Assembly (NCBI GenBank): GCA_002189035.1
Contig: NEEC01000004.1
Coordinates: 4,650,001-4,714,000 of the forward strand
Length of the DNA stretch: 64,000 nucleotides
From: Utricularia gibba
Taxonomy: Eukaryota > Plantae > Magnoliophyta
Reading direction: 5' to 3'
The position numbers and the translations under genes were made by a program. Below, one piece after another: positions 1-64,000 of this stretch. The notes beneath the pieces were generated by a model that did no database searches, had not been told where the DNA came from, and worked only from the letters and a program-made list of their open reading frames with translations. The number at the start of each line of letters is the position of its first letter. Position 1 is the first letter of the stretch.

Positions 1-68
1 CGCGTTCCTCCTGTGGTTTTCACATGATACTTATGTTCTGACATGTCTCTGGTTTGGTTCATCCTTAG

Positions 69-1823
69 GAGGAAAATAAGTTTGATTTCAAGAAAATTGT
101 GAGTGAAAATTGGATTGAACCCCGAAAAGAGAAAGAAAGAGGAAGTATGTATCTTTTGTTGCTTACTTTTTTTCCAGATGTAAATTGGTTGTGGCTGATG
201 AGCTTTCTTATTGAAATGTTTTGCAGCTATTCTGAGTCAGAGTACTTCAAGCAGACAATGCGTAGCAGTGGTCCTGCCAGACCTAAAGAACCGAGAATTC
301 CTCGCATGCCACAGCTGTAAGTAGTTTTTCATCTGAATGTATTCATCAGCAGTCAAGGGCTTCTTCACTCTAACATGGTCCAAGTGATGTAGGCATGATT
401 TCCAGTTTTTCAACACTCACCGTCTTAGTGAGCTTTACGAAAAGGAAGTGCGCTACCTAATGGTCTGTGCGTGGGATGTTTTTCATTATTATTATGATAT
501 ATGCTCTCCAAATGGTTCTTACTTGATGTTTCGTCCCTGAAGGCGCAACAAAGGAACCAAGTAAAAGATGCAATTGAGGTGGACGAACCTGAAGGTATGC
601 CTACTCTTTAGATATTGCTTCCTGTTTTTGCATTCCCAACTTTTCATTACCATCTCCGGACATTTTTCTCCCTGTCCAGATGTTGGAGAACCTTTAACTG
701 CAGAAGAGCTGGAAGAGAAAGATAAACTGTTGGAAGAGGTGCGTCTCCAGGACTGACCCCCATCCCCCCTCCTATGCTAACCTGATCATCTTGGAATGCA
801 GGGATTTTCAACATGGAGCAGAAAAGATTTCAATGCTTTCATTAGGGCCTGTGAGAAATATGGTCGAAACGATATTGCAAGTATTGCTGCAGAAATGGAA
901 GGCAAGTCAGAAGAAGAAGTTGCTAGATACGCTAAAGTTTTCAAAGCAAGATACAGAGAATTGAATGGTAAACAATGTTGTCTTTTATTTGCATAAACTA
1001 ATGTGTGCTTTCTACCACCAAGTGTTTCTAATGTTGCTTTTCTAGACTACGATAAAATCATCAAAAACATTGAGAGGGGAGAAGCTAGAATATCTAGGAA
1101 AGATGAGATCATGAAGGCTATTGGAAAGAAGATGGATCGCTACAAGAATCCATGGCTGGAACTGAAGATCCAGTATGGCCAGAACAAGGGAAAGCTGTAC
1201 AATGAAGAATGTGATCGTTTCATGGTCAGTTCTTCATACTCAAGCTTCTGCTATGCTTCTCCTTTCCTAAAATCTAAAGAATCAGTGCGAGTGTGCCCTC
1301 TTTTCTTTACTCAGATATGCATGGTCCACAAGCTTGGTTATGGCAACTGGGATGAACTGAAAGCTGCCTTCCGCACCTCCCCACTGTTTCGATTCGATTG
1401 GTTTGTGAAATCACGCACCACTCAGGAACTTGCAAGGAGATGCGATGCACTTATCCGCTTGGTTGAGAGGGAAAACCAAGAATACGATGAACGGGAACGG
1501 CAGGCTCGCAAGGAGAAAAAACACGCAAAGGTACTCCACTCCTCATCCCACTCTGTCATTCAGCTTCCCTCCCACATAATCAATCACATTAACCTCCTCC
1601 TCCCTTCTGCTTCCTGCAGAATTCCGCACTCTCGAAACGTTCTGCTGCTCGACAGGCAGCAGATAGCCCTCCTCCAAGCATGAAAAAGAAACGGCAGGCT
1701 TTGATGGATGACTATGTGCCCTCTGTAAGACCAAAGTCACAATTCTCTTCTCTGTGCTGCTGAAGCACAGCTCATCTTACCAGTTCATTCCTGTTTTTGC
1801 ATCAGGGGAAGAAGAGGAAGTGA
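69..1823 (+). CDS. CHR11: ISWI chromatin-remodelling ATPase (CHR11/CHR17 type), 3' exons only (HAND-SANT-SLIDE region); 5' part lies upstream of the window
   Basis: Spliced exons give ENKFDFKKIVSENWIEP, YSESEYFKQ, LHDFQFFN, GFSTWSRKDFNAFIRACEKYGRND, YKNPWLELKIQYGQNKGK, FRFDWFVKSRTTQELARRC; last exon GKKRK with TGA at 1821-1823. One-base frameshift at C-run 120-123. CHR11 versus CHR17 cannot be resolved. Confidence 0.95.
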
Positions 1824-2318
1824 AGCCACTGCTCTCCCAAGCTCCCATCTTCTCTTGTCTGTCATTCTGATCATTGGGGCAGTAGCAACTCACTGAACTC
1901 CCTAGGAACAACACATTCAAGCTCTTAGTGCTTGAAACAAGCCCCTTTTTAAGCTGTAAGCAGATTACATGAGTCTGATATGCTAATGATCCCGTCCACA
2001 GAGGTTACCGATCACATGGTCTGGCTCGTCATGGAGCTCCGGTGGGCCGGCGCTAGGTTTGAAAAGATTTAATTCATAAAAAACTAATAATAATAACCAT
2101 AAATATGACGGAAAATCTATATTTCTTTGTTTATAGTAATGTTCCATTTTAGAAAGGTTTTAGATTTTTCTTAAAATAGGCATTTCCGACAAGTTTAAAA
2201 AAAATTATTTTGGGGAAAATCAGAAATTCAAGATATTGTTTAATGGAAGGGAAATTAGATTTGGGCCGGCTCATAAGGGAAGACTGAAACAAGAGAAGCC
2301 CAATTCCAGTCCACAGGA

Positions 2319-2348
2319 TTACGTCATATGCCCCGATGAGTGACGTAA
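2319..2348. promoter_or_regulatory. Inverted pair of TGACGTAA motifs (TGA/bZIP, ocs-like half-sites)
   Basis: TTACGTCA at 2319-2326 and TGACGTAA at 2341-2348 are exact reverse complements with a 14-nt spacer, about 770 bp upstream of the first glutaredoxin. Confidence 0.4.
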
Positions 2349-3112
2349 CAGGAGATGGTGAATATTTTTGCTTCCTCATCATTGGAATCGAACCTCTTAG
2401 CAGGAAAAGATAAAGTTCCCATTTGGATAAACCACCCACCAAACCCTTCTTCATACATAAGTTTCTCGTTAATTCAATAAGATCGTCAATCAATACTAAT
2501 CATCTTCCTGATATGTATGTCGCACTCCGTACGATTTGAAATCGATGAAATGAAAAACGTGTCAGATCAACTGGATGATTTTCAGTAGAACTATTCGAAA
2601 AAATATAATTAATGAGCTATTAATGAATAAAAATAGAATAAATCATGCTTTTTTATAAATTTTATATATTATATATTAAGAAAATTTTATAAAATAAATT
2701 TGTTTTAATACAATATTCCCTCGTATTATGTGCTTGATTGAGGGTTAAAAAACTAAAAAGTAATTATTCATTTATATTTCACATATTAAAATAAAAAATT
2801 TTGAAATTCAAAATCGTCATCTTGTCACATAGGTTGATGACCCATTTTTTTTTAAAAAAAAAAACAGCAACAACAACAACTAGGCAACTTTTAGGTCATG
2901 GGATTCGATGTTGGTGCAGTCATTCTCAGGTCAATACACGAGTGCGTGTGCATCCAAATTCCAATCCAAACAAAAACCCTAATTCCAAAATTCCCCTTTT
3001 GGCGCACCTATCTTGTGCTATATAAACGCCTCCACCCCCCTCCATTTACCTCATTCCAAAAAACTTCTCACAGCTCCTTCAGCTCGAAAAGATCCGATCA
3101 TCACAAGCAAGA

Positions 3113-3421
3113 ATGGAAAGGGTGAGCAAAATGGTAGCCGAGAAGCCGGTTGTGATCTTCAGCAAGAGCTCCTGCTGCATGAGCCTCACCATCAGTTCCC
3201 TCCTTTCTGATTTCGGGGTGCATCCCATGGTTTACGAGCTCGATAATATGCCTAGAGGGAGGGAAGTGGAGCAGGTTTTGGCGAAGCTGGGGTGCAGCCC
3301 CACCGTGCCGGCCGTCTTCATCGGCGGGAAGTTCGTCGGCGGAGCGAGCGAGGTGATGAGTCTTCATCTCAGGAGGTCTCTGAAGCCTATGCTCAAGACT
3401 GCTGGTGCTCTCTGGGTCTAA
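3113..3421 (+). CDS. CC-type glutaredoxin (ROXY family), 102 aa, intronless
   Basis: [13 protein letters not shown] active site, [15 protein letters not shown]-terminal LKPML and ALWV; TATAAA just upstream (about 3020). Confidence 0.97.
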
Positions 3422-4165
3422 GTTTTGCATTCTTCTTTGATTTTGGCTGAGTGACTGACTGTTTTGTGATGTTCCTTCATGGATTGTTTAATAATTGGAG
3501 CACAATAAATGTTTTTTTGTTCCAAGCCTTTTCAACATGAAGATTCAAACTTTGGAACTATTCCTTGCCCAAAATTATGCATTCATAGACTCACAAGAAA
3601 TCATCTAGCTATGGAAATATAACATCTTGATATTTGGGTAAATAAGAATCTCTATCTTACTTGTGGAATAACACTAGAAACAATTATATATAACTTTTTT
3701 GAATGTGTATGTATGTACAATATCAATAGAAAAAACTATTAAAATTAAGAATTTAATGAATCAAGCGAATATATGTGAAATCCAAATATACAATAAACAT
3801 AAATCATATTAAAAAAAATTAAAATCAATCGATTATTAATAATCATTTTATTTTTAAATCCTGATGTGTAATTATTTATTCTAATAAGAACTATATAGAT
3901 TATGAGATTGCCAACTGAAATCATCATTTTCATTAGAAAATTTTGGATATAATATAACATCATATATAATTCGAGATACTTAAAAGATTATGAAACTAAT
4001 GTTGTACAAATATTTTTAGTGTATGTCCAAAAATACCTATGCATTAATAGAATCTAGGATTGGACAAACTGTAATATTTGTGTTCCTTTACACTAAGCCT
4101 AAGCATTGAACATTCCGTTAGGTTTTTTATTCAATAAAATCAAGATTTGGACAAAATGTATGACA

Positions 4166-4440
4166 TGTTTGTAATTTGAATTCATATTTAAGATTATGTA
4201 ATATAGAATTATTTTTTAGATTATGTAAATAGAATCAGTTTGAGATTGTAAAATTATTTTATAGTATAACATAAAAAAATAAGTAGTATAATTATTTTGA
4301 TTAATATCTTATTTAATTATTAAAACATAGATTAGAGAAATTTAATAATTTTTGAAACTAATCAAAAAATATGAATTTCTAATTTTATTACAGAACAATT
4401 AAAAATTATAATCTTCAAAAATTAATCAAAATTATTCCAG
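4166..4440 (-). repeat. AT-rich dispersed repeat, copy A (inverted relative to copy B at 6130-6406); MITE- or TIR-like
   Basis: Reverse complement of 4381-4400 matches 6152-6171 at 18/20 and reverse complement of 4249-4264 matches 6312-6327 at 16/16, collinearly; begins with TGTTTG. Boundaries are approximate. Confidence 0.6.
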
Positions 4441-6129
4441 CAGTGTTCATCTTCGCTTACATCAAACCCCAAGTGTTGAACATTCCATTGGGATTGTCTT
4501 TCAATGGAATCGGAGTTCCGGCAAGTTGCAGATGTTCTTCTTCTTTCCTTACGCAATGATCGAAGAATCGGTCATGCAAAAAATGATGAATCGTTCGTTG
4601 TTTCGCACTAATCAAAAGGCGTTTCTGTGAAGACCGTGATTCCCATCATGGGATTATAGCCTCAGCTTTAAAACCAAAAAAGGGAACAAAAGAGCAATCA
4701 AAAGTGCTCCTTGATGGATTCAAAGCTTCATGACCCGTGATGCCTTTGTGCTTCTTGCTTTAACCCACACCCAAATCCCTGCCAATTCCCATCTAATCCC
4801 TTATGGATCCTCCGATCGCCGGTTTACGGGCTCGCCGGCGGCGGCCCGAGGCCTCCACGAGGGTCGTTTTGACACGCCGGCGGCGACCGGAGAAGAAAAG
4901 GATGGATGGCCTGTGTTCAAAGGGGCATTTTCCAGCGTGTTCAAGCTTACGCTGTCATGATAAGTTCGTTTATTCGAGCAAATCCTTTTCTTTTCCTTTG
5001 TTCCTTCTAATCAACTATGTACAAACCCTAGACACCAAGCACTATTCCACCTCATCTTATTACATGATAAACATTAAAAAACCTATAATTATATTAATCT
5101 CAAAAGTAATTGATTTTTTTTATTAAAACACACTTTTAATTTTAAAGACGTAATGCATGTTTAGTTAAAAATAAATAATTCATATGTATTATTAATTAAA
5201 TTATTAGAAGAAACACATACTAAATTTAAAAAATCGAAATCCCGGGACGATGGCAGATACATCCGCACATACCTTAGGGATTTCAGGAAAGTGTGTTCAT
5301 TTGACAATATTAATTTAATTATGTATTAAAATATTTTATCTTAATGAACTAAGCCTTGATGCCATGTTCCTTAGGAATAATCACATTTTACCTGACTGTT
5401 TCAACTGACTCCAAGAAACTCAAAAGAGGATTTTTGTTCCTCTGTAATGAATTAAAGCATCCGATTTAGTCATCTTCTATTTTAGATAACCACTTCCAAG
5501 GACCAAACCCTGATCAAAATCGGAACCGAAACCGTAACCTAAACCGAAACAAAAACCCCAAGTGCACCACATCCGTGGAGCAATGCAAGCTTGCTTCTGC
5601 ATCTACTGATCCACGGAATCTGAGCAAGTTAGATGCTTGCTCCCTCCAAAACAGCCCCACAAATCCTCCACAGTATAAAATACTTGCACGATTCCGCTAC
5701 CCAGCTGCTCCTCGTCATTGTAAATTCAACCAGAACCAAAGGCATAAAGGCGGGTCAACTCAACTCCGCGATCAGAAAAGCAGGAGCAGTGGTGGATGTG
5801 AGTGAAGTGGCGGGCATATTCTCTCTTCATTGCAGTGCTCTTTTCCTTGCTGTCGGTCATCATCTCCTCCGTGGTGGAGCCCCACACCAGGAGCCACATT
5901 AGGTAGGAACTGTGAAGGAGAATTCCCGAACAGAAGACATATTCTCCCAGCGCCAACGACAGCAGTGCTGTTCCATAAGCCAGACACAGCCTGCAGCCAA
6001 TGCCTGCTAACTCAATTCTAGACTATGTACCAATTCCATGAGTATATAGATGCTGATTTGTGAAAATTACGTAATAGAAGAAAAAAGAAGCCAAAGAATA
6101 TTAGGGCATGAGTTTCAATCCATTATTTC

Positions 6130-6406
6130 GATTTGTAAAATTTATTTTTTTAATCGTTCTGTAATAAAATATCATAAAATCATATTTTATAATCAAGTTT
6201 AAAAATTAATGAATTTCTTAAATTACTATTTTAATGATGAAATAATAGTTTTAATTAAAAAATAATATAATTTATTATCTTATAATGTATTTTATTAAAA
6301 TATATAATATTCTATAAAATAATTTTAAAATTTTAAATTAATTATATTAATTTTAAAACTGATTATATTTTATATAATCTGAATCACAAATTTTAAAATA
6401 CACAAC
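6130..6406 (+). repeat. AT-rich dispersed repeat, copy B
   Basis: Collinear reverse-complement similarity to 4166-4440 (same two anchors). Boundaries are approximate. Confidence 0.6.
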
Positions 6407-6527
6407 AAGTCCTTTGATCCGTTCATTAGTTTGAATTAATTCTTTTTAGGATGCATGAAATCCAGTTCATTAATTTTTACTATGAAATATTAAGGGAATC
6501 AAAATTTTCTTATCCAATTCAATATAA

Positions 6528-6578
6528 TAAATCTAGAATTTAATTAAATCTAGAATTTAATTAAATCTAGGATTTAAT
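6528..6578. repeat. Tandem repeat, 3 x 17 nt (TAAATCTAGAATTTAAT)
   Basis: Units at 6528, 6545 and 6562; the third has one substitution. Confidence 0.9.
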
Positions 6579-6715
6579 ACATGATTTTAAAAATTAGAAT
6601 GATTGGTGCATTAAAATTATATTTTTTTATTTATTAATACAAAAAATGAGAATGTGATTTATTGACACGAGTTGCGAAGCCACTTACTAGGGAATGGGAG
6701 TTGTTGGTCGTGTCA

Positions 6716-6778
6716 GAGACACCGCTTGCCGCATATGAGACACGGCTTGCCGCATCTCGGACGCGCCTTGCAGCTTTT
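6716..6778. repeat. GC-rich tandem repeat, about 3 x 21 nt
   Basis: gagacaccgcttgccgcatat / gagacacggcttgccgcatct / cggacgcgccttgcagctttt at 6716, 6737 and 6758. Confidence 0.75.
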
Positions 6779-7187
6779 TCTCGTCGCCATGTGCTCACAA
6801 AAACAATAATATTAATATTAATAAATATCCAATAATTAATTTATACAATTTTTTTTAACATTTAAATGACCACACTCAAGAAGCGTCGGTGGGCCGATTT
6901 TGGAATCTCTTTTGCAAGGATATCCTCCTGCTGTAGTATAAAACACCTAATTTAATTTTATTATTACAAAAAAATGATTACGCTTGCATCATTTTAAATA
7001 AGTTATTATATTCGATTAAAAGATCAAATCAAAAAATAGTTTCATTGCGTTTTAAATGAGAATTTTTATTTTCATGAATATTCTAAAACACAATTAAAAT
7101 TATTTATAAATAACTATGCGGTACCCTGGCCATTTTCGTCATCCCAAGCAAGACTCCGTACGGCACCAGGAACAAGAAAAGGGAACC

Positions 7188-7487
7188 ATGGAGAGGGTTG
7201 AGGAGCTGGTGGCCGGAAAACCGGTGGTGATCTTCAGCAAGACTTCATGCTGCATGAGCCACACCATCAAGACACTCTTCAGCGATTTCGGGGTTAACCC
7301 CACGATCTACGAACTGGACGAGATCGCACGTGGCTGGGAAATCGAGCAGGCCCTCGGTTCCGACACCGCCGTGCCTGCCGTCTACATCGACGGAAAGTTC
7401 GCCGGAGGCTCGGACCAGATCTTGAACCTTCATCTCAAGGGAGACCTCAAACGCATGCTGAAGAGATCCGGGGCTATGTGGCTCTGA
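7188..7487 (+). CDS. CC-type glutaredoxin (ROXY family), 99 aa, intronless tandem paralogue
   Basis: [31 protein letters not shown] and AMWL; upstream TATAAAT near 7106. Confidence 0.96.
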
Positions 7488-7974
7488 GCCAAGTTGGTTG
7501 TCGCCAGGGACTTTGAGAAGAGATAACTGCGAGCTTCGTCTTTTTACTGTGCTCTGTTACGACTTACCGTCGAGTCATTCCGTGTGTGGAAGGTTTTGCG
7601 TTTGGGCTGGGCCGATAGAATTAGTGAGCTTAATTGAATAGAGAGCCCAATTAGACGTTTCATAAACATGAAATTACCATTTTATCATGTGAAAGCGACA
7701 TTACTGCGTGGTCCCCACAGGTATTATTGAACCCATTTTCGATTTAGGCAGATATTTAAGTTCAATATTTTTTATAATAAAATTAAACTAAAGTTAATAA
7801 TTTTTAATTATATTTTAAATAGTTTTAAAAAATAAAATTTTGTATTTAAATAGATTAAATGTATTCTGTGATACAGTTTAGATTTAATGGAATATATTCT
7901 TAAATTGAATATATGATTTTAAAAATGTGAGTCAACCGTCATATTCCCTCTGCTCTCTTTCCTCCGCCTTGCTT

Positions 7975-8056
7975 CGCGGGTCGGGCCCAACGGTTCACGA
8001 ACGGGCTAGATGGTGGGCCCATCTGTGGTGCGGGCCACATGCCGTTATTGGGCCTC
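7975..8056. promoter_or_regulatory. Site II (TGGGCY/GGCCCA) cluster upstream of the RING gene
   Basis: gggcccaa, tgggccca and tgggcc within about 80 bp, roughly 120-200 bp before the ATG at 8177. Confidence 0.55.
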
Positions 8057-8176
8057 CCGCGATCACAAACTGCACTGGTTGGTTGACTGGTGATCGTCTT
8101 ATGTGGATTCTGGCGACACAGACCCGACCCGTTTGAAGAAGCCCGCCCTCTCATCAGTCTTCTTCCCTCGTCGGGG

Positions 8177-9411
8177 ATGGCTGATTTCGTTACGGGAGAA
8201 AGCTGTCCAATTTGTTTATCCGCGCTAGAGGCCTTTTCGGAAGCAATAGTCGTTCCTTGCATGCACGCCTACTGCGTGGGATGCATTCGCAGATGGAGCA
8301 ATATCAAGCGCAACTGCCCACTTTGCAACTCGGATTTTTGTTCTTGGTTGCGCAGAATTGGAGCGGAGTACAGAGAAGAGAAGGCACCGCTTATTGGAAA
8401 AAGACGGATTTTGAATCCACTCCTCCGTGAAGAGGTGCTCTGGCGGCGAAGAAGAAACCAGTTTTTAGAACAGAGAAGGCTTGGATATTAGTTAGTTTTT
8501 TTTTTTCTTTTGGGAATTCTTAGCAGCAGTTGACCATATGTTGAAATGCGATATTGCAGGATCATTGGAAGATCAAGACAATACACAATTGGTAACCAAG
8601 AGAGAGCTTTGCCGGTGCAACGTTCTTTCCGAAGGTTAGGTGATGAGAGTTCTGCCAGTGTAGCTGAGAGGACGAAACAATGGAGAGCTAGGTGTTCAAA
8701 TATCGAATAAGAAGCTAATAGCATTAGCTTTTATGGTTCAACTCTCATTTCTTATTTTGTATGCTTCTCAGCATTTATCAACGGAGATTGCGGGCAGTTC
8801 TTCCCCTTCAACGGAGACCTTTTTTCAGATGGTTCGTTATTTATCCTACTGCTTTATCATTCTCTTCATTATCATGGCCATATCAAGTGTGTCTTTTTAT
8901 TTTAATAAAGTAAGAGTGGTTGAGTTGTTGTAGATGCTTTCTTGGCATTCGGGTTTCATTTAGAGCGACTCAAACGATACGATGTGGTTCTTCTCTTTCA
9001 GCTGATTAGAGGAAATAATTGGAGGGAAACGGTGTTAAGGAGGATAGAACCATGGATAAATAGGGAGCTTCAGGCTGTTCTGGGAGATCCTGATCCATCC
9101 ATCATTATTCATGTTATAAGCTCGCAGCTGATCAGAACATACGAGAATCTTGAAAACTCCCAAGCACAAATAGGTCTCGAAGATGGTGACTTTCTTGCAC
9201 CCTTGAGACCGTTTCTCCACGACCAGACAGAAAGATTTTGGCATGAGCTTATGTATGTACTTTTATCCCCAGTATTATATTTATAGAGCAAACTAAACAC
9301 AGCTATATTCTTCTTACAACCATCTTATTTGGAAAATTTCCATTCAGATGCTATTCAAAAAGTCCACTTTCCATGGAAGCATATGATGCCTCTGTCGTGT
9401 ATGAAGCATGA
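8177..9411 (+). CDS. RING-finger protein (C3HC4, TOPORS-like plant family), 5 exons
   Basis: CPIC..PCMHAYCVGC..CPLC, then exons ALPVQRSF..QWRAS, IYQRRLRAV, RRIEPWINRELQAVLGDPDPSIIIHV, FLHDQTERFWHEL, SPLSMEAYD; TGA at 9409-9411. The intron 1 donor and the exon 3-4 phase are uncertain. Confidence 0.85.
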
Positions 9412-10301
9412 GGCCTGTTGTTTCTAGCAACTCAAGCGAGAAAAAAGGAAGTTTGGTGTGAAATGATGGGAAGAGACAGATAGAAGTGGGGAATCACGTC
9501 CTGATAAACAATAATTGTCCTCTCAAGTGTTCTGATCTGCCATATCATTCCAGATTGTCGCCTCCAAAAGTTTAACTTCCATATCCCGAGAAAGGGCAAG
9601 TTTTGGGTACTAAAAGTTGCGCGCCTGTTGCAGAATTACAACTTCTTTTGTGTGGCTGCAGAATTTTGGAGATTATGGATGCCCCAAGAATGGCATTGAC
9701 TCCAACCGCAATTCAATCTTATTCAAATGTCTTGCGTGTTTCAGTTTTTCTCACTTCTCTTCCTCTCTTGGAGAAGGAATCATGGAACCGCATGCCAGTC
9801 TTTTGTTGTTCGTTGTGTTACAAGGATCTTTTATTGCCTCAAATGTAGTTTTTATTTTCTGGGTATTCCTTCTTAAATGCTGTAAGAATTGCATTCAATG
9901 GTGAGAGGATTCAGAGATTTTTCCTTGGCTAGATTGAATGTTTTGGACAGGACAGTAACGTGGGGTACAGTGTCAAAACTTTTGAGTTGTCGAGCAGTAT
10001 ATATTGGTAGCATTTCTCTTTAATACGTTCCTGTTCCTCCAAATCTCAATTCTGATGCCAGAGATCGCCATTGACAATGTTTGGGAGAGCTTTTTTCAGT
10101 ACTACAAAGCAAAGCTCATGATTCTGCTACAGAAGAAAGATACCACAACTGTTGCTTCCATCATCAAAGCACCCTAATTAGCGGTTCATCAGTGTTTGAT
10201 CTATGCATTTAGCGTTCCAGTCACTGCTTCTGCTAAGAAAGCAGCACATGGTACAATTCTGTATGTTACAGGTTGGATTTCCAGATCCCCTCAAGGCAAC
10301 A

Positions 10302-11973
10302 ATGACTGCTAAATTTGCAGTTATAACGGGGGTTGGAATAGCGCTCTTACTAGTGGGCATAGTCGCCTTTTTAATATGGTTTTCAACTTCATGTTCACTA
10401 AACTGTCTAACGAAGAATCGGAAACCGGCTCCTCAGATCCATCGGCAGCTCCTGGTAATTCCTGCGCATAAACCAACTTTTTTTTTTTTTCATTCTGTAC
10501 TTTTTGTTCGTTGGTGCTTGTCTAACTTTAATGTTGGATTTTCATGGTGGAGATGACCAGTGGCAGAAGCGGTGGCCCTTATTCAACTTCACCTCTCACT
10601 ATTTCCAGTTCACAAGAAGCTAGAAAATTCAGGATTGAAGAACTGGAGCAAGCCACCAGATCCTTCCATCAGAGCAACCTTATTGGTTGTGGAACTTTCG
10701 GCCAGGTTTTTAAAGGACTGCTGTCTGATGGAACTATTGGTGCCGTCAAGCGACGTAGTGGGCCACCTCAACTGGAGTTCATTGAAGAGGTAAGTTAGAA
10801 AATAGATACATCTTCTTATTCAGGGCATACATACTATAGATTCAGATTGTCTCTCTGAGAGATTTGAGGCTTTTTCTTTGTTTTAGGTATGCCATCTGTC
10901 GAGGATCCGGCACAGAAGTTTGGTTACCCTTCTTGGTTACTGTCAAGACAGAGGATCACTGATGCTAGTTTTTGAGTTCTTGCCCAACGGCAGCATCAAA
11001 AGCCATTGGATGGTACTACTGAATCACTGGCTTTGTGTTCCATCTTCTCTCGCAAATGTTAACAGTATCACTCTCTGTTTTTTTTTTCTATTCGGTGCTT
11101 GTCATAAGACTCGAGGACCAAGCTCGAGTTCAAGCAGAGGCTCTCCATTTTGCTTGGTGCGGCAAGAGGTATTAAGTAATTTACACCCCTTCATGGGAGA
11201 TTGTGTAGATCGAACTTCTGGTTTCTTTTTCTGTTGTAGCAGGTTTATGCCATCTGCACTCTCTGCAAACTCCATTGGTTCATGGAAACTTCAGGACAGC
11301 AAATGTTCTGGTTGACGAACACTTCATTGCCAAGGTTTCGGATGCTGGAGTTTCAAGACTCATTGCGAAAGTCTGTGATGCATCTCCATCCTCCTCAAAG
11401 CTCCTTCGATCCCTTCAAAGATCCAGAGTAAGTTCGCTGGCTTCTTCCTCATGCTTCTTTCTCCTAATACCCTCATCAAGCAATGTGCAGGCTGGGAGCC
11501 AGCGACACACTTGCTGTGCCCAGCGAAGTTTACAGCTTCGGTATACTGCTGCTGGATCTCATCTCTAGAGAAGAGCTAAAAAATGTAAACGCCTTCCAAT
11601 CAAATGACACCATTCGCCACTGGGTACGTCCATTTCGAACCCCACACATCCACACAAATCCAGAAACAATAGAAAACAGGTGCAAGCCCGTCATCATCAT
11701 CATCTGCGAGAAGCTGATGAAGGAATGCAGGATGTGGTGAGGCTGATGCAGAGATGCGCTCGGTTCCCAGGAACAGAGAGGCCAAGAATGGTGGATGCGG
11801 TGCTGGAGCTGGAGCAGATACTGCAGAAGGAGATAACCAGAACGACGGTCGTCGGAGAAGGAACCCCCGCCGTTACGCTTGGGAGCCAACTCTTCACTGC
11901 CGGTTTGCCGTCGGCCGCCATACGCCGCCTCTCTCCCGCCCATGATCGGGGCGAGCAGGCGCGCGGTGATTGA
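10302..11973 (+). CDS. Receptor-like kinase with an N-terminal TM segment and no ectodomain; pseudokinase-like; several frameshifts in this sequence
   Basis: TM AVITGVGIALLLVGIVAFLIWF; FRIEELEQATRSF, IGCGTFGQVFKG, AVKRR, VTLLGYCQ, KLEFKQRLSI, HGNFRTANVL, KVSDAG, EVYSFGILLLDL, ERPRMVDAVLELEQIL. Frame breaks near 10380, 11006 and 11396-11408. Confidence 0.85.
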
Positions 11974-12264
11974 CGACGGGTACGCGGTGGTAGTGCATGA
12001 TGAAGGAAAATATTTGGAGTAATAAATAAAATTTGATTTTAATGATCAATTGGAGTATATGAAAAATAGTGGAGATTATTTATTAAAATATGATGAATTA
12101 AAAATGTCAATTTTAAAATATTAATAATTATATAGCATTTTTAAATATTGATGAATAATAATATTTTAAGGATGAATGAGTGGGACCAACTGTTGTGCCG
12201 TTATCTGATAACTTGCTTCATTTTCTGTGTATCTGATGCCAAAATCCTAGTGGTGCTTGCGGGT

Positions 12265-14851
12265 ATGGCGTTTGCTTCTGCGTTCTCGACGGCTTCTTTG
12301 CGGTTCAGACCAATGTGTTCTTCTGGTCGAAGACAAAATTCGCAGGGTGGTTCTGTGAGGAACGCGAGAACTCGGAACTTGAAGTCCCGGAAGCAACGCC
12401 CACCGTCGCAGTACCTTTCCGCGGTGGAAGGCGGGGAAGCTGCAACGTATACTCGGTTACCTCCTAAGGAGGACTTTGATTTTATTAATGCAGCTTTTGA
12501 TTCAGGTACTGAAGTAATAAGACTCTCTGATTTGGCGAAACCAACGGCTGTTCAGTCAAAGAGATTTGAGCAGAGTGTTGCGGAAATTGATGGGGGGAGT
12601 AAGCGAAGTGGGAAGGAGTTCAACTGGGAGGGCTTTTATGATGGTGATGTTGAGGAAGATGATAAAAAAAGCGGCGATAGGGAAGGGAATGGTGAGAGAT
12701 ATGAGCTTTATGAAGTGGGATTTGACGATGATTATGATGATGGGGATTTTGTGGATGGAGGAGAGGACTTGAAAGGACTGAAAGGTGAGCTAATTGACGA
12801 GGAAGAGGAAATTCAAGAGAAGGAAAAAGGGTTGCCTGCAGTAATGAGATGTTTTGATAGAGCAAAAATTTATGTAAAAGCAGGAGATGGAGGAAATGGT
12901 GTGGTTGCTTTTAGGAGGGAAAAGTTTGTTCCTTTAGGGGGCCATCAGGGGGAGATGGTGGAAGGGGTGGAAATGTGTATATGGAGGTTGATGGAGCAAT
13001 GAATTCTCTGTTGTCATTCAGAAAGAGTATCCATTTTCGGGCGGGGAGGGGAGGTCATGGACAAGGTCAACAGAAATACGGAGCCAAGGGTGAAAGTATA
13101 GTTGTAAAGGTCCCCCCTGGAACAGTTGTTCGTGAGAGTGGTGGAGATGTGTTGTTAGAGTTGTTGCATCCAGGGCAAAGGGCATTGTTGTTGCCCGGAG
13201 GTAGAGGTGGGAGAGGTAATGCAGCGTTTAAGACAGGGATGAATAAGGCACCTAAAATTGCTGAGAATGGAGAAGAGGGGCCTGAAATGTGAGCTTCCCT
13301 ATGTGTTACACTTCCCTTGTTGAAATATGATTGCTGTCTATGGGTTTAGTTTTGGCTAAATTTGATTTTGGATCCTCAACTTACTGAAAGCGCTTGTCTT
13401 TTCTTTGGTTAAGAGTCTAAATGGTGTAGGACATGTGTCTGTTTCAAGAAAATGCAACGCCGTATACCTGAGTTCTTTACTCTGACTCATTCTGGGTCAG
13501 CTTCTTCTGCAACTACAACTAAATTTCGCTATTTGAGCACTTCAGTTGCGTGTGTTTGCTGCTGCTCGGTTGTGATGCATTTCGTTATACTCTGTTTAGC
13601 ATTTGCTGATCAGGTGGCTCGAGTTGGAGCTAAAGTTGGTGGCAGATGTTGGGATTATCGGAGCTCCAAATGCTGGAAAAAGCACGTTTCTCAGTGTCAT
13701 CAGCGCTGCTCAGCCAGCTATTGCCGATTATCCTTTCACAACACTACTTCCAAATCTTGGTGTTGTTTCATTTGATTATGATGCTTCAATAGTTGTAGCT
13801 GATTTACCAGGGCTGCTGGAAGGTGCTCATCGTGGTTTCGGTTTAGGACACGAGTTTCTTCGGCATACAGAAAGATGCTCAGTCCTGGTAACGTCCTTAA
13901 CCCAATTTGTTACTGGATACAGATCAAGAGCTAAGTAGATACTGTCCATCTGGTGAATAGGTGCACGTAGTTGATGGTTCATCGCAGCAGCCTCTGTACG
14001 AGTTTGATGCAGTTCGCTTGGAGCTCGAAATGTTCAATCCAGAACTTTCCAAGAAACCTTACATTGTAGCATTCAACAAAATGGATCTACCTGAGGCTTC
14101 TGAAAACTGGGAACTTTTCAAACAGACGTTGTCAAGTTATGGTATTGAGGCGTTCTCGATGAGTGCAGCTACAAGCAATGGCACCCAAGAAGTCATAAAC
14201 TCTGCTTATAACCTTTTAAGAAGTTCAACTGATGATAAAGAAGGTCAGAGATTTTTTTTTCAAATGCAGTTAAAGGTCGTTATTTGTCTGATACATGCCC
14301 TAAAAGGATGAAGTTTTTTTTTTTTTTTTTTTTTCAGGCATGTATGAACCAGAGAACTTGAATCATGTAGCTGATGTAATGCAGAAGCAACGAGCGGCTC
14401 CAATAAACGAGTTCCAGATCTCGTATGACAGCTCAATGAATACATATCATGTCCTGGGGCAGGCTTGGAGCGGTTTGTCCAAATGACAAACTGGAGGTCG
14501 ATATATAAACTATAACCTCAAAACATGAACAATGGCTGCTTCATCTCATTATCCATATTTCACTTGGAGCAGATACGAAGAGTCGGAAAGAAGGTTTCAA
14601 CATGTCATGGAAGCCTGTGGTGTCGACAGATCCCTCAAGAAACTTGGCGTGAAGGAAGGAGATACTGTGATTGTCGCAGGGGTATGCTGTTAAACTCCAA
14701 ATCAACTCAAAAGGATCATGAACTCATTTCCAGTCTTGTATGATAGTTCATTTGTATCTATGATTCTTTGCAGATGGAACTTATCTGGTCTGATACTAAC
14801 AATGGAGGCACCCGTAGCCGGAGTAAGCGGGCAACGGAATCCCTCGAATGA
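12265..14851 (+). CDS. OBGC: Chloroplast Obg/CgtA GTPase (ObgC)
   Basis: Transit-like N-terminus, acidic linker, [81 protein letters not shown]; TGA at 14849-14851. Frameshifts at G-runs 12937-12941 and 14456-14459. Confidence 0.95.
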
Positions 14852-15621
14852 CATATTTCCGGCAGCATCATCTTTTCTCCAACTACAATGTGATACATGT
14901 CCGAGATCCATGTGTATTTATGGGAGACAAGGATACCAGAACACTCATCCATAGCTCCTGATGCAAACAAGGTTCTCAAAGAGTTGTCTGGTGGTAAGTT
15001 GTTGTACATATTATTCTATCAACTGGGGTTGCAGAATTCTGAGCCCATGTACCCTCGCACTGTTCTTCTTCATACAATAAAACACCATGGCCTTTTGCTG
15101 GATCTGTACCCTGTAGAAAATTTCAATGGAGAATCCAAACTGTGCACCAGAACTGGTAACAGATGGGTTTCCTTTTCATGCTTTAACTAGTTGTGTACTT
15201 TAGATCTGGTGAATCATACCTCAGGCATGAACATAGACATGAGTCTGGTGACTCAGCAGAAGAAAGAACTTATGGCAGAACAGGGCAATGATATATAATA
15301 TTTGGTTAAACAGGTGGCTAAGTCACACAATCGTGCTGCATGATTTGTAACAAGACAAAGAACCACACACATTCCATGTGCTGCGATCAGGTATGTACCT
15401 TGTACCTATCCTCATCATCGGCAAAGGGATATGTTCTTACTTGGCATTGACCCCTCCATCCTCATCCTCCTCAGCATCAAGAAAATGATGATGAACTTAT
15501 CCATCGTATCAGCTGTTGACTGATCTGATTTCCAGGTTTCCTGTTCCTCCAGGTCGCTTTCATTCAGCAGTGAAGCCAACTATACGTAATTATACGACTT
15601 GTCGCTACTGGGCGCCACCAT
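14758..15621 (-). pseudogene. Candidate degraded multi-exon gene of unknown family
   Basis: ATG at 15621 opens MVAPSSDKSYNYV*LASLLNESDLEEQETWK; acidic segments follow in other frames; downstream GT-AG junctions join in consistent phase to the ORF at 14758-15009. No family recognised. Confidence 0.3.
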
Positions 15622-15973
15622 GGGTTTCAGCACGTTTTAAGTAGCCCCCCATCGGCAGACACGAAGAAGCGTATACAAGTTTTCTTTCCACGGACGGCCT
15701 ACAAATTACGTGAAAAAACAACCGTTGCTTCATCTGGGCTCCTCGCAGATGAAGAAAAGCTGTATTCTTTATGAATGGGGCAAAATGTCATTGAAAATTT
15801 TTTGATGGGATTGATGTGAATGCGTGGTTCTTTCTTGAGTAATGGGTAGGCTTAATGTTTCTAGTCTCCGGCTGCTTCGTGCGATCGATCATAGGCTTCC
15901 CTGGGGCGGCATTTGTTTGGAGAAGGTGGTGAAACGGATGCGCTTCCAGGTGGGAATGATGCATGAAGAGGAA

Positions 15974-18038
15974 ATGTGGACCGCCGCCGCAAACCCATTT
16001 CAACGTGATCTTCTTTCCGGCCATTGGGCTGAGTGTCCACCGATTCTGGCACTAAACCGGCTTTTCTCATCCGGACTTCGGCGTGCACATGTAATTAGCC
16101 TTTTCATGCTGCTTAAGATTCGATGGAGAAATTTTTGTGATCAGTTTTAACGTATGTGTTCATCTTTCAGGAGCCATACCATTTTGCATCCTCCCACCGC
16201 TGCTATAGTAGCACTGCTAGTCCCCTGAAAACTGACAGGTTCTGGCTTAGAGGATTCTGTGCTTCTTCATTGAGATTGTGAGCTTACAAGATTTGAACTT
16301 TGCAGTGAACTCGATCTCCCTGAATTGGCTGACATTGATTGGGACAATCTTGGTTTCGCTCTAAGGCCTACTGATTACATGTACACGATGAAATGCTCCA
16401 GAGGCGAGGATTTCAGTGATGGTGAGTTGCAGAGATTTGGGAACATAGAGTTGAGTCCATCTTCTGGTGTTCTTAACTATGGCCAGGTTCATCATCTGCT
16501 TTTTGTTTCTCCTTGTTGTATTTCTGATGTGCAAACAATGCTATTTAGTTACTGCTTTGAGTGAAAATTCAGGGACTGTTTGAGGGTCTAAAGGCGTATA
16601 GGAAGAAAGATGGTGATATTTTGCTATTTCGTCCTGAGGAGCACGCATTGAGGCTCAAAGCAGGAGCAGATCGAATGTGCATGTCATGCCCAAGTGTAGA
16701 ACAGTTTCTGGAGGCTGTAAAACTCACTGTTTTATCCAACAAAAGATGGGTAATCATAACTGAAAGTTCATTTCTTGCTGTAGATGATTCTTTGTTTGAA
16801 ATGAAATGATGTAGCACTTTTCGATTTCAGATCCCACCATTCGGTAAAGGTGCATTGTATATAAGACCACTGCTGATGGGCAGTGGAGCTGTTCTTGGCC
16901 TCGCACCTGCTCCAGAATACACCTTCCTGATCTTTGTTTCACCGGTTGGCAACTACTTCAAGGTACAATGAGCAGGTTCTTTGTTTCCCATTTTGGCATT
17001 TTCAATCAAAGATCCATTGTAATTCCTTGGCTAAATGTTTAAACCTCGACACCAATGCTTCACGTCCATCTGCATGCCTGATAAACGATCATTACAACTT
17101 GCTTCTCATATTTCTGCTCCATTATGACGATTTTGATCTTCTTTGTCTCCCTTTCAGGAAGGGGTGGCTCCCATAAATCTACTAGTCGAGTCCAAATTTC
17201 ATCGAGCAGCTCCAGGCGGCACCGGAGGAGTTAAAACTATTGGAAATTATGCAGCAGTGAGTGACTGTGTGATAGTTTTCTGCTTCTTGTAATGAACCCC
17301 ATTCTAAGCACCTTCCTCTTCAATGTTGTATTTTCCGTTGCAGGTTCTAAAGGCACAGGCTGCTGCTAAAGCAAAGGGGTATTCTGATGTTTTGTATCTA
17401 GACAGTGTTCACAAAAGATACTTGGAAGAAGTCTCCTCCTGCAATGTATTCGTTGTCAAGGTACTTGCGACTCCATTTCTTCCAAGAGCTTTCAATCGCA
17501 GCTTTTCCAACCATTGTTGACAACTGCTAGTTTTACAATCAAACTATTTTTCAGGATAACATAGTATCAACTCCTGCTACGCAAGGAACCATCCTCCCCG
17601 GGATCACCAGAAAGAGTATTCTAGATGTAGCTCGAAGTCAAGGATTCCAGGTAACTTGCACCTAGTTTTTCGATCAAAAACAGGTTTCAGTTCTCAGTTT
17701 TCTTCCTTGCAACTGCATTCCAAGGTCGAGGAGCGTCCCATCCCAGTGGATGAATTGCTAGAAGCTGATGAAGTATTTTGCACTGGCACCGCAGTTGTCG
17801 TTTCACCTGTGGGTAGCATTACTTACCTTGGCAGAAGGTTGGTTCCCAGACTAATACTTTAGTTGTGATAGATAAGATACCTGAGCTAGAAGCTCTCTGA
17901 GTTTAGTGGGCTCTCTTGTGAAGGGTGACATTCGGAATCGATGGATATGGGCGCGTTTCGAAGCTCATTCACTCTGCTCTCACGAGCCTTCAGATGGGAC
18001 TGATAGAGGATAAGATGGGGTGGACTGTCAAGCTGTGA
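15974..18038 (+). CDS. BCAT: Branched-chain amino acid aminotransferase (plastid BCAT3/5 type); start codon uncertain, conserved from about 16308
   Basis: [51 protein letters not shown] (PLP lysine), [34 protein letters not shown]; TGA at 18036-18038; all internal splice phases are consistent. Confidence 0.95.
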
Positions 18039-18857
18039 AGTGCTTTTCAGATCAAAGGAACTACAGCTTATCACTGTCTCATGAGTTGGCTCTCTCTTCC
18101 TGAATACTCCAAGACTTTGTGCTAATAATTTTCCAGCAGCTGCTTATAATGTTTTCTCTTTAATAATGGAAAGTCCGGATGCAGCAGTGTCTCTTCATTC
18201 TTCCCGAGATATCCCTAAATCTAACACCAAACCATGCAGCAAATTAAATAAAGCATCCCCTTCCTTTTATTCATCTTACTTGTACAGGAAACTGGTAATG
18301 ATTCAGAGCAGCATAGATTAAAGAAACATGGCGCCAACTAAACCAAATTACCCACTTACAGATACGATATATGCATGCATATATGTCCTTTCTGGGAATG
18401 ATTCAAAAGAAAGAAAAGAAGCAGCAGGGTCAAGATAACGCACTGGCGCGGCGAGGAAATCAAAGCAGTCACTTGCAGGTATGTATAAATAATGGATGTA
18501 CTGCTGCTTTTCCTCTGTTTTTCCCTCTTTAATCCTTTGTATGTCCCATCCATGCAGTAGAATCCGTTGAATCTCATGCTGTAATCTCTGCGGCTTCATC
18601 AAACAATGAAACTTCGGACTGCAAAAATTATGCTGATCCTCCATCTACTTCGATGTCAAGATACTGGATGCTGTGCACGCGGATGATGAAAGTGGTCAGC
18701 AGTAGTTTCTACCTGAAAAAAAAAATTGCACTCTTCACCCCACCTGTAGATTTTCCAGCTATAAACTTGAAGAGCCCTTCTGTGTTTTCTGTACACTGCA
18801 TCCCCCTGGTACACATCCAGGCTTCATAGGAATCCCAAAAATGATGCATGATAAAAT

Positions 18858-20882
18858 TCACACAACTGAATCCGATGAGTTGATAGCCCTTTTCCTACAA
18901 CCCCATTTTCGCTGACGAGCTCTCCGCTTCCTCTTCCCTTGTGTCTTTGCCTTAGCCTTCTCTTTCAAGCTTCTCTCCCCACGCCTTTTATACATCTTGA
19001 ACGTCACCTGTCTCTCTGCAGCCATTTCCCTGACCTTCTCTGTAATCTCAACAGCAAGCTGCCTGTTATAAAGCTTTTTCAGAGCTTTCATCAGCTTTGC
19101 AAATGTGTCCGGCTGAGGCATCAACCCAGCGTCCATCATATGCAAACAATAAATGCAAGCCTCCTTCACATGCCCTTTTGAAAAGAGAGCATGAATCCAG
19201 ATCGTCCATGCATACACATTTAGCTCGCATCCCTTGCTCGTTATGCAGCTCCAGACATCCTTGGCGAGTTGAAGCTTATCTGCTCTCAATAGTGAATTCA
19301 ACAAATCCTTCAGAAGACCGTACTGCGGCACAGCAAGCATGCCACGTTCGACCATTTCCTTGAAATAGTCACAAGCTTCGACCAAATTCCCATGCTCAAC
19401 AAGGCCATTGATCAGAATAATGAAGGTGTCAACCCCAGGGCTTATGCCATTAGCTTCCAACTCGTTCATGTACTTCATGCCATCTTCGATCTCCCCTAAT
19501 TTACATGCAAGGCGAATCATAATATTGTATATGTTGATATCAGGCATTACACCAATCTTCCGCATTTCATCAGCAAGTTCAGTGCATTCCTCCAGCCCTT
19601 CCTTCTTCTCATGAGCTAACATCAGGTGCATATAAGTGCACTGGTTAGGAAGATGCCCCTTCTGGATCATAGCATCCAGAAGCTCGTAGCCCTTTTCAAT
19701 CTTGCCCCATTTACAAAATCCGCTAATCAAGGTGGTATACGTTACAACGTCGGCGACACAGCCATGCTGGTCCATGTCAAGAAACAATGTCATTGCCTCC
19801 ACCATTTTTTCTCTAGCACAAAGGGCCTGAATCACAATAGTATATGACGTTGCATTTGGCTCACAGTGATTTCTCCTCATCTCTTGCAAAAGATGGAAAG
19901 CATCAGCAAATTTACCGGATACTGAATACCCGGTGAGTAAATTATTATACACTACAACATCAGGCTCAAAACCAGCTTCCCTCATCTTTTGCAGTAGTAC
20001 TTTTGCCTCCATTAGCTTTCCCTCTTTGCACCATCCATACAACAAGGAGGTGAAATGCTTTATTGTAGGTTTGAATCTAACATGCATATCCTCAAACAGC
20101 AAAGCAGCTTCCTTCACACTACCATTCTTGCACAATGCATCTAACAAGCAACCAAAAACATACTCATCAGGTTCGCATCCATACTTGGGCATTTCATCCA
20201 AGACTTCAATTGCCCTTTTCACCATTCTTGCCGATGCAAATCTCCTCATCAGAACAATAAACACCTCAGGTGACAGAAGCTGAGGATTCTCCTTCCTCAT
20301 CTCTTCTATAAGTGCCCAAACAGCTCCAAATTGTCTCATTTTCCCCAAAATCTTAATCATTGCTTTATAAACGTCATGACTATTCTTGTATCCAGGCTGT
20401 CTTGAAGCCCACGCATAGAATCTATATCCCAAGTTCCCAGCATCACCACATCGGTTAAGCACTCTTTCAGTCAACCCAGGCCTCACAGAAACACCGGATT
20501 GCTGCAAAGCAAGTTCCAATTTTGGGACCCTGGAACTGAACTTTTTAAGTATCCGATATATCTTCTCAACATCAGCTGAAAAATCATCGGAATCATTGAC
20601 ATCAATTCCATCAGAAATGTCCTCTGAATTTCTGATGCGGAGAAGATCAAAACCTCGTACAGGTTTACCCACGGTGTCAGATATACGAATCTTCGACACT
20701 GCTTCGTTAGAGTCCACACCAGATTCTGATGAAATTTCCGATATTCCAAGTCCCGACAGCGAGGAGAGCCGTGCCACATTTGACGGCAACCTTAAAAAGG
20801 CCATATTTCCCCTGAAAACACTAACTTGAGAATGCCCACAGTTGAACAAGTTACTGAACCTCCGCACCCTGATTCTATGCAT
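18858..20882 (-). CDS. P-class pentatricopeptide repeat protein, intronless, 674 aa, probably organelle-targeted
   Basis: Uninterrupted ORF with tandem 35-aa PPR motifs (FTSLLYGWCKEGKLMEA, YTTLISGFCKWGKIEKG) and an Arg/Ser-rich N-terminus. Confidence 0.95.
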   Translation of the reverse strand: MHRIRVRRFSNLFNCGHSQVSVFRGNMAFLRLPSNVARLSSLSGLGISEISSESGVDSNEAVSKIRISDTVGKPVRGFDLLRIRNSEDISDGIDVNDSDDFSADVEKIYRILKKFSSRVPKLELALQQSGVSVRPGLTERVLNRCGDAGNLGYRFYAWASRQPGYKNSHDVYKAMIKILGKMRQFGAVWALIEEMRKENPQLLSPEVFIVLMRRFASARMVKRAIEVLDEMPKYGCEPDEYVFGCLLDALCKNGSVKEAALLFEDMHVRFKPTIKHFTSLLYGWCKEGKLMEAKVLLQKMREAGFEPDVVVYNNLLTGYSVSGKFADAFHLLQEMRRNHCEPNATSYTIVIQALCAREKMVEAMTLFLDMDQHGCVADVVTYTTLISGFCKWGKIEKGYELLDAMIQKGHLPNQCTYMHLMLAHEKKEGLEECTELADEMRKIGVMPDINIYNIMIRLACKLGEIEDGMKYMNELEANGISPGVDTFIILINGLVEHGNLVEACDYFKEMVERGMLAVPQYGLLKDLLNSLLRADKLQLAKDVWSCITSKGCELNVYAWTIWIHALFSKGHVKEACIYCLHMMDAGLMPQPDTFAKLMKALKKLYNRQLAVEITEKVREMAAERQVTFKMYKRRGERSLKEKAKAKTQGKRKRRARQRKWGCRKRAINSSDSVV

Positions 20883-22272
20883 AATCTACCAACTTTCCAG
20901 CGACAAAAACAACTCCTTGGTTCACTCCGCCACTTGAAACCCAATATAAACCCCCGACACGAACATCCAAAAATACATAATAAGCGTATCGAAGCAGCGT
21001 TGAAACTTCGATGAACGGCGCCAAGAAGAGCGGCGACGGCGTCTGATCAACGTACTGCGGTCTCCCGACAGCTCAATCGATTCATGGGTTGGGCTGGGCT
21101 TCACAACCCCCATACAAACCCACTTTCCGCAATCAACCCCACTCGGCCCATTTGGAAAATAAACCTAAAATAAAACTATTTATTTAACGTCAATTTTTTT
21201 ATTATCAAATATAAATAATAAATTATATTTTTAAAAAATTATAAACCTAAAATAAAAAAATAATTTTAGTATCAAACTTGAATAAATAATATATAATCTT
21301 ATGTTAGACTTCAATGAATACCCATGTGGCAAATACGATATAAATATTGTGATTTTTCATAAATTGTAATGATTATCATTATACACAGTATACTATTGTT
21401 CTGAAAAGGTCGCATTTGTTATCTTTCGATGAAGGTTTGGAGCTTGAAATATGATCTTATGTTAATTTTTAAGGGACTATCTTGTAACAAATATGACAAA
21501 AATATTACGAAGTCACATGAAAATCTGGAATTTGAAAGATGGAGTTTTTATCGAGGTAGATTATAACATAAATGTTACGATATATTACAATTTTTTTAAT
21601 TTTTAAAAAGTCGAGTAGAAGAAAGAAGAAAGAACATTGGAGACAATGAGCTTGGAGGGGGGTAATGCAGTTAACCTTGGCGTCTGTAGCGTGGGTTTCG
21701 GACAAAAGGGGACCCCAAGGGGTCTGACTTCTGATCCCTCATGGTCAAAGCGTCGAATGGCTGAAGAAGGAGCAGCATGGATCTGTCTGGGTCCGGCTTA
21801 CCGGAGGTGAAAAACAATTTAATCTTTTATTGACCATAGTTCACCAGTTTTTCACCTTCTGCAGCTGCCGGCTGTGCAGAGCTTCCGGTGTGTACAGCAT
21901 GGTGAATGATGATGTACTTACTCGTGCTGCTTATCTTTTTACAGGATAGTTTCAATGGTGGTTGAGTTTCAATGCCGGCGACTGGCTCTGGTTATCTTCG
22001 GTCGCCGGCAACTGGAACGACGGGGAAGAAATGGTACGAGGGAGCTTGGCGAATGTTTGCTAAACTGAGATCGGAATTTTTTCTTTTTTTTGGGGTTGAA
22101 AATGATGGGGGGATTGATTATCCATCTTCTTGCCGACAAAGGTCACATGATCCCAGATATCCCCGACATCGGAATGAGTACTAATAACATATTTTCCTTG
22201 AGGTGCTGCTAGGTTTCAGATTTTCCTACAAGGAGACACGCCACCACCTGTGGCGCTGCAGGACAAAAAGCA

Positions 22273-24882
22273 CTATGATCCATCGCCCCATGCGGAAAAA
22301 AGCGGCATTTGAGGCCTCATCTGCGTCGCCGGAATCCAGGAACTTGTGGGTGTTGTCGAAACCGGCAGAAAATTCGGCCCTATCGGGGGCTGCGGAATCG
22401 CAAATCCCAATGGATACCCATTGTTCCGATCTGGGCTCCCTTCTCTTGAGCTGCTGAAACTTGTAACCAACGACGAGGCATTCGACAAATGCCCTGTAAT
22501 TTTAACCTCAGATTCGTCGCCGCCTAGTTGATCGCCGGCGATAGCTTCAATACCCATCATCGCCGATGATGAATTTGGGAGGATGCCGAAATTTTCAGGG
22601 ACGGCCTTCTGATGATACAGAACCATTCGCCAATCGTTGTTGCTCTTCGAAGATGGGTTCAAATCTACGTTGTCGTTCGGGTAACTGGGGAGTGCGAGCG
22701 TGGGCTCGTTCGCCGTGATTCCTTCTTTACTCCGCCGCGCAGTTTCGCCGGAAAGTAGCGTATTGCTCTCCATGATGCGCTCAACGTCGTAACGGGAGAT
22801 ATCAAAATTCGTAACGGCGTTTACGCCCCGGAATTTGATTGCCGCCACGTCGTACGCCTCCGCAGCTTCTTCCTGAGTACCTAATACCATGTTCTAAGCA
22901 TCAGCAAATCTTCACTGAATGAACGAAAACACTTTCTGGGTAATCGGAATCCTTACTGAACGTCCCCAGATAAAGATCCTTGTTCCCAGCAACTCTGCCG
23001 ATTCTAGCTTGCCAACGCCCATGCTGATGATGTCTGCTAGAGAAGAAGTTGAACGCAGAGATGAGAATGAAAGTTAAAAGTGTCATTCGAGTTAAGAGTG
23101 CATTAAGACCTGGTAACTCCTCTGTAAATCGAAGCTCCCCTTGAAAAACCGCTGCTTTTCCTGCAAAAATGCAATCTTTAATATTCAAAGCTACTCTGGT
23201 TTCAAAATGGGGAAGAAGCAAACTTCAGTCACCTTCTCAGGTGGGCAACATACTCCTGTCTGCTCATGTTCTTCATTTCTTCCAGTTCTTGTTGGTAATT
23301 CTCTAGCTGAATTCATCTTACAGTGTCAGATATTTCAACCATCAACAGTAAGGAAATGCAGTAAAAGTAATCACCACTTACAGGAAAATTGATGTGAGTA
23401 GAAGGTCCCCAGTACTTCAGTGCTGCTAGATCATAAGCTCTTGCTGCTTTTTCCTCCATATCGTATCCACCTGCACTCTTCATTTGTTAGTTTACACGAA
23501 GAACGTGAAGTGAGGAGTAAAAACAGAGCATGGAAGGAAAATTTACCTAAATAAACTGGAACAAGTTCATCCATGTAGCAGGATTTGGGAGAACCAAAAG
23601 AAGCTTAGTTAGTGAATCAAAACGTGCTTAGAATGTGTGCTTTCATGGGAGGATTTTTACCTTGTCTCCCCTTTCTGCTTTGGCCTTCTTTCTTACAGCT
23701 GTTGTCCCACAGATGAGCTTCGTATCTCCCAGTCCATCTATGTCTGTATGTACATTCCAGATTTCAGATTTCAAACTAACAAAAGAACTTGTAAAAATGG
23801 AGGCTGTAAGGAAGAAAGACAAAACCTTGTGACCCCTCTGTACTGGGAAGTCCTTTGTCCAAACGTATCGATAGATTTGCGGTGAACAATCTGCTTCTGA
23901 TCAACTTTCTCGGGACCCCTTTTCTTATTCTCCAGAGCCATGCACTCAGCCATTGAAGCTTGAACATGGTGAGCGCCGCCGCCATTGACACAGCTTGATT
24001 GCGAACCAGGGCTCATAGACAAGCTCAAAGAGTGCAAATCCCCATAACCAAGAGAACCCATTGCTGCAGATTCGGAAGCGCTTGCCTCGCCACAAAGAGC
24101 CATCTTTTGGTTTTCTTGGTACCTTCTTGAAACCCAGTTTTTCATTCCGGAGATTTCATCATCAGTCATCGCTGCAGGGGGGTGAAGACTGAATTGGGAA
24201 TCCTTGGGAGCCTCTGTCTGTGAAGTTTGATACATTTCTTGCCCCGGAAAGGTGGGTAATCTGTGAATTCTTGAACCTGGATGTGATGATGCCTTGAGGT
24301 TTCCTGGTGATGATGCCCTGAAAAATCATGGCCATTGTTGGCTTGGTTTTCAGGGTTTTGTTGATAGTACATACTGTCAAGGCTGAGCGCCATTCCTCCT
24401 CTGTCAAAGTGATGGGTCCCCATCGCTATTCCACCGAAGAAATCCTCCAGTTTTGGGGTTGAATTCACCATACCTCCACAGTGAAAAACCAAACAAAAGA
24501 TCAGTATATTCACCGCCAAGGTAAAATTTTTTCCAGGTAAATCAGACAAACCTTGAGGCTGCGACCTGTTGATGGCTTCCATTAAGCACAATGAGCCATC
24601 AGATTTCAGTGGCATAACGATCAAAGGTGAGTTCATTCCAGCATTTTCACCTTCAACGCCTCCGTAGTAAATCCCTGGAAAGGCAAAGCTGGAGGAAGGG
24701 AAACTCAGAGGAACTACAGAACTACTTGAGACTTGATTCGGACAAGGCTGTTGCTGCTGCTGTTGTTGTTGTTGTTGCTGATGATGATGATGAGCTGATG
24801 CTGAAGCTTCCATGTTAGAACAACCAGAAAGCGAGAACCCCAACCAGTTATTGGTGTTGCTGTTGTTACTCTCACTACTCAT
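22273..24882 (-). CDS. ANT: AINTEGUMENTA (euANT double-AP2 transcription factor)
   Basis: [56 protein letters not shown] microexon, [31 protein letters not shown]-terminal PLFSAW. One-base frameshift at 24242-24245. Confidence 0.95.
23547..23555 (-). other. 9-nt microexon (TTTATTTAG) encoding the VYL of ANT AP2 repeat 1
   Basis: The minus strand reads gttccag|TTTATTTAG|gtaaat; phase 1 on both sides joins KGRQ to GGYDMEE. Confidence 0.92.
24748..24792 (-). repeat. Coding trinucleotide repeat in ANT (His4-Gln11)
   Basis: Mixed CAG/CAA codons x11 preceded by CAT x4 on the minus strand. Confidence 0.9.
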
Positions 24883-27800
24883 GTCTCTATGAATCTTCTT
24901 GTATTCCCAACTTCAGACAGAAAAAAGAGAAAAAGGGAAGATTCTGGGCAAGTTCTCTCAAGTTGCACGAAAGCAAGTCAATCATTGGAAGGAAATAAAA
25001 TAATGATCATGTCTAAAACGCACAACACATTACACACAGAAACACCCCTCCCTCACTCACTCTCTATTTGAAATAACTCTCCCCCCTTCTCTTGGATTCT
25101 TCCCATTTCTTTTGTTTTGTAGCTGCAGACAAAGGAAAATCTTAAACGAAATCTAGTCCAAAGCAAATGTGTCTGAATCTATAGTCTCTTTCTTTTGCTT
25201 TTTTTCCCCTCTGAAAAGATTTCTAAAGAGAACAAAGCAACGTCCTTTAAACTAAACAAAAAGAATGAGTTCCAGCATACAATGCTTGGAATCCCTACTG
25301 CATTCCATTGGGATCTGCGCTCGATAAATCCATCTTTGATCCACTTTTTTTTAATTAACAAAAAAAACTTGCATTTATTTCCCAGCAGCAGCAGGCTACG
25401 CTTCCGCAGACCACAGCTATGATTCATTTTCACTTCTTCAAACAGACACACAAAGCACCCTTAGGTCCAAAGCAGGTTTCCCAATATTGCCGACGTGATA
25501 AAAACCAGTTCTTTTCTGCAGGATATTGTGAACAGCCCCCCCATCGCAGTACCCAGAGAAACTGATGCCTGTGATGCTGCAAAAACATTAACTGCACACC
25601 ATTCGTACATGGTAATGAAAAGATTAAATATTGATCCCATAATTTAATACGATTAGACAAATGCAAATGTGGGTTGTCTCAGTCCCACGTTGTCACTCCC
25701 ACCCTCCAGAACTAAACATAAGGACATCATCATCTACGTGTAATGAAGAATCCCATTACTTGTGAGCTGACCAATTCCTCTGAGAAGATATCTTAGCATA
25801 GATTTCTTCAGGGCCAGAGGACAAACTGTGTTTCTGGTTTCTGCCCACGACCAAGTACTCTACTACTAGGCCTCTCTCTACCTATCCTGCATAGCTAGCA
25901 TTTGTTTTTATTGGGGCAAAGTGTGGGCAGCGCAGGCCTAATCGAAGATGCCCCCATGAAAAGCAGAAACACAGACTTTCACCGAAACTTCCTGATCACA
26001 ATACTAATGACACTTATACGACCCTAAAACACTCCTAATATGATCTGTTTAAGGTTCATCCTTGAAGTAGGGTCAAAGTGGGTGAAGAATGTAGGAAAGG
26101 AGGGAGGAGAGGGAGGGAGGGGAAAGTTTTGTCTTTGTTTGACCAATACATATTCTCCTGTTTTCTTTTTAGGACGACAGAGGAGGAGATATCCTCCACG
26201 CCGCGCCTATGTCCAAAGGTGGTCGTTGGGGGCACTTCCCCAAACCCCCTTCCCCATCTTTGTACGTTTTTGCTGTCAACTCTTCTTTTCTTTTGTCTGT
26301 CAGCTTAACTCCGTAAACTATCCTTAAACACGTCTGTTCAGAGCAAGGAATCACTTAAAACTGGATGTTTAGACTTTCTTTTTTTGCACACAAAGGGAGG
26401 AGAGAGTGCTCCCTCTTCTTCTTCTCCATTTTTTTCCTTGCTTGCCTCCCACCAACAAATATGAGGATATGCATGCTTTATTTTAACTGAATGTCCTTCA
26501 AAAGCAACGGGCAGGTGGTGATGCGGGGGACCTCTCATTCATGTACCTACTGCCAGGCTTTACTTTTAGCCCCTCCATTTATTTGCATTTTGCTAATACT
26601 ACCCCCACTTTTGAACCCCAAATAATGATCCCCCCCAGTTGACCCAACCCAACCCTGTATTAACATTAATGACGTCATTATTTGAATTAACAATTAAATA
26701 AACCCCAGCTGCTGCTCTCCATCTCTGCAACTTCATCGGAGAGACCCGACCCGACCCGAAAAGCGACCGTCTAAAGGCAAACTACTGCTGCTCCTTTGGC
26801 TGTCACTTTGGCACAGGAATCCACTCATTCATTCCTTCAGGAAGGAACCCCATGCATCATCATCTATTCTCTGGGTGCGCGGGGCGGGGCCGGGTTTTAA
26901 GTGGTTCTTGTGATCAGACGCCATTACTGAAGGCTAAGTAAAGTGATTAGCAGCGTCACCAATGCCAATGCCAATGCCCGGCCTGACAGACAGGGCAAGG
27001 AAGAAGGAAGGGAACCCGGCACTCATTTACTCCGAGGGGGAAGTCAACGAGGATGGGGACGTCACAACTGAAATAGCAAGAGTGGAGAGGGTGCATGAGA
27101 GGTAAAGCTCTCTGCGAAACTTACCCTTTTTCGTAAAGAAAAGAAAAGATAAATAAAGACTGGTGAAGGGAGAGGAGGAAGAGGAGTTTGTTTTCACCAT
27201 TTCTACATTTCTTTTCTCAGCCATTAAAGAGGTGTTCATTTAAGAGCCAAGAAACCCATCTCTGCTTCTGAAGATTGTCAGCCTCCAAATTAAGCACCCT
27301 CCTCGTCATGTCACGATCACCGTTGGATTCTCCCAATCTCGATGCCCAGTCCGGCCGGTGCTTTCTCCCCTCCCCTCGCCCCCTTTCTTTTTTTCTTTTC
27401 AATTCAAGGGCTGGGAGTTACTGCGACGAGTGGAGTCAATCATACTTCACAACTACAGCTAACAGACACACCCATCGCCGCCCTCTCCCGTCAATTATTA
27501 CGACCTGGATCGACTTATTATATCTCTTCAATGCTTTTTCTTTAAAAAAAATATTTAAAAGTTTTTGTAATATAAATAGTGAGCAAGGAAGGAAAATTAA
27601 TTGATTTAAAAAATGACCATTATATATATGACATGTTGTGATAAAAATGATTATTTTTAATATTATTTTTTTATTTTTTGTTTTAAATATTAAAATGTGG
27701 GGATCCATGGATCTGAAGAATGGGCAGTTATCCAACGGATTTGACCCCACCCCACAAATAAAAATTAATGGGAGGAAGTCGGCTGGTGGATGGGTGAACT

Positions 27801-28613
27801 GGGCCCACGACGGTACGTATTTAATTTAATCACAAGGCCGAACTACGAGTTCAAGAGCCCAATAAGGCCCAACAAGGACTGCTGATTTGGTTTGGTTCAG
27901 GAGCTAGGGCTTGGCGTCGTGACATGAGCAGCGATGAACAACGTCGGAGAACGGACGGAATCTCCTCCTCCGCGGAGGAGGATGATCGTCCTGTACGCGT
28001 TTCTCTGATCTCCCTAGTTCCATACACATACGCACGAAGGTGTCGGTGTGGGCGGACTGAAGCCTTGTACCTCTACGCACCCACCCACCTATGACGTCCC
28101 ACCTCGCCGAAGGGTCGAGGAGAAGGGACTTATGCGAATGTTAAATTGATCACAAATGTGAGAAAGGATGAGATTAAAAGAATGATCATACAAATCTAGA
28201 ACTGAGGCTTTTTTTCCAACATGGTGGAACATACCAAGGATAATTAGAGGATGGGTCACCCCTTTCGAAGTTATACGGACGGGATGTGGAAAAAATGTAA
28301 AACTATGAAGATTGGGTTTCCAAAACGGATAATATCGTGTAAGTGTGCGCATGTCATTACACCCACCAGGTCTTCGTTGAAAGTACCCAATGAGAAGTAA
28401 CCGTGTATTTAAAACTTTTTTATCGCATGATTTTTTATAATATTCAATATTTAATTTTAAAAAAAATCATTTCCATATGAAACAGTAAAAGCCAAGAGAA
28501 TAGCGTAATGGGAAAGTTAAATGTACGTTAGAGGTAACAAATACAATGAAATAAGAAGCCACATGCCCCCTCGTTGGAAAATGGAGGATTTAAATCAGAC
28601 CGATCAACCCGGC

Positions 28614-30370
28614 TTATTTAACTAACTTTGGGTTCGCAATTTTCAGGGCATCGTTCTGCAAAGGGATGCCGTCGTTCTTCTTCTTTTGCAGCCGTAATGC
28701 GATCATCAATCCCTTGATGAATCCTCTGCCGGATCTCTTCTCCTTTTCAGACGATGATTCATCGGTCATAGACGCCGGCTGTGACTTCATATCACGGTAA
28801 CTGATTGAGGAAATGGAACCTTTTTGGTTTCTTTCGATTTTTCTGCCATCGGAGATTAATCGGAAGCTCGCGGATCGGCCGGAGTCGATCCTGCTGCGCA
28901 TGGATTCGGATTCGCTCAGGAGTTTCCTCATCGTGCTTAATTCTTTCTCCAGGAGCTGTATTCGCGAATTGGTGGCGTTCATGGCGGCTTTTAGGTCAGC
29001 CACTTGACGGAGAGCCGCTTCGTGTTGGAGAATGGAGCCTAGAGTCACTGGATCCTCTTTTTTGCCCTGCTTTTTGATCTGATGGGGATCGGAGATAATG
29101 TAATGGCGGGTGTTGAGTTGTTCCATGAACATAGCTTGGAGGACAAACCTCAGAGGCATTGCTGAGTTATTCACCGCGTGCATCAGCACTCTTGGAGATA
29201 GTATGCTGCAGTCGATGTAATTACACATCTGAGTTTTCTGATCTTCGTTCACCTTCCCCATGTTTCCCTGAATTGATGAAATTAATGACAACGTGATGCT
29301 CTGAAATTGCAGGTGTAACGGAAAGGGAGGTTTACCTTCAGATGAATATCGATGATCGTGTAAAGAATATCGTGGCTTTGACCGAGGCGGCGACTTAGGG
29401 CAGATAAAATCAAATCCAATTCATCAATTGTTACCCATTTGAATCCATCTAGGCAGCTGAGATCCCTGCCTTCGCCGCCGATCGTGATGCTCCACGTCTC
29501 CAAGCATCTGCTAACTAGCGCTGCCGCCGTCTCCGCCTCCGGGAGGAGTGAGAAGCACGATTCCAGAACAATCGACGCGCACTCTCCGTTAACGTCGACT
29601 ACTCTGCGTAGGTAATTTTCCGTTTTCTGCAACAGGTTCTCGTCCCCGGAGGCCGAGATCGCGGTCATCCCCAGGATCTCCGCCGCCGTCCGTAGCGCAG
29701 CGACGTTGAACGGCGTTATGGCGAGGTCGGCGCCGTAACAGAAATCTGCCACCAACGAGAACGTCTGCGCCGTTAAATTTAACGGCGGCGCGAGCGTTAT
29801 CTCCGGGACGTCGTTAAGATGCCGTCGCAAATACTCACTCCTCGCAATCAATGGCTTCTGTAGAAAACAGAGACAAGTAAATGCAGCATCACCACCATCT
29901 GCAGTAAGTTTCAGAACCTTTTCACCTTCACATTTACTCAAAGCTTAACGATTCCTAACATTAACAAATCTCCAGTTGCCATCAAAACACTGGTGATTCT
30001 CCTCCACTAATGGCACTGAAAGTTACTCCCAATGCAGAACCAAAGAGACGAAACAAAGAACCTGATGAAGACGGAAGCATGCGTCCTGCACATAAACGTT
30101 CACTTCTTGATCCCGGGGCACCATTGGCCTGAGAGCCAAATCCTGATCCCTCATTCTTCACTCGATTGGAAAATTGAGGTCAGATTCGCACTCGAAGATG
30201 AAACAATGCAGAGAGAATCCAAGTCCCTACCTGGAGATCTGGGTGGCAGTGGAGGAGACGCTGAATTCAGGGGTGTTGATGTAGGAGGAAGACAGGTCTT
30301 CATCTTCTTCATAGATGGTTCCCATTCCAAGTACGTCCAGTTCATCCCAGCTTCTGCTTCCAATCTCCAT
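28614..30370 (-). CDS. BTB/POZ NPH3-like protein (At3g49900 type), 4 exons
   Basis: Exon 1 MEIGSRSWDELDVLGMGTIYEED; exon 2 EVNVYVQDACFRLHQ; exon 3 KPLIARSEYLRR..FSLVADFCYG..SHDILYTIIDIHLK; exon 4 IDCSILSPRVLMHAVNNSAMPLRFVLQAMF. Confidence 0.88.
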
Positions 30371-31132
30371 TGTTAGACTACCTCGAATCGCAGTAGTGCT
30401 GCAACGGCGGACCAGACTCTCAGGAAGAAGGGGGTGTTGGGGAAGAACCAGGAATGGAGATGTCTGCGTGGTGTTGGTGAAGGCAATTAAGGTTGGGTAG
30501 TGAGGTATAATAAATGCTTGTCGAGGAGCCTCGCTCAACCCTGGACATGGAAACTTAATTGCATGTGCCTACGGTATTTGGTATGGATTCGTATAAGTCC
30601 ACTAATGATGCTGACCAACATCCTTCCATATACGGTGGCCTCACATGGAGTCTACGCAGCAGGTACCTTGAAGCAGGCCCTAATCTGAACGCAGACGTTG
30701 ATGTGTTACCAGAATAGATCATCTCAATGGGCCTCAGGTCCAACAAAAGCCCAGCATCATCCCGTTGGAACAGGTGGCATTCCATTCCATTGGATTTAAT
30801 TAAATTCAAAATCAATCTAAAATTAATTAAATTCAAAATTTAAAAAAAAAACTTAAAATTGTATTCGGTTCGAAAAATATGAATAAAATCATATTTAAAT
30901 GTAATATTCTAATTTTTTGATGAGTAGATACAATTTTTTATTAAAGTAATTGTTGCATCTATGTTGAGATAATTTACATGTTTATTCATAATTAGACATA
31001 TTAGTTATTTTATCTTTATAAATAAAAAATAATGATAAAAAAATTATTACGCCTATGGAAAAAAATTCATTTATTTTATTTAATAATATGTATGTGCTGT
31101 GAAAAAAAGAGAATATTTTAAATCTAAAGGAG

Positions 31133-31337
31133 ATGTTTGATAGATGAGTTAACTATTTAAGTATTTATGTATTGATAACAATGTATATTTTGTAGATTAA
31201 TTTAATAGTACACGAGTATTTTACAAAATTATTGTAAAACATTTCAAAGTGAGTATTTTAAAAACCACATTCTTGTTGGATTTTGTTAAATAATTCAATT
31301 TATAATGTATTTTTTTTAAACAAATCTACCAACACAT
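31133..31337 (+). mobile_element. MITE-like dispersed repeat (Tourist/PIF-like TGTTTG end), copy 1
   Basis: Core 31219-31337 aligns to 49441-49558 at about 79% by hand count; imperfect terminal inverted repeat ATGTTTGATAGAT ... ATCTACCAACACAT. No TSD confirmed. Confidence 0.55.
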
Positions 31338-31465
31338 ATTATTATTTAAATTAAAACTAATTTGAAACATGGAATTAAAATTCAAGTTTAATTGAAATAA
31401 CAAATAATTCAATCCAAATTGAATGAATTGAACTGAAACATCTGATTTTCTTTAAAGCACACTCG

Positions 31466-31575
31466 TGGGCCTACTGCTTAAGCCCATGGTCCAATAGATT
31501 GGGCTTCCGTTCCTCTTTTAAATGCACTAGAAACCCTACCAATGTGCTGCTTCACGGATCAGACGGAACCCTAGC
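31466..31575 (+). promoter_or_regulatory. Ribosomal-protein-type promoter module: three site II elements plus telo-box
   Basis: TGGGCC 31466, AGCCCA 31481, TGGGCT 31500, AAACCCTA 31531-31538 and a second AACCCTA near 31567, directly before RPL26. Confidence 0.8.
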
Positions 31576-31593
31576 ACCAGCGGCGACGAAGAG

Positions 31594-32034
31594 ATGAAGT
31601 ACAATCCCCGAGTCACCTCTTCCCGGCGGAAGAATCGGAAGGCTCATTTCACGGCGCCGTCGAGCGTCCGCCGTGTGATTATGAGCGCGCCGCTCACCCG
31701 GGATCTCCGTACCAAGTACAATGTTAGATCGATGCCGGTGAGGAAGGACGACGAGGTGCAGGTCGTTCGGGGGACCTACAAGGGGCGTGAAGGTAAGGTT
31801 GTGCAGGTGTATCGCAAGAAGTGGGTTATCCACATCGAGCGCATCACTCGGGAGAAGGCAAATGGCTCCACCGTCAATGTCGGTATTCATCCCTCGAAGG
31901 TTGTCATCACCAAGCTCCGCCTCGACAAAGATCGTAAATCGCTCCTTGACCGCAAGGCGAAGGGACGCGCGGCAGTGGACAAGGACAAGGGTACCAAATT
32001 CACCGCTGAAGACATCATGCAGACCATCGATTAG
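31594..32034 (+). CDS. RPL26: 60S ribosomal protein L26 (uL24), intronless
   Basis: [58 protein letters not shown]; 146 aa. Confidence 0.98.
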
Positions 32035-32832
32035 TCGATTGGTTATTCGGTCAGTTGTTTTGGATTTTCATCAAGTGCCTGTTGAACACAGTGATTACGA
32101 CTCTTGTTTCCTGAACCCTTTTGAGTTGTTACTCTATCGATTGCATTTTGAATTCTTCTACTCTAAACTCGTATCATTTCCTGTTGTCAAGCACCTGCTC
32201 CTTCGTGCATTCAATATTCGCTGTGTTCATCTTCGTTTTGCTTGCCATTGAACTCGATATAATGCCACAGCTTTCTAAACTCTATGCTGATTCCGTGCGC
32301 GATCTGGGCTGTTTAGAAATAGTCTGATGGAACGAAATCCCCCCATCTGCGGTAGGGCTTTCCATTTTGCTTCCTGTTTTCGAGATTTCCCTAACGAAGT
32401 AGAGGTTTACTGGTATCATCAGAATCCTCAGACCGGGGCTAGCCTAATTTTCTGCAGCGAGTACTTAATCTTTGGATTTCGACCATTCCCGCAGCTCGCC
32501 CTGAAGAACTGTCCTGCCTTCATTGAAGTTGCCACCGTCGCGATGGTTCGAACGTCTTTTCTGCAGGGCGGTTTTTAGCATACTTTTGAACTTGTTAATA
32601 AAGGAATTGATGAAATAACGTAGGGGGGCTGGGTTGTAGTATGATCAATTTATTCATAGAAGCTTCTAGGAAGCTTCGAAAACCCTCCCAGCACGTCACG
32701 CCCATCATCAGACTTCTTCATGGTCACCGTTTCCCACTATGACATGCTCTGAAACTTCTCGTAATGGCAATGCCGCGTACTCCGGGCATAAAGAGGCTGA
32801 ACCTTGCACCGTGGAGCTTCAAGGTTGCTGCA

Positions 32833-35800
32833 ATGGAGAGTTTGCTGAGTGGCGCATGGAGGCTGTGGGGCTGCAAATGTCTTGCTGAGGAGCAAACCCA
32901 AAGACTTAAGGTCAGTTCCGATGAAACTATAGGACCGTGAAAGTTGACTCAGCCTCATTTTGTCTGTTTTTCTTGTTTCAAGATTATATGAAGCGAAACC
33001 CGCCGGTTAAAACTGTGAAAACTGAGTATAAAAGCATGTGAACTAACTAACCAGTTCTTATTGCTTTTTGTCTTCCTCTGAAAATGATATTGTGGTCGTA
33101 GAATGTAAAATGCACTCCTGTAAGTAAGTATCTTCTTCTGTTCTTTGATGATTTCAGGAGAAAGTCAGAGTTGCATACCTTGTATCCAGAGCTGCAGTTA
33201 AATTTGTACGAGGTATGATTCATCATGAGTTCCCTTCAGTCTGACGTCTTAAACTTTCTTTTCACTTTTCTTCTGATTATGTAACAAAAAATTACAGGCG
33301 GCAAAGTTGGAGGAGCTGCCTCCCGCATTAGTGCAGGCGCTTTAGCATCAATAGTCGAAGCCCGTGACATGGAAAGGCTTAATTTTCATGGAGGGGTGTA
33401 TGGTATTGGGAAAAAGCTTTCGACTGACTTCTCTAATGGCCTGTATATGGATGATGAAGCCATTAAAGAGAGACAGAAGGTTTATGGTGTCAATAAGTTT
33501 GAAGAATGTGTGGCTCGAACGTTTTGGGTGTTTGTTTGGGAATCTCTCAGTGATGCCACTCTCATGATTCTTGGCTTCTGTGCATTAATCTCCCTTATTA
33601 TCGGATTAGTGACTGAAGGATGGCCAAAGGGAGCACATGATGGACTTGGGATCATATTCAGCATCTTGCTGGTTGTGTTCGTCACTGCAACGAGTGATTA
33701 CCGCCAATCGATGCAATTCAGGGAGTTGGATAAGGAAAAGAAGAAGGTTAATGTTCAAGTAACAAGAAATGGATACAGACAGAGGATGTGTGTCTATGAT
33801 CTGTTGCCAGGAGACATTGTGCACCTTGGCGTTGGTGATCAAGTTCCAGCTGATGGTCTTTTCGTTTCTGGGTCGGGGCCAAGATCATCTCTTTCTGTTG
33901 ATGAATCTAGTTTAACCGGAGAAAGCGAGCTGGTGATGGTGAATGAAGAACACCCTTTTCTGCTTTCTGGAACGAAGGTGAAAGATGGCTGCTGCAAGAT
34001 GGTGGTTACTGCTGTTGGTATGAGGACGCAGTGGGGAAAACTAATGGCAACTCTGAGTGTAGGAGGGGAGGATGAGACGCCATTGCAGGTGAAGCTGCAT
34101 GGAGTTGCGACGGTCATCGGAAAGATTGGCCTCTGCTTCGCCGTGATCACGTTTTCTGTCATGATGAGGAGAATGGTGGTTGAGAAATGGCAGGGTGGGA
34201 CGATATTGATCTGGAGTGGAGAAGATGGTTTACGGTTGCTGGAATGCTTCGCCATCGCCGTGACCATCGTCGTCGTCGCCGTGCCGGAGGGACTGCCGTT
34301 AGCTGTGACCCTGAGCCTGGCGTTTGCAATGAAGAGGATGATGAAGGATAAAGCTCTGGTGCGGGAATTGGCGGCCTGTGAGACGATGGGATCTGCCACA
34401 ACCATCTGCAGCGACAAAACTGGAACTCTAACGACAAACCATATGTCAGTTGTGAAGTCTTGCATTGGTATGAAGGAGCTGCATCATCGGAGCAATGCCG
34501 CTTCTCCGGCGTCTGATCTTCCGCCGTCTCTGGTAAGAGTTCTGCTCCAGTCCATATTCTATAACACCAGCGGAGAAGTAGTGGTCACCGGAGATGGGAA
34601 ACATGAGATCCTGGGAACGCCAACTGAGACAGCTCTTTTGGAGTTTGGCCTTTCTCTTGGAGGTGATTTTCAGGCTGAACGGCGATCGTCCAAGGTCGTG
34701 AAAGTAGAACCGTTTAACTCGACGAAGAAGCAGATGGGAGTCGTATTGGAGCTTCCTGGAGGAGAACTGAGGGCACATACCAAAGGCGCCTCGGAGATCC
34801 TCTTAGCTGCTTGTGACAAGGTGATTGACTCCGGCGGCAGAGTCGTCCCCCTGACCGGTGATCATCGCCGGTACCTCGACGGCACTATCGAAAAATTTGC
34901 AAATCAGGCTCTTAGAACTCTCTGCCTTGCTTACAAAGAGCTTGACCAGGGATTCAGCACGGATGAGACTATCCCCTCATCAGGGTACACCTGCATTGCC
35001 ATTGTTGCCATTAAAGATCCGGTTCGCGCCGGTGTAAGAGAGGCGGTTGAACTATGCCGATCGGCCGGAGTAACTGTTCGGATGGTTACCGGAGACAATA
35101 TCAACACTGCTAAAGCCATTGCCAGGGAATGTGGGATACTCACTGAAGACGGTATCGCAATAGAAGGCCCAGCGTTCCGTGAGAAAAGCTTGAAGGAGAT
35201 GATCGAGCTGATTCCCAAGATTCAGGTAACTCACAACAGAAGGGTTCATTTAGTTCGCCATATGGTTAACTCACGATCCTCCTTTCTCCGTTCTCCCTCA
35301 GGTGATGGCTCGTTCTTCACCGCTTGACAAGCACACGCTAGTGAAGCATCTGAGAACCACATTTAACGAAGTTGTCGCCGTGACCGGCGACGGAACGAAC
35401 GATGCACCGGCGCTACACGAAGCCGACATCGGACTTGCCATGGGAATTGCAGGAACAGAGGTACTGAGAATAAGAATCCATCATCAATCCACCCCTGCAC
35501 CTTCCTTCTCTAACCTCACTATCTCTTTCATGGCTCTCAGGTCGCCAAGGAGAGCGCGGATGTGATCATCCTCGACGACAACTTCTCCACAATCGTCACC
35601 GTGGCCAGATGGGGACGCTCAGTATACATCAACATTCAAAAATTCGTTCAGTTCCAGTTGACAGTGAACATAGTTGCTCTCATGGTGAACTTCTCCTCAG
35701 CATGTTTATCTGGGAAACCTCCCCTTACCGCCGTTCAGCTCCTGTGGGTGAACATGATCATGGACACACTGGGAGCACTAGCACTCGCAACGGAACCCCC

Positions 35801-36385
35801 GAACGACAGCCAAATGAAGAAGCCTCCGGTCGGTCGGAACGGAGCATTCATCACCGGCATCATGTGGAGAAACATCTTAGGCCAATGCCTGTATCAGTTC
35901 CTCATCATAGGCCTCCTCCAAGCTTACGGGACAACCACTTTTGGACTTGAAAACCACCCTGATCCTGCCTTGCTCCTCAACACCATTCTCTTCAACACCT
36001 TCGTCTTCTGCCAGGTACTGTTACATTCCACATTCGCCATCGAATCATCAGATATAAACAGGTGACAGAAAACTGTGTTGCTGCTGTCTTTGCAGGTGTT
36101 CAATGAGGTTAACTCCAGGGACATGGAGAGGGTGAATGTGATCCAGGGATGTTTGGAAACAGAATCTTCATGGCTGTTCTTGGTGCAACAGTCTTGTTCC
36201 AGATTGTGATTGTTCAGCTTCTGGGAAGCTTTGCCAACACCACTCCACTTTCTCTTCTGCAATGGAGCCTCTGTCTGTTCCTTGGCTTCTTGGGGATGCC
36301 TGTGGCTGCTCTTTTGAAACTCATTACCCCTTTCCGAATTCCGAGGCCAGGCCCAATTTTATTTTGGCTCAATGGTTGGGCTTAG
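32833..36385 (+). CDS. ACA: Autoinhibited-type P2B Ca2+-ATPase (ACA1/2/7 clade) with a shortened first exon; alternative in-frame ATG at 32764
   Basis: Exons 32833-32910, 33158-33212, 33298-35225, 35302-35460, 35541-36014, 36096-36385; [41 protein letters not shown]. Exon 1 is inferred from MESL plus a phase-0 AAG|gtcagt donor. Confidence 0.93.
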
Positions 36386-38356
36386 TAACGGGCCCAATTT
36401 CCCAGACTGTGCTCGTGAGTTCAATCTTCGTCGGAATGCTTAGGTTTTTGATCCAGCGGACGGCTGATGTGTGTACGCAGCAGGAGGATCTGAATCGGAG
36501 GAAGATTCTGGTTTCTGTTTCAAGTTTTATAGGAGTAAATGGAACCCTGACTGGGCGAGATTTTAATATTTTTGGGATTTTGGAGACAGAGGAGGGACCG
36601 GAGGAGTTGAAAGCATTAACGTGTGGATTGCGATGTGTCTAGAAGCAGAGAGAGGATGATAAGAACGAAAGTGAGAACGTGGTGTCATGGTTTGTCCGCC
36701 TGGTCCAAGACCAAAAAAATCCACTAGTTTTTTTCTTCTGCTTCCAGACAAGCGATAGCAGTACCACTTTTGTTTATCTTTTTTTCTTTTGTTTTCGCTC
36801 TGCGCGGTAAAGCTTGAAGGCGTCTTCTGCGTTCTGGGTCTGCATGTATACATACTATCAGGGCTTCCTTTTCTTTTTGGTGGTTTTAGAGAAAAAGTAT
36901 TATAAACAAATGGATCTTTATGGAGTTTCGTGATTTATCATTTTTGTCATGATCACCCTCTTCTGTTGAGTTTCGAATTTCGATACTTCTCTGCTTTTCT
37001 TTAGTCGAGAATGTTGATTTCTGATTTGTTCCCTTGATTGGGGGAAAAAGGTATGGCTGCTATGCTGCGCCACATTCATTGAAGTAGGGGAGAAAGAGAT
37101 GGATGAGGGGAAGCCATTCGTTCTCCCATAAAAGGAATTATGCCATGGGGGAAAATTCCAAACAGAAGAAATGGGGAAGGGAATATAAAGTGAAGCTTTT
37201 GTTTATGATAAAGGGAGCAATAGTGTCAGCTTGGCGTGCTAAACACCGTGGGTGCCTGGTGTTTTTATTGCCTGGTGTTTTTATTGACTGAAGGGTCCCA
37301 TATTCCACAATGAAGATGAAAGGCAGAAAAAAGTGGAGATTTTTTTACGTGGATCCTACTTTTCGCGATCTATGTATTATTTATTTAAAGATTTTACATG
37401 CGAAAATGACGATCTTGAATCATAGTATGAAAAGCAGAGAATATGGACGGTGGAGCCAGAGGTATTGGTGGTGGGACGCTTTGTTGTAAATCTGAAGAGA
37501 TGGATGATAGTGATAAATTCTGAAACTGGGTCCTTTTACAACATTGTGTTGTGGAGGGACAGCTCTTCTTTAATGGCTTTTTTTCGCGTTTTCTGCTGGC
37601 TAATACCTTACCATGAATTTTATGGTGGGGTTCTCTTTATTTCCCATTGATTCGTGGCGAACTCCATGATCTCACACTGTGCCCTTTATCTCGCACTTTC
37701 TTGTCTTCAGTTTCTTCGTTTCTTTAATGGCGAAGACGAGCTCTTTCTAATTTTTTGTCGATGTGGGTAATGTAGTTTTTTGTTGAAAAGGTGGATTAGA
37801 TTTCTCGAACAACCTTTCTTTGGTTTTCTGCGCGTTCTTTCTTGGGGTTTCGATCTGAATCTGCTAACTCAAGAGCTTCACCATCTTTTGGTACCATTAT
37901 GTGCATCGATACGTTTCTAATCAGACGTTTTTCTCCATGGTCATGCAAGGAGAACACTTTTTATTGGCTGGAACATTGTCAGTTTGATTACCTGAAAAGA
38001 TTTTTCTGATATTTTAGAGCTTCTTTAGTCACTGAATGTTTAATGTTCTCAGTCAATTCCTCTTGTCTGTGGTTTTGGTGGTCCTCCTCTCATACCTGTA
38101 TTATGTTGGCTTTGACAGGTCTCTCCAACGTCGTTGGTTGCTGAAATATTGCCACTGAATAGCGACTGTTGGTCCTGATCTCTGAACTAAGGATCTGAAA
38201 TCTTTTACCCTTTGTTTTTCTCGATTAGCAAATCCCTCAAGAAATCACTGCGGGTAGCCTTTCAAGATCAGGCCACGTTTTCATTTATAAGAACATCTTT
38301 TCTTCTGCTTCTGCTGCTGCCGGAAAACAGCAGCTGGGAGGCAACACCTTTGAAAA

Positions 38357-40422
38357 ATGAAGTTTATGAAGCTTGGATCAAAGCCTGATCAGTTCCAGTC
38401 TGATGGGGAAAACATCAGGTAAGCTGCTTTCCTTTTCTTGTGCAAGACGGACGCTTTTTCTGTTGCGAATTCAGAGTGAATTCAACCTTCGTTAGTAAAT
38501 TGCAGTCTGTATTCTCACAGGTACGTCGCGACTGAACTGGGATCCGACATCATTATCATTGTCGGGGATGCCAAGTTTTATGTTCACAAGGTTTGCTTCG
38601 TTTACACCTTGAGCCATTCATATCTTTTTGCAAGTTAATTAACAGCATTTCATATCTGCAGTTTCCTCTTCTCTCCAAGTGTTCTCTGCTTCAGAAGCTT
38701 GTTGCAGAGTCAAGTGACGATGAGATAAACGTGAGCACCATCCCCGGCGGACCTGCAGCATTTGAAATATGCGCCAAGTTTTGCTACGGCATGATGGTGA
38801 CACTCAACGCATACAATGTCGTACTAGCGCGGTGTGCTGCTGAGTTTCTGGGAATGCACGAGAATGTGGAGAAGGGAAATCTGATATACAAAGTTGACGT
38901 TTTTCTGAGCTCCGGTATCTTCCGGAGCTGGAAGGATTCCATAATCGCGCTCCAAACAACCAGATCCTTAGTTCCCTGGTCGCAGGAGTTGAAGATCATC
39001 AGTCGTTGCGTGGAGTCTATAGCTTCAAAGGCCATAACAGAGCCTTCTAAAGTTGAATGGTCGTACACTTACAACCGCAGAAAGCTCCTCTCTGAGATTA
39101 GGGATGATTCTCAATGGAATGGTGTTATGAAGCAACATGTTGTTCCAAAGATTGGTGGGTGGAAGACCTCTGTGAACTTCCAATAGAACTGTATACAGAA
39201 GTCATCAAAGCCATACGAGCTACAGGGATCCTTGCTCCTGATGTCATTGGAGAATCTGTGATGGCTTATGCCTCGAGAAAGCTTCCAAGCTTGGGCCATG
39301 GAACGATACAAGGAGGTGATGTTGAGAAATTACGGTATTTGGTGGATACAATCTCACACTTGTTGCCTAAAGAGAAGCGCTCTGTGCCTTGTGGTTTCCT
39401 GCTTAGTTTATTGCATTCATCAATCATCTTAGATTGCAAGGAGACGGCAAGGAAGGAGCTTATGCAGTGTATATCAAGACAACTTGAGGATGCAACCGTT
39501 TCTGATCTTCTGTTTTCTTCACCAAATGGTGAAATGGCACTCTACAACATAGATGTTTTACATGAATTGGTTCACATGTTTGTGATCCGAGCATGCGCGG
39601 CGGCGGAATCACCGGATGATCCCAAATCCAGTGATGCTTCGAAGACCAAGGTGGCTAGGCTGGTGGATGATTACCTGGCTGAAGCTGCGCGGGATCCCTT
39701 GTTGTCTTCATCCCAGTTCATCAATCTAGCTGAAATGGTTTCTGGGTTCCCGAGATCCAGCCATGATGCCATCTACCGAGCCATTGACATGTACTTGAAG
39801 GTGAGTATTGTATATCATCAGTGTGCCTGGATCTTGAGTTGTTGTTCTTCTCTGCTTTCAGCTAGCCTTGAACTGTGTTTTGTCCTGCAAACAGGAACAC
39901 CCCGATTTGTCTAAGAACGAGAAACGGAGAATCTGCCAGTTAATGGATTGCCAGAAGCTATCCGCAGCAGCATGCGCACACGCCGTCCAAAACGACAGAC
40001 TACCCCTGCGTGTGGTGGTTCAAGTTCTTTTCTTTCACCAAGCACAGTCAGGTGCAGCCAACAGTGGACAGGCTCCTGGTATTCCAGGCTTGCGTCCACA
40101 AGGTTCTTATGGGAGCTCACGGTCTGCAACTACCAACTCTGATGAGGATTGGGATGCTGATCAAGCATCCGATGATGTAAAAGAGCAAAGGCAGGACAAA
40201 ACCACAAGTGATTCCAGATCGTCAAGTGGTGAAAAGGCATCCAGGAAGAAAGTGAAGAAGATCTTCTCTCGACTCTGGTCGAACAAAGAGCGAACCGAGC
40301 ACAGCGGCTCCGATACATCCGATAGTCCAGCTTCTACAAGTGCAGAGGAAACAAAGGAGATGATTAAAGCAGCAGGGCAGATTGCAAACCAAATGCAGAA
40401 TAAACTGCAGTTGACAAGGTAG
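38357..40422 (+). CDS. NPY: BTB/POZ-NPH3 protein of the NPY/MEL clade, 4 exons
   Basis: [84 protein letters not shown]. One-base frameshift at 39147-39150. Confidence 0.93.
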
Positions 40423-40821
40423 TGGTGGTTAGGAATTGAGATTTCAGTTGTTGATCTGCATATCTCTTTGATCCAGTAGTAGAATGCTGAAAGCAGCCAT
40501 GTTTATCCTTCAGCAAGTAATCATAAGAGCCCTTTCAAGACAATCTTTTTGTTTTGTATAATGATCTGATGGTATAAACTCTGCATATACAATCCAAACT
40601 ATATTTAAACCTCCAATAGGCTTCTGGTAAAACTTTGTGTAGTTGTGGAGTAATCTCCCATTGAGCATGGTCGCTTGAGTTGTGAATCTACTTTTGCTGA
40701 TCAAATGCCTGCAGAAACGACTTGGGGGGAATGCATTGCAGAAAGGGGCCCTTTGGTTGGAATACCATGAAGTAGATAGCAAGTTCATTGTTATCTTATT
40801 CCAGAAACGAATCTTTAGCCA

Positions 40822-42742
40822 TTACTGCATCTCCGTTGCAGCAGGGTTTTTGGTAGTGGGCAAGTTGCCATCGTAACTGCATTGTGGGAGGCCTACGTTC
40901 CTCACAACTCTTGCTCCGGTGGGCACATTTCCTGGTTTCGGTCTTATATCCTGCACAAACATGTATACTTTTGTGACATTCTATCTGATCATTGTATGTC
41001 AAATGATAATTGCAGTCACCATCAAGGAACCTGATCGAATATGGAAAGAGGGACAGCAAGGGTGGCGACGGCATTGGGAGAATCCACGATCCCTGAGATC
41101 CTTCCTTCACAAGGGCAGCAAGAAAGGAGGAGATATACCTGAAGCAGGTAGATGAATTGGTATAGTTATCATCAAATAGCCTTGGTGAGAACTGAGCAAA
41201 AATAGTTATTTTCATGGGAGCAAGGAGCTGGGACCTGCTCTTTAGAGTAACCGAATCGAGAAATGTAGTCTACTGCATTGAGAACTGCACGCTTATAAGC
41301 AATGCTGGCATCAAGGAAATGCTGCCTACCGGCTTCATCAACACTGATGCCTTCGAATACTAGCCACTCGGAGAATCTCGGCTCAACAGGGCCGATCTCG
41401 AACACTGGATTGACATGAAGGCGAGTTGGACCCATTGGTGTGAGATACTTCGTCATGCCATCCCTGATTATATCACACCTGATGACATTGCACTCAGTTC
41501 ACCTGGAGTTTAAAGAGTCACTGCTTGATGATGAATGATGTTTTATGGTTAAACTCACTTGAGCTCCAGGAAGCCGCTCATCTCTATGGCACCGCAGAAT
41601 GCAACTTCGCCGTCTCCTTGTGAAAAGTGCATATCTCCAGTGCTCAGGTTTGCTCCTTCTACGAACACAGGGAGGTACACTTTTGAACCTCTGCTAAGAT
41701 TCTTGATGTCACAGTTCCCCCCATTTTCTCTTCCAGGGATTGTTCTAGCAGCCTCCCTCGCAATTCTCTCCCACTCTGGGGTTCCTTCCTTGATCTTACA
41801 CCATAAAACAGGTTCAAAATTTTCATTTTGATAAAAAGATCTGCATTGTCATAAGTTCTTGCGCTTCTTACCTTGCCAAGGAGGCAGCCCTTGGGCGTGG
41901 GAAGATTCGCCAGCGGCCGCGTATGCAAAACCTCACACAGTTTCAGGGATTGCAGACCAGACTCCACAAGGTCCCCTTCCCTGTCATTCCATATCTTCAG
42001 CAGCTCCAATGAAGGAGCAGTTCCGATGATCCCAGGATGTGTTAGACCGGGAAACCTCACCCCTGGTGCTTATCATGTGATGATCAACTAGCTGAAACAG
42101 TGCTAGTACAACTGACTGGAGAACAAACTAGGGAGCGTACCAGGAATATGTCGAGAGTAAGCATATATTCCTTCAAAATACCATATAGCTTTAGCTGCAT
42201 TAGGGAAGTGATCCGTCAGGAATCCACCGCCGTTCTCCCTGTCAAAAATCGCAGTGAACCCCCACTCATCTCCTGGCAGAGGACCCAAATTCAGTATCTC
42301 AACAACAAGAAGATCTCCAGGCTTCGCTGAAACTCCATCTGCATCCACCACTCTGATAGGTCCACTCAGATAATGAACCTAGGGTTAAAAATACGAGAGT
42401 AAGTTGGTTTCTCTACCAAAACTTTCGCCAAAAGAAGCATCAAGAATCCTAATCTCCCTCCACTCATGTTTTACATAGACTAGATGCAAAATACGCTTGA
42501 ACACAGAATGAACTTTCACTACTCACTCCTGACAAGTCAACTTCCTTCACATCTAATGCAGAATTATTATCAGAAATTGCCCCTCCTGTCCAGTCAACCA
42601 TCTCCACCCGAAACAGCTCGCCGGTTTTGACCTCTGCCACCGGAGGTATCTCCGGGTGCCATCGATTATGCATAGGCAGCTTCTGTTCCCATGGCTTCTT
42701 CTTCACATCCACAGACACCACCAGGGATGGAGTTGGAGCCAT
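40822..42742 (-). CDS. Acetamidase/formamidase family protein (FmdA/AmdA; family of the Arabidopsis IAM hydrolases)
   Basis: HNRWHPEIPPVA, VHYLSGPI, GGFLTDHFP, FPGLTHPGIIGTAPS, ENGGNCDIKNL, GDMHFSQGDGE, LSCCPCEGRISGIVD; TAA at 40822-40824; splice phases are consistent. Confidence 0.95.
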
Positions 42743-43057
42743 TCTTAAGCAGCAGGTAAATGAAATTCTTACCTCACACTGTTTTTTCTTCTTCTTCTGT
42801 GATGTGAACTTCCGGAATGGGCTGGGCCGCTGGCTTAAGGCATTATGGACATTAATGGGCTCCGTTTTGGGCTGGAGATATTGGAATTTGTAGCTACTTA
42901 TTTCTTTTCTAAATCGAAGCGTTGTTTTCACGCAGTTTTTTTTTTTTTTTTGTAGTGTTGACTTCAGCTGTACGGTTTCTCTTTAGTCTTCCATTTTAAA
43001 GAAAGCGAATCGCTTCCGTGCAGTACAGGAAACGATTTTCCTTTCAAGCGGTAGGTG
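42743..43057. promoter_or_regulatory. Compact divergent promoter region between formamidase and SCE1
   Basis: 315 bp between the two ATGs, with four TGGGCY site II motifs (42818, 42823, 42856, 42868). Confidence 0.7.
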
Positions 43058-44578
43058 ATGTCTGGTGGAATTGCACGGGGAAGGCTAGCAGAAGAACGGA
43101 AATCGTGGCGGAAGAATCATCCGCATGTTGGATTTATCATTCTCGTTGTGTTTTTTTGGTCTTTTTGGAGTTAATCGTTGACTTCTATGTTGCGCTGTCT
43201 TTCTTTGTATTGAATGAAGTGATTGCTATTTGAGTAGAATGATGTTTTCTGAAATTTGTTTTAGGGTTTCGTGGCGAAACCTGAAACTCTTGCTGATGGT
43301 TCTGTGAACTTACTGGTGTGGCATTGCACGATTCCGGGCAAGGCTGGGGTGAGTTCCCTAATTTTTGCAGGATTTTGGCTTTATAGTAATTCGTTTCTTT
43401 TTTTTGTGGTATGAAGCTAGGCAGATGAACGTTTCTGGTTGGATTCAGAAGCATCCTTTGCACTTTTTAAAGTTTTGTTCTTGTGATAATTTCAGTAATT
43501 AGTGATCATGCTTTTCTGTCCTGTGCTTTTAACAGTGTGAATGCCCACTTGTGTTCCTGCTGGCATTCTGCCCCCCTTTTGGTTTAAAATATGTTGGCCT
43601 CCTTATACATCTCACTTCGGCCTTCTTACTGGGCCTCCTTTAAAACTAGTGTCGGTTAGCTTGCAAGAGATTTGGAAGTGGCATTAAAAGCCTTTGCTAT
43701 TAGACATATGACAGCGTTGTTCATCCTGGTAACCAGGTGTATGGCCTCACTGCATGTGTAATCTTGAAGAGAGAACGGGGTTTTCTCTTCTTATGGGCGC
43801 ATTATTTTTTATGGTTATCTTGGAGAATGTGGCTTGCGCTTCGTTTCTCATCATACGCTGGTTGCCTATCAAGTGTGTCATGTACTCTGTTAGATGTGAT
43901 CAGTTGGGCCAGAATGTTTTACTAATCATGCTTTTCAGACTGATTGGGAAGGTGGGTTTTACCCTCTTACGATGCACTTCAGTGATGATTATCCAAGCAA
44001 GCCACCAAAGTGCAAATTCCCACCAAATTTCTTCCATCCGAACGTGTATCCTTCTGGTACTGTCTGCCTCTCGATTCTCAACGAGGACAGCGTAAGCCCA
44101 CTCTCCGTTGCATCCTGTTCCAGTTCCATCCTCCAATTTTCTGCAATGATGGTTTAACTCCGGCTGTGTAAATTTCCAGGGTTGGAGGCCGGCCATCACA
44201 GTGAAGCAAATATTGGTTGGCATACAAGATCTACTAGATCAACCTAACCCTTCTGACCCAGCCCAAACCGATGGCTATCACATGTTCATCCAGGTACTCG
44301 TTCCTTAGCAACAAAAACTCATTTAAATCTTGAATGATGAGACACGCCAACCACCACCCCTCTCCCCCCAATTACCCACAGTCATCATGTTTCCTGCGGC
44401 CCGTAATCATGATCGGATATCCCCATCTTTTGCCTTTTCCCAGAAATACTTCAGTCAAGCAATTTTCTGAAAAGCGCATGGTGGTGTTTGACTCCAGTGG
44501 TTAACCCATTTGCAGGATCCAGCAGAATACAAGAAGAGGGTTCAGCAACAGGCCAAGCAGTACCCTCCACTCATATGA
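43058..44578 (+). CDS. SCE1: SUMO-conjugating enzyme E2 (Ubc9), 5 exons
   Basis: [81 protein letters not shown]; TGA at 44576-44578. Confidence 0.97.
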
Positions 44579-45231
44579 GTTACCCTCGCCCTCTTCTCTC
44601 TCCAGGGAATTCACCTCGAAGTAAAAGCAAGAAAACAAAAAAGAGAAAGGAAGCTGCCTGTGGGAGCAGAACTAGCAGTTGCCTCTGGCATATGGACGGT
44701 CTATTTAGGTTTTTTACCTTGCTGCTCCCCCCCTGGTAAATTCATGTTACTACTGCAAGTACTTCTACTCCTATCATCACCCACTTTCTTATTTGAATGG
44801 ATATGCTCAAGACAGGTCACATCACAACCCGAACTAATCCCAAGACTCTCGGTACTCGTTCATTTGTGTGGCGGCCCTGGCTTTCTCGCTCCACCATTCC
44901 CACCCTTGCTTTTGAGTTCATATGGTCTTCACCTGTCCTGGCTCCGGCCACTCTGGCATTCATTGATGAAACAGCCTGATTCTTTCCCTGGGGGAGAAAG
45001 TCATGGCGCATTAAATGCTTCCTGCCTGCCCTGCTCTCCCTCCTTGCAGCATTCGCGGTTAGTTTCCCTTTCTTTTCGGGTACACCAACTGTCGCATAGA
45101 AATTTCCGACCATTCCTCAAGGGAAGAGATGTTAATCAGAGTCAAGGGGGGGCGTTGACGTCTGTACACACTGTAAATGACACCATTAGCCAAACCAAAT
45201 CCCCATCTAAAGCTTTTCTGGGTCGGGTCGG

Positions 45232-45586
45232 GTCGGTCGCTGCTTTATTGGATTGGGGGTGGGGGTCAACGGTCTCCACCGACCCACCGACTCGTTTTGT
45301 TTGTGTTGTTTTTAGTGGTAAACTAATGCAAGGATTCCCATTGCGTGTCAATAATGGGGGACTCCGCGTGGTGACTCTTGCTGTTGGGTGGTGTACCAAA
45401 TGCGATCCTGATGAGATGAAGAATCCCATAAATCCGGCCCCCGGTCTCCTCTTTTGGCGTTTGTCGAGTGGGGGAGCGGGGACATGGCGGCGAAGACGAT
45501 GGGGCTGGAAAACAGAGTAAATAGCAGAGGCTGAACGGCGAGAGGGAGAGGGAGAGAGAAGTTCGTGTCTGTGGTGGCGTGTCGGT
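45232..45586. promoter_or_regulatory. Cluster of four DRE/CRT cores (ACCGAC) upstream of the DREB A-5 gene
   Basis: ACCGAC at 45278 and 45286 (plus strand) and GTCGGT at 45232 and 45581 (minus strand). Confidence 0.6.
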
Positions 45587-45763
45587 GGGTTTTGGAAGTT
45601 ATAGTTTGTACTCTGGTTTTTTTGTTTATTTCTCCAGCTTGAGGAGCAACTGGGTTTTTGATATTGATCTGATCCGGGTCTGGGTGCTGGATTGATTGTC
45701 TCGTTTATAATATATCCTAGTGGTGTGAGGAGGGTGGGTGTTTTTGTTGAAGACTCCGAGGGG

Positions 45764-46216
45764 ATGGACGGCGGCGACGGGAGTCGGAGTGGGTGCGGGC
45801 GGCGGGCCGAGAAGCCGTACAAGGGGATAAGGATGAGGAAATGGGGGAAATGGGTAGCGGAAATCAGAGAGCCCAACAAGAGGTCGCGAATCTGGCTGGG
45901 TTCCTACTCCACGCCCGTAGCCGCGGCGCGTGCCTACGATACCGCCGTCTACTACCTCCGCGGCCCCACCGCGAAACTCAATTTCCCCGACGAAATCTCC
46001 TTCGGCGGGTTGAAAGACCTCTCCGCCGCTTCCATTCGGGAGAAGGCGGCGGAGGTCGGAGCCAGAGTCGACGCGCTTCACACCAACAAAGCGCTGCTGC
46101 TGCACCATCACAGCCACAGCCACGACGAGATAGATCTGAACAAGAACCCGGAGCCCGAAATCGATCCCGATTTCGCAGCCGCCGCAAGCGTCTCCTCCGC
46201 TGCTCCCTCTCTGTAA
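45764..46216 (+). CDS. DREB A-5 / DEAR (RAP2.1-like) AP2/ERF repressor, intronless
   Basis: [66 protein letters not shown] and EAR motif DLNKNP. Confidence 0.95.
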
Positions 46217-47948
46217 TGACGAACCAAGCAATTTCCCTGCCTCCCAGCTCCTTCAGATGTATGTGTGTTGTCCATGGATCTCTCCATCATGTGAACGCAA
46301 CTGTTCCATTGTTCAAGGAACCACAACTGTAGTTGTTTTGTTTTTGAAAACGAATATTCTGCAAGTCTTGGCGGTTGTCGGTGGCGGAGTACGGCGGCGT
46401 AGCGCTGGACACTTCATTGGGCCGCTGTCGCGTGGGCCCCCTACCCCCGGCCCCATGTCCATTTTTTTTTTTACATCTTTTTCTGAATTCTTGAGGAATA
46501 ATTAGAACGACGTCGTGGAATCGGGTAAAGTGGGCCACCACCAAAGTGGCCAGCCCATCCTGTCCCCAACCAGCCCACTAGGTAGTTAGTTGTTTTATTA
46601 AAACCAATTTAAATAACATTGGAATATTAAATAAATATATCACAATACTATCACTAACGCCTTCTGCTAGAGACGGAACAACAACCTTCTTTCTTTTGAG
46701 AGAAACATTACTTGTTCCGGTTCATTATCTCAAAATCTCGATCGTTAATAATACATGTTCAAGATCTCAATTATCAAAATACATAGTACGGTAATTCCCA
46801 TTTGACGCACGAAATAAACTATCAAGTTATAGTATTCGACCGCAACAGTCATTAACCTGAGGTCCTGAATTTTTAATACAAAAATTCAATAAACTACTGA
46901 AAAAAAAAAAGATTAAAAGGAAACACGAGGGCATTTATATCTATGTCCAAACATGATACAGCTGTAGCCTATAACCGGATAAGATTCGAATTGGGCCACC
47001 GACGGGCCTTTGGGCACATAATACATGGGCTTCAACATCGAATGCAATTGGGTTTTGGGGTTGGCCTCGTTCTGTAGATATACAAATTAATGGAAATAAT
47101 TAATAATTAAAAAAATCCTTATTTTTGTAATTCACATTTAACATATTTTTTATAACATCATTTCAATATATTTTTCCAATATATTATTTTACAAGATATA
47201 TAGATTCATAAATTTTGTATCGAATTGTAAATAAAAAATTTAAAAATATAGCAAATTATAAAATAAATAAAAAATTATTTAATAAATTGTTTAATAAATT
47301 CTTCATGTTCTCCATATTGGTTTCCATTGTCTCCTATTCCTCCACCATGCTTACACAAATGCTCTTGCTTATACAAGCAACATGGCTCGTGATTAAACCG
47401 AAATGAACCTGAAATTCGGGTTTTTCGAGCCGACCGGAGATGATTTTCAGCTAGAGGAGGAGGAGATGGCTGGGATGGGGTGGGCACAAGACTTGTTTTG
47501 GGGTGGTGGTTGAAGCATAGAATTACAAAAGGAATCCCATTTATGTGCAGGCCACTCCTTTATTCCCATCACTATTAGATTCCTTGGGCTGGACTGACTG
47601 AGAGAAGAGAAGCACTCGCTTTATTCCCAATTCCATGAATGTCAAGAGATGGACAGTGAGTGGTGGTATCCTCTTCCTCCATCTTCCAGGAACACAACAC
47701 ACCCCTTGCGGGTCACATTGCAAAGCTGAATCAGAACCCCAAAATGGAACCATTTCTGACTGGAAACACGTTGGGAAATCAGTATGAGGTTGAGAAGTGG
47801 TCGTGGAATGAGTTTGTAGCAGATGTTTTGATTTCTAAGTATTTTACAAAAAATGATCATCTTAATTTTCTATATAACATAATAAAAATAAATTTTATAG
47901 AGTGTATTTGGTAGAAAGTATAAAACATGATAATTAAATAAAAAAATG

Positions 47949-48305
47949 AAAACATGATATTTGATAGGTGTGATGAATTATACTATAAATATAAAATAAA
48001 ATAATAGAAAATGAATAGTTAAAATAAAATTATAATATAATATATATCATATTTTATTTTTAATATAATTTATTCATGTACTAAATACATTCATAGTGTT
48101 CATTTTCTTCATACGCTCAAAATATAGTGACATTGTATTTAGTACATGAATACATTATATTTGGAATAAATTTTTATTTAAAATAAGAGAAGTTATATGA
48201 AAATATAATTTTATATCAACTTTTTTAATCTCATTATTTTATTTCATATTTACGATATAAATTATCTGAAATATAATTTATCCCGTTTATCAAATTTTAT
48301 GTTTT
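47949..48305. mobile_element. Degenerate AT-rich fold-back element (MITE-like)
   Basis: Outer arms 47949-47966 and 48288-48305 are complementary at 16/18; central perfect 19-bp inverted repeat 48071-48089 / 48134-48152. Confidence 0.5.
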
Positions 48306-49405
48306 AATTTATCCTATTTACTCATTGGGTAGCAATGAGTAAAAATACAGAATAGGATCATCAATTTCTTGGCACACTCAAAATATAGTGATCAATTTTG
48401 TAATACAATCTTGATTCTCTTCCATCTCTGTGTGGATCGATTTGAGGGAGAAGGGGGGTTGGGTGGGAAGGAGCAAAAAGGGAGTGGTCCCTCATTGATG
48501 ATGGTATGTGCTTCTGCAAGTACATGGTCCCAGACTCGGAGTTCCTTGATGGAGGTGGAAGCCGTACCCCATCGGCCCTAAAAGCTGGAAATGCTTGAGC
48601 TCTTCCGGGTACGTGAGAGCGATGAGTAAGTAGCACTCTTGAATGAATGAATGACTGAGAATCCAGTTGCCCCCCCGAGCTGCTCCGGCGCCGGAAGGAT
48701 GGATCCTTCAGGTATCCGGTGGTCCCCCGCCCCTTATCTCCGAGAACCGACTGCCGTGGTGGGGTCGACGCGCGGTAGCGCGAGTGGGGGTTGCCAGAAC
48801 CAAAACATCGGGGGAGTGGGCCCCCTTCCCGTACTCTTCGTTTCCACGTTTGGAAACCTCTTTTATTATTCCTTCCCCCTTTTTACCTTAATCGTGCGTG
48901 ACGTGGCATCTTTTCATGCCCTCAATTTTCTCCCCATTATTATTATTTTAATCACATATTCTTTGAGTAGCCATTGCACCATGCACTTTCATGTGGATTC
49001 CATACTTTAGTCACAAAGCATCTATAATTAATCATTTTTATATGCCCTTTTGATGTTACAAGACAATAGTTTTCAAAAATTTCGACGAATCGAAAATTCG
49101 ACGGATTCGTGTTTTTAGAGAGTCATTTTTTACCACATCCATCAAGCCCTCATTGGAGTCCTATGTACAAACATATGACTTTTTTGATGACAACCAAGCA
49201 TGACCACTTTTGAGAAGAAATGAGAGGAGGAGGAGGAGTAGAAGCCAAAGTGAGAGTGCAATAATTGGTGCACCTCTTTTTCCACATTTGCCCCTCCCAA
49301 CCTAAATTTAGAATATGTTTCTTTCTTTTTCAACATTAAAGACACCCCTACTAAGAACACACAACAAAACTACTCCCCCAAAGACACCCCTACTAATAAT
49401 AATAT

Positions 49406-49558
49406 ATGTTTGATCTACTAGTTAAATAATATACACATTTTTTTATAAAATTATTGTAAAATATTTTCAAATAAGTATTTCAAAACTCACATTCTAGGTA
49501 GATTTTGCTAAACAACCCAATTTATAAGAAATTTATTGTAAACATATCTAATAAACAT
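49406..49558 (+). mobile_element. MITE-like dispersed repeat, copy 2 (shorter)
   Basis: Starts ATGTTTGAT; core aligns to 31219-31337 at about 79%. Confidence 0.55.
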
Positions 49559-49954
49559 AATATCATTTTAAACATATATACTATTTTAATCTTAATAACA
49601 CCCTTATGATTTCATTAGAATAACCATATAACACAATGTTTGTTTTGAAAAAATAACTATTTTGTAATTTTGGTCTCGTAAAATGTTATAATTATTTTTC
49701 ACACACGTAAAAATGGGGGTGTGATGATTATTCTTCAAAATAACTGGTTTTGGTGTTTGGTGTATGTTTGGGGGGAATACCCATAGGAGAAGAAGAATAA
49801 AAAGGGGTATCCGAAATGGCAATTGAGTGCCAATTAAACCATCTCATGTTGGCCCAAAAATGAAGGAAAGAGTGAAATGGGGCTAACTGCTGAAACTCGC
49901 GAAATGGCTTTTCGATTTGGCTAACGTGGTCCGAAAGAGATGACTCCCGACGTG

Positions 49955-49986
49955 TCTCTCTCTCTCTCTTTCTTTCTCTCTCTCTC
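49955..49986. repeat. CT/GA microsatellite upstream of AP2 (possible BBR/BPC binding tract)
   Basis: Interrupted (TC)n run about 560-600 bp before the AP2 ATG. Confidence 0.7.
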
Positions 49987-50548
49987 GCTCCTGGGCTCTT
50001 TTTCCATTCCTAGATTTCGCTAATCCTGAATCTCTCATGTCCCGATCTCGACAGCTACAATTCAAAACCACAACGTACTGTTTTTAACAAATGTCCACGA
50101 AAAGCGTACAGGGCTGTGCGTACACCGATGCGATTTCGAATGATTCTGCTGCTTAGGAGAGACTCTGAGGATCATGTGTTGCCGACGGGAACTCTGGAAC
50201 CAGAGGTATATAAATGGAAAAAAGGAGTGTTTCTTCAACCCCATTCATTGATTTGATTGAGAGCACGGTAGCAGGGGGCTGCCCAAAAATGGGGTTTCGC
50301 CTTTCTTGGATCTGAGTGGAGTTCCGAGAAGGAGAAACAGTGTTTTTGAATCTGATTTGGGCCAAGCATTCGAACAATACGAGCTATTTTTCGACGGCTT
50401 TGAGACCTAGCCCCTCCCCAGATGCTGTTTTCAAGAGGCAGGCTCTGTATTTTTGGTATGAACAGAGGATTGATTGAACTGCTCAGAGGGATATAAACCG
50501 TTCATTTGTTTGGTCTGGGCGTGGGGGTGTTTTTTCGTAGCTTTCAAA

Positions 50549-52292
50549 ATGTGGGATCTCAACGGTGCTCCAGATGAACAAAGGGGTGAGAAAGGGAAGC
50601 GCGTCGGATCCGTTTCGAATTCGGGTTCGTCGGCAGCGGCGGATGATGGGTCGGAAAGTGAGTGCAGAGGGGACGGAAGAAAGCGGAGCAGTAGAATATT
50701 CGGGTTCTCCATGACGCAGCCTCACGACGATGACTTCCCCGGAACTTCTTCCTCCCCGGTGACGCGCCAGTTCTTCCCAGTGAACGAGTCGGAGCCACTG
50801 GACGGCGGCGGGGAACCGCTGGATTTCCCTAGGGCTCACTGGGTCGGTGTTGAATTCCGTGGAGACCCTCACGGCAGCGCAGACAAGTCGTTGCCGGAAA
50901 CTCTGCAGCCCCTGAAGAAGAACCGCCGTGGTCCCCGCTCACGAAGCTCCCAATATCGCGGCGTCACGTTTTACCGGCGAACTGGCCGCTGGGAATCTCA
51001 CATATGGTAATCATCAACCTGTCTCCAGTTTCAGAATCCACAATTTCTTCAAACTAAGTTTCTGATTACAGGGACTGCGGTAAACAAGTTTATCTAGGCG
51101 GATTCGACACAGCGCACGCTGCAGCAAGGTGAGTTTTCTCCGCTTTCCCCTTCTTCCAACTCCCCAAAACCAGTCATTTTTACACACACGATTCCTTGTC
51201 TCAGAGCTTACGATAGAGCAGCTATAAAGTTCCGGGGACTGGAAGCAGACATAAACTTCAGTTTAGAAGATTACGGAGACGATCTGAAGCAGGTATTCAA
51301 ATCACTCATCCATCACACACTCATACGGTTTCCAGGTCTCATTCCCATCATCTGCAGATGAAAAATCTTACAAAGGAGGAGTTCGTTCATGTCCTTCGTC
51401 GACAAAGCACTGGTTTTCCAAGAGGAAGTTCAAAGTACAGAGGTGTAACTTTTCACAAATGCGGGAGATGGGAAGCGAGAATGGGGCAGTTCCTAGGCAA
51501 AAAGTGATTCGTTATCTGCGTTTACATTGCTTCTTCTTCACAAACTGCAGCTTAAAATGACTGTTTTCTTTGATTCAGGTATGTTTATCTGGGTCTCTTC
51601 GATACCGAAATCGAAGCTGCCAGGTGCGTTCATCTGGTTTTCTTCTTTGATCCTTCTTGCAAAATCACATGAATCCTGGTTTATGTAGGGCTTACGACAA
51701 GGCAGCAATCAAATGTAATGGGAAAGAAGCTGTCACCAACTTCGATCCCAGCATCTATGAAGATGAACTCAAAACTGCAGCTGCCGGTGGTACGTACATC
51801 GTCATTCACAAGTTCACATTTCCCAGTTTTAACTGTTGAGATATGCTGCAATTTCAGAGACAGAGTGTTCAAAGGACGTGACAGCGGAGCATGATCTTGA
51901 TCTGAGCTTGGGAAACTCACAAAGCTCCAAGAGTCAAAATGAGGGGGAAGTTGTAAGAAGAAAACCAGGCGAAACCCAGATGATTCAAACGATGAATGGA
52001 CCATATGTGAACCCATTTGAGTTCTACAGTGTAAGTTTCATGCCGATGAACTCCGTAGATATCTTTTCCCTTCGATTTCTGAGCTGAGAGACGAAAATGG
52101 CAGATGGGTTGTCAGCAGAATGTGGGAGCAGCGAGAAATGAGCAACTGCAACTGCAACTACAACAACAGCAATGGCAAATGCAAATGAATCACAACCGTC
52201 AATTCGCTACTGCTGCAGCATCATCAGGATTCCCTCAAGCCCAGATTTGGCTACACAGAAATGGGATCCACCCAATGAACAGACCATCGTGA
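50549..52292 (+). CDS. AP2: euAP2 transcription factor (APETALA2/TOE3 type), 8 exons
   Basis: [36 protein letters not shown], internal exons of 57, 88, 146 and 45 nt, HDLDLSLG, and AAASSGF with a miR172 site. Confidence 0.95.
52213..52233 (+). promoter_or_regulatory. miR172 target site in the AP2 coding sequence
   Basis: CTGCAGCATCATCAGGATTCC, the canonical euAP2 site complementary to miR172 (AGAAUCUUGAUGAUGCUGCAU). Confidence 0.95.
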
Positions 52293-54418
52293 TCCTTTTG
52301 TTTTTTTTTCTTTTTCTCATTTCACATCATCAAGAACTGCTATTTTTCATGCCCCCAGCGGAATGAAAACAAAAAAGCTTCAATCTTTGTAAGGCCTGGC
52401 CACTTCCTTCACGAGAAATCTCGAAAAACGATGGGGAAGGCAAAAAGCGAAAAGCGAAAATTCGCTTTCGTTTGGACTTTGGTTTTACTCATTGGGTCAT
52501 TGTACCCCAACATCCAAGAGCTGCTGGGCATGAACTTCACCAATCATGTTCACCCCCCGAATTCCAATCCCCTCTTTCTGTAATAAATTTCTACCCCAAC
52601 AGGGAATCAACTAACAACACATTTCCCCTCTTGATTCGTATCGCAAATAAAGCATGAAAAAGGGCGTAATCCAGAAAAGAAGACAAGCATCCAATGGCAG
52701 CGAAGGTTGCTTATCCCCAACGCATGCAACTTGGTAAGATAAGGAAACAGACATTTCGCAAGAACTTTCTGAAAAGGTTAGCTGATGCGAGACTTTCCCT
52801 TAACCAAACAGTGACCATTGTCTTCCCTGGACGTCCTTTTCTTATCCTCCTCGCATCTTTTACTGCTTTCCTTCCCATCGGAATAAAATACTACAGGGCC
52901 GTGTCGACGAGCCCAGCCACACGGCCATGGTTTTCGCCCAGCCCAGAGGCCCTGCAGTCGGAAACGCAGCAGCAGTCACCGGTGATGATGGAGGCGCCCG
53001 TGGGCGTCCAAAGCGATGGTCAATTGAGGACCAGGCCGTCCACGACAGGCTTTATGAAAGCGCATCCGCTGCGCCCACCTCCCCTTAAGGTCTGCGCCCA
53101 GTCTACTGAGTCATTGCTGTCCATGAAAAGATCACACATGTTATCACTACAGTATTTACTTCTGTATCTATTCCACGACTGGTCCTTATTCCTTTTGTTT
53201 TTTCCCCTTTTTTTAATTTCGATTATTGTATTTTAGTTTTGTATTTTACTTAATATATATAATTTATGAGTATACTTATGATATTTCATATTGATTACAT
53301 ATAAGAGAGTAATTTATTTAAATAAAATAATCTTTTTAATTTCATATAAGTTTTTTTTTCTCGAAATAAAAAGATGTAAAATTATAATAATTGAATATTT
53401 GAAACTAACAATACAAACAAAATAAGCATGAGTTATATATATATATATATAATATTATATTAGCAATCTCCTATGTTTCTTGAAAATAATTTTTAATAAC
53501 TATTTCTAAGAAAACAGATTTTATTTAAAATAATTTTTGTTTCTATGAAATACTTTAAAATCAATTTTGCTGTTAAACATGAACCATCTTTATTTTTAAA
53601 ATTATATTAAAATTATTTTTTAATATGTTACATAAATCTAATTTTTATTTTATTAAAATAATTCTTGAAAAATACTTTTCGAAAAATAGAATCAAACAAA
53701 ATTTAGATCTTTGTAACTTCTTTTAAATATGAATCAATTTTAATTTTCTATTTTTTAAAAATAAAAATCACTTGTTAAACATTTTTGAATCATTTTTGAA
53801 ATTATTCCTAACTGACTTTAAATTAAATAAAAATGTTTCTAGAATTTACCATGAAGTAAACGAGTTTCTTTCGGGTCGGAGTCGACCCGGATCCTAATCA
53901 GATTCCGGTAACGCGGATCTTTTTTCTTCCGGGTTGTTGAGCCTGGGGGCAGGGAGTGTGGCGGCGTACGTGAATGAAGAAAGATGATGTATGTATTTAT
54001 ATGAGGGAGGAACAGAACATTCAGCATGTGTACTCTCGGAGTCGGGGACCTCTTCTGCTCCTTGTATCTCGCAAGTTCGCCAGTGTTCATAACTGCGGTC
54101 AGCCGAATTGCGTATGATTCTGCATTATTGGCTGATAATTTCTTTTCCTTTTGAATGCTTTGTTTGCTGCTTGAAATTCTACTTATTGAGCCTTTTTGCA
54201 GTAGCTTCGGGTAAATGTAGCGCGTAGTTAATGTTTTCTCCGAAGATTGGTGAAGATGGACGTTATGGATTGTATTATTGTGTTTTTTTATGGACCTCTG
54301 TTTTGTAGAGGAATGGGGTCGTTCACATGTAGAGTAAGTGTTCGATGGAGGTTCGGAAGGAGATGATTGGAGGATATTTTTATTTTTGAGTTCACAGAGG
54401 ATGAATACTAGAAAACAG

Positions 54419-57400
54419 ATGGATCTGAGGTCGTGGCATCGGAGGAGGTCAGCGGAGAAGAGTCCGGTGGTGTCTGAAACACCGAGTATTCATTTCCGCA
54501 AAAATGATGGGGTATGACCGCTTCTTTGATCTTTTGAATGTATAGTGCCAGATGCTGTAAGAGCTTATGCCGTGCAGGGACAGAGAGCTGGGGGCCAGAA
54601 GTCTGAGATTCAGAAGGATCTTAGGGTGTTAAATGAGAAGCGTTACGCTTCCCTTGACAATGTTGCCAAGGCCCAGAATGCAGAGGAAGTTGTCACAGCT
54701 GCAGGTGATTTGTTGATTTATATTTTTTTGTAAAATGTCTTGCTTCTTTAGTGATATTGATACAGAGATCGCAATTTGATAATTGCTTATAGGAATGGAA
54801 AATGGGGATGTTGATGAATCCTCGAAAGAAGAACTCGACAAGGTATTCTTCGGGCATAAAGTTGCTTTTGAAAAGAAAATGCACCAGTTGAATGCAGCGT
54901 TGAAGGAGTGTATGAAGCAACTGCGGTTTCTTAGGGATGAGCAGGAGAAGAGAGTCCATGGAGCATTCGTGAGGCCTTCAGATGAATTTGAGAAAATAAG
55001 AACTGCTTTGGAGGAGAATTTGGTGGATACAAGCATGAAGATTGCCAAATTGGAGGCAGATAATACTCGACTGATTATGATTCATGCAGGTAAGGAAAAG
55101 GTGATTGAAAATTTAAGAAAACATAGAGATCTTCTACAAGTAGATAGCCATGCTCTTAAGATGAGACTCAAGTCATCTGAGGAAGAAAATGCTTCTCTCA
55201 AAGATGAGGTTCTTGAGCTTAGAAAGGAGCTTGGAATAAGGAACACCGATAATGAACTTAGCCACAGAATGGCTGATGCTGCTCAAAAGAAATACCAGAG
55301 GAGTGCTAGAAAAATTGCTAAACTGGAGACCGAATGCCAGAGGCTTCGCATGCTTGTTGCTAAAAGGTTTCCTCGATCCACGACGTTGATTAAAATGAAG
55401 AGTGAGCTCGAAATGCCTGGAAAGGATTTGGTTGAAGTAAGGAGAAAGAGATCAAATCCATCTCTGACTAGTTCAATGCAATCTCACATTGACGTGGCTC
55501 CTGAGGTACAAATGGAGCAGATACAACTCCTGACTGAGAAGCTACGTGCATTGAAACAAAAAAACAAGGCTCTAGAGGATGCCCTATACAAGAAATCTAG
55601 AGAACTTCAGCTCTCCAGATCAATGTATGCTCTTACAGCTTCCAGACTGTCTAGATCAGAGGGACAAACTTCCGTGGAGAAAGGTAAGTGCTTGAAACTC
55701 TTGCATGAAAATACCCTGAGAGTTCCATCAGATATTGGTAGCGACAGAGCTAGCAGTGTTGAATGCTGGGCTTCTGCCTTGATGTCAGAGCTTGAGTATT
55801 TCAAAAATGAGAAACAATCGGGAGCATTATCTTCTCAACGAAAAACGGGAACCAGAAGTATACCTTTCATTGATGATTTTGCTGATATGGAAAAGGTGGC
55901 TGGCTTTTCCGATGGAAATTCTTCGAGTGAATTAGAGTGGCTTGGGAAGTTGACAAAAATGCTTTTGCACTACAGCCATGTTTCAAAAAGAAGTATTCAA
56001 GATGTGCTAGAGGATATTAAAGCTCTGTTGGCACATGATACTCAAGATAACTCCTTTGTTTCTGGAACAAATGCTGTTACTCAACACTCTATATCAGATG
56101 CTGTTAGCACCCATGCTGCTCAGGTATCATCATCACAGAGACATTTGTATCCAAATGCATCTGATACAGTGGCATACACAAAGAAGAACGACCAAAGATT
56201 TACATCGGATGTTCACCTATCGATATGCAAGATTCTCAAGCTTCTTGAAGGAATACGCATGCAGTCTCAAGACAATGGTGCTCCAGCAGCGCACAGGAAC
56301 TCAGGTTATATGGTTCGGTTATTCCAATGGAAGTACGAAGAGCTATCTCTCTTATTGGAACAGTTTGTCGAAACTTGCAATGCTTTGTTGGCTGGAGCAA
56401 CTGATCTGGAACATTTTGTTCATGAAGTGGCTTCCAATTTAGAATGGATAATGAGTCACTGCTTTTCACTTCAGGATGTCTCAAGCATGAAAGATGCAAT
56501 CAGAAGCCATTTCCATTTGGATGAATCAAGAGTTGATATCGACCTCTTTGACGAGCACACACCTTCTCCTGCTAATCTGACGGACCACAAGGGTTCATGT
56601 GCAGTTGAGGTCCCTGGTAATCCCACAACAGATGGTGTAACATCGACCCAAAATATCCACATGCCTCATCCCAAGCCTTCAACAACTACTACTCATGACA
56701 AGTTTCATCCTCCGGAGTCTGAGATAACCATTGAGAATCCTCTGCTTCAGTCCGAATCACAGAAGCACTGCATATCTGATAATCACAATGGCTCATACAC
56801 CCGCGTGGAAGCCCAACCAAAGCAGTAAGACACCTTGTCTCCTTTTTTTTTCCAGTGCATATCTGATTATGTAGTAAGAGTTCTTACCTTTCTCATATCG
56901 CAGAATGGCTTGCAACAAAGTCCAGAACAACGCAAACCGCTTAGAGAACCCACTCTGCAACGTAAGTTTTCAGGAGCCTGATGTGATTCAAAACTCCATC
57001 TTCGTCCCTGCTGATATATAGATACCTTGTGCCTTAATACTCCACAGGATCGAGAAATGGAGGCCCCCTCCATAGCACCCCCAGCGTGTCACCACAGAGT
57101 CACCCCCCAGGTGAACGAAATCGAGGAAGTGGGGTCACCCAGCCATGGCGATGCACCTCATTTCTCCTCAAACCCAGAAAGAAAAGTGGTTCGGAAGCGA
57201 TCCTCACTGCTGGATAAAATGCTCGCTGAAGATCGTGACCTCTTCGGCCCTTCCCCCTGCACCAGAACTCTTCCTGAGGATGAAACTGTCAGCTGCTTCT
57301 CCAGAGGCAGGTCGCCGGAGTTGATGGATCCTTACAGAGCAAGTCCCGGCGGCACCTTTCCAACCCCTCTCTCCCAGAAGCTGGAAGACAAAGGCTTGTT

Positions 57401-57476
57401 TAGTAAAGCCTTCTGGAGATACTTGAAAGATGGAGATAAAAGGGCCCTCATCCCAGGCTTCCTCAGAGTCGGCTGA
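54419..57476 (+). CDS. FPP7: Filament-like plant protein (DUF869 coiled-coil, FPP7-like), divergent; an in-frame upstream ATG at 54401 is also possible
   Basis: MDLRSWHRRRSAEKSP, LNAALKECMKQLRFLRDEQEKR, KIAKLETECQRLRMLV, WASALMSELEYFK, DDFADMEK, YMVRLFQWK, CFSLQDVSSMKDAI; last exon RSSLLDKMLAED. Confidence 0.88.
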
Positions 57477-58315
57477 TACGGCACAGCAGGTAACCAATTT
57501 ACATTACATTCCATGTTACGTATAAACGACTAATATTTTAAAATGCGTTTTTTCCGTGTGTTAAATTTTAATTCACCAGGGTTTGGTAGAATAGTCTATT
57601 AATAATATATTTAAATAGATGCATATTATATGATTAAAATTAAAAATGTGTTTGATATATATGTGTTTAAAACAATGTTTTAAAATTTGAAATTGAATTG
57701 ATAGTTAATTCATATTTAATGAGAATTCATGACTATTTGGATTTAATTTAATAATTTTCATAAAAAAATTATCATTATTTAAATTTATAAATATTGAATT
57801 TAAATAACTATTTTTATTTTTATGATTATTTGATATATTTCTGTATAATAGATGAAAAAAAAAATAATTAATGATATATGTAAAAAGAGTTTTTAAAAAT
57901 ATAATTATAAAAGTGTTTTATAAATCACTATTTATTATAAAATATAATTTTCATTAAAAAAATATTCTAACTGGTCGCTGGCACACAGCACTTGCAAATT
58001 GTTTTAGAAAAAATATTGATGTGGGCCTATGATTGGCTTAGGCCCATTTTCTAGAGACGGCCCATTTTCGATGGGAAGTGGGCCCCTAGCCGCCGGGCAT
58101 CTTCCCGGTTTCTTGCCTGATCGTCTCCGTCTCTGTACTTGATGGTTGTTTTCATGCAGTTTCACCGTTGTTTTGGGCGACGTGGGCGAACGCGTGGTCA
58201 AGATCACAGATGCGGCACTGGTGGGGAATAAAACGTTTTTTTTTCTCAATTTCAAAGAATCGGATTCCTGATGTAAAGCAAATGCAAATTTTTCCACCGT
58301 TGAGATGAGAAGGAA

Positions 58316-58389
58316 TCAAGAAGGTGGAGCTGGAATTTTCCCGCTTTGCTTCTCATCTCAAGAAGGTGGACCTGGAATTTTCTCGCTTT
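58316..58389. repeat. Direct repeat with 42-nt period upstream of the EF-hand gene
   Basis: tcaagaaggtggagctggaattttcccgcttt (58316) versus tcaagaaggtggacctggaattttctcgcttt (58358): 30/32 identical. Confidence 0.9.
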
Positions 58390-58454
58390 CCATCTCTTTA
58401 AATGGATCACAATGCCTCTAGTTCTCATACCATTCTTTCTTGCAGGGGGGAAAA

Positions 58455-58757
58455 ATGGCAATCAGAGCTATAGAGGATAGCCGCGGAAGCTTTTCCATGG
58501 GCAGAAACAAGAACCAGCTGACGGTGGAGGAGTTCAAGAAATGGCTCATGAAGTTTGATGCCGACAAGGACGGCCGGATCAGCGCCAAGGAGTTCCGCGC
58601 CGCCGTACGCAGCCGTGGATGCTTCTTAAGCAACCGGAAGAGCGTTCTCGGTATGCGCGAAGGAGACGTCGACGGAAGCGGTTACATTGATGAAGATGAA
58701 ATCGATGAGCTCCTGGATTTCGCTGAGAGGAATCTGGGTTTCGTCTTCTACTGCTGA
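58455..58757 (+). CDS. Small two-EF-hand calcium-binding protein (calmodulin-like/polcalcin-like), intronless
   Basis: Loops DADKDGRISAKE and DVDGSGYIDEDE; LTVEEFKKWLMKFD. Confidence 0.9.
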   Translation: MAIRAIEDSRGSFSMGRNKNQLTVEEFKKWLMKFDADKDGRISAKEFRAAVRSRGCFLSNRKSVLGMREGDVDGSGYIDEDEIDELLDFAERNLGFVFYC

Positions 58758-59320
58758 AAATTTAAAATACAGCGGGCATGCGCGTGTTTCACTTTTTCCA
58801 GATTGCTTGTGCTTCGATTGCCCCCCTCCCCCTCTCCAATTTGTACATGCGTCGCTTCTGTGTGTGTGTTTCTGGATTCGCTTCTCCGAACACGTAATCT
58901 TTTCTACTACAACGATCTTATCAAAGTACACATTTGAAAACCAGAGGAAGCTTTTTGGGGTTCCACTCTCTTTGTGAGAGGCGCCTACCTTCCTACCTTT
59001 TATGTAAACCATCACTTCGTAAGGTATTGTTGCAAAGGATCCCGTGTTGGTAACTGGAGCGGGTAGCGTATATGTTCCAAGGTAAATACATGCACGCCAA
59101 GTGTTTGATTCTTGTTCCCAGAGAGATTTTTTCCTTTTTCGTTCCACGCTGAGTGACGCTTTTCGAAGGTAAGGCTCGTGAAAGCGTTTGATCCCTGTGC
59201 CTTCTTGCCAGGGGAGGAGGTGTACTGTGCTGACTGGTGTTTCATTAGGCTAAGGCACACCAAGTGTTCGATGTTTGTCCTAAGACATCCATCCTTCTGT
59301 CGTGCTGTTCCGGGTTTGCC

Positions 59321-61320
59321 ATGAGTTCTATTGGGCGTCTTGCTAGAAGTATATTGCTCAAGAATTTCAATCTACGAGCATGTTATTTCTCTAGAATCGC
59401 CAGCAATGTGAACAAGGTACATCAGTATCTTCAGAGGGCAAAGCTTATTGATTCCATTAGGCTTTGTCTGCGCTCAAATGCACCTGAAGCCTACCTGCTG
59501 AACATTTTGAGCAGCTCTTCGGTGGACTCATTTGTTGTTGCTAATGCCCTTCGGTCAGCTCCTTCCCCTGCCTCAGCATTGTATTTGATCGAATCCTTGA
59601 AAAAGATCGAGAGATTTTCTCACTCAAAGCACACCCTTCATGCACTTGCCAAGATTCTTGCTAGATCAGGGCAAGTAGATAAACTTGGAGCCTTGGTTGA
59701 TGCCATCAACAGTAGAAAGTTTGTGAATGTGGGGGGAGTTAGTTTCATGGACCGTATGCGGTGGTTTGCAGAGGCAGGAGAGTTGAATGAAGTTATTGGT
59801 ATCTGGCAGCAGTGGAGAAGAACCTTGGTTGAACATCCCTGCACTGAATCTTACAACATCATTCTGAAGCTTTTTGTGGAGAAGGGCATGGATAATGATG
59901 CCCTGAAGCTGTTTGGTACGATTATCCAGGAAGGGGCGCTTCCGAACACGAGAACATACACCATTGTTATCCAGCACTTGATCAAGCTTGGCAAAATAGA
60001 CTCTGCCATGGAAGTCTTCCAGATTCTGCCTCTCATGAGAATAAAACGCACTCTGAAACAGTATTCTCTGTTAGTTGATGCTTTCACTGAAGCTTCCCAT
60101 TTGGATGTAGTTCAGACTCTACTTCAGGAGATGCAAGATGATGGGATATTGCCTTGTCAGGCAATGGTTTCGTCTCTACGGTGTATGATAGATTCTGGCT
60201 TCGTAGCCGTAGCAGAGGAGTTGATCTCAGAACTGATGCCAGATTCCAGGATTGAAAAGATTAGTTACTCAATAGACAGCTCTGAGGACGATATAGATGA
60301 TGAAGACAACGAATCTGCGACTCGCCATGCAACTGAAGTGAAGGAATTTCGGCTGAAACCATGGATGGATCCAGCAGCTTTGTCAAGTGCACTGCAATAC
60401 TGGGAACCTGAAGAGGTCTCTGCCCTGGAAAATGCTAACTTTCTGTGGACTAGTAGGTTAGTCTGCAAATTCTTGAGGAGTTTCAAATCCCCCAAACAGC
60501 ATGGCAGTTTTTCTCGTGGGTAGCTTCTCAGCCAGGCTTCGTTCATGATATTTATACTGTATCGAGGATGATCACCAAGCTAGCAAAGCACGGCCATGTC
60601 CAACTTGTTGATCAGCTGGTGCTGAAACTGCGGCGTGAGGAGATGAAGCTGTCCTTCAGTACTGTTCGATTGATCATCGACTTCTACGGCTTTTCGAAGA
60701 ACGGCGATGCGGCGCTGAACATTTTCCGGAACATCAGAACCATCTGCAATCCTCTATCAAGCACCAGATTGCAGATCGTGTATTCCTCCCTTCTGAGAAC
60801 TCTAGCAAAGTGCCAAATGAACAATGAGGCATTGAACATCCTGGATGAGATGCTGCTGTCCAATGTCACTCCTGATATTCAGACATTTTCAGTGCTGATG
60901 CATCACTATGCACTTCAGGGAGACATTCGAACTGTTCAACGTCTTTTTGGAATGGTCAGGCAGTGCAGTTTGGAGCCTGATGGCTACATGTACAAGACCC
61001 TCATCTACGCATACTGCAGATGCGAAAGAGCTTCTCTCGCAGAGCGAATGTTCCAAGACATGAGGGACTCAGGCCTGATGCCTGATGCAGCTACCAAAGA
61101 TTATCTTGTCAAGAGTTTGTGGAAGGAGGGGTACCTGAGAGAAGCGGCTCGTGTTGAAGAGACGACGGAGGGCATTCTACCGGCGTCTCCCGGAAACCAT
61201 TACACTGTGAGCTCTGCAGATCTAGAAAGAGTTCATAATCTATATGCAAGGAGCATCACCAGTAAACATACTGCTGAGCCAGGTGCAGCTTCCTTACCAT
61301 ATCCTACTGCTTTCATTTGA
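59321..61320 (+). CDS. Pentatricopeptide repeat protein (At5g66631 type), intronless, one frameshift in this sequence
   Basis: YLQRAKLIDSIRL, HPCTESYNIIL, WMDPAALSSALQYW, then after a +1 correction TAWQFFSWVASQPGFVHDIYT continuing into the 60568-61320 ORF. Confidence 0.9.
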
Positions 61321-61508
61321 GAAGGTGTTATGTCCTCCTTCAAGTTCTGGTTTTTGGAAGTGATTTGGGAAGACAGTGAATGTGTAGAGATTTGAAGAAC
61401 CAAGTAGAATTACAACAGTATATGAAACAAGACTGCAGCAGTAGGGACGTTCCTCCTATCCAAGGCCTTGAGCCTTACCAAAATATGGTTACAAGATCAG
61501 CTCGAAAC

Positions 61509-63368
61509 TCAAGCATCACCATTTGTTGAACCTCTTAGCAGATGGTACCGATCATAGTCGAAGCTCCGAGACTTTATCAATCGTTTCCGTTTGGTTTCGA
61601 GCCGGCTCTGGTAAAACCCTTCGAAAGATGGCTCTTTGGAGGTTCTAAGGAAGAAGGTGTAGCCAGCCATGAAGTACATGGAGGTGACATAGAAGCAGAT
61701 GGGTTCCATCACATCCCAAGTTAGTTCCCAGAATGTGAGGCGCATGAACCCCGCAGTTTGGACGACCAAGAAGGCAAGCCCCAGCCAGAGCTCACGGCGG
61801 ACTAGTTTTGCAGCATCCACATCAATGGCTGCCTTCATTTTCTCCATCTCATCAAGTTCCTTGGAGGAGGCAGCATCTGAAAACACGGGAGACCGCCGTG
61901 GAAGAAGGGGTTTGATTGCTTTTAGTACCTGCGGTTACAGAAACATTTTACACAAAACATTTTGTAAAACTTGGCTCCCCTTCACCTTTCTTGTCCAGGT
62001 ATCTCAGCAGCACTCACACAAAAAGAAAAGAGAAAACAGTTTACTATTTCCAAACATTTTACACACGAATCACACCAAAATCTCCTGATTCAACACACGC
62101 ACATGGGATACTGAATACTGGTTTTGGGTCTAGCTTATTCTTCTACGAAATCCATCTACTGACAGAATCAGTATATTCCATCATGTCACCTAAATGACAC
62201 CTCTATTCTCCTAACTCCCACGTCCTCTGTTTTCCAGATCACCTAACTTCCACTACTAAACAAGGTCCAGATCAGGAAAACATTGACAACAGAGAAAGTT
62301 TCCACCACACAATTACATAGCTAGATGACAACATTTGTAGTCGCTTTCAGGTATTCCAAGACAAGATAGAGGACATCACTATACACCCAACAGCCTGATG
62401 AGAAAAAGACTGGGGCTTAGAATCTACAACACTCAAAATGAAGAGGCGTGATAATTTTTTCTTTTTTTGTAATTATTTTTTGATGTGATTTTAAAATAGA
62501 GGGATCTAGAAGACAAGTTTTTTCAATGGTGAAATATGAATGACAAGGACGCCATCTCGTTCTATAAGTTCTGGGTGCGAAACACGTGGTTTCGATTTCC
62601 TGTGGAGACATGGAAACACAAACCCGTAAAGGGAAAACCTCATCAGTTTTTGGTAGAAGATGATGCAAAAAGCGATTGAGAGAACAGAAAAGGGGGAGAT
62701 TCTGGAATTGGCGATGTATGACTTGTGATCTAAACAAAATAGCGGATTCAAAGAAATAAAACATAAATTAAGAATTAATGAAATTGAAGGTGGAAAAAGG
62801 AGCCAACCTGTTCGGGCCGGAGGAAAACTGTGTTCCCTAGAACAAGTACATTCCCAGATTCATCAAGCATTTTGGCGAATTCTAGGGCTTCCCTTGTATT
62901 ACTGAATTCTTCGGCGCAGATCTCGATGAATTCCGAATACGAAACGGTATCCTTCTCAATCCTTTTCACCTTCGCCTTCACCGATTCCAACTGTGACAGC
63001 CTCAGAATCTTTTTAGCGTCTTCAGTAGTGAGATCCGCCTCCGTTGCCGGCGAAGCCGGAGGAATCAGGCCATGTAGCCTGATCCTGTCTCTCGTAACGT
63101 CAATTACCTGGAGTTTTTCCAAAAGCTTTTCCCCGGTCGGGAGAAACCGTAAGTCCGGAGTCACCGTAGACGATTGACGGTGTAGATATCTCCGGAAAAT
63201 GCCGTCATCTCCAGGATCCGGCATAAGTTTGCTCCTAGGCTTCTGGCGTCTTGAAACGGCGGATTCAACCGCGGCGCGCGGCGAGGATGTCCGGCAATTT
63301 GTGACGGCATAGTTCGCGATTCGCGACATTCCAAGAAGTCGTCTGGAAAACAAGTTGTTGATCGCCAT
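61509..63368 (-). CDS. MCU: Mitochondrial calcium uniporter, 2 exons (63368-62808, 61928-61509)
   Basis: AKKILRLSQLESVK, LDESGNVLVLGNTVFLRPEQ/VLKAI, RRELWLGL, FMRLTFWELTWDVMEPICFYVTS (DxxE filter), EPSFEGFY. Confidence 0.95.
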
Positions 63369-63848
63369 TTTTCCCGCCACGTCCAGGAAACAGAACTCAC
63401 TACGGCGTAAGACGAATTTCTAAAATATAATCGACCCGCTCAATTTATAGGGAGGGCATGGAGGGCTATTGTGGTAATTTCCTCAATTGCACAAAGTGAC
63501 AGATGAGTTTCGGGTGAAGATTTTTCAAATATATCTTTATTTTCTTTCCAAAATCCAAATATGCAATAAAAAATTAATGTAAATAATATCCATATTTTCC
63601 TATTTTTTTATTAGGAAAATTCATAACATGATTGATTTATTACTGTCGAGTGGTTCTAAATTAGAAATTTAGTCATGTATCAAATATTATATGAAAAAAA
63701 TGGCCATTGTATATATAACTTTTTTTATCTAAATGTATAAGATAAAATGTGACAATAATCACTTTTATTTCAGATATTCCATTTTCAATTTCAATAATTA
63801 TAATTTTTTATATTATTTGTTATTTTTCTAATTGTCAATTTTTTTATT

Positions 63849-63877
63849 TAATTGGGCTTCGTACTGAAGCCCAATTA
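63849..63877. promoter_or_regulatory. Palindromic pair of site II elements
   Basis: TAATTGGGCTTC-gtact-GAAGCCCAATTA: perfect 12-bp inverted repeat with TGGGCT in each arm; a further GGCCCA near 63891. Confidence 0.65.
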
Positions 63878-64000
63878 CTCAGGGACGGAGGCCCAAAATG
63901 ACGGTTTTATTGTGCGGGAAGGTGAGATTTCTAAGATCCCGTGAAGGGAAATCTTCTGCGTATGGGTTCTGTGAAAGAGATATCCGTAGCAGGACGTGTG

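Follow-up and report, generated by a model that had tools for sequence, protein, structure and literature searches.

A transcribed ACA2-type Ca2+-ATPase gene of Utricularia gibba lacks the calmodulin-binding autoinhibitory core in its first exon

Arabidopsis ACA2 and the ACA1/2/7 clade to which it belongs are autoinhibited Ca2+-ATPases of the ER or endomembranes. The N-terminal autoinhibitor of the ACA pumps determines how high cytosolic Ca2+ must rise before the pump turns on, and residues E167, D219 and E341 of ACA2 take part in the autoinhibition. The animal PMCAs belong to the same P2B subfamily and also carry an autoinhibitory helix that is relieved by calmodulin (CaM); their autoinhibitor is C-terminal and modulated by splice variants, whereas in the gene described here an N-terminal one is deleted from the genome.

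In ACA8, residues 20-35 together with the CaM site CaMBS1 block the entry path, and removal of the residues up to 40 or 74 results in high basal activity with CaMBS2 present; delta74-ACA8 has lost autoinhibition, shows high basal activity and is partially stimulated by CaM (bioRxiv 10.1101/2023.12.07.570580). N-terminally deleted ACA8, ACA9, ACA10 and ACA13 are deregulated and rescue the yeast strain K616 (PMC5920303). A natural deregulated isoform is the plasma-membrane pump ACA12 (Limonta et al. 2014, cited through PMC5920303 and PMC10132250), a member of the ACA12/13 cluster, whose genes have no introns. ACA12 still binds CaM; PMC5920303 explains its deregulation by the absence of two acidic residues, PMC10132250 by a degraded CaMBD.

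We analysed a pump gene in a 64,000-nucleotide stretch of Utricularia gibba DNA (the window, in whose coordinates all positions are given). Homology searches were done exon by exon. The gene model was compared with RNA runs X2 and X4 of one study, with RNA run X8 of another study and with X6, an independent DNA assembly of another genotype that is about 1-2% divergent. The features of the gene are as follows.

32764..32832, + strand: possible in-frame extension of the N-terminus by 23 codons, MAMPRTPGIKRLNLAPWSFKVAA; open frame from ATG 32764
32833..32910, + strand: coding part of exon 1, 26 codons, CaMBS1/autoinhibitory core missing (translation, nhmmer, spliced contigs X2 and X4)
32911..33157, + strand: intron 1, 247 nt, GT..AG, phase 0; joint in X2 and X4
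33158..33212, + strand: exon 2, 18 codons plus one base, putative CaMBS2 helix homologue; joints in X2 and X4
33213..33297, + strand: intron 2, 85 nt; joint in X2 and X4
33298..35225, + strand: exon 3, with a short linker, TM1-4, A domain (TGES), PEGL, DKTGT and N domain
33309..33311, + strand: site of a 3-nt in-frame deletion in genotype X6, in the Gly-rich linker
35302..35460, + strand: exon 4, hinge motif
35541..36014, + strand: exon 5, TM5-TM9 region with NMIMD of TM6
36096..36385, + strand: coding part of exon 6, TM10 and C-terminal tail; stop TAG at 36383-36385
36146..36148, + strand: GGG run, one G short in the assembly, the cause of an apparent exon 6 frameshift
36323..36329, + strand: indel polymorphism; in X6, 40 additional letters lie between two copies of a 7-mer

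The original prediction had placed the first exon at ATG 32833 with a phase-0 splice, and the X2 and X4 RNA gives exactly the predicted exon 1-2-3 junctions. The X2 contig (4093 nt) joins 32796-32910, 33158-33212, 33298-35225, 35302-35460, 35541-36014 and 36096 onward, with GT..AG at all five introns. The first two joints were seen again in X4, and introns 3-5 are spliced in X8. Lack of expression had been named as a possible objection to the prediction; RNA contigs from both studies show that the gene is transcribed.

Exon 1 has undergone a net in-frame loss of 96 nt (32 codons). It measures 78 nt, or 26 codons, versus 174 nt, or 58 codons, in all five Lamiales orthologues, which bears out the predicted canonical length of about 58 residues. 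The orthologues begin at the MES.. codon, and the start MESLLS is common to them and to this gene; the phase-0 donor that leads into exon 2 (here AAG/GTCAGT) is also the same in all six. Between these two landmarks the deletion removed the conserved segment 5' of the CaM sites, the autoinhibitory CaMBS1 helix with high affinity for CaM (..VVKNPKRRFRFTANL..) and its RRFRF core, and the adjacent serine of the SKR motif, which corresponds in alignment to the CDPK site Ser45 of ACA2/GmACA1 (PMC9693241). The start codon and the exon-1 donor survived the loss, as did exon 2 and all of the catalytic machinery. V31, K32, N33, R36, R37, F38, R39, A42, N43 and R47 each occur in 76 of 76 full-length members of the ACA2 clade and are all absent from this gene, as are all residues invariant across the 76 at positions 31-54. 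The deletion is unusual for the clade, in which every full-length protein compared keeps the core.

A DNA profile built from the five orthologous first exons matched only 32833-32858, the first 26 nt of exon 1, when run with nhmmer against 31000-33400. The Pfam model PF12515 (CaATP_NAI) gave no match in exon 1 even at E<=10, whether or not the upstream extension was included; as a positive control, residues 1-80 of the Paulownia protein scored 75 bits. The canonical 57-residue N-terminal profile found nothing above noise among the six-frame ORFs of the 64 kb (best E 0.83), the motif [KR][KR]F[KR][FY] occurs nowhere in the window, and tblastn with eight orthologous proteins (word size 2) detected no exon-1-like coding sequence elsewhere in it. 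A frameshifted remnant of the KNPKRR codons in exon 1/intron 1 looked suggestive by eye and received no support from nhmmer. The profile, tblastn and motif scans agree with the earlier observation that no RRFR-like sequence precedes exon 2. The proposed loss of the CaM-binding autoinhibitory core is supported by the 26 versus 58 codons and the missing PF12515, and the orthologue alignment suggested as a check likewise showed CaMBS1 residues absent and the donor phase unchanged.

Exon 2 encodes what we take to be the homologue of the ACA8 CaMBS2 helix, a mapping made from spacing along the ACA8 sequence and not from an alignment. It retains E59, K60, R62, A64, L66, V67, S68, A70, A71 and F74, that is, all ten near-invariant columns. 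A hydrophobic pair 13 apart is V and F here and L61 and F74 in the clade; the CaMBS2 anchors of ACA8 are I79 and F92 (bioRxiv 10.1101/2023.12.07.570580). Exon 3 opens with a linker about 9 residues below the canonical length, confirming that the linker is shortened as predicted; the invariant residues Y83 and P86 are missing, and A replaces G93 and E100. Further differences from the ACA2 clade are a 4-residue insertion before TGES and, in the window genotype, a C-terminal tail that reads on to become 15 residues longer than that of the clade; the X6 tail has the canonical length (...LKLITLKN*).

Among the engineered truncations (delta74-, delta40- and delta97-ACA8 and N-terminally deleted ACA2, ACA9, ACA10 and ACA13), delta74-ACA8 is the closest to this gene, CaMBS1 and the preceding conserved segment being gone in both and CaMBS2 retained. 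The present case differs in being no clean N-terminal truncation but a natural deletion inside the N-terminus, which leaves the first ~9 residues followed by a short spacer of non-canonical sequence, and in belonging to another ACA clade. On balance, we favour the view that the gene encodes a natural counterpart of delta74-ACA8: a functional ACA1/2/7 pump that, with CaMBS1 lost, would have high basal activity and residual CaM control. With CaMBS1 gone, the N-terminus would be unable to plug the Ca2+ entry path, so that basal activity would be high and the pump probably partly always-on. The exon-2 helix may remain able to dock on the A domain and to bind Ca2+-calmodulin, and CaM bound there would give a residual, single-step stimulation. 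A point against this view is that the leftover WRLWGCK.. segment of exon 1 could also contribute to binding. Since exon 2 keeps its near-invariant residues, the sequence points to a delta74-ACA8-like pump with residual CaM control and not to a fully unregulated one, favouring "differently regulated" over "CaM-independent". The earlier wording, "deregulated or differently regulated", was a reasonable reading of the truncation experiments.

The pump might instead be still fully autoinhibited and CaM-gated, with a divergent N-terminus replacing the lost core, which we consider unlikely. The substitute could be the W-R-L-W of exon 1 together with the exon-2 helix, or the extension from 32764 with its basic/hydrophobic IKRLNLAPWSFKV. 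The strict conservation of the exon-2 helix and the W, then R and L, still present in exon 1 would suit such a substitute, and sites that bind CaM vary widely and are not easily recognised (PMC10132250). ATG 32764 has a good start context and an open frame behind it, and the 23 extra residues would be added to the protein if transcription starts upstream of that ATG. However, the longest RNA contig begins at 32796, past 32764, and the putative extension includes prolines and matches nothing in the orthologues. The residues of positions 31-54 that never vary in the clade are all gone, and the ACA8 proteins cut to 40 or 74 have high basal activity despite CaMBS2.

The rest of the protein is that of a P2B pump. 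The catalytic motifs TGES, PEGL, DKTGT, TGDN and GDGxNDxP (GDGTND) and the N/D Ca2+ ligands of TM6 are present in the translations of exons 3-5, and Pfam PF00690, PF00122, PF13246, PF00702 and PF00689 all scored above cut-off. The predicted intact catalytic core held for the motifs and domains; the assembly as given is out of frame by 1 nt in exon 6, a defect resolved by the reads. All three runs covering 36145 (X2 RNA, X8 RNA and X6 DNA) add a G after it, so the frameshift is an assembly error, and a pseudogene argued from it was rejected. The best 120 matches were ACA2-type proteins, and in the tree the gene falls inside a Lamiales ACA2 subclade with a support of 0.96; its immediate sister there is Lithospermum, a position probably due to long-branch attraction. 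The gene structure fits ACA1/2/7, with few introns (five, RNA-confirmed) and a phase-0 end of exon 1 before the EK(L/V)R helix. Clade, few-intron structure, core domains and motifs are shared with the Lamiales orthologues, such as Paulownia Pfo_019352. The ACA2-type grouping and the presence of introns place the gene outside the ACA12/13 cluster.

The best identity of exon 3 is 74% (Lamiales ACA2), and protein searches for orthologues of close relatives, with the whole exon 3 or its first 267 residues, gave nothing above that value. Such divergence raises the possibility of a decaying paralogue, an expressed pseudogene or impaired pump whose N-terminus was lost under relaxed constraint while canonical paralogues work elsewhere. 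Altered here are 49 of 509 near-invariant columns (median 2 for other clade members), and the terminal branch is 0.36 against a median of 0.044 (8x). The frameshift in the assembly and the tail that differs between genotypes could be read the same way, although the former is an assembly error. The unrelated neighbouring PPR gene has an equally long branch (0.44 against a median of 0.063), and both genes show 75% identity to Paulownia, with Paulownia and Handroanthus at 89-90%; the low identity thus reflects a lineage-wide rate and not decay, and gene-specific acceleration or relaxed constraint was rejected as the main cause. The protein departs from the clade at about 28 core columns that are near-invariant elsewhere, which we attribute to the same rate; some of these changes could alter function. 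The ORF of ~994 codons is open in two genotypes. Coding indels in X6 are in-frame only (3 nt), those of 2 and 7 nt being intronic, and 14 of the 20 listed coding differences between the genotypes are synonymous and 6 are not (pN/pS ~0.13). The gene is under purifying selection. Together with the intact catalytic motifs and the spliced expression in two studies, these data make decay very unlikely. The sequence is best explained as a transcribed gene for a functional P2B Ca2+-ATPase, belonging to the ACA1/2/7 clade, in a fast-evolving Lamiales plant.

Immediate neighbours are not shared in the microsynteny comparison with Paulownia, being RPL26 and an NPH3-like gene here and a porin and a cyclin there. 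The best matches of the ACA and PPR genes lie on the same Paulownia chromosome, which indicates loose linkage only.

Slimmer still is the chance that the gene model is incomplete and that an alternative first exon supplies a normal autoinhibitor in other tissues or conditions. The RNA evidence consists of few runs, taken as contigs and not reads; in the X8 contigs no exon 1-2 joint was seen, and an unspliced one spans 32882-33115, through intron 1. Against this, ATG 32833 and the first 26 nt of exon 1 match the orthologous start, and the X2 contig continues 37 nt 5' of this ATG without an acceptor. The expressed RPL26 gene ends ~700 nt upstream on the same strand, and all frames of the 64 kb, including those of the 32 kb upstream, lack N-terminus-like coding sequence. 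Tblastn, profile HMM, motif scan and DNA profile as searches for an alternative exon 1 returned only the first 26 nt at 32833.

That the short exon 1 is an assembler artefact, a collapse or deletion of the kind the original prediction had warned of at 32840-32880, can be dismissed: homopolymer errors do occur nearby, at 36145 and 37249, but two RNA contigs and the independent DNA assembly of a divergent genotype are colinear with the window from 32796 to 33300 and show exon 1 free of indels, the X6 contig following the window over 31905-34342 with 34 differences in 2435 nt and a sole indel, the in-frame 3 nt at 33309.

A delta74-like pump would share with ACA12 the property of being a natural ACA expected to work without CaM activation, and ACA12 is a precedent that plants tolerate and use such pumps. 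The present gene differs in belonging to the ACA2 clade and in that the CaMBS1 segment itself is deleted and CaMBS2 conserved; its route to deregulation would be the removal of the inhibitor, not of acidic residues on which the inhibitor docks. We found no paper linking Utricularia, Ca2+-ATPase and calmodulin. The gene would be an addition, from outside the ACA12/13 cluster, to the few plant Ca2+ pumps that are deregulated by nature, and CaMBS1 deleted with CaMBS2 kept in an expressed, selected gene provides an evolutionary test of the two-site (bimodular) model for which no engineered construct is required. A bolder version, decidedly improbable in our estimate, is that this gene is the plant's only ACA1/2/7 endomembrane pump, so that the lineage would do without the high-affinity CaM lock and the CDPK brake on Ca2+ uptake into the ER and rely on a CaMBS2-only pump of high basal activity. 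If it is the sole ACA1/2/7 pump, it would amount to a natural experiment in which the two CaM sites are separated and the model in which CaMBS2 binds first is put to the test, and it might be connected with the unusual ion physiology of a carnivorous plant that evolves fast and has a compact genome.

The pump, a P2B Ca2+-ATPase (ACA) gene of the ACA1/2/7 clade, consists of six exons on the plus strand and is flanked by RPL26 and an NPH3-like gene, as determined from the sequence and its translations. The peptide strings and splice phases of the original prediction proved exact when checked against the window sequence, translations and RNA joints.

Features of the locus and of a neighbouring gene used for comparison (pump exons from sequence and translation)
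18861-20882, minus strand, PPR gene, single exon, At3g49730/At5g65820-like
31594-32034, plus strand, RPL26, intronless, highly expressed, ~800 nt upstream of the pump
32833 (ATG) to 32910, plus strand, pump exon 1
33158-33212, plus strand, pump exon 2
33298-35225, plus strand, pump exon 3
35302-35460, plus strand, pump exon 4
35541-36014, plus strand, pump exon 5
36096-36385, plus strand, pump exon 6
ATG at 38358, NPH3-like gene, on the far side of the pump from RPL26

Protein searches run exon by exon identified Lamiales ACA2-type pumps (Paulownia, Perilla, Handroanthus and Sesamum) as the closest proteins, with 73-74% identity over exon 3; those with exon 3 found no orthologue from a close relative. 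The N-termini of the Lamiales matches read MESLLS..KHSS..LQRWRDLCGVVKNPKRRFRFTANLSKR..EKLRIAVLVSKAA.., and among the listed matches longer than 900 residues RRFR was missing in three only (one partial record, one that is probably mis-annotated and a KRTFRY variant). Clade alignment positions 31-33, 36-39, 42-43, 47 and 54 are invariant in 76 full-length members, and none is present in the window pump, which bears out the proposed loss of the autoinhibitory core. Pfam PF12515, the N-terminal autoinhibitory domain whose RRFRF core is the first calmodulin site (CaMBS1), was not detected in exon 1 of the window pump; the control scored 75 bits. Across the whole 64-kb window, no reading frame holds another N-terminus-like coding sequence. 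Exon 1 is 174 nt long with a phase-0 end in five Lamiales orthologues versus 78 nt with the same phase in the window. A DNA profile of the five orthologous sequences aligned to 32833-32858 only; thus the start codon is the orthologous one, and exon 1 has undergone a net loss of 96 nt (32 codons). A plausible alignment, without statistical support, retains MESLLSxxW, the remnant WR-L-CG and the final ~ten residues, with two deletions of ~15 and ~17 codons.

The start of exon 3 is also shortened, as predicted, by ~9 residues relative to the canonical length, with loss of the invariant Y83 and P86. A 3-nt in-frame deletion (33309-33311) in X6, a DNA assembly of a divergent genotype, falls within this Gly-rich linker (GGKVGGAAS), the length of which appears to vary within the species. 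In the A domain (33870-33899), four residues are inserted just before TGES, where the clade has GFSVVI, and the near-invariant F278 is changed to S. An ACA2-type database record of Hevea brasiliensis (GH714_033187; P0062, 911 aa) has the N-terminus MEEGVWSCEESEAKEKLRIAVLVSKAAFQF, lacking the RRFRF core and joined straight to the exon-2 helix; this is probably an annotation artefact but may be another natural example of core loss.

The locus is present in 11 public runs from four studies. Four runs were compared over 31450-37400, throughout as contigs, from which transcript starts and expression levels are not readable. In X2, a 4093-nt contig carries the six exons spliced together across GT..AG introns at the very positions of the model, and it equals the window sequence except for two single-G insertions. 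X2 is listed with RNA as a guessed run type, and its spliced contigs prove that it contains cDNA. This contig, the longest from RNA, begins at 32796 and so includes 37 nt ahead of the ATG at 32833; the in-frame ATG at 32764 lies further upstream. The exon 1-2-3 joints were seen again in X4, an RNA run of the same study, and introns 3-5 are spliced in X8, an RNA run from a second study and from a genotype that differs slightly. The gene is therefore expressed, with spliced contigs in two studies. X6 differs from the window at 34 of 2435 positions and is colinear over exon 1 and exon 2, the sole coding indel over that stretch being the deletion at 33309. The X2 and X4 contigs and the colinearity of X6 rule out that the assembly collapsed at 32840-32880; exon 1 is thus genuinely short in at least two genotypes.

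X8 also contains an unspliced contig through intron 1 (32882-33115). Should this contig reflect intron retention, a stop would be reached 11 codons into intron 1; the pump's following in-frame Met lies at 33369 (MERLNFHGG), and translation from it would give a protein devoid of the entire regulatory N-terminus. Another X8 contig runs from the last pump exon (36329) to ~36845 and then matches 38120 onward, which implies a ~1.27 kb intron (GT 36846 .. AG 38119) in the 5' UTR of the NPH3-like gene; either the pump 3' UTR adjoins or overlaps with the first non-coding exon of that gene, or transcription reads through. On the other side, contigs cover RPL26 to a very high depth in every RNA run, and RNA cover is absent from depth bins 32246-32643 of the RPL26-pump spacer.

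Exon 6 of the assembly shifts frame near 36146, which taken literally would cut off TM10. All three covering runs (X2 and X8 RNA, X6 DNA) add a G after 36145, in the GGG run 36146-36148; the frameshift is therefore a homopolymer error of the assembly, and the true ORF is open over ~994 codons in the window genotype. The original prediction of an intact catalytic core stands for the catalytic motifs and Pfam core domains, all present; it had not mentioned the frameshift. A second G-run is one G short at 37249, supported by X2 only, and similar errors may affect other genes of this assembly. The pump C-terminus is structurally polymorphic at 36323-36329, where X6 has 40 extra nt between a duplicated 7-mer. 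The X6 allele ends ...LKLITLKN* at the canonical tail length, and X8 probably carries the insertion too. The genotype of the window, X2 and X4 lacks the 40 nt, and its protein extends 15 residues further.

Divergence alone might suggest a decaying gene: the window pump departs from the clade at 49 of 509 near-invariant columns (median 2 in other clade members) and its terminal branch measures 0.36 versus a median of 0.044. The neighbouring PPR gene diverges likewise. It is ~75% identical to Paulownia, versus 89% between Paulownia and Handroanthus and 84-89% among Lamiales orthologues, with a terminal branch of 0.44 versus a median of 0.063. This divergence thus characterises the genome rather than the pump, and the sequence comparisons show lineage-wide fast protein evolution. 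Together with the long branches, very short introns and a placement within core Lamiales suggest that the genome is of the bladderwort family, for example Utricularia gibba. Recent selection on the pump is visible in the intact motifs and domains, in a partial list of 20 coding differences between genotypes (14 synonymous, 6 nonsynonymous; pN/pS ~0.13) and in the X6 indels, which are in-frame in coding sequence (those in introns being 2 and 7 nt).

Exon 2 retains all ten near-invariant columns (E59, K60, R62, A64, L66, V67, S68, A70, A71 and F74) and hydrophobic residues spaced 13 apart. The second calmodulin site of ACA8 (CaMBS2, residues 74-96, anchors I79 and F92) follows CaMBS1 (bioRxiv 10.1101/2023.12.07.570580), and we infer that the exon-2 helix corresponds to it. 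Its strict conservation beside a deleted exon-1 core, in a genome where change is rapid throughout, speaks for a function that the helix still performs.

ACA12 is a known natural deregulated ACA (PMC5920303, PMC10132250). It is a member of the ACA12/13 cluster, which lacks introns, whereas the window pump is of the ACA2 clade; it still binds CaM, and its deregulation is attributed to missing acidic residues (PMC5920303) or a degraded CaM-binding domain (PMC10132250). The window pump lacks the PF12515 domain that marks its clade, through deletion of the inhibitor itself. Our literature search found no paper on an ACA2-clade pump with a deleted inhibitor in this lineage.

The observation of a lost core is thus confirmed, and the proposal of a deregulated or differently regulated pump is partly supported. 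In ACA8, residues 20-35 and CaMBS1 occupy the Ca2+ entry path, locking the pump in E1; the engineered N-terminal truncations delta40 and delta74 have high basal activity, and in delta74-ACA8 a helix stays on the A domain, with the pump still partly CaM-stimulated (bioRxiv 10.1101/2023.12.07.570580). ACA8, 9, 10 and 13 are deregulated by N-terminal deletions (PMC5920303). In the ACA2 group, an inhibitory CDPK targets Ser45, a serine beside the CaM site (PMC9693241), and the serine aligned with it is also deleted in the window pump. The ACA8 constructs, the N-terminal deletions and the lost Ser45 equivalent lead us to expect that the pump would have high basal activity and no CDPK brake, and that its calmodulin response would be at most single-step and of lower gain, through the exon-2 helix.
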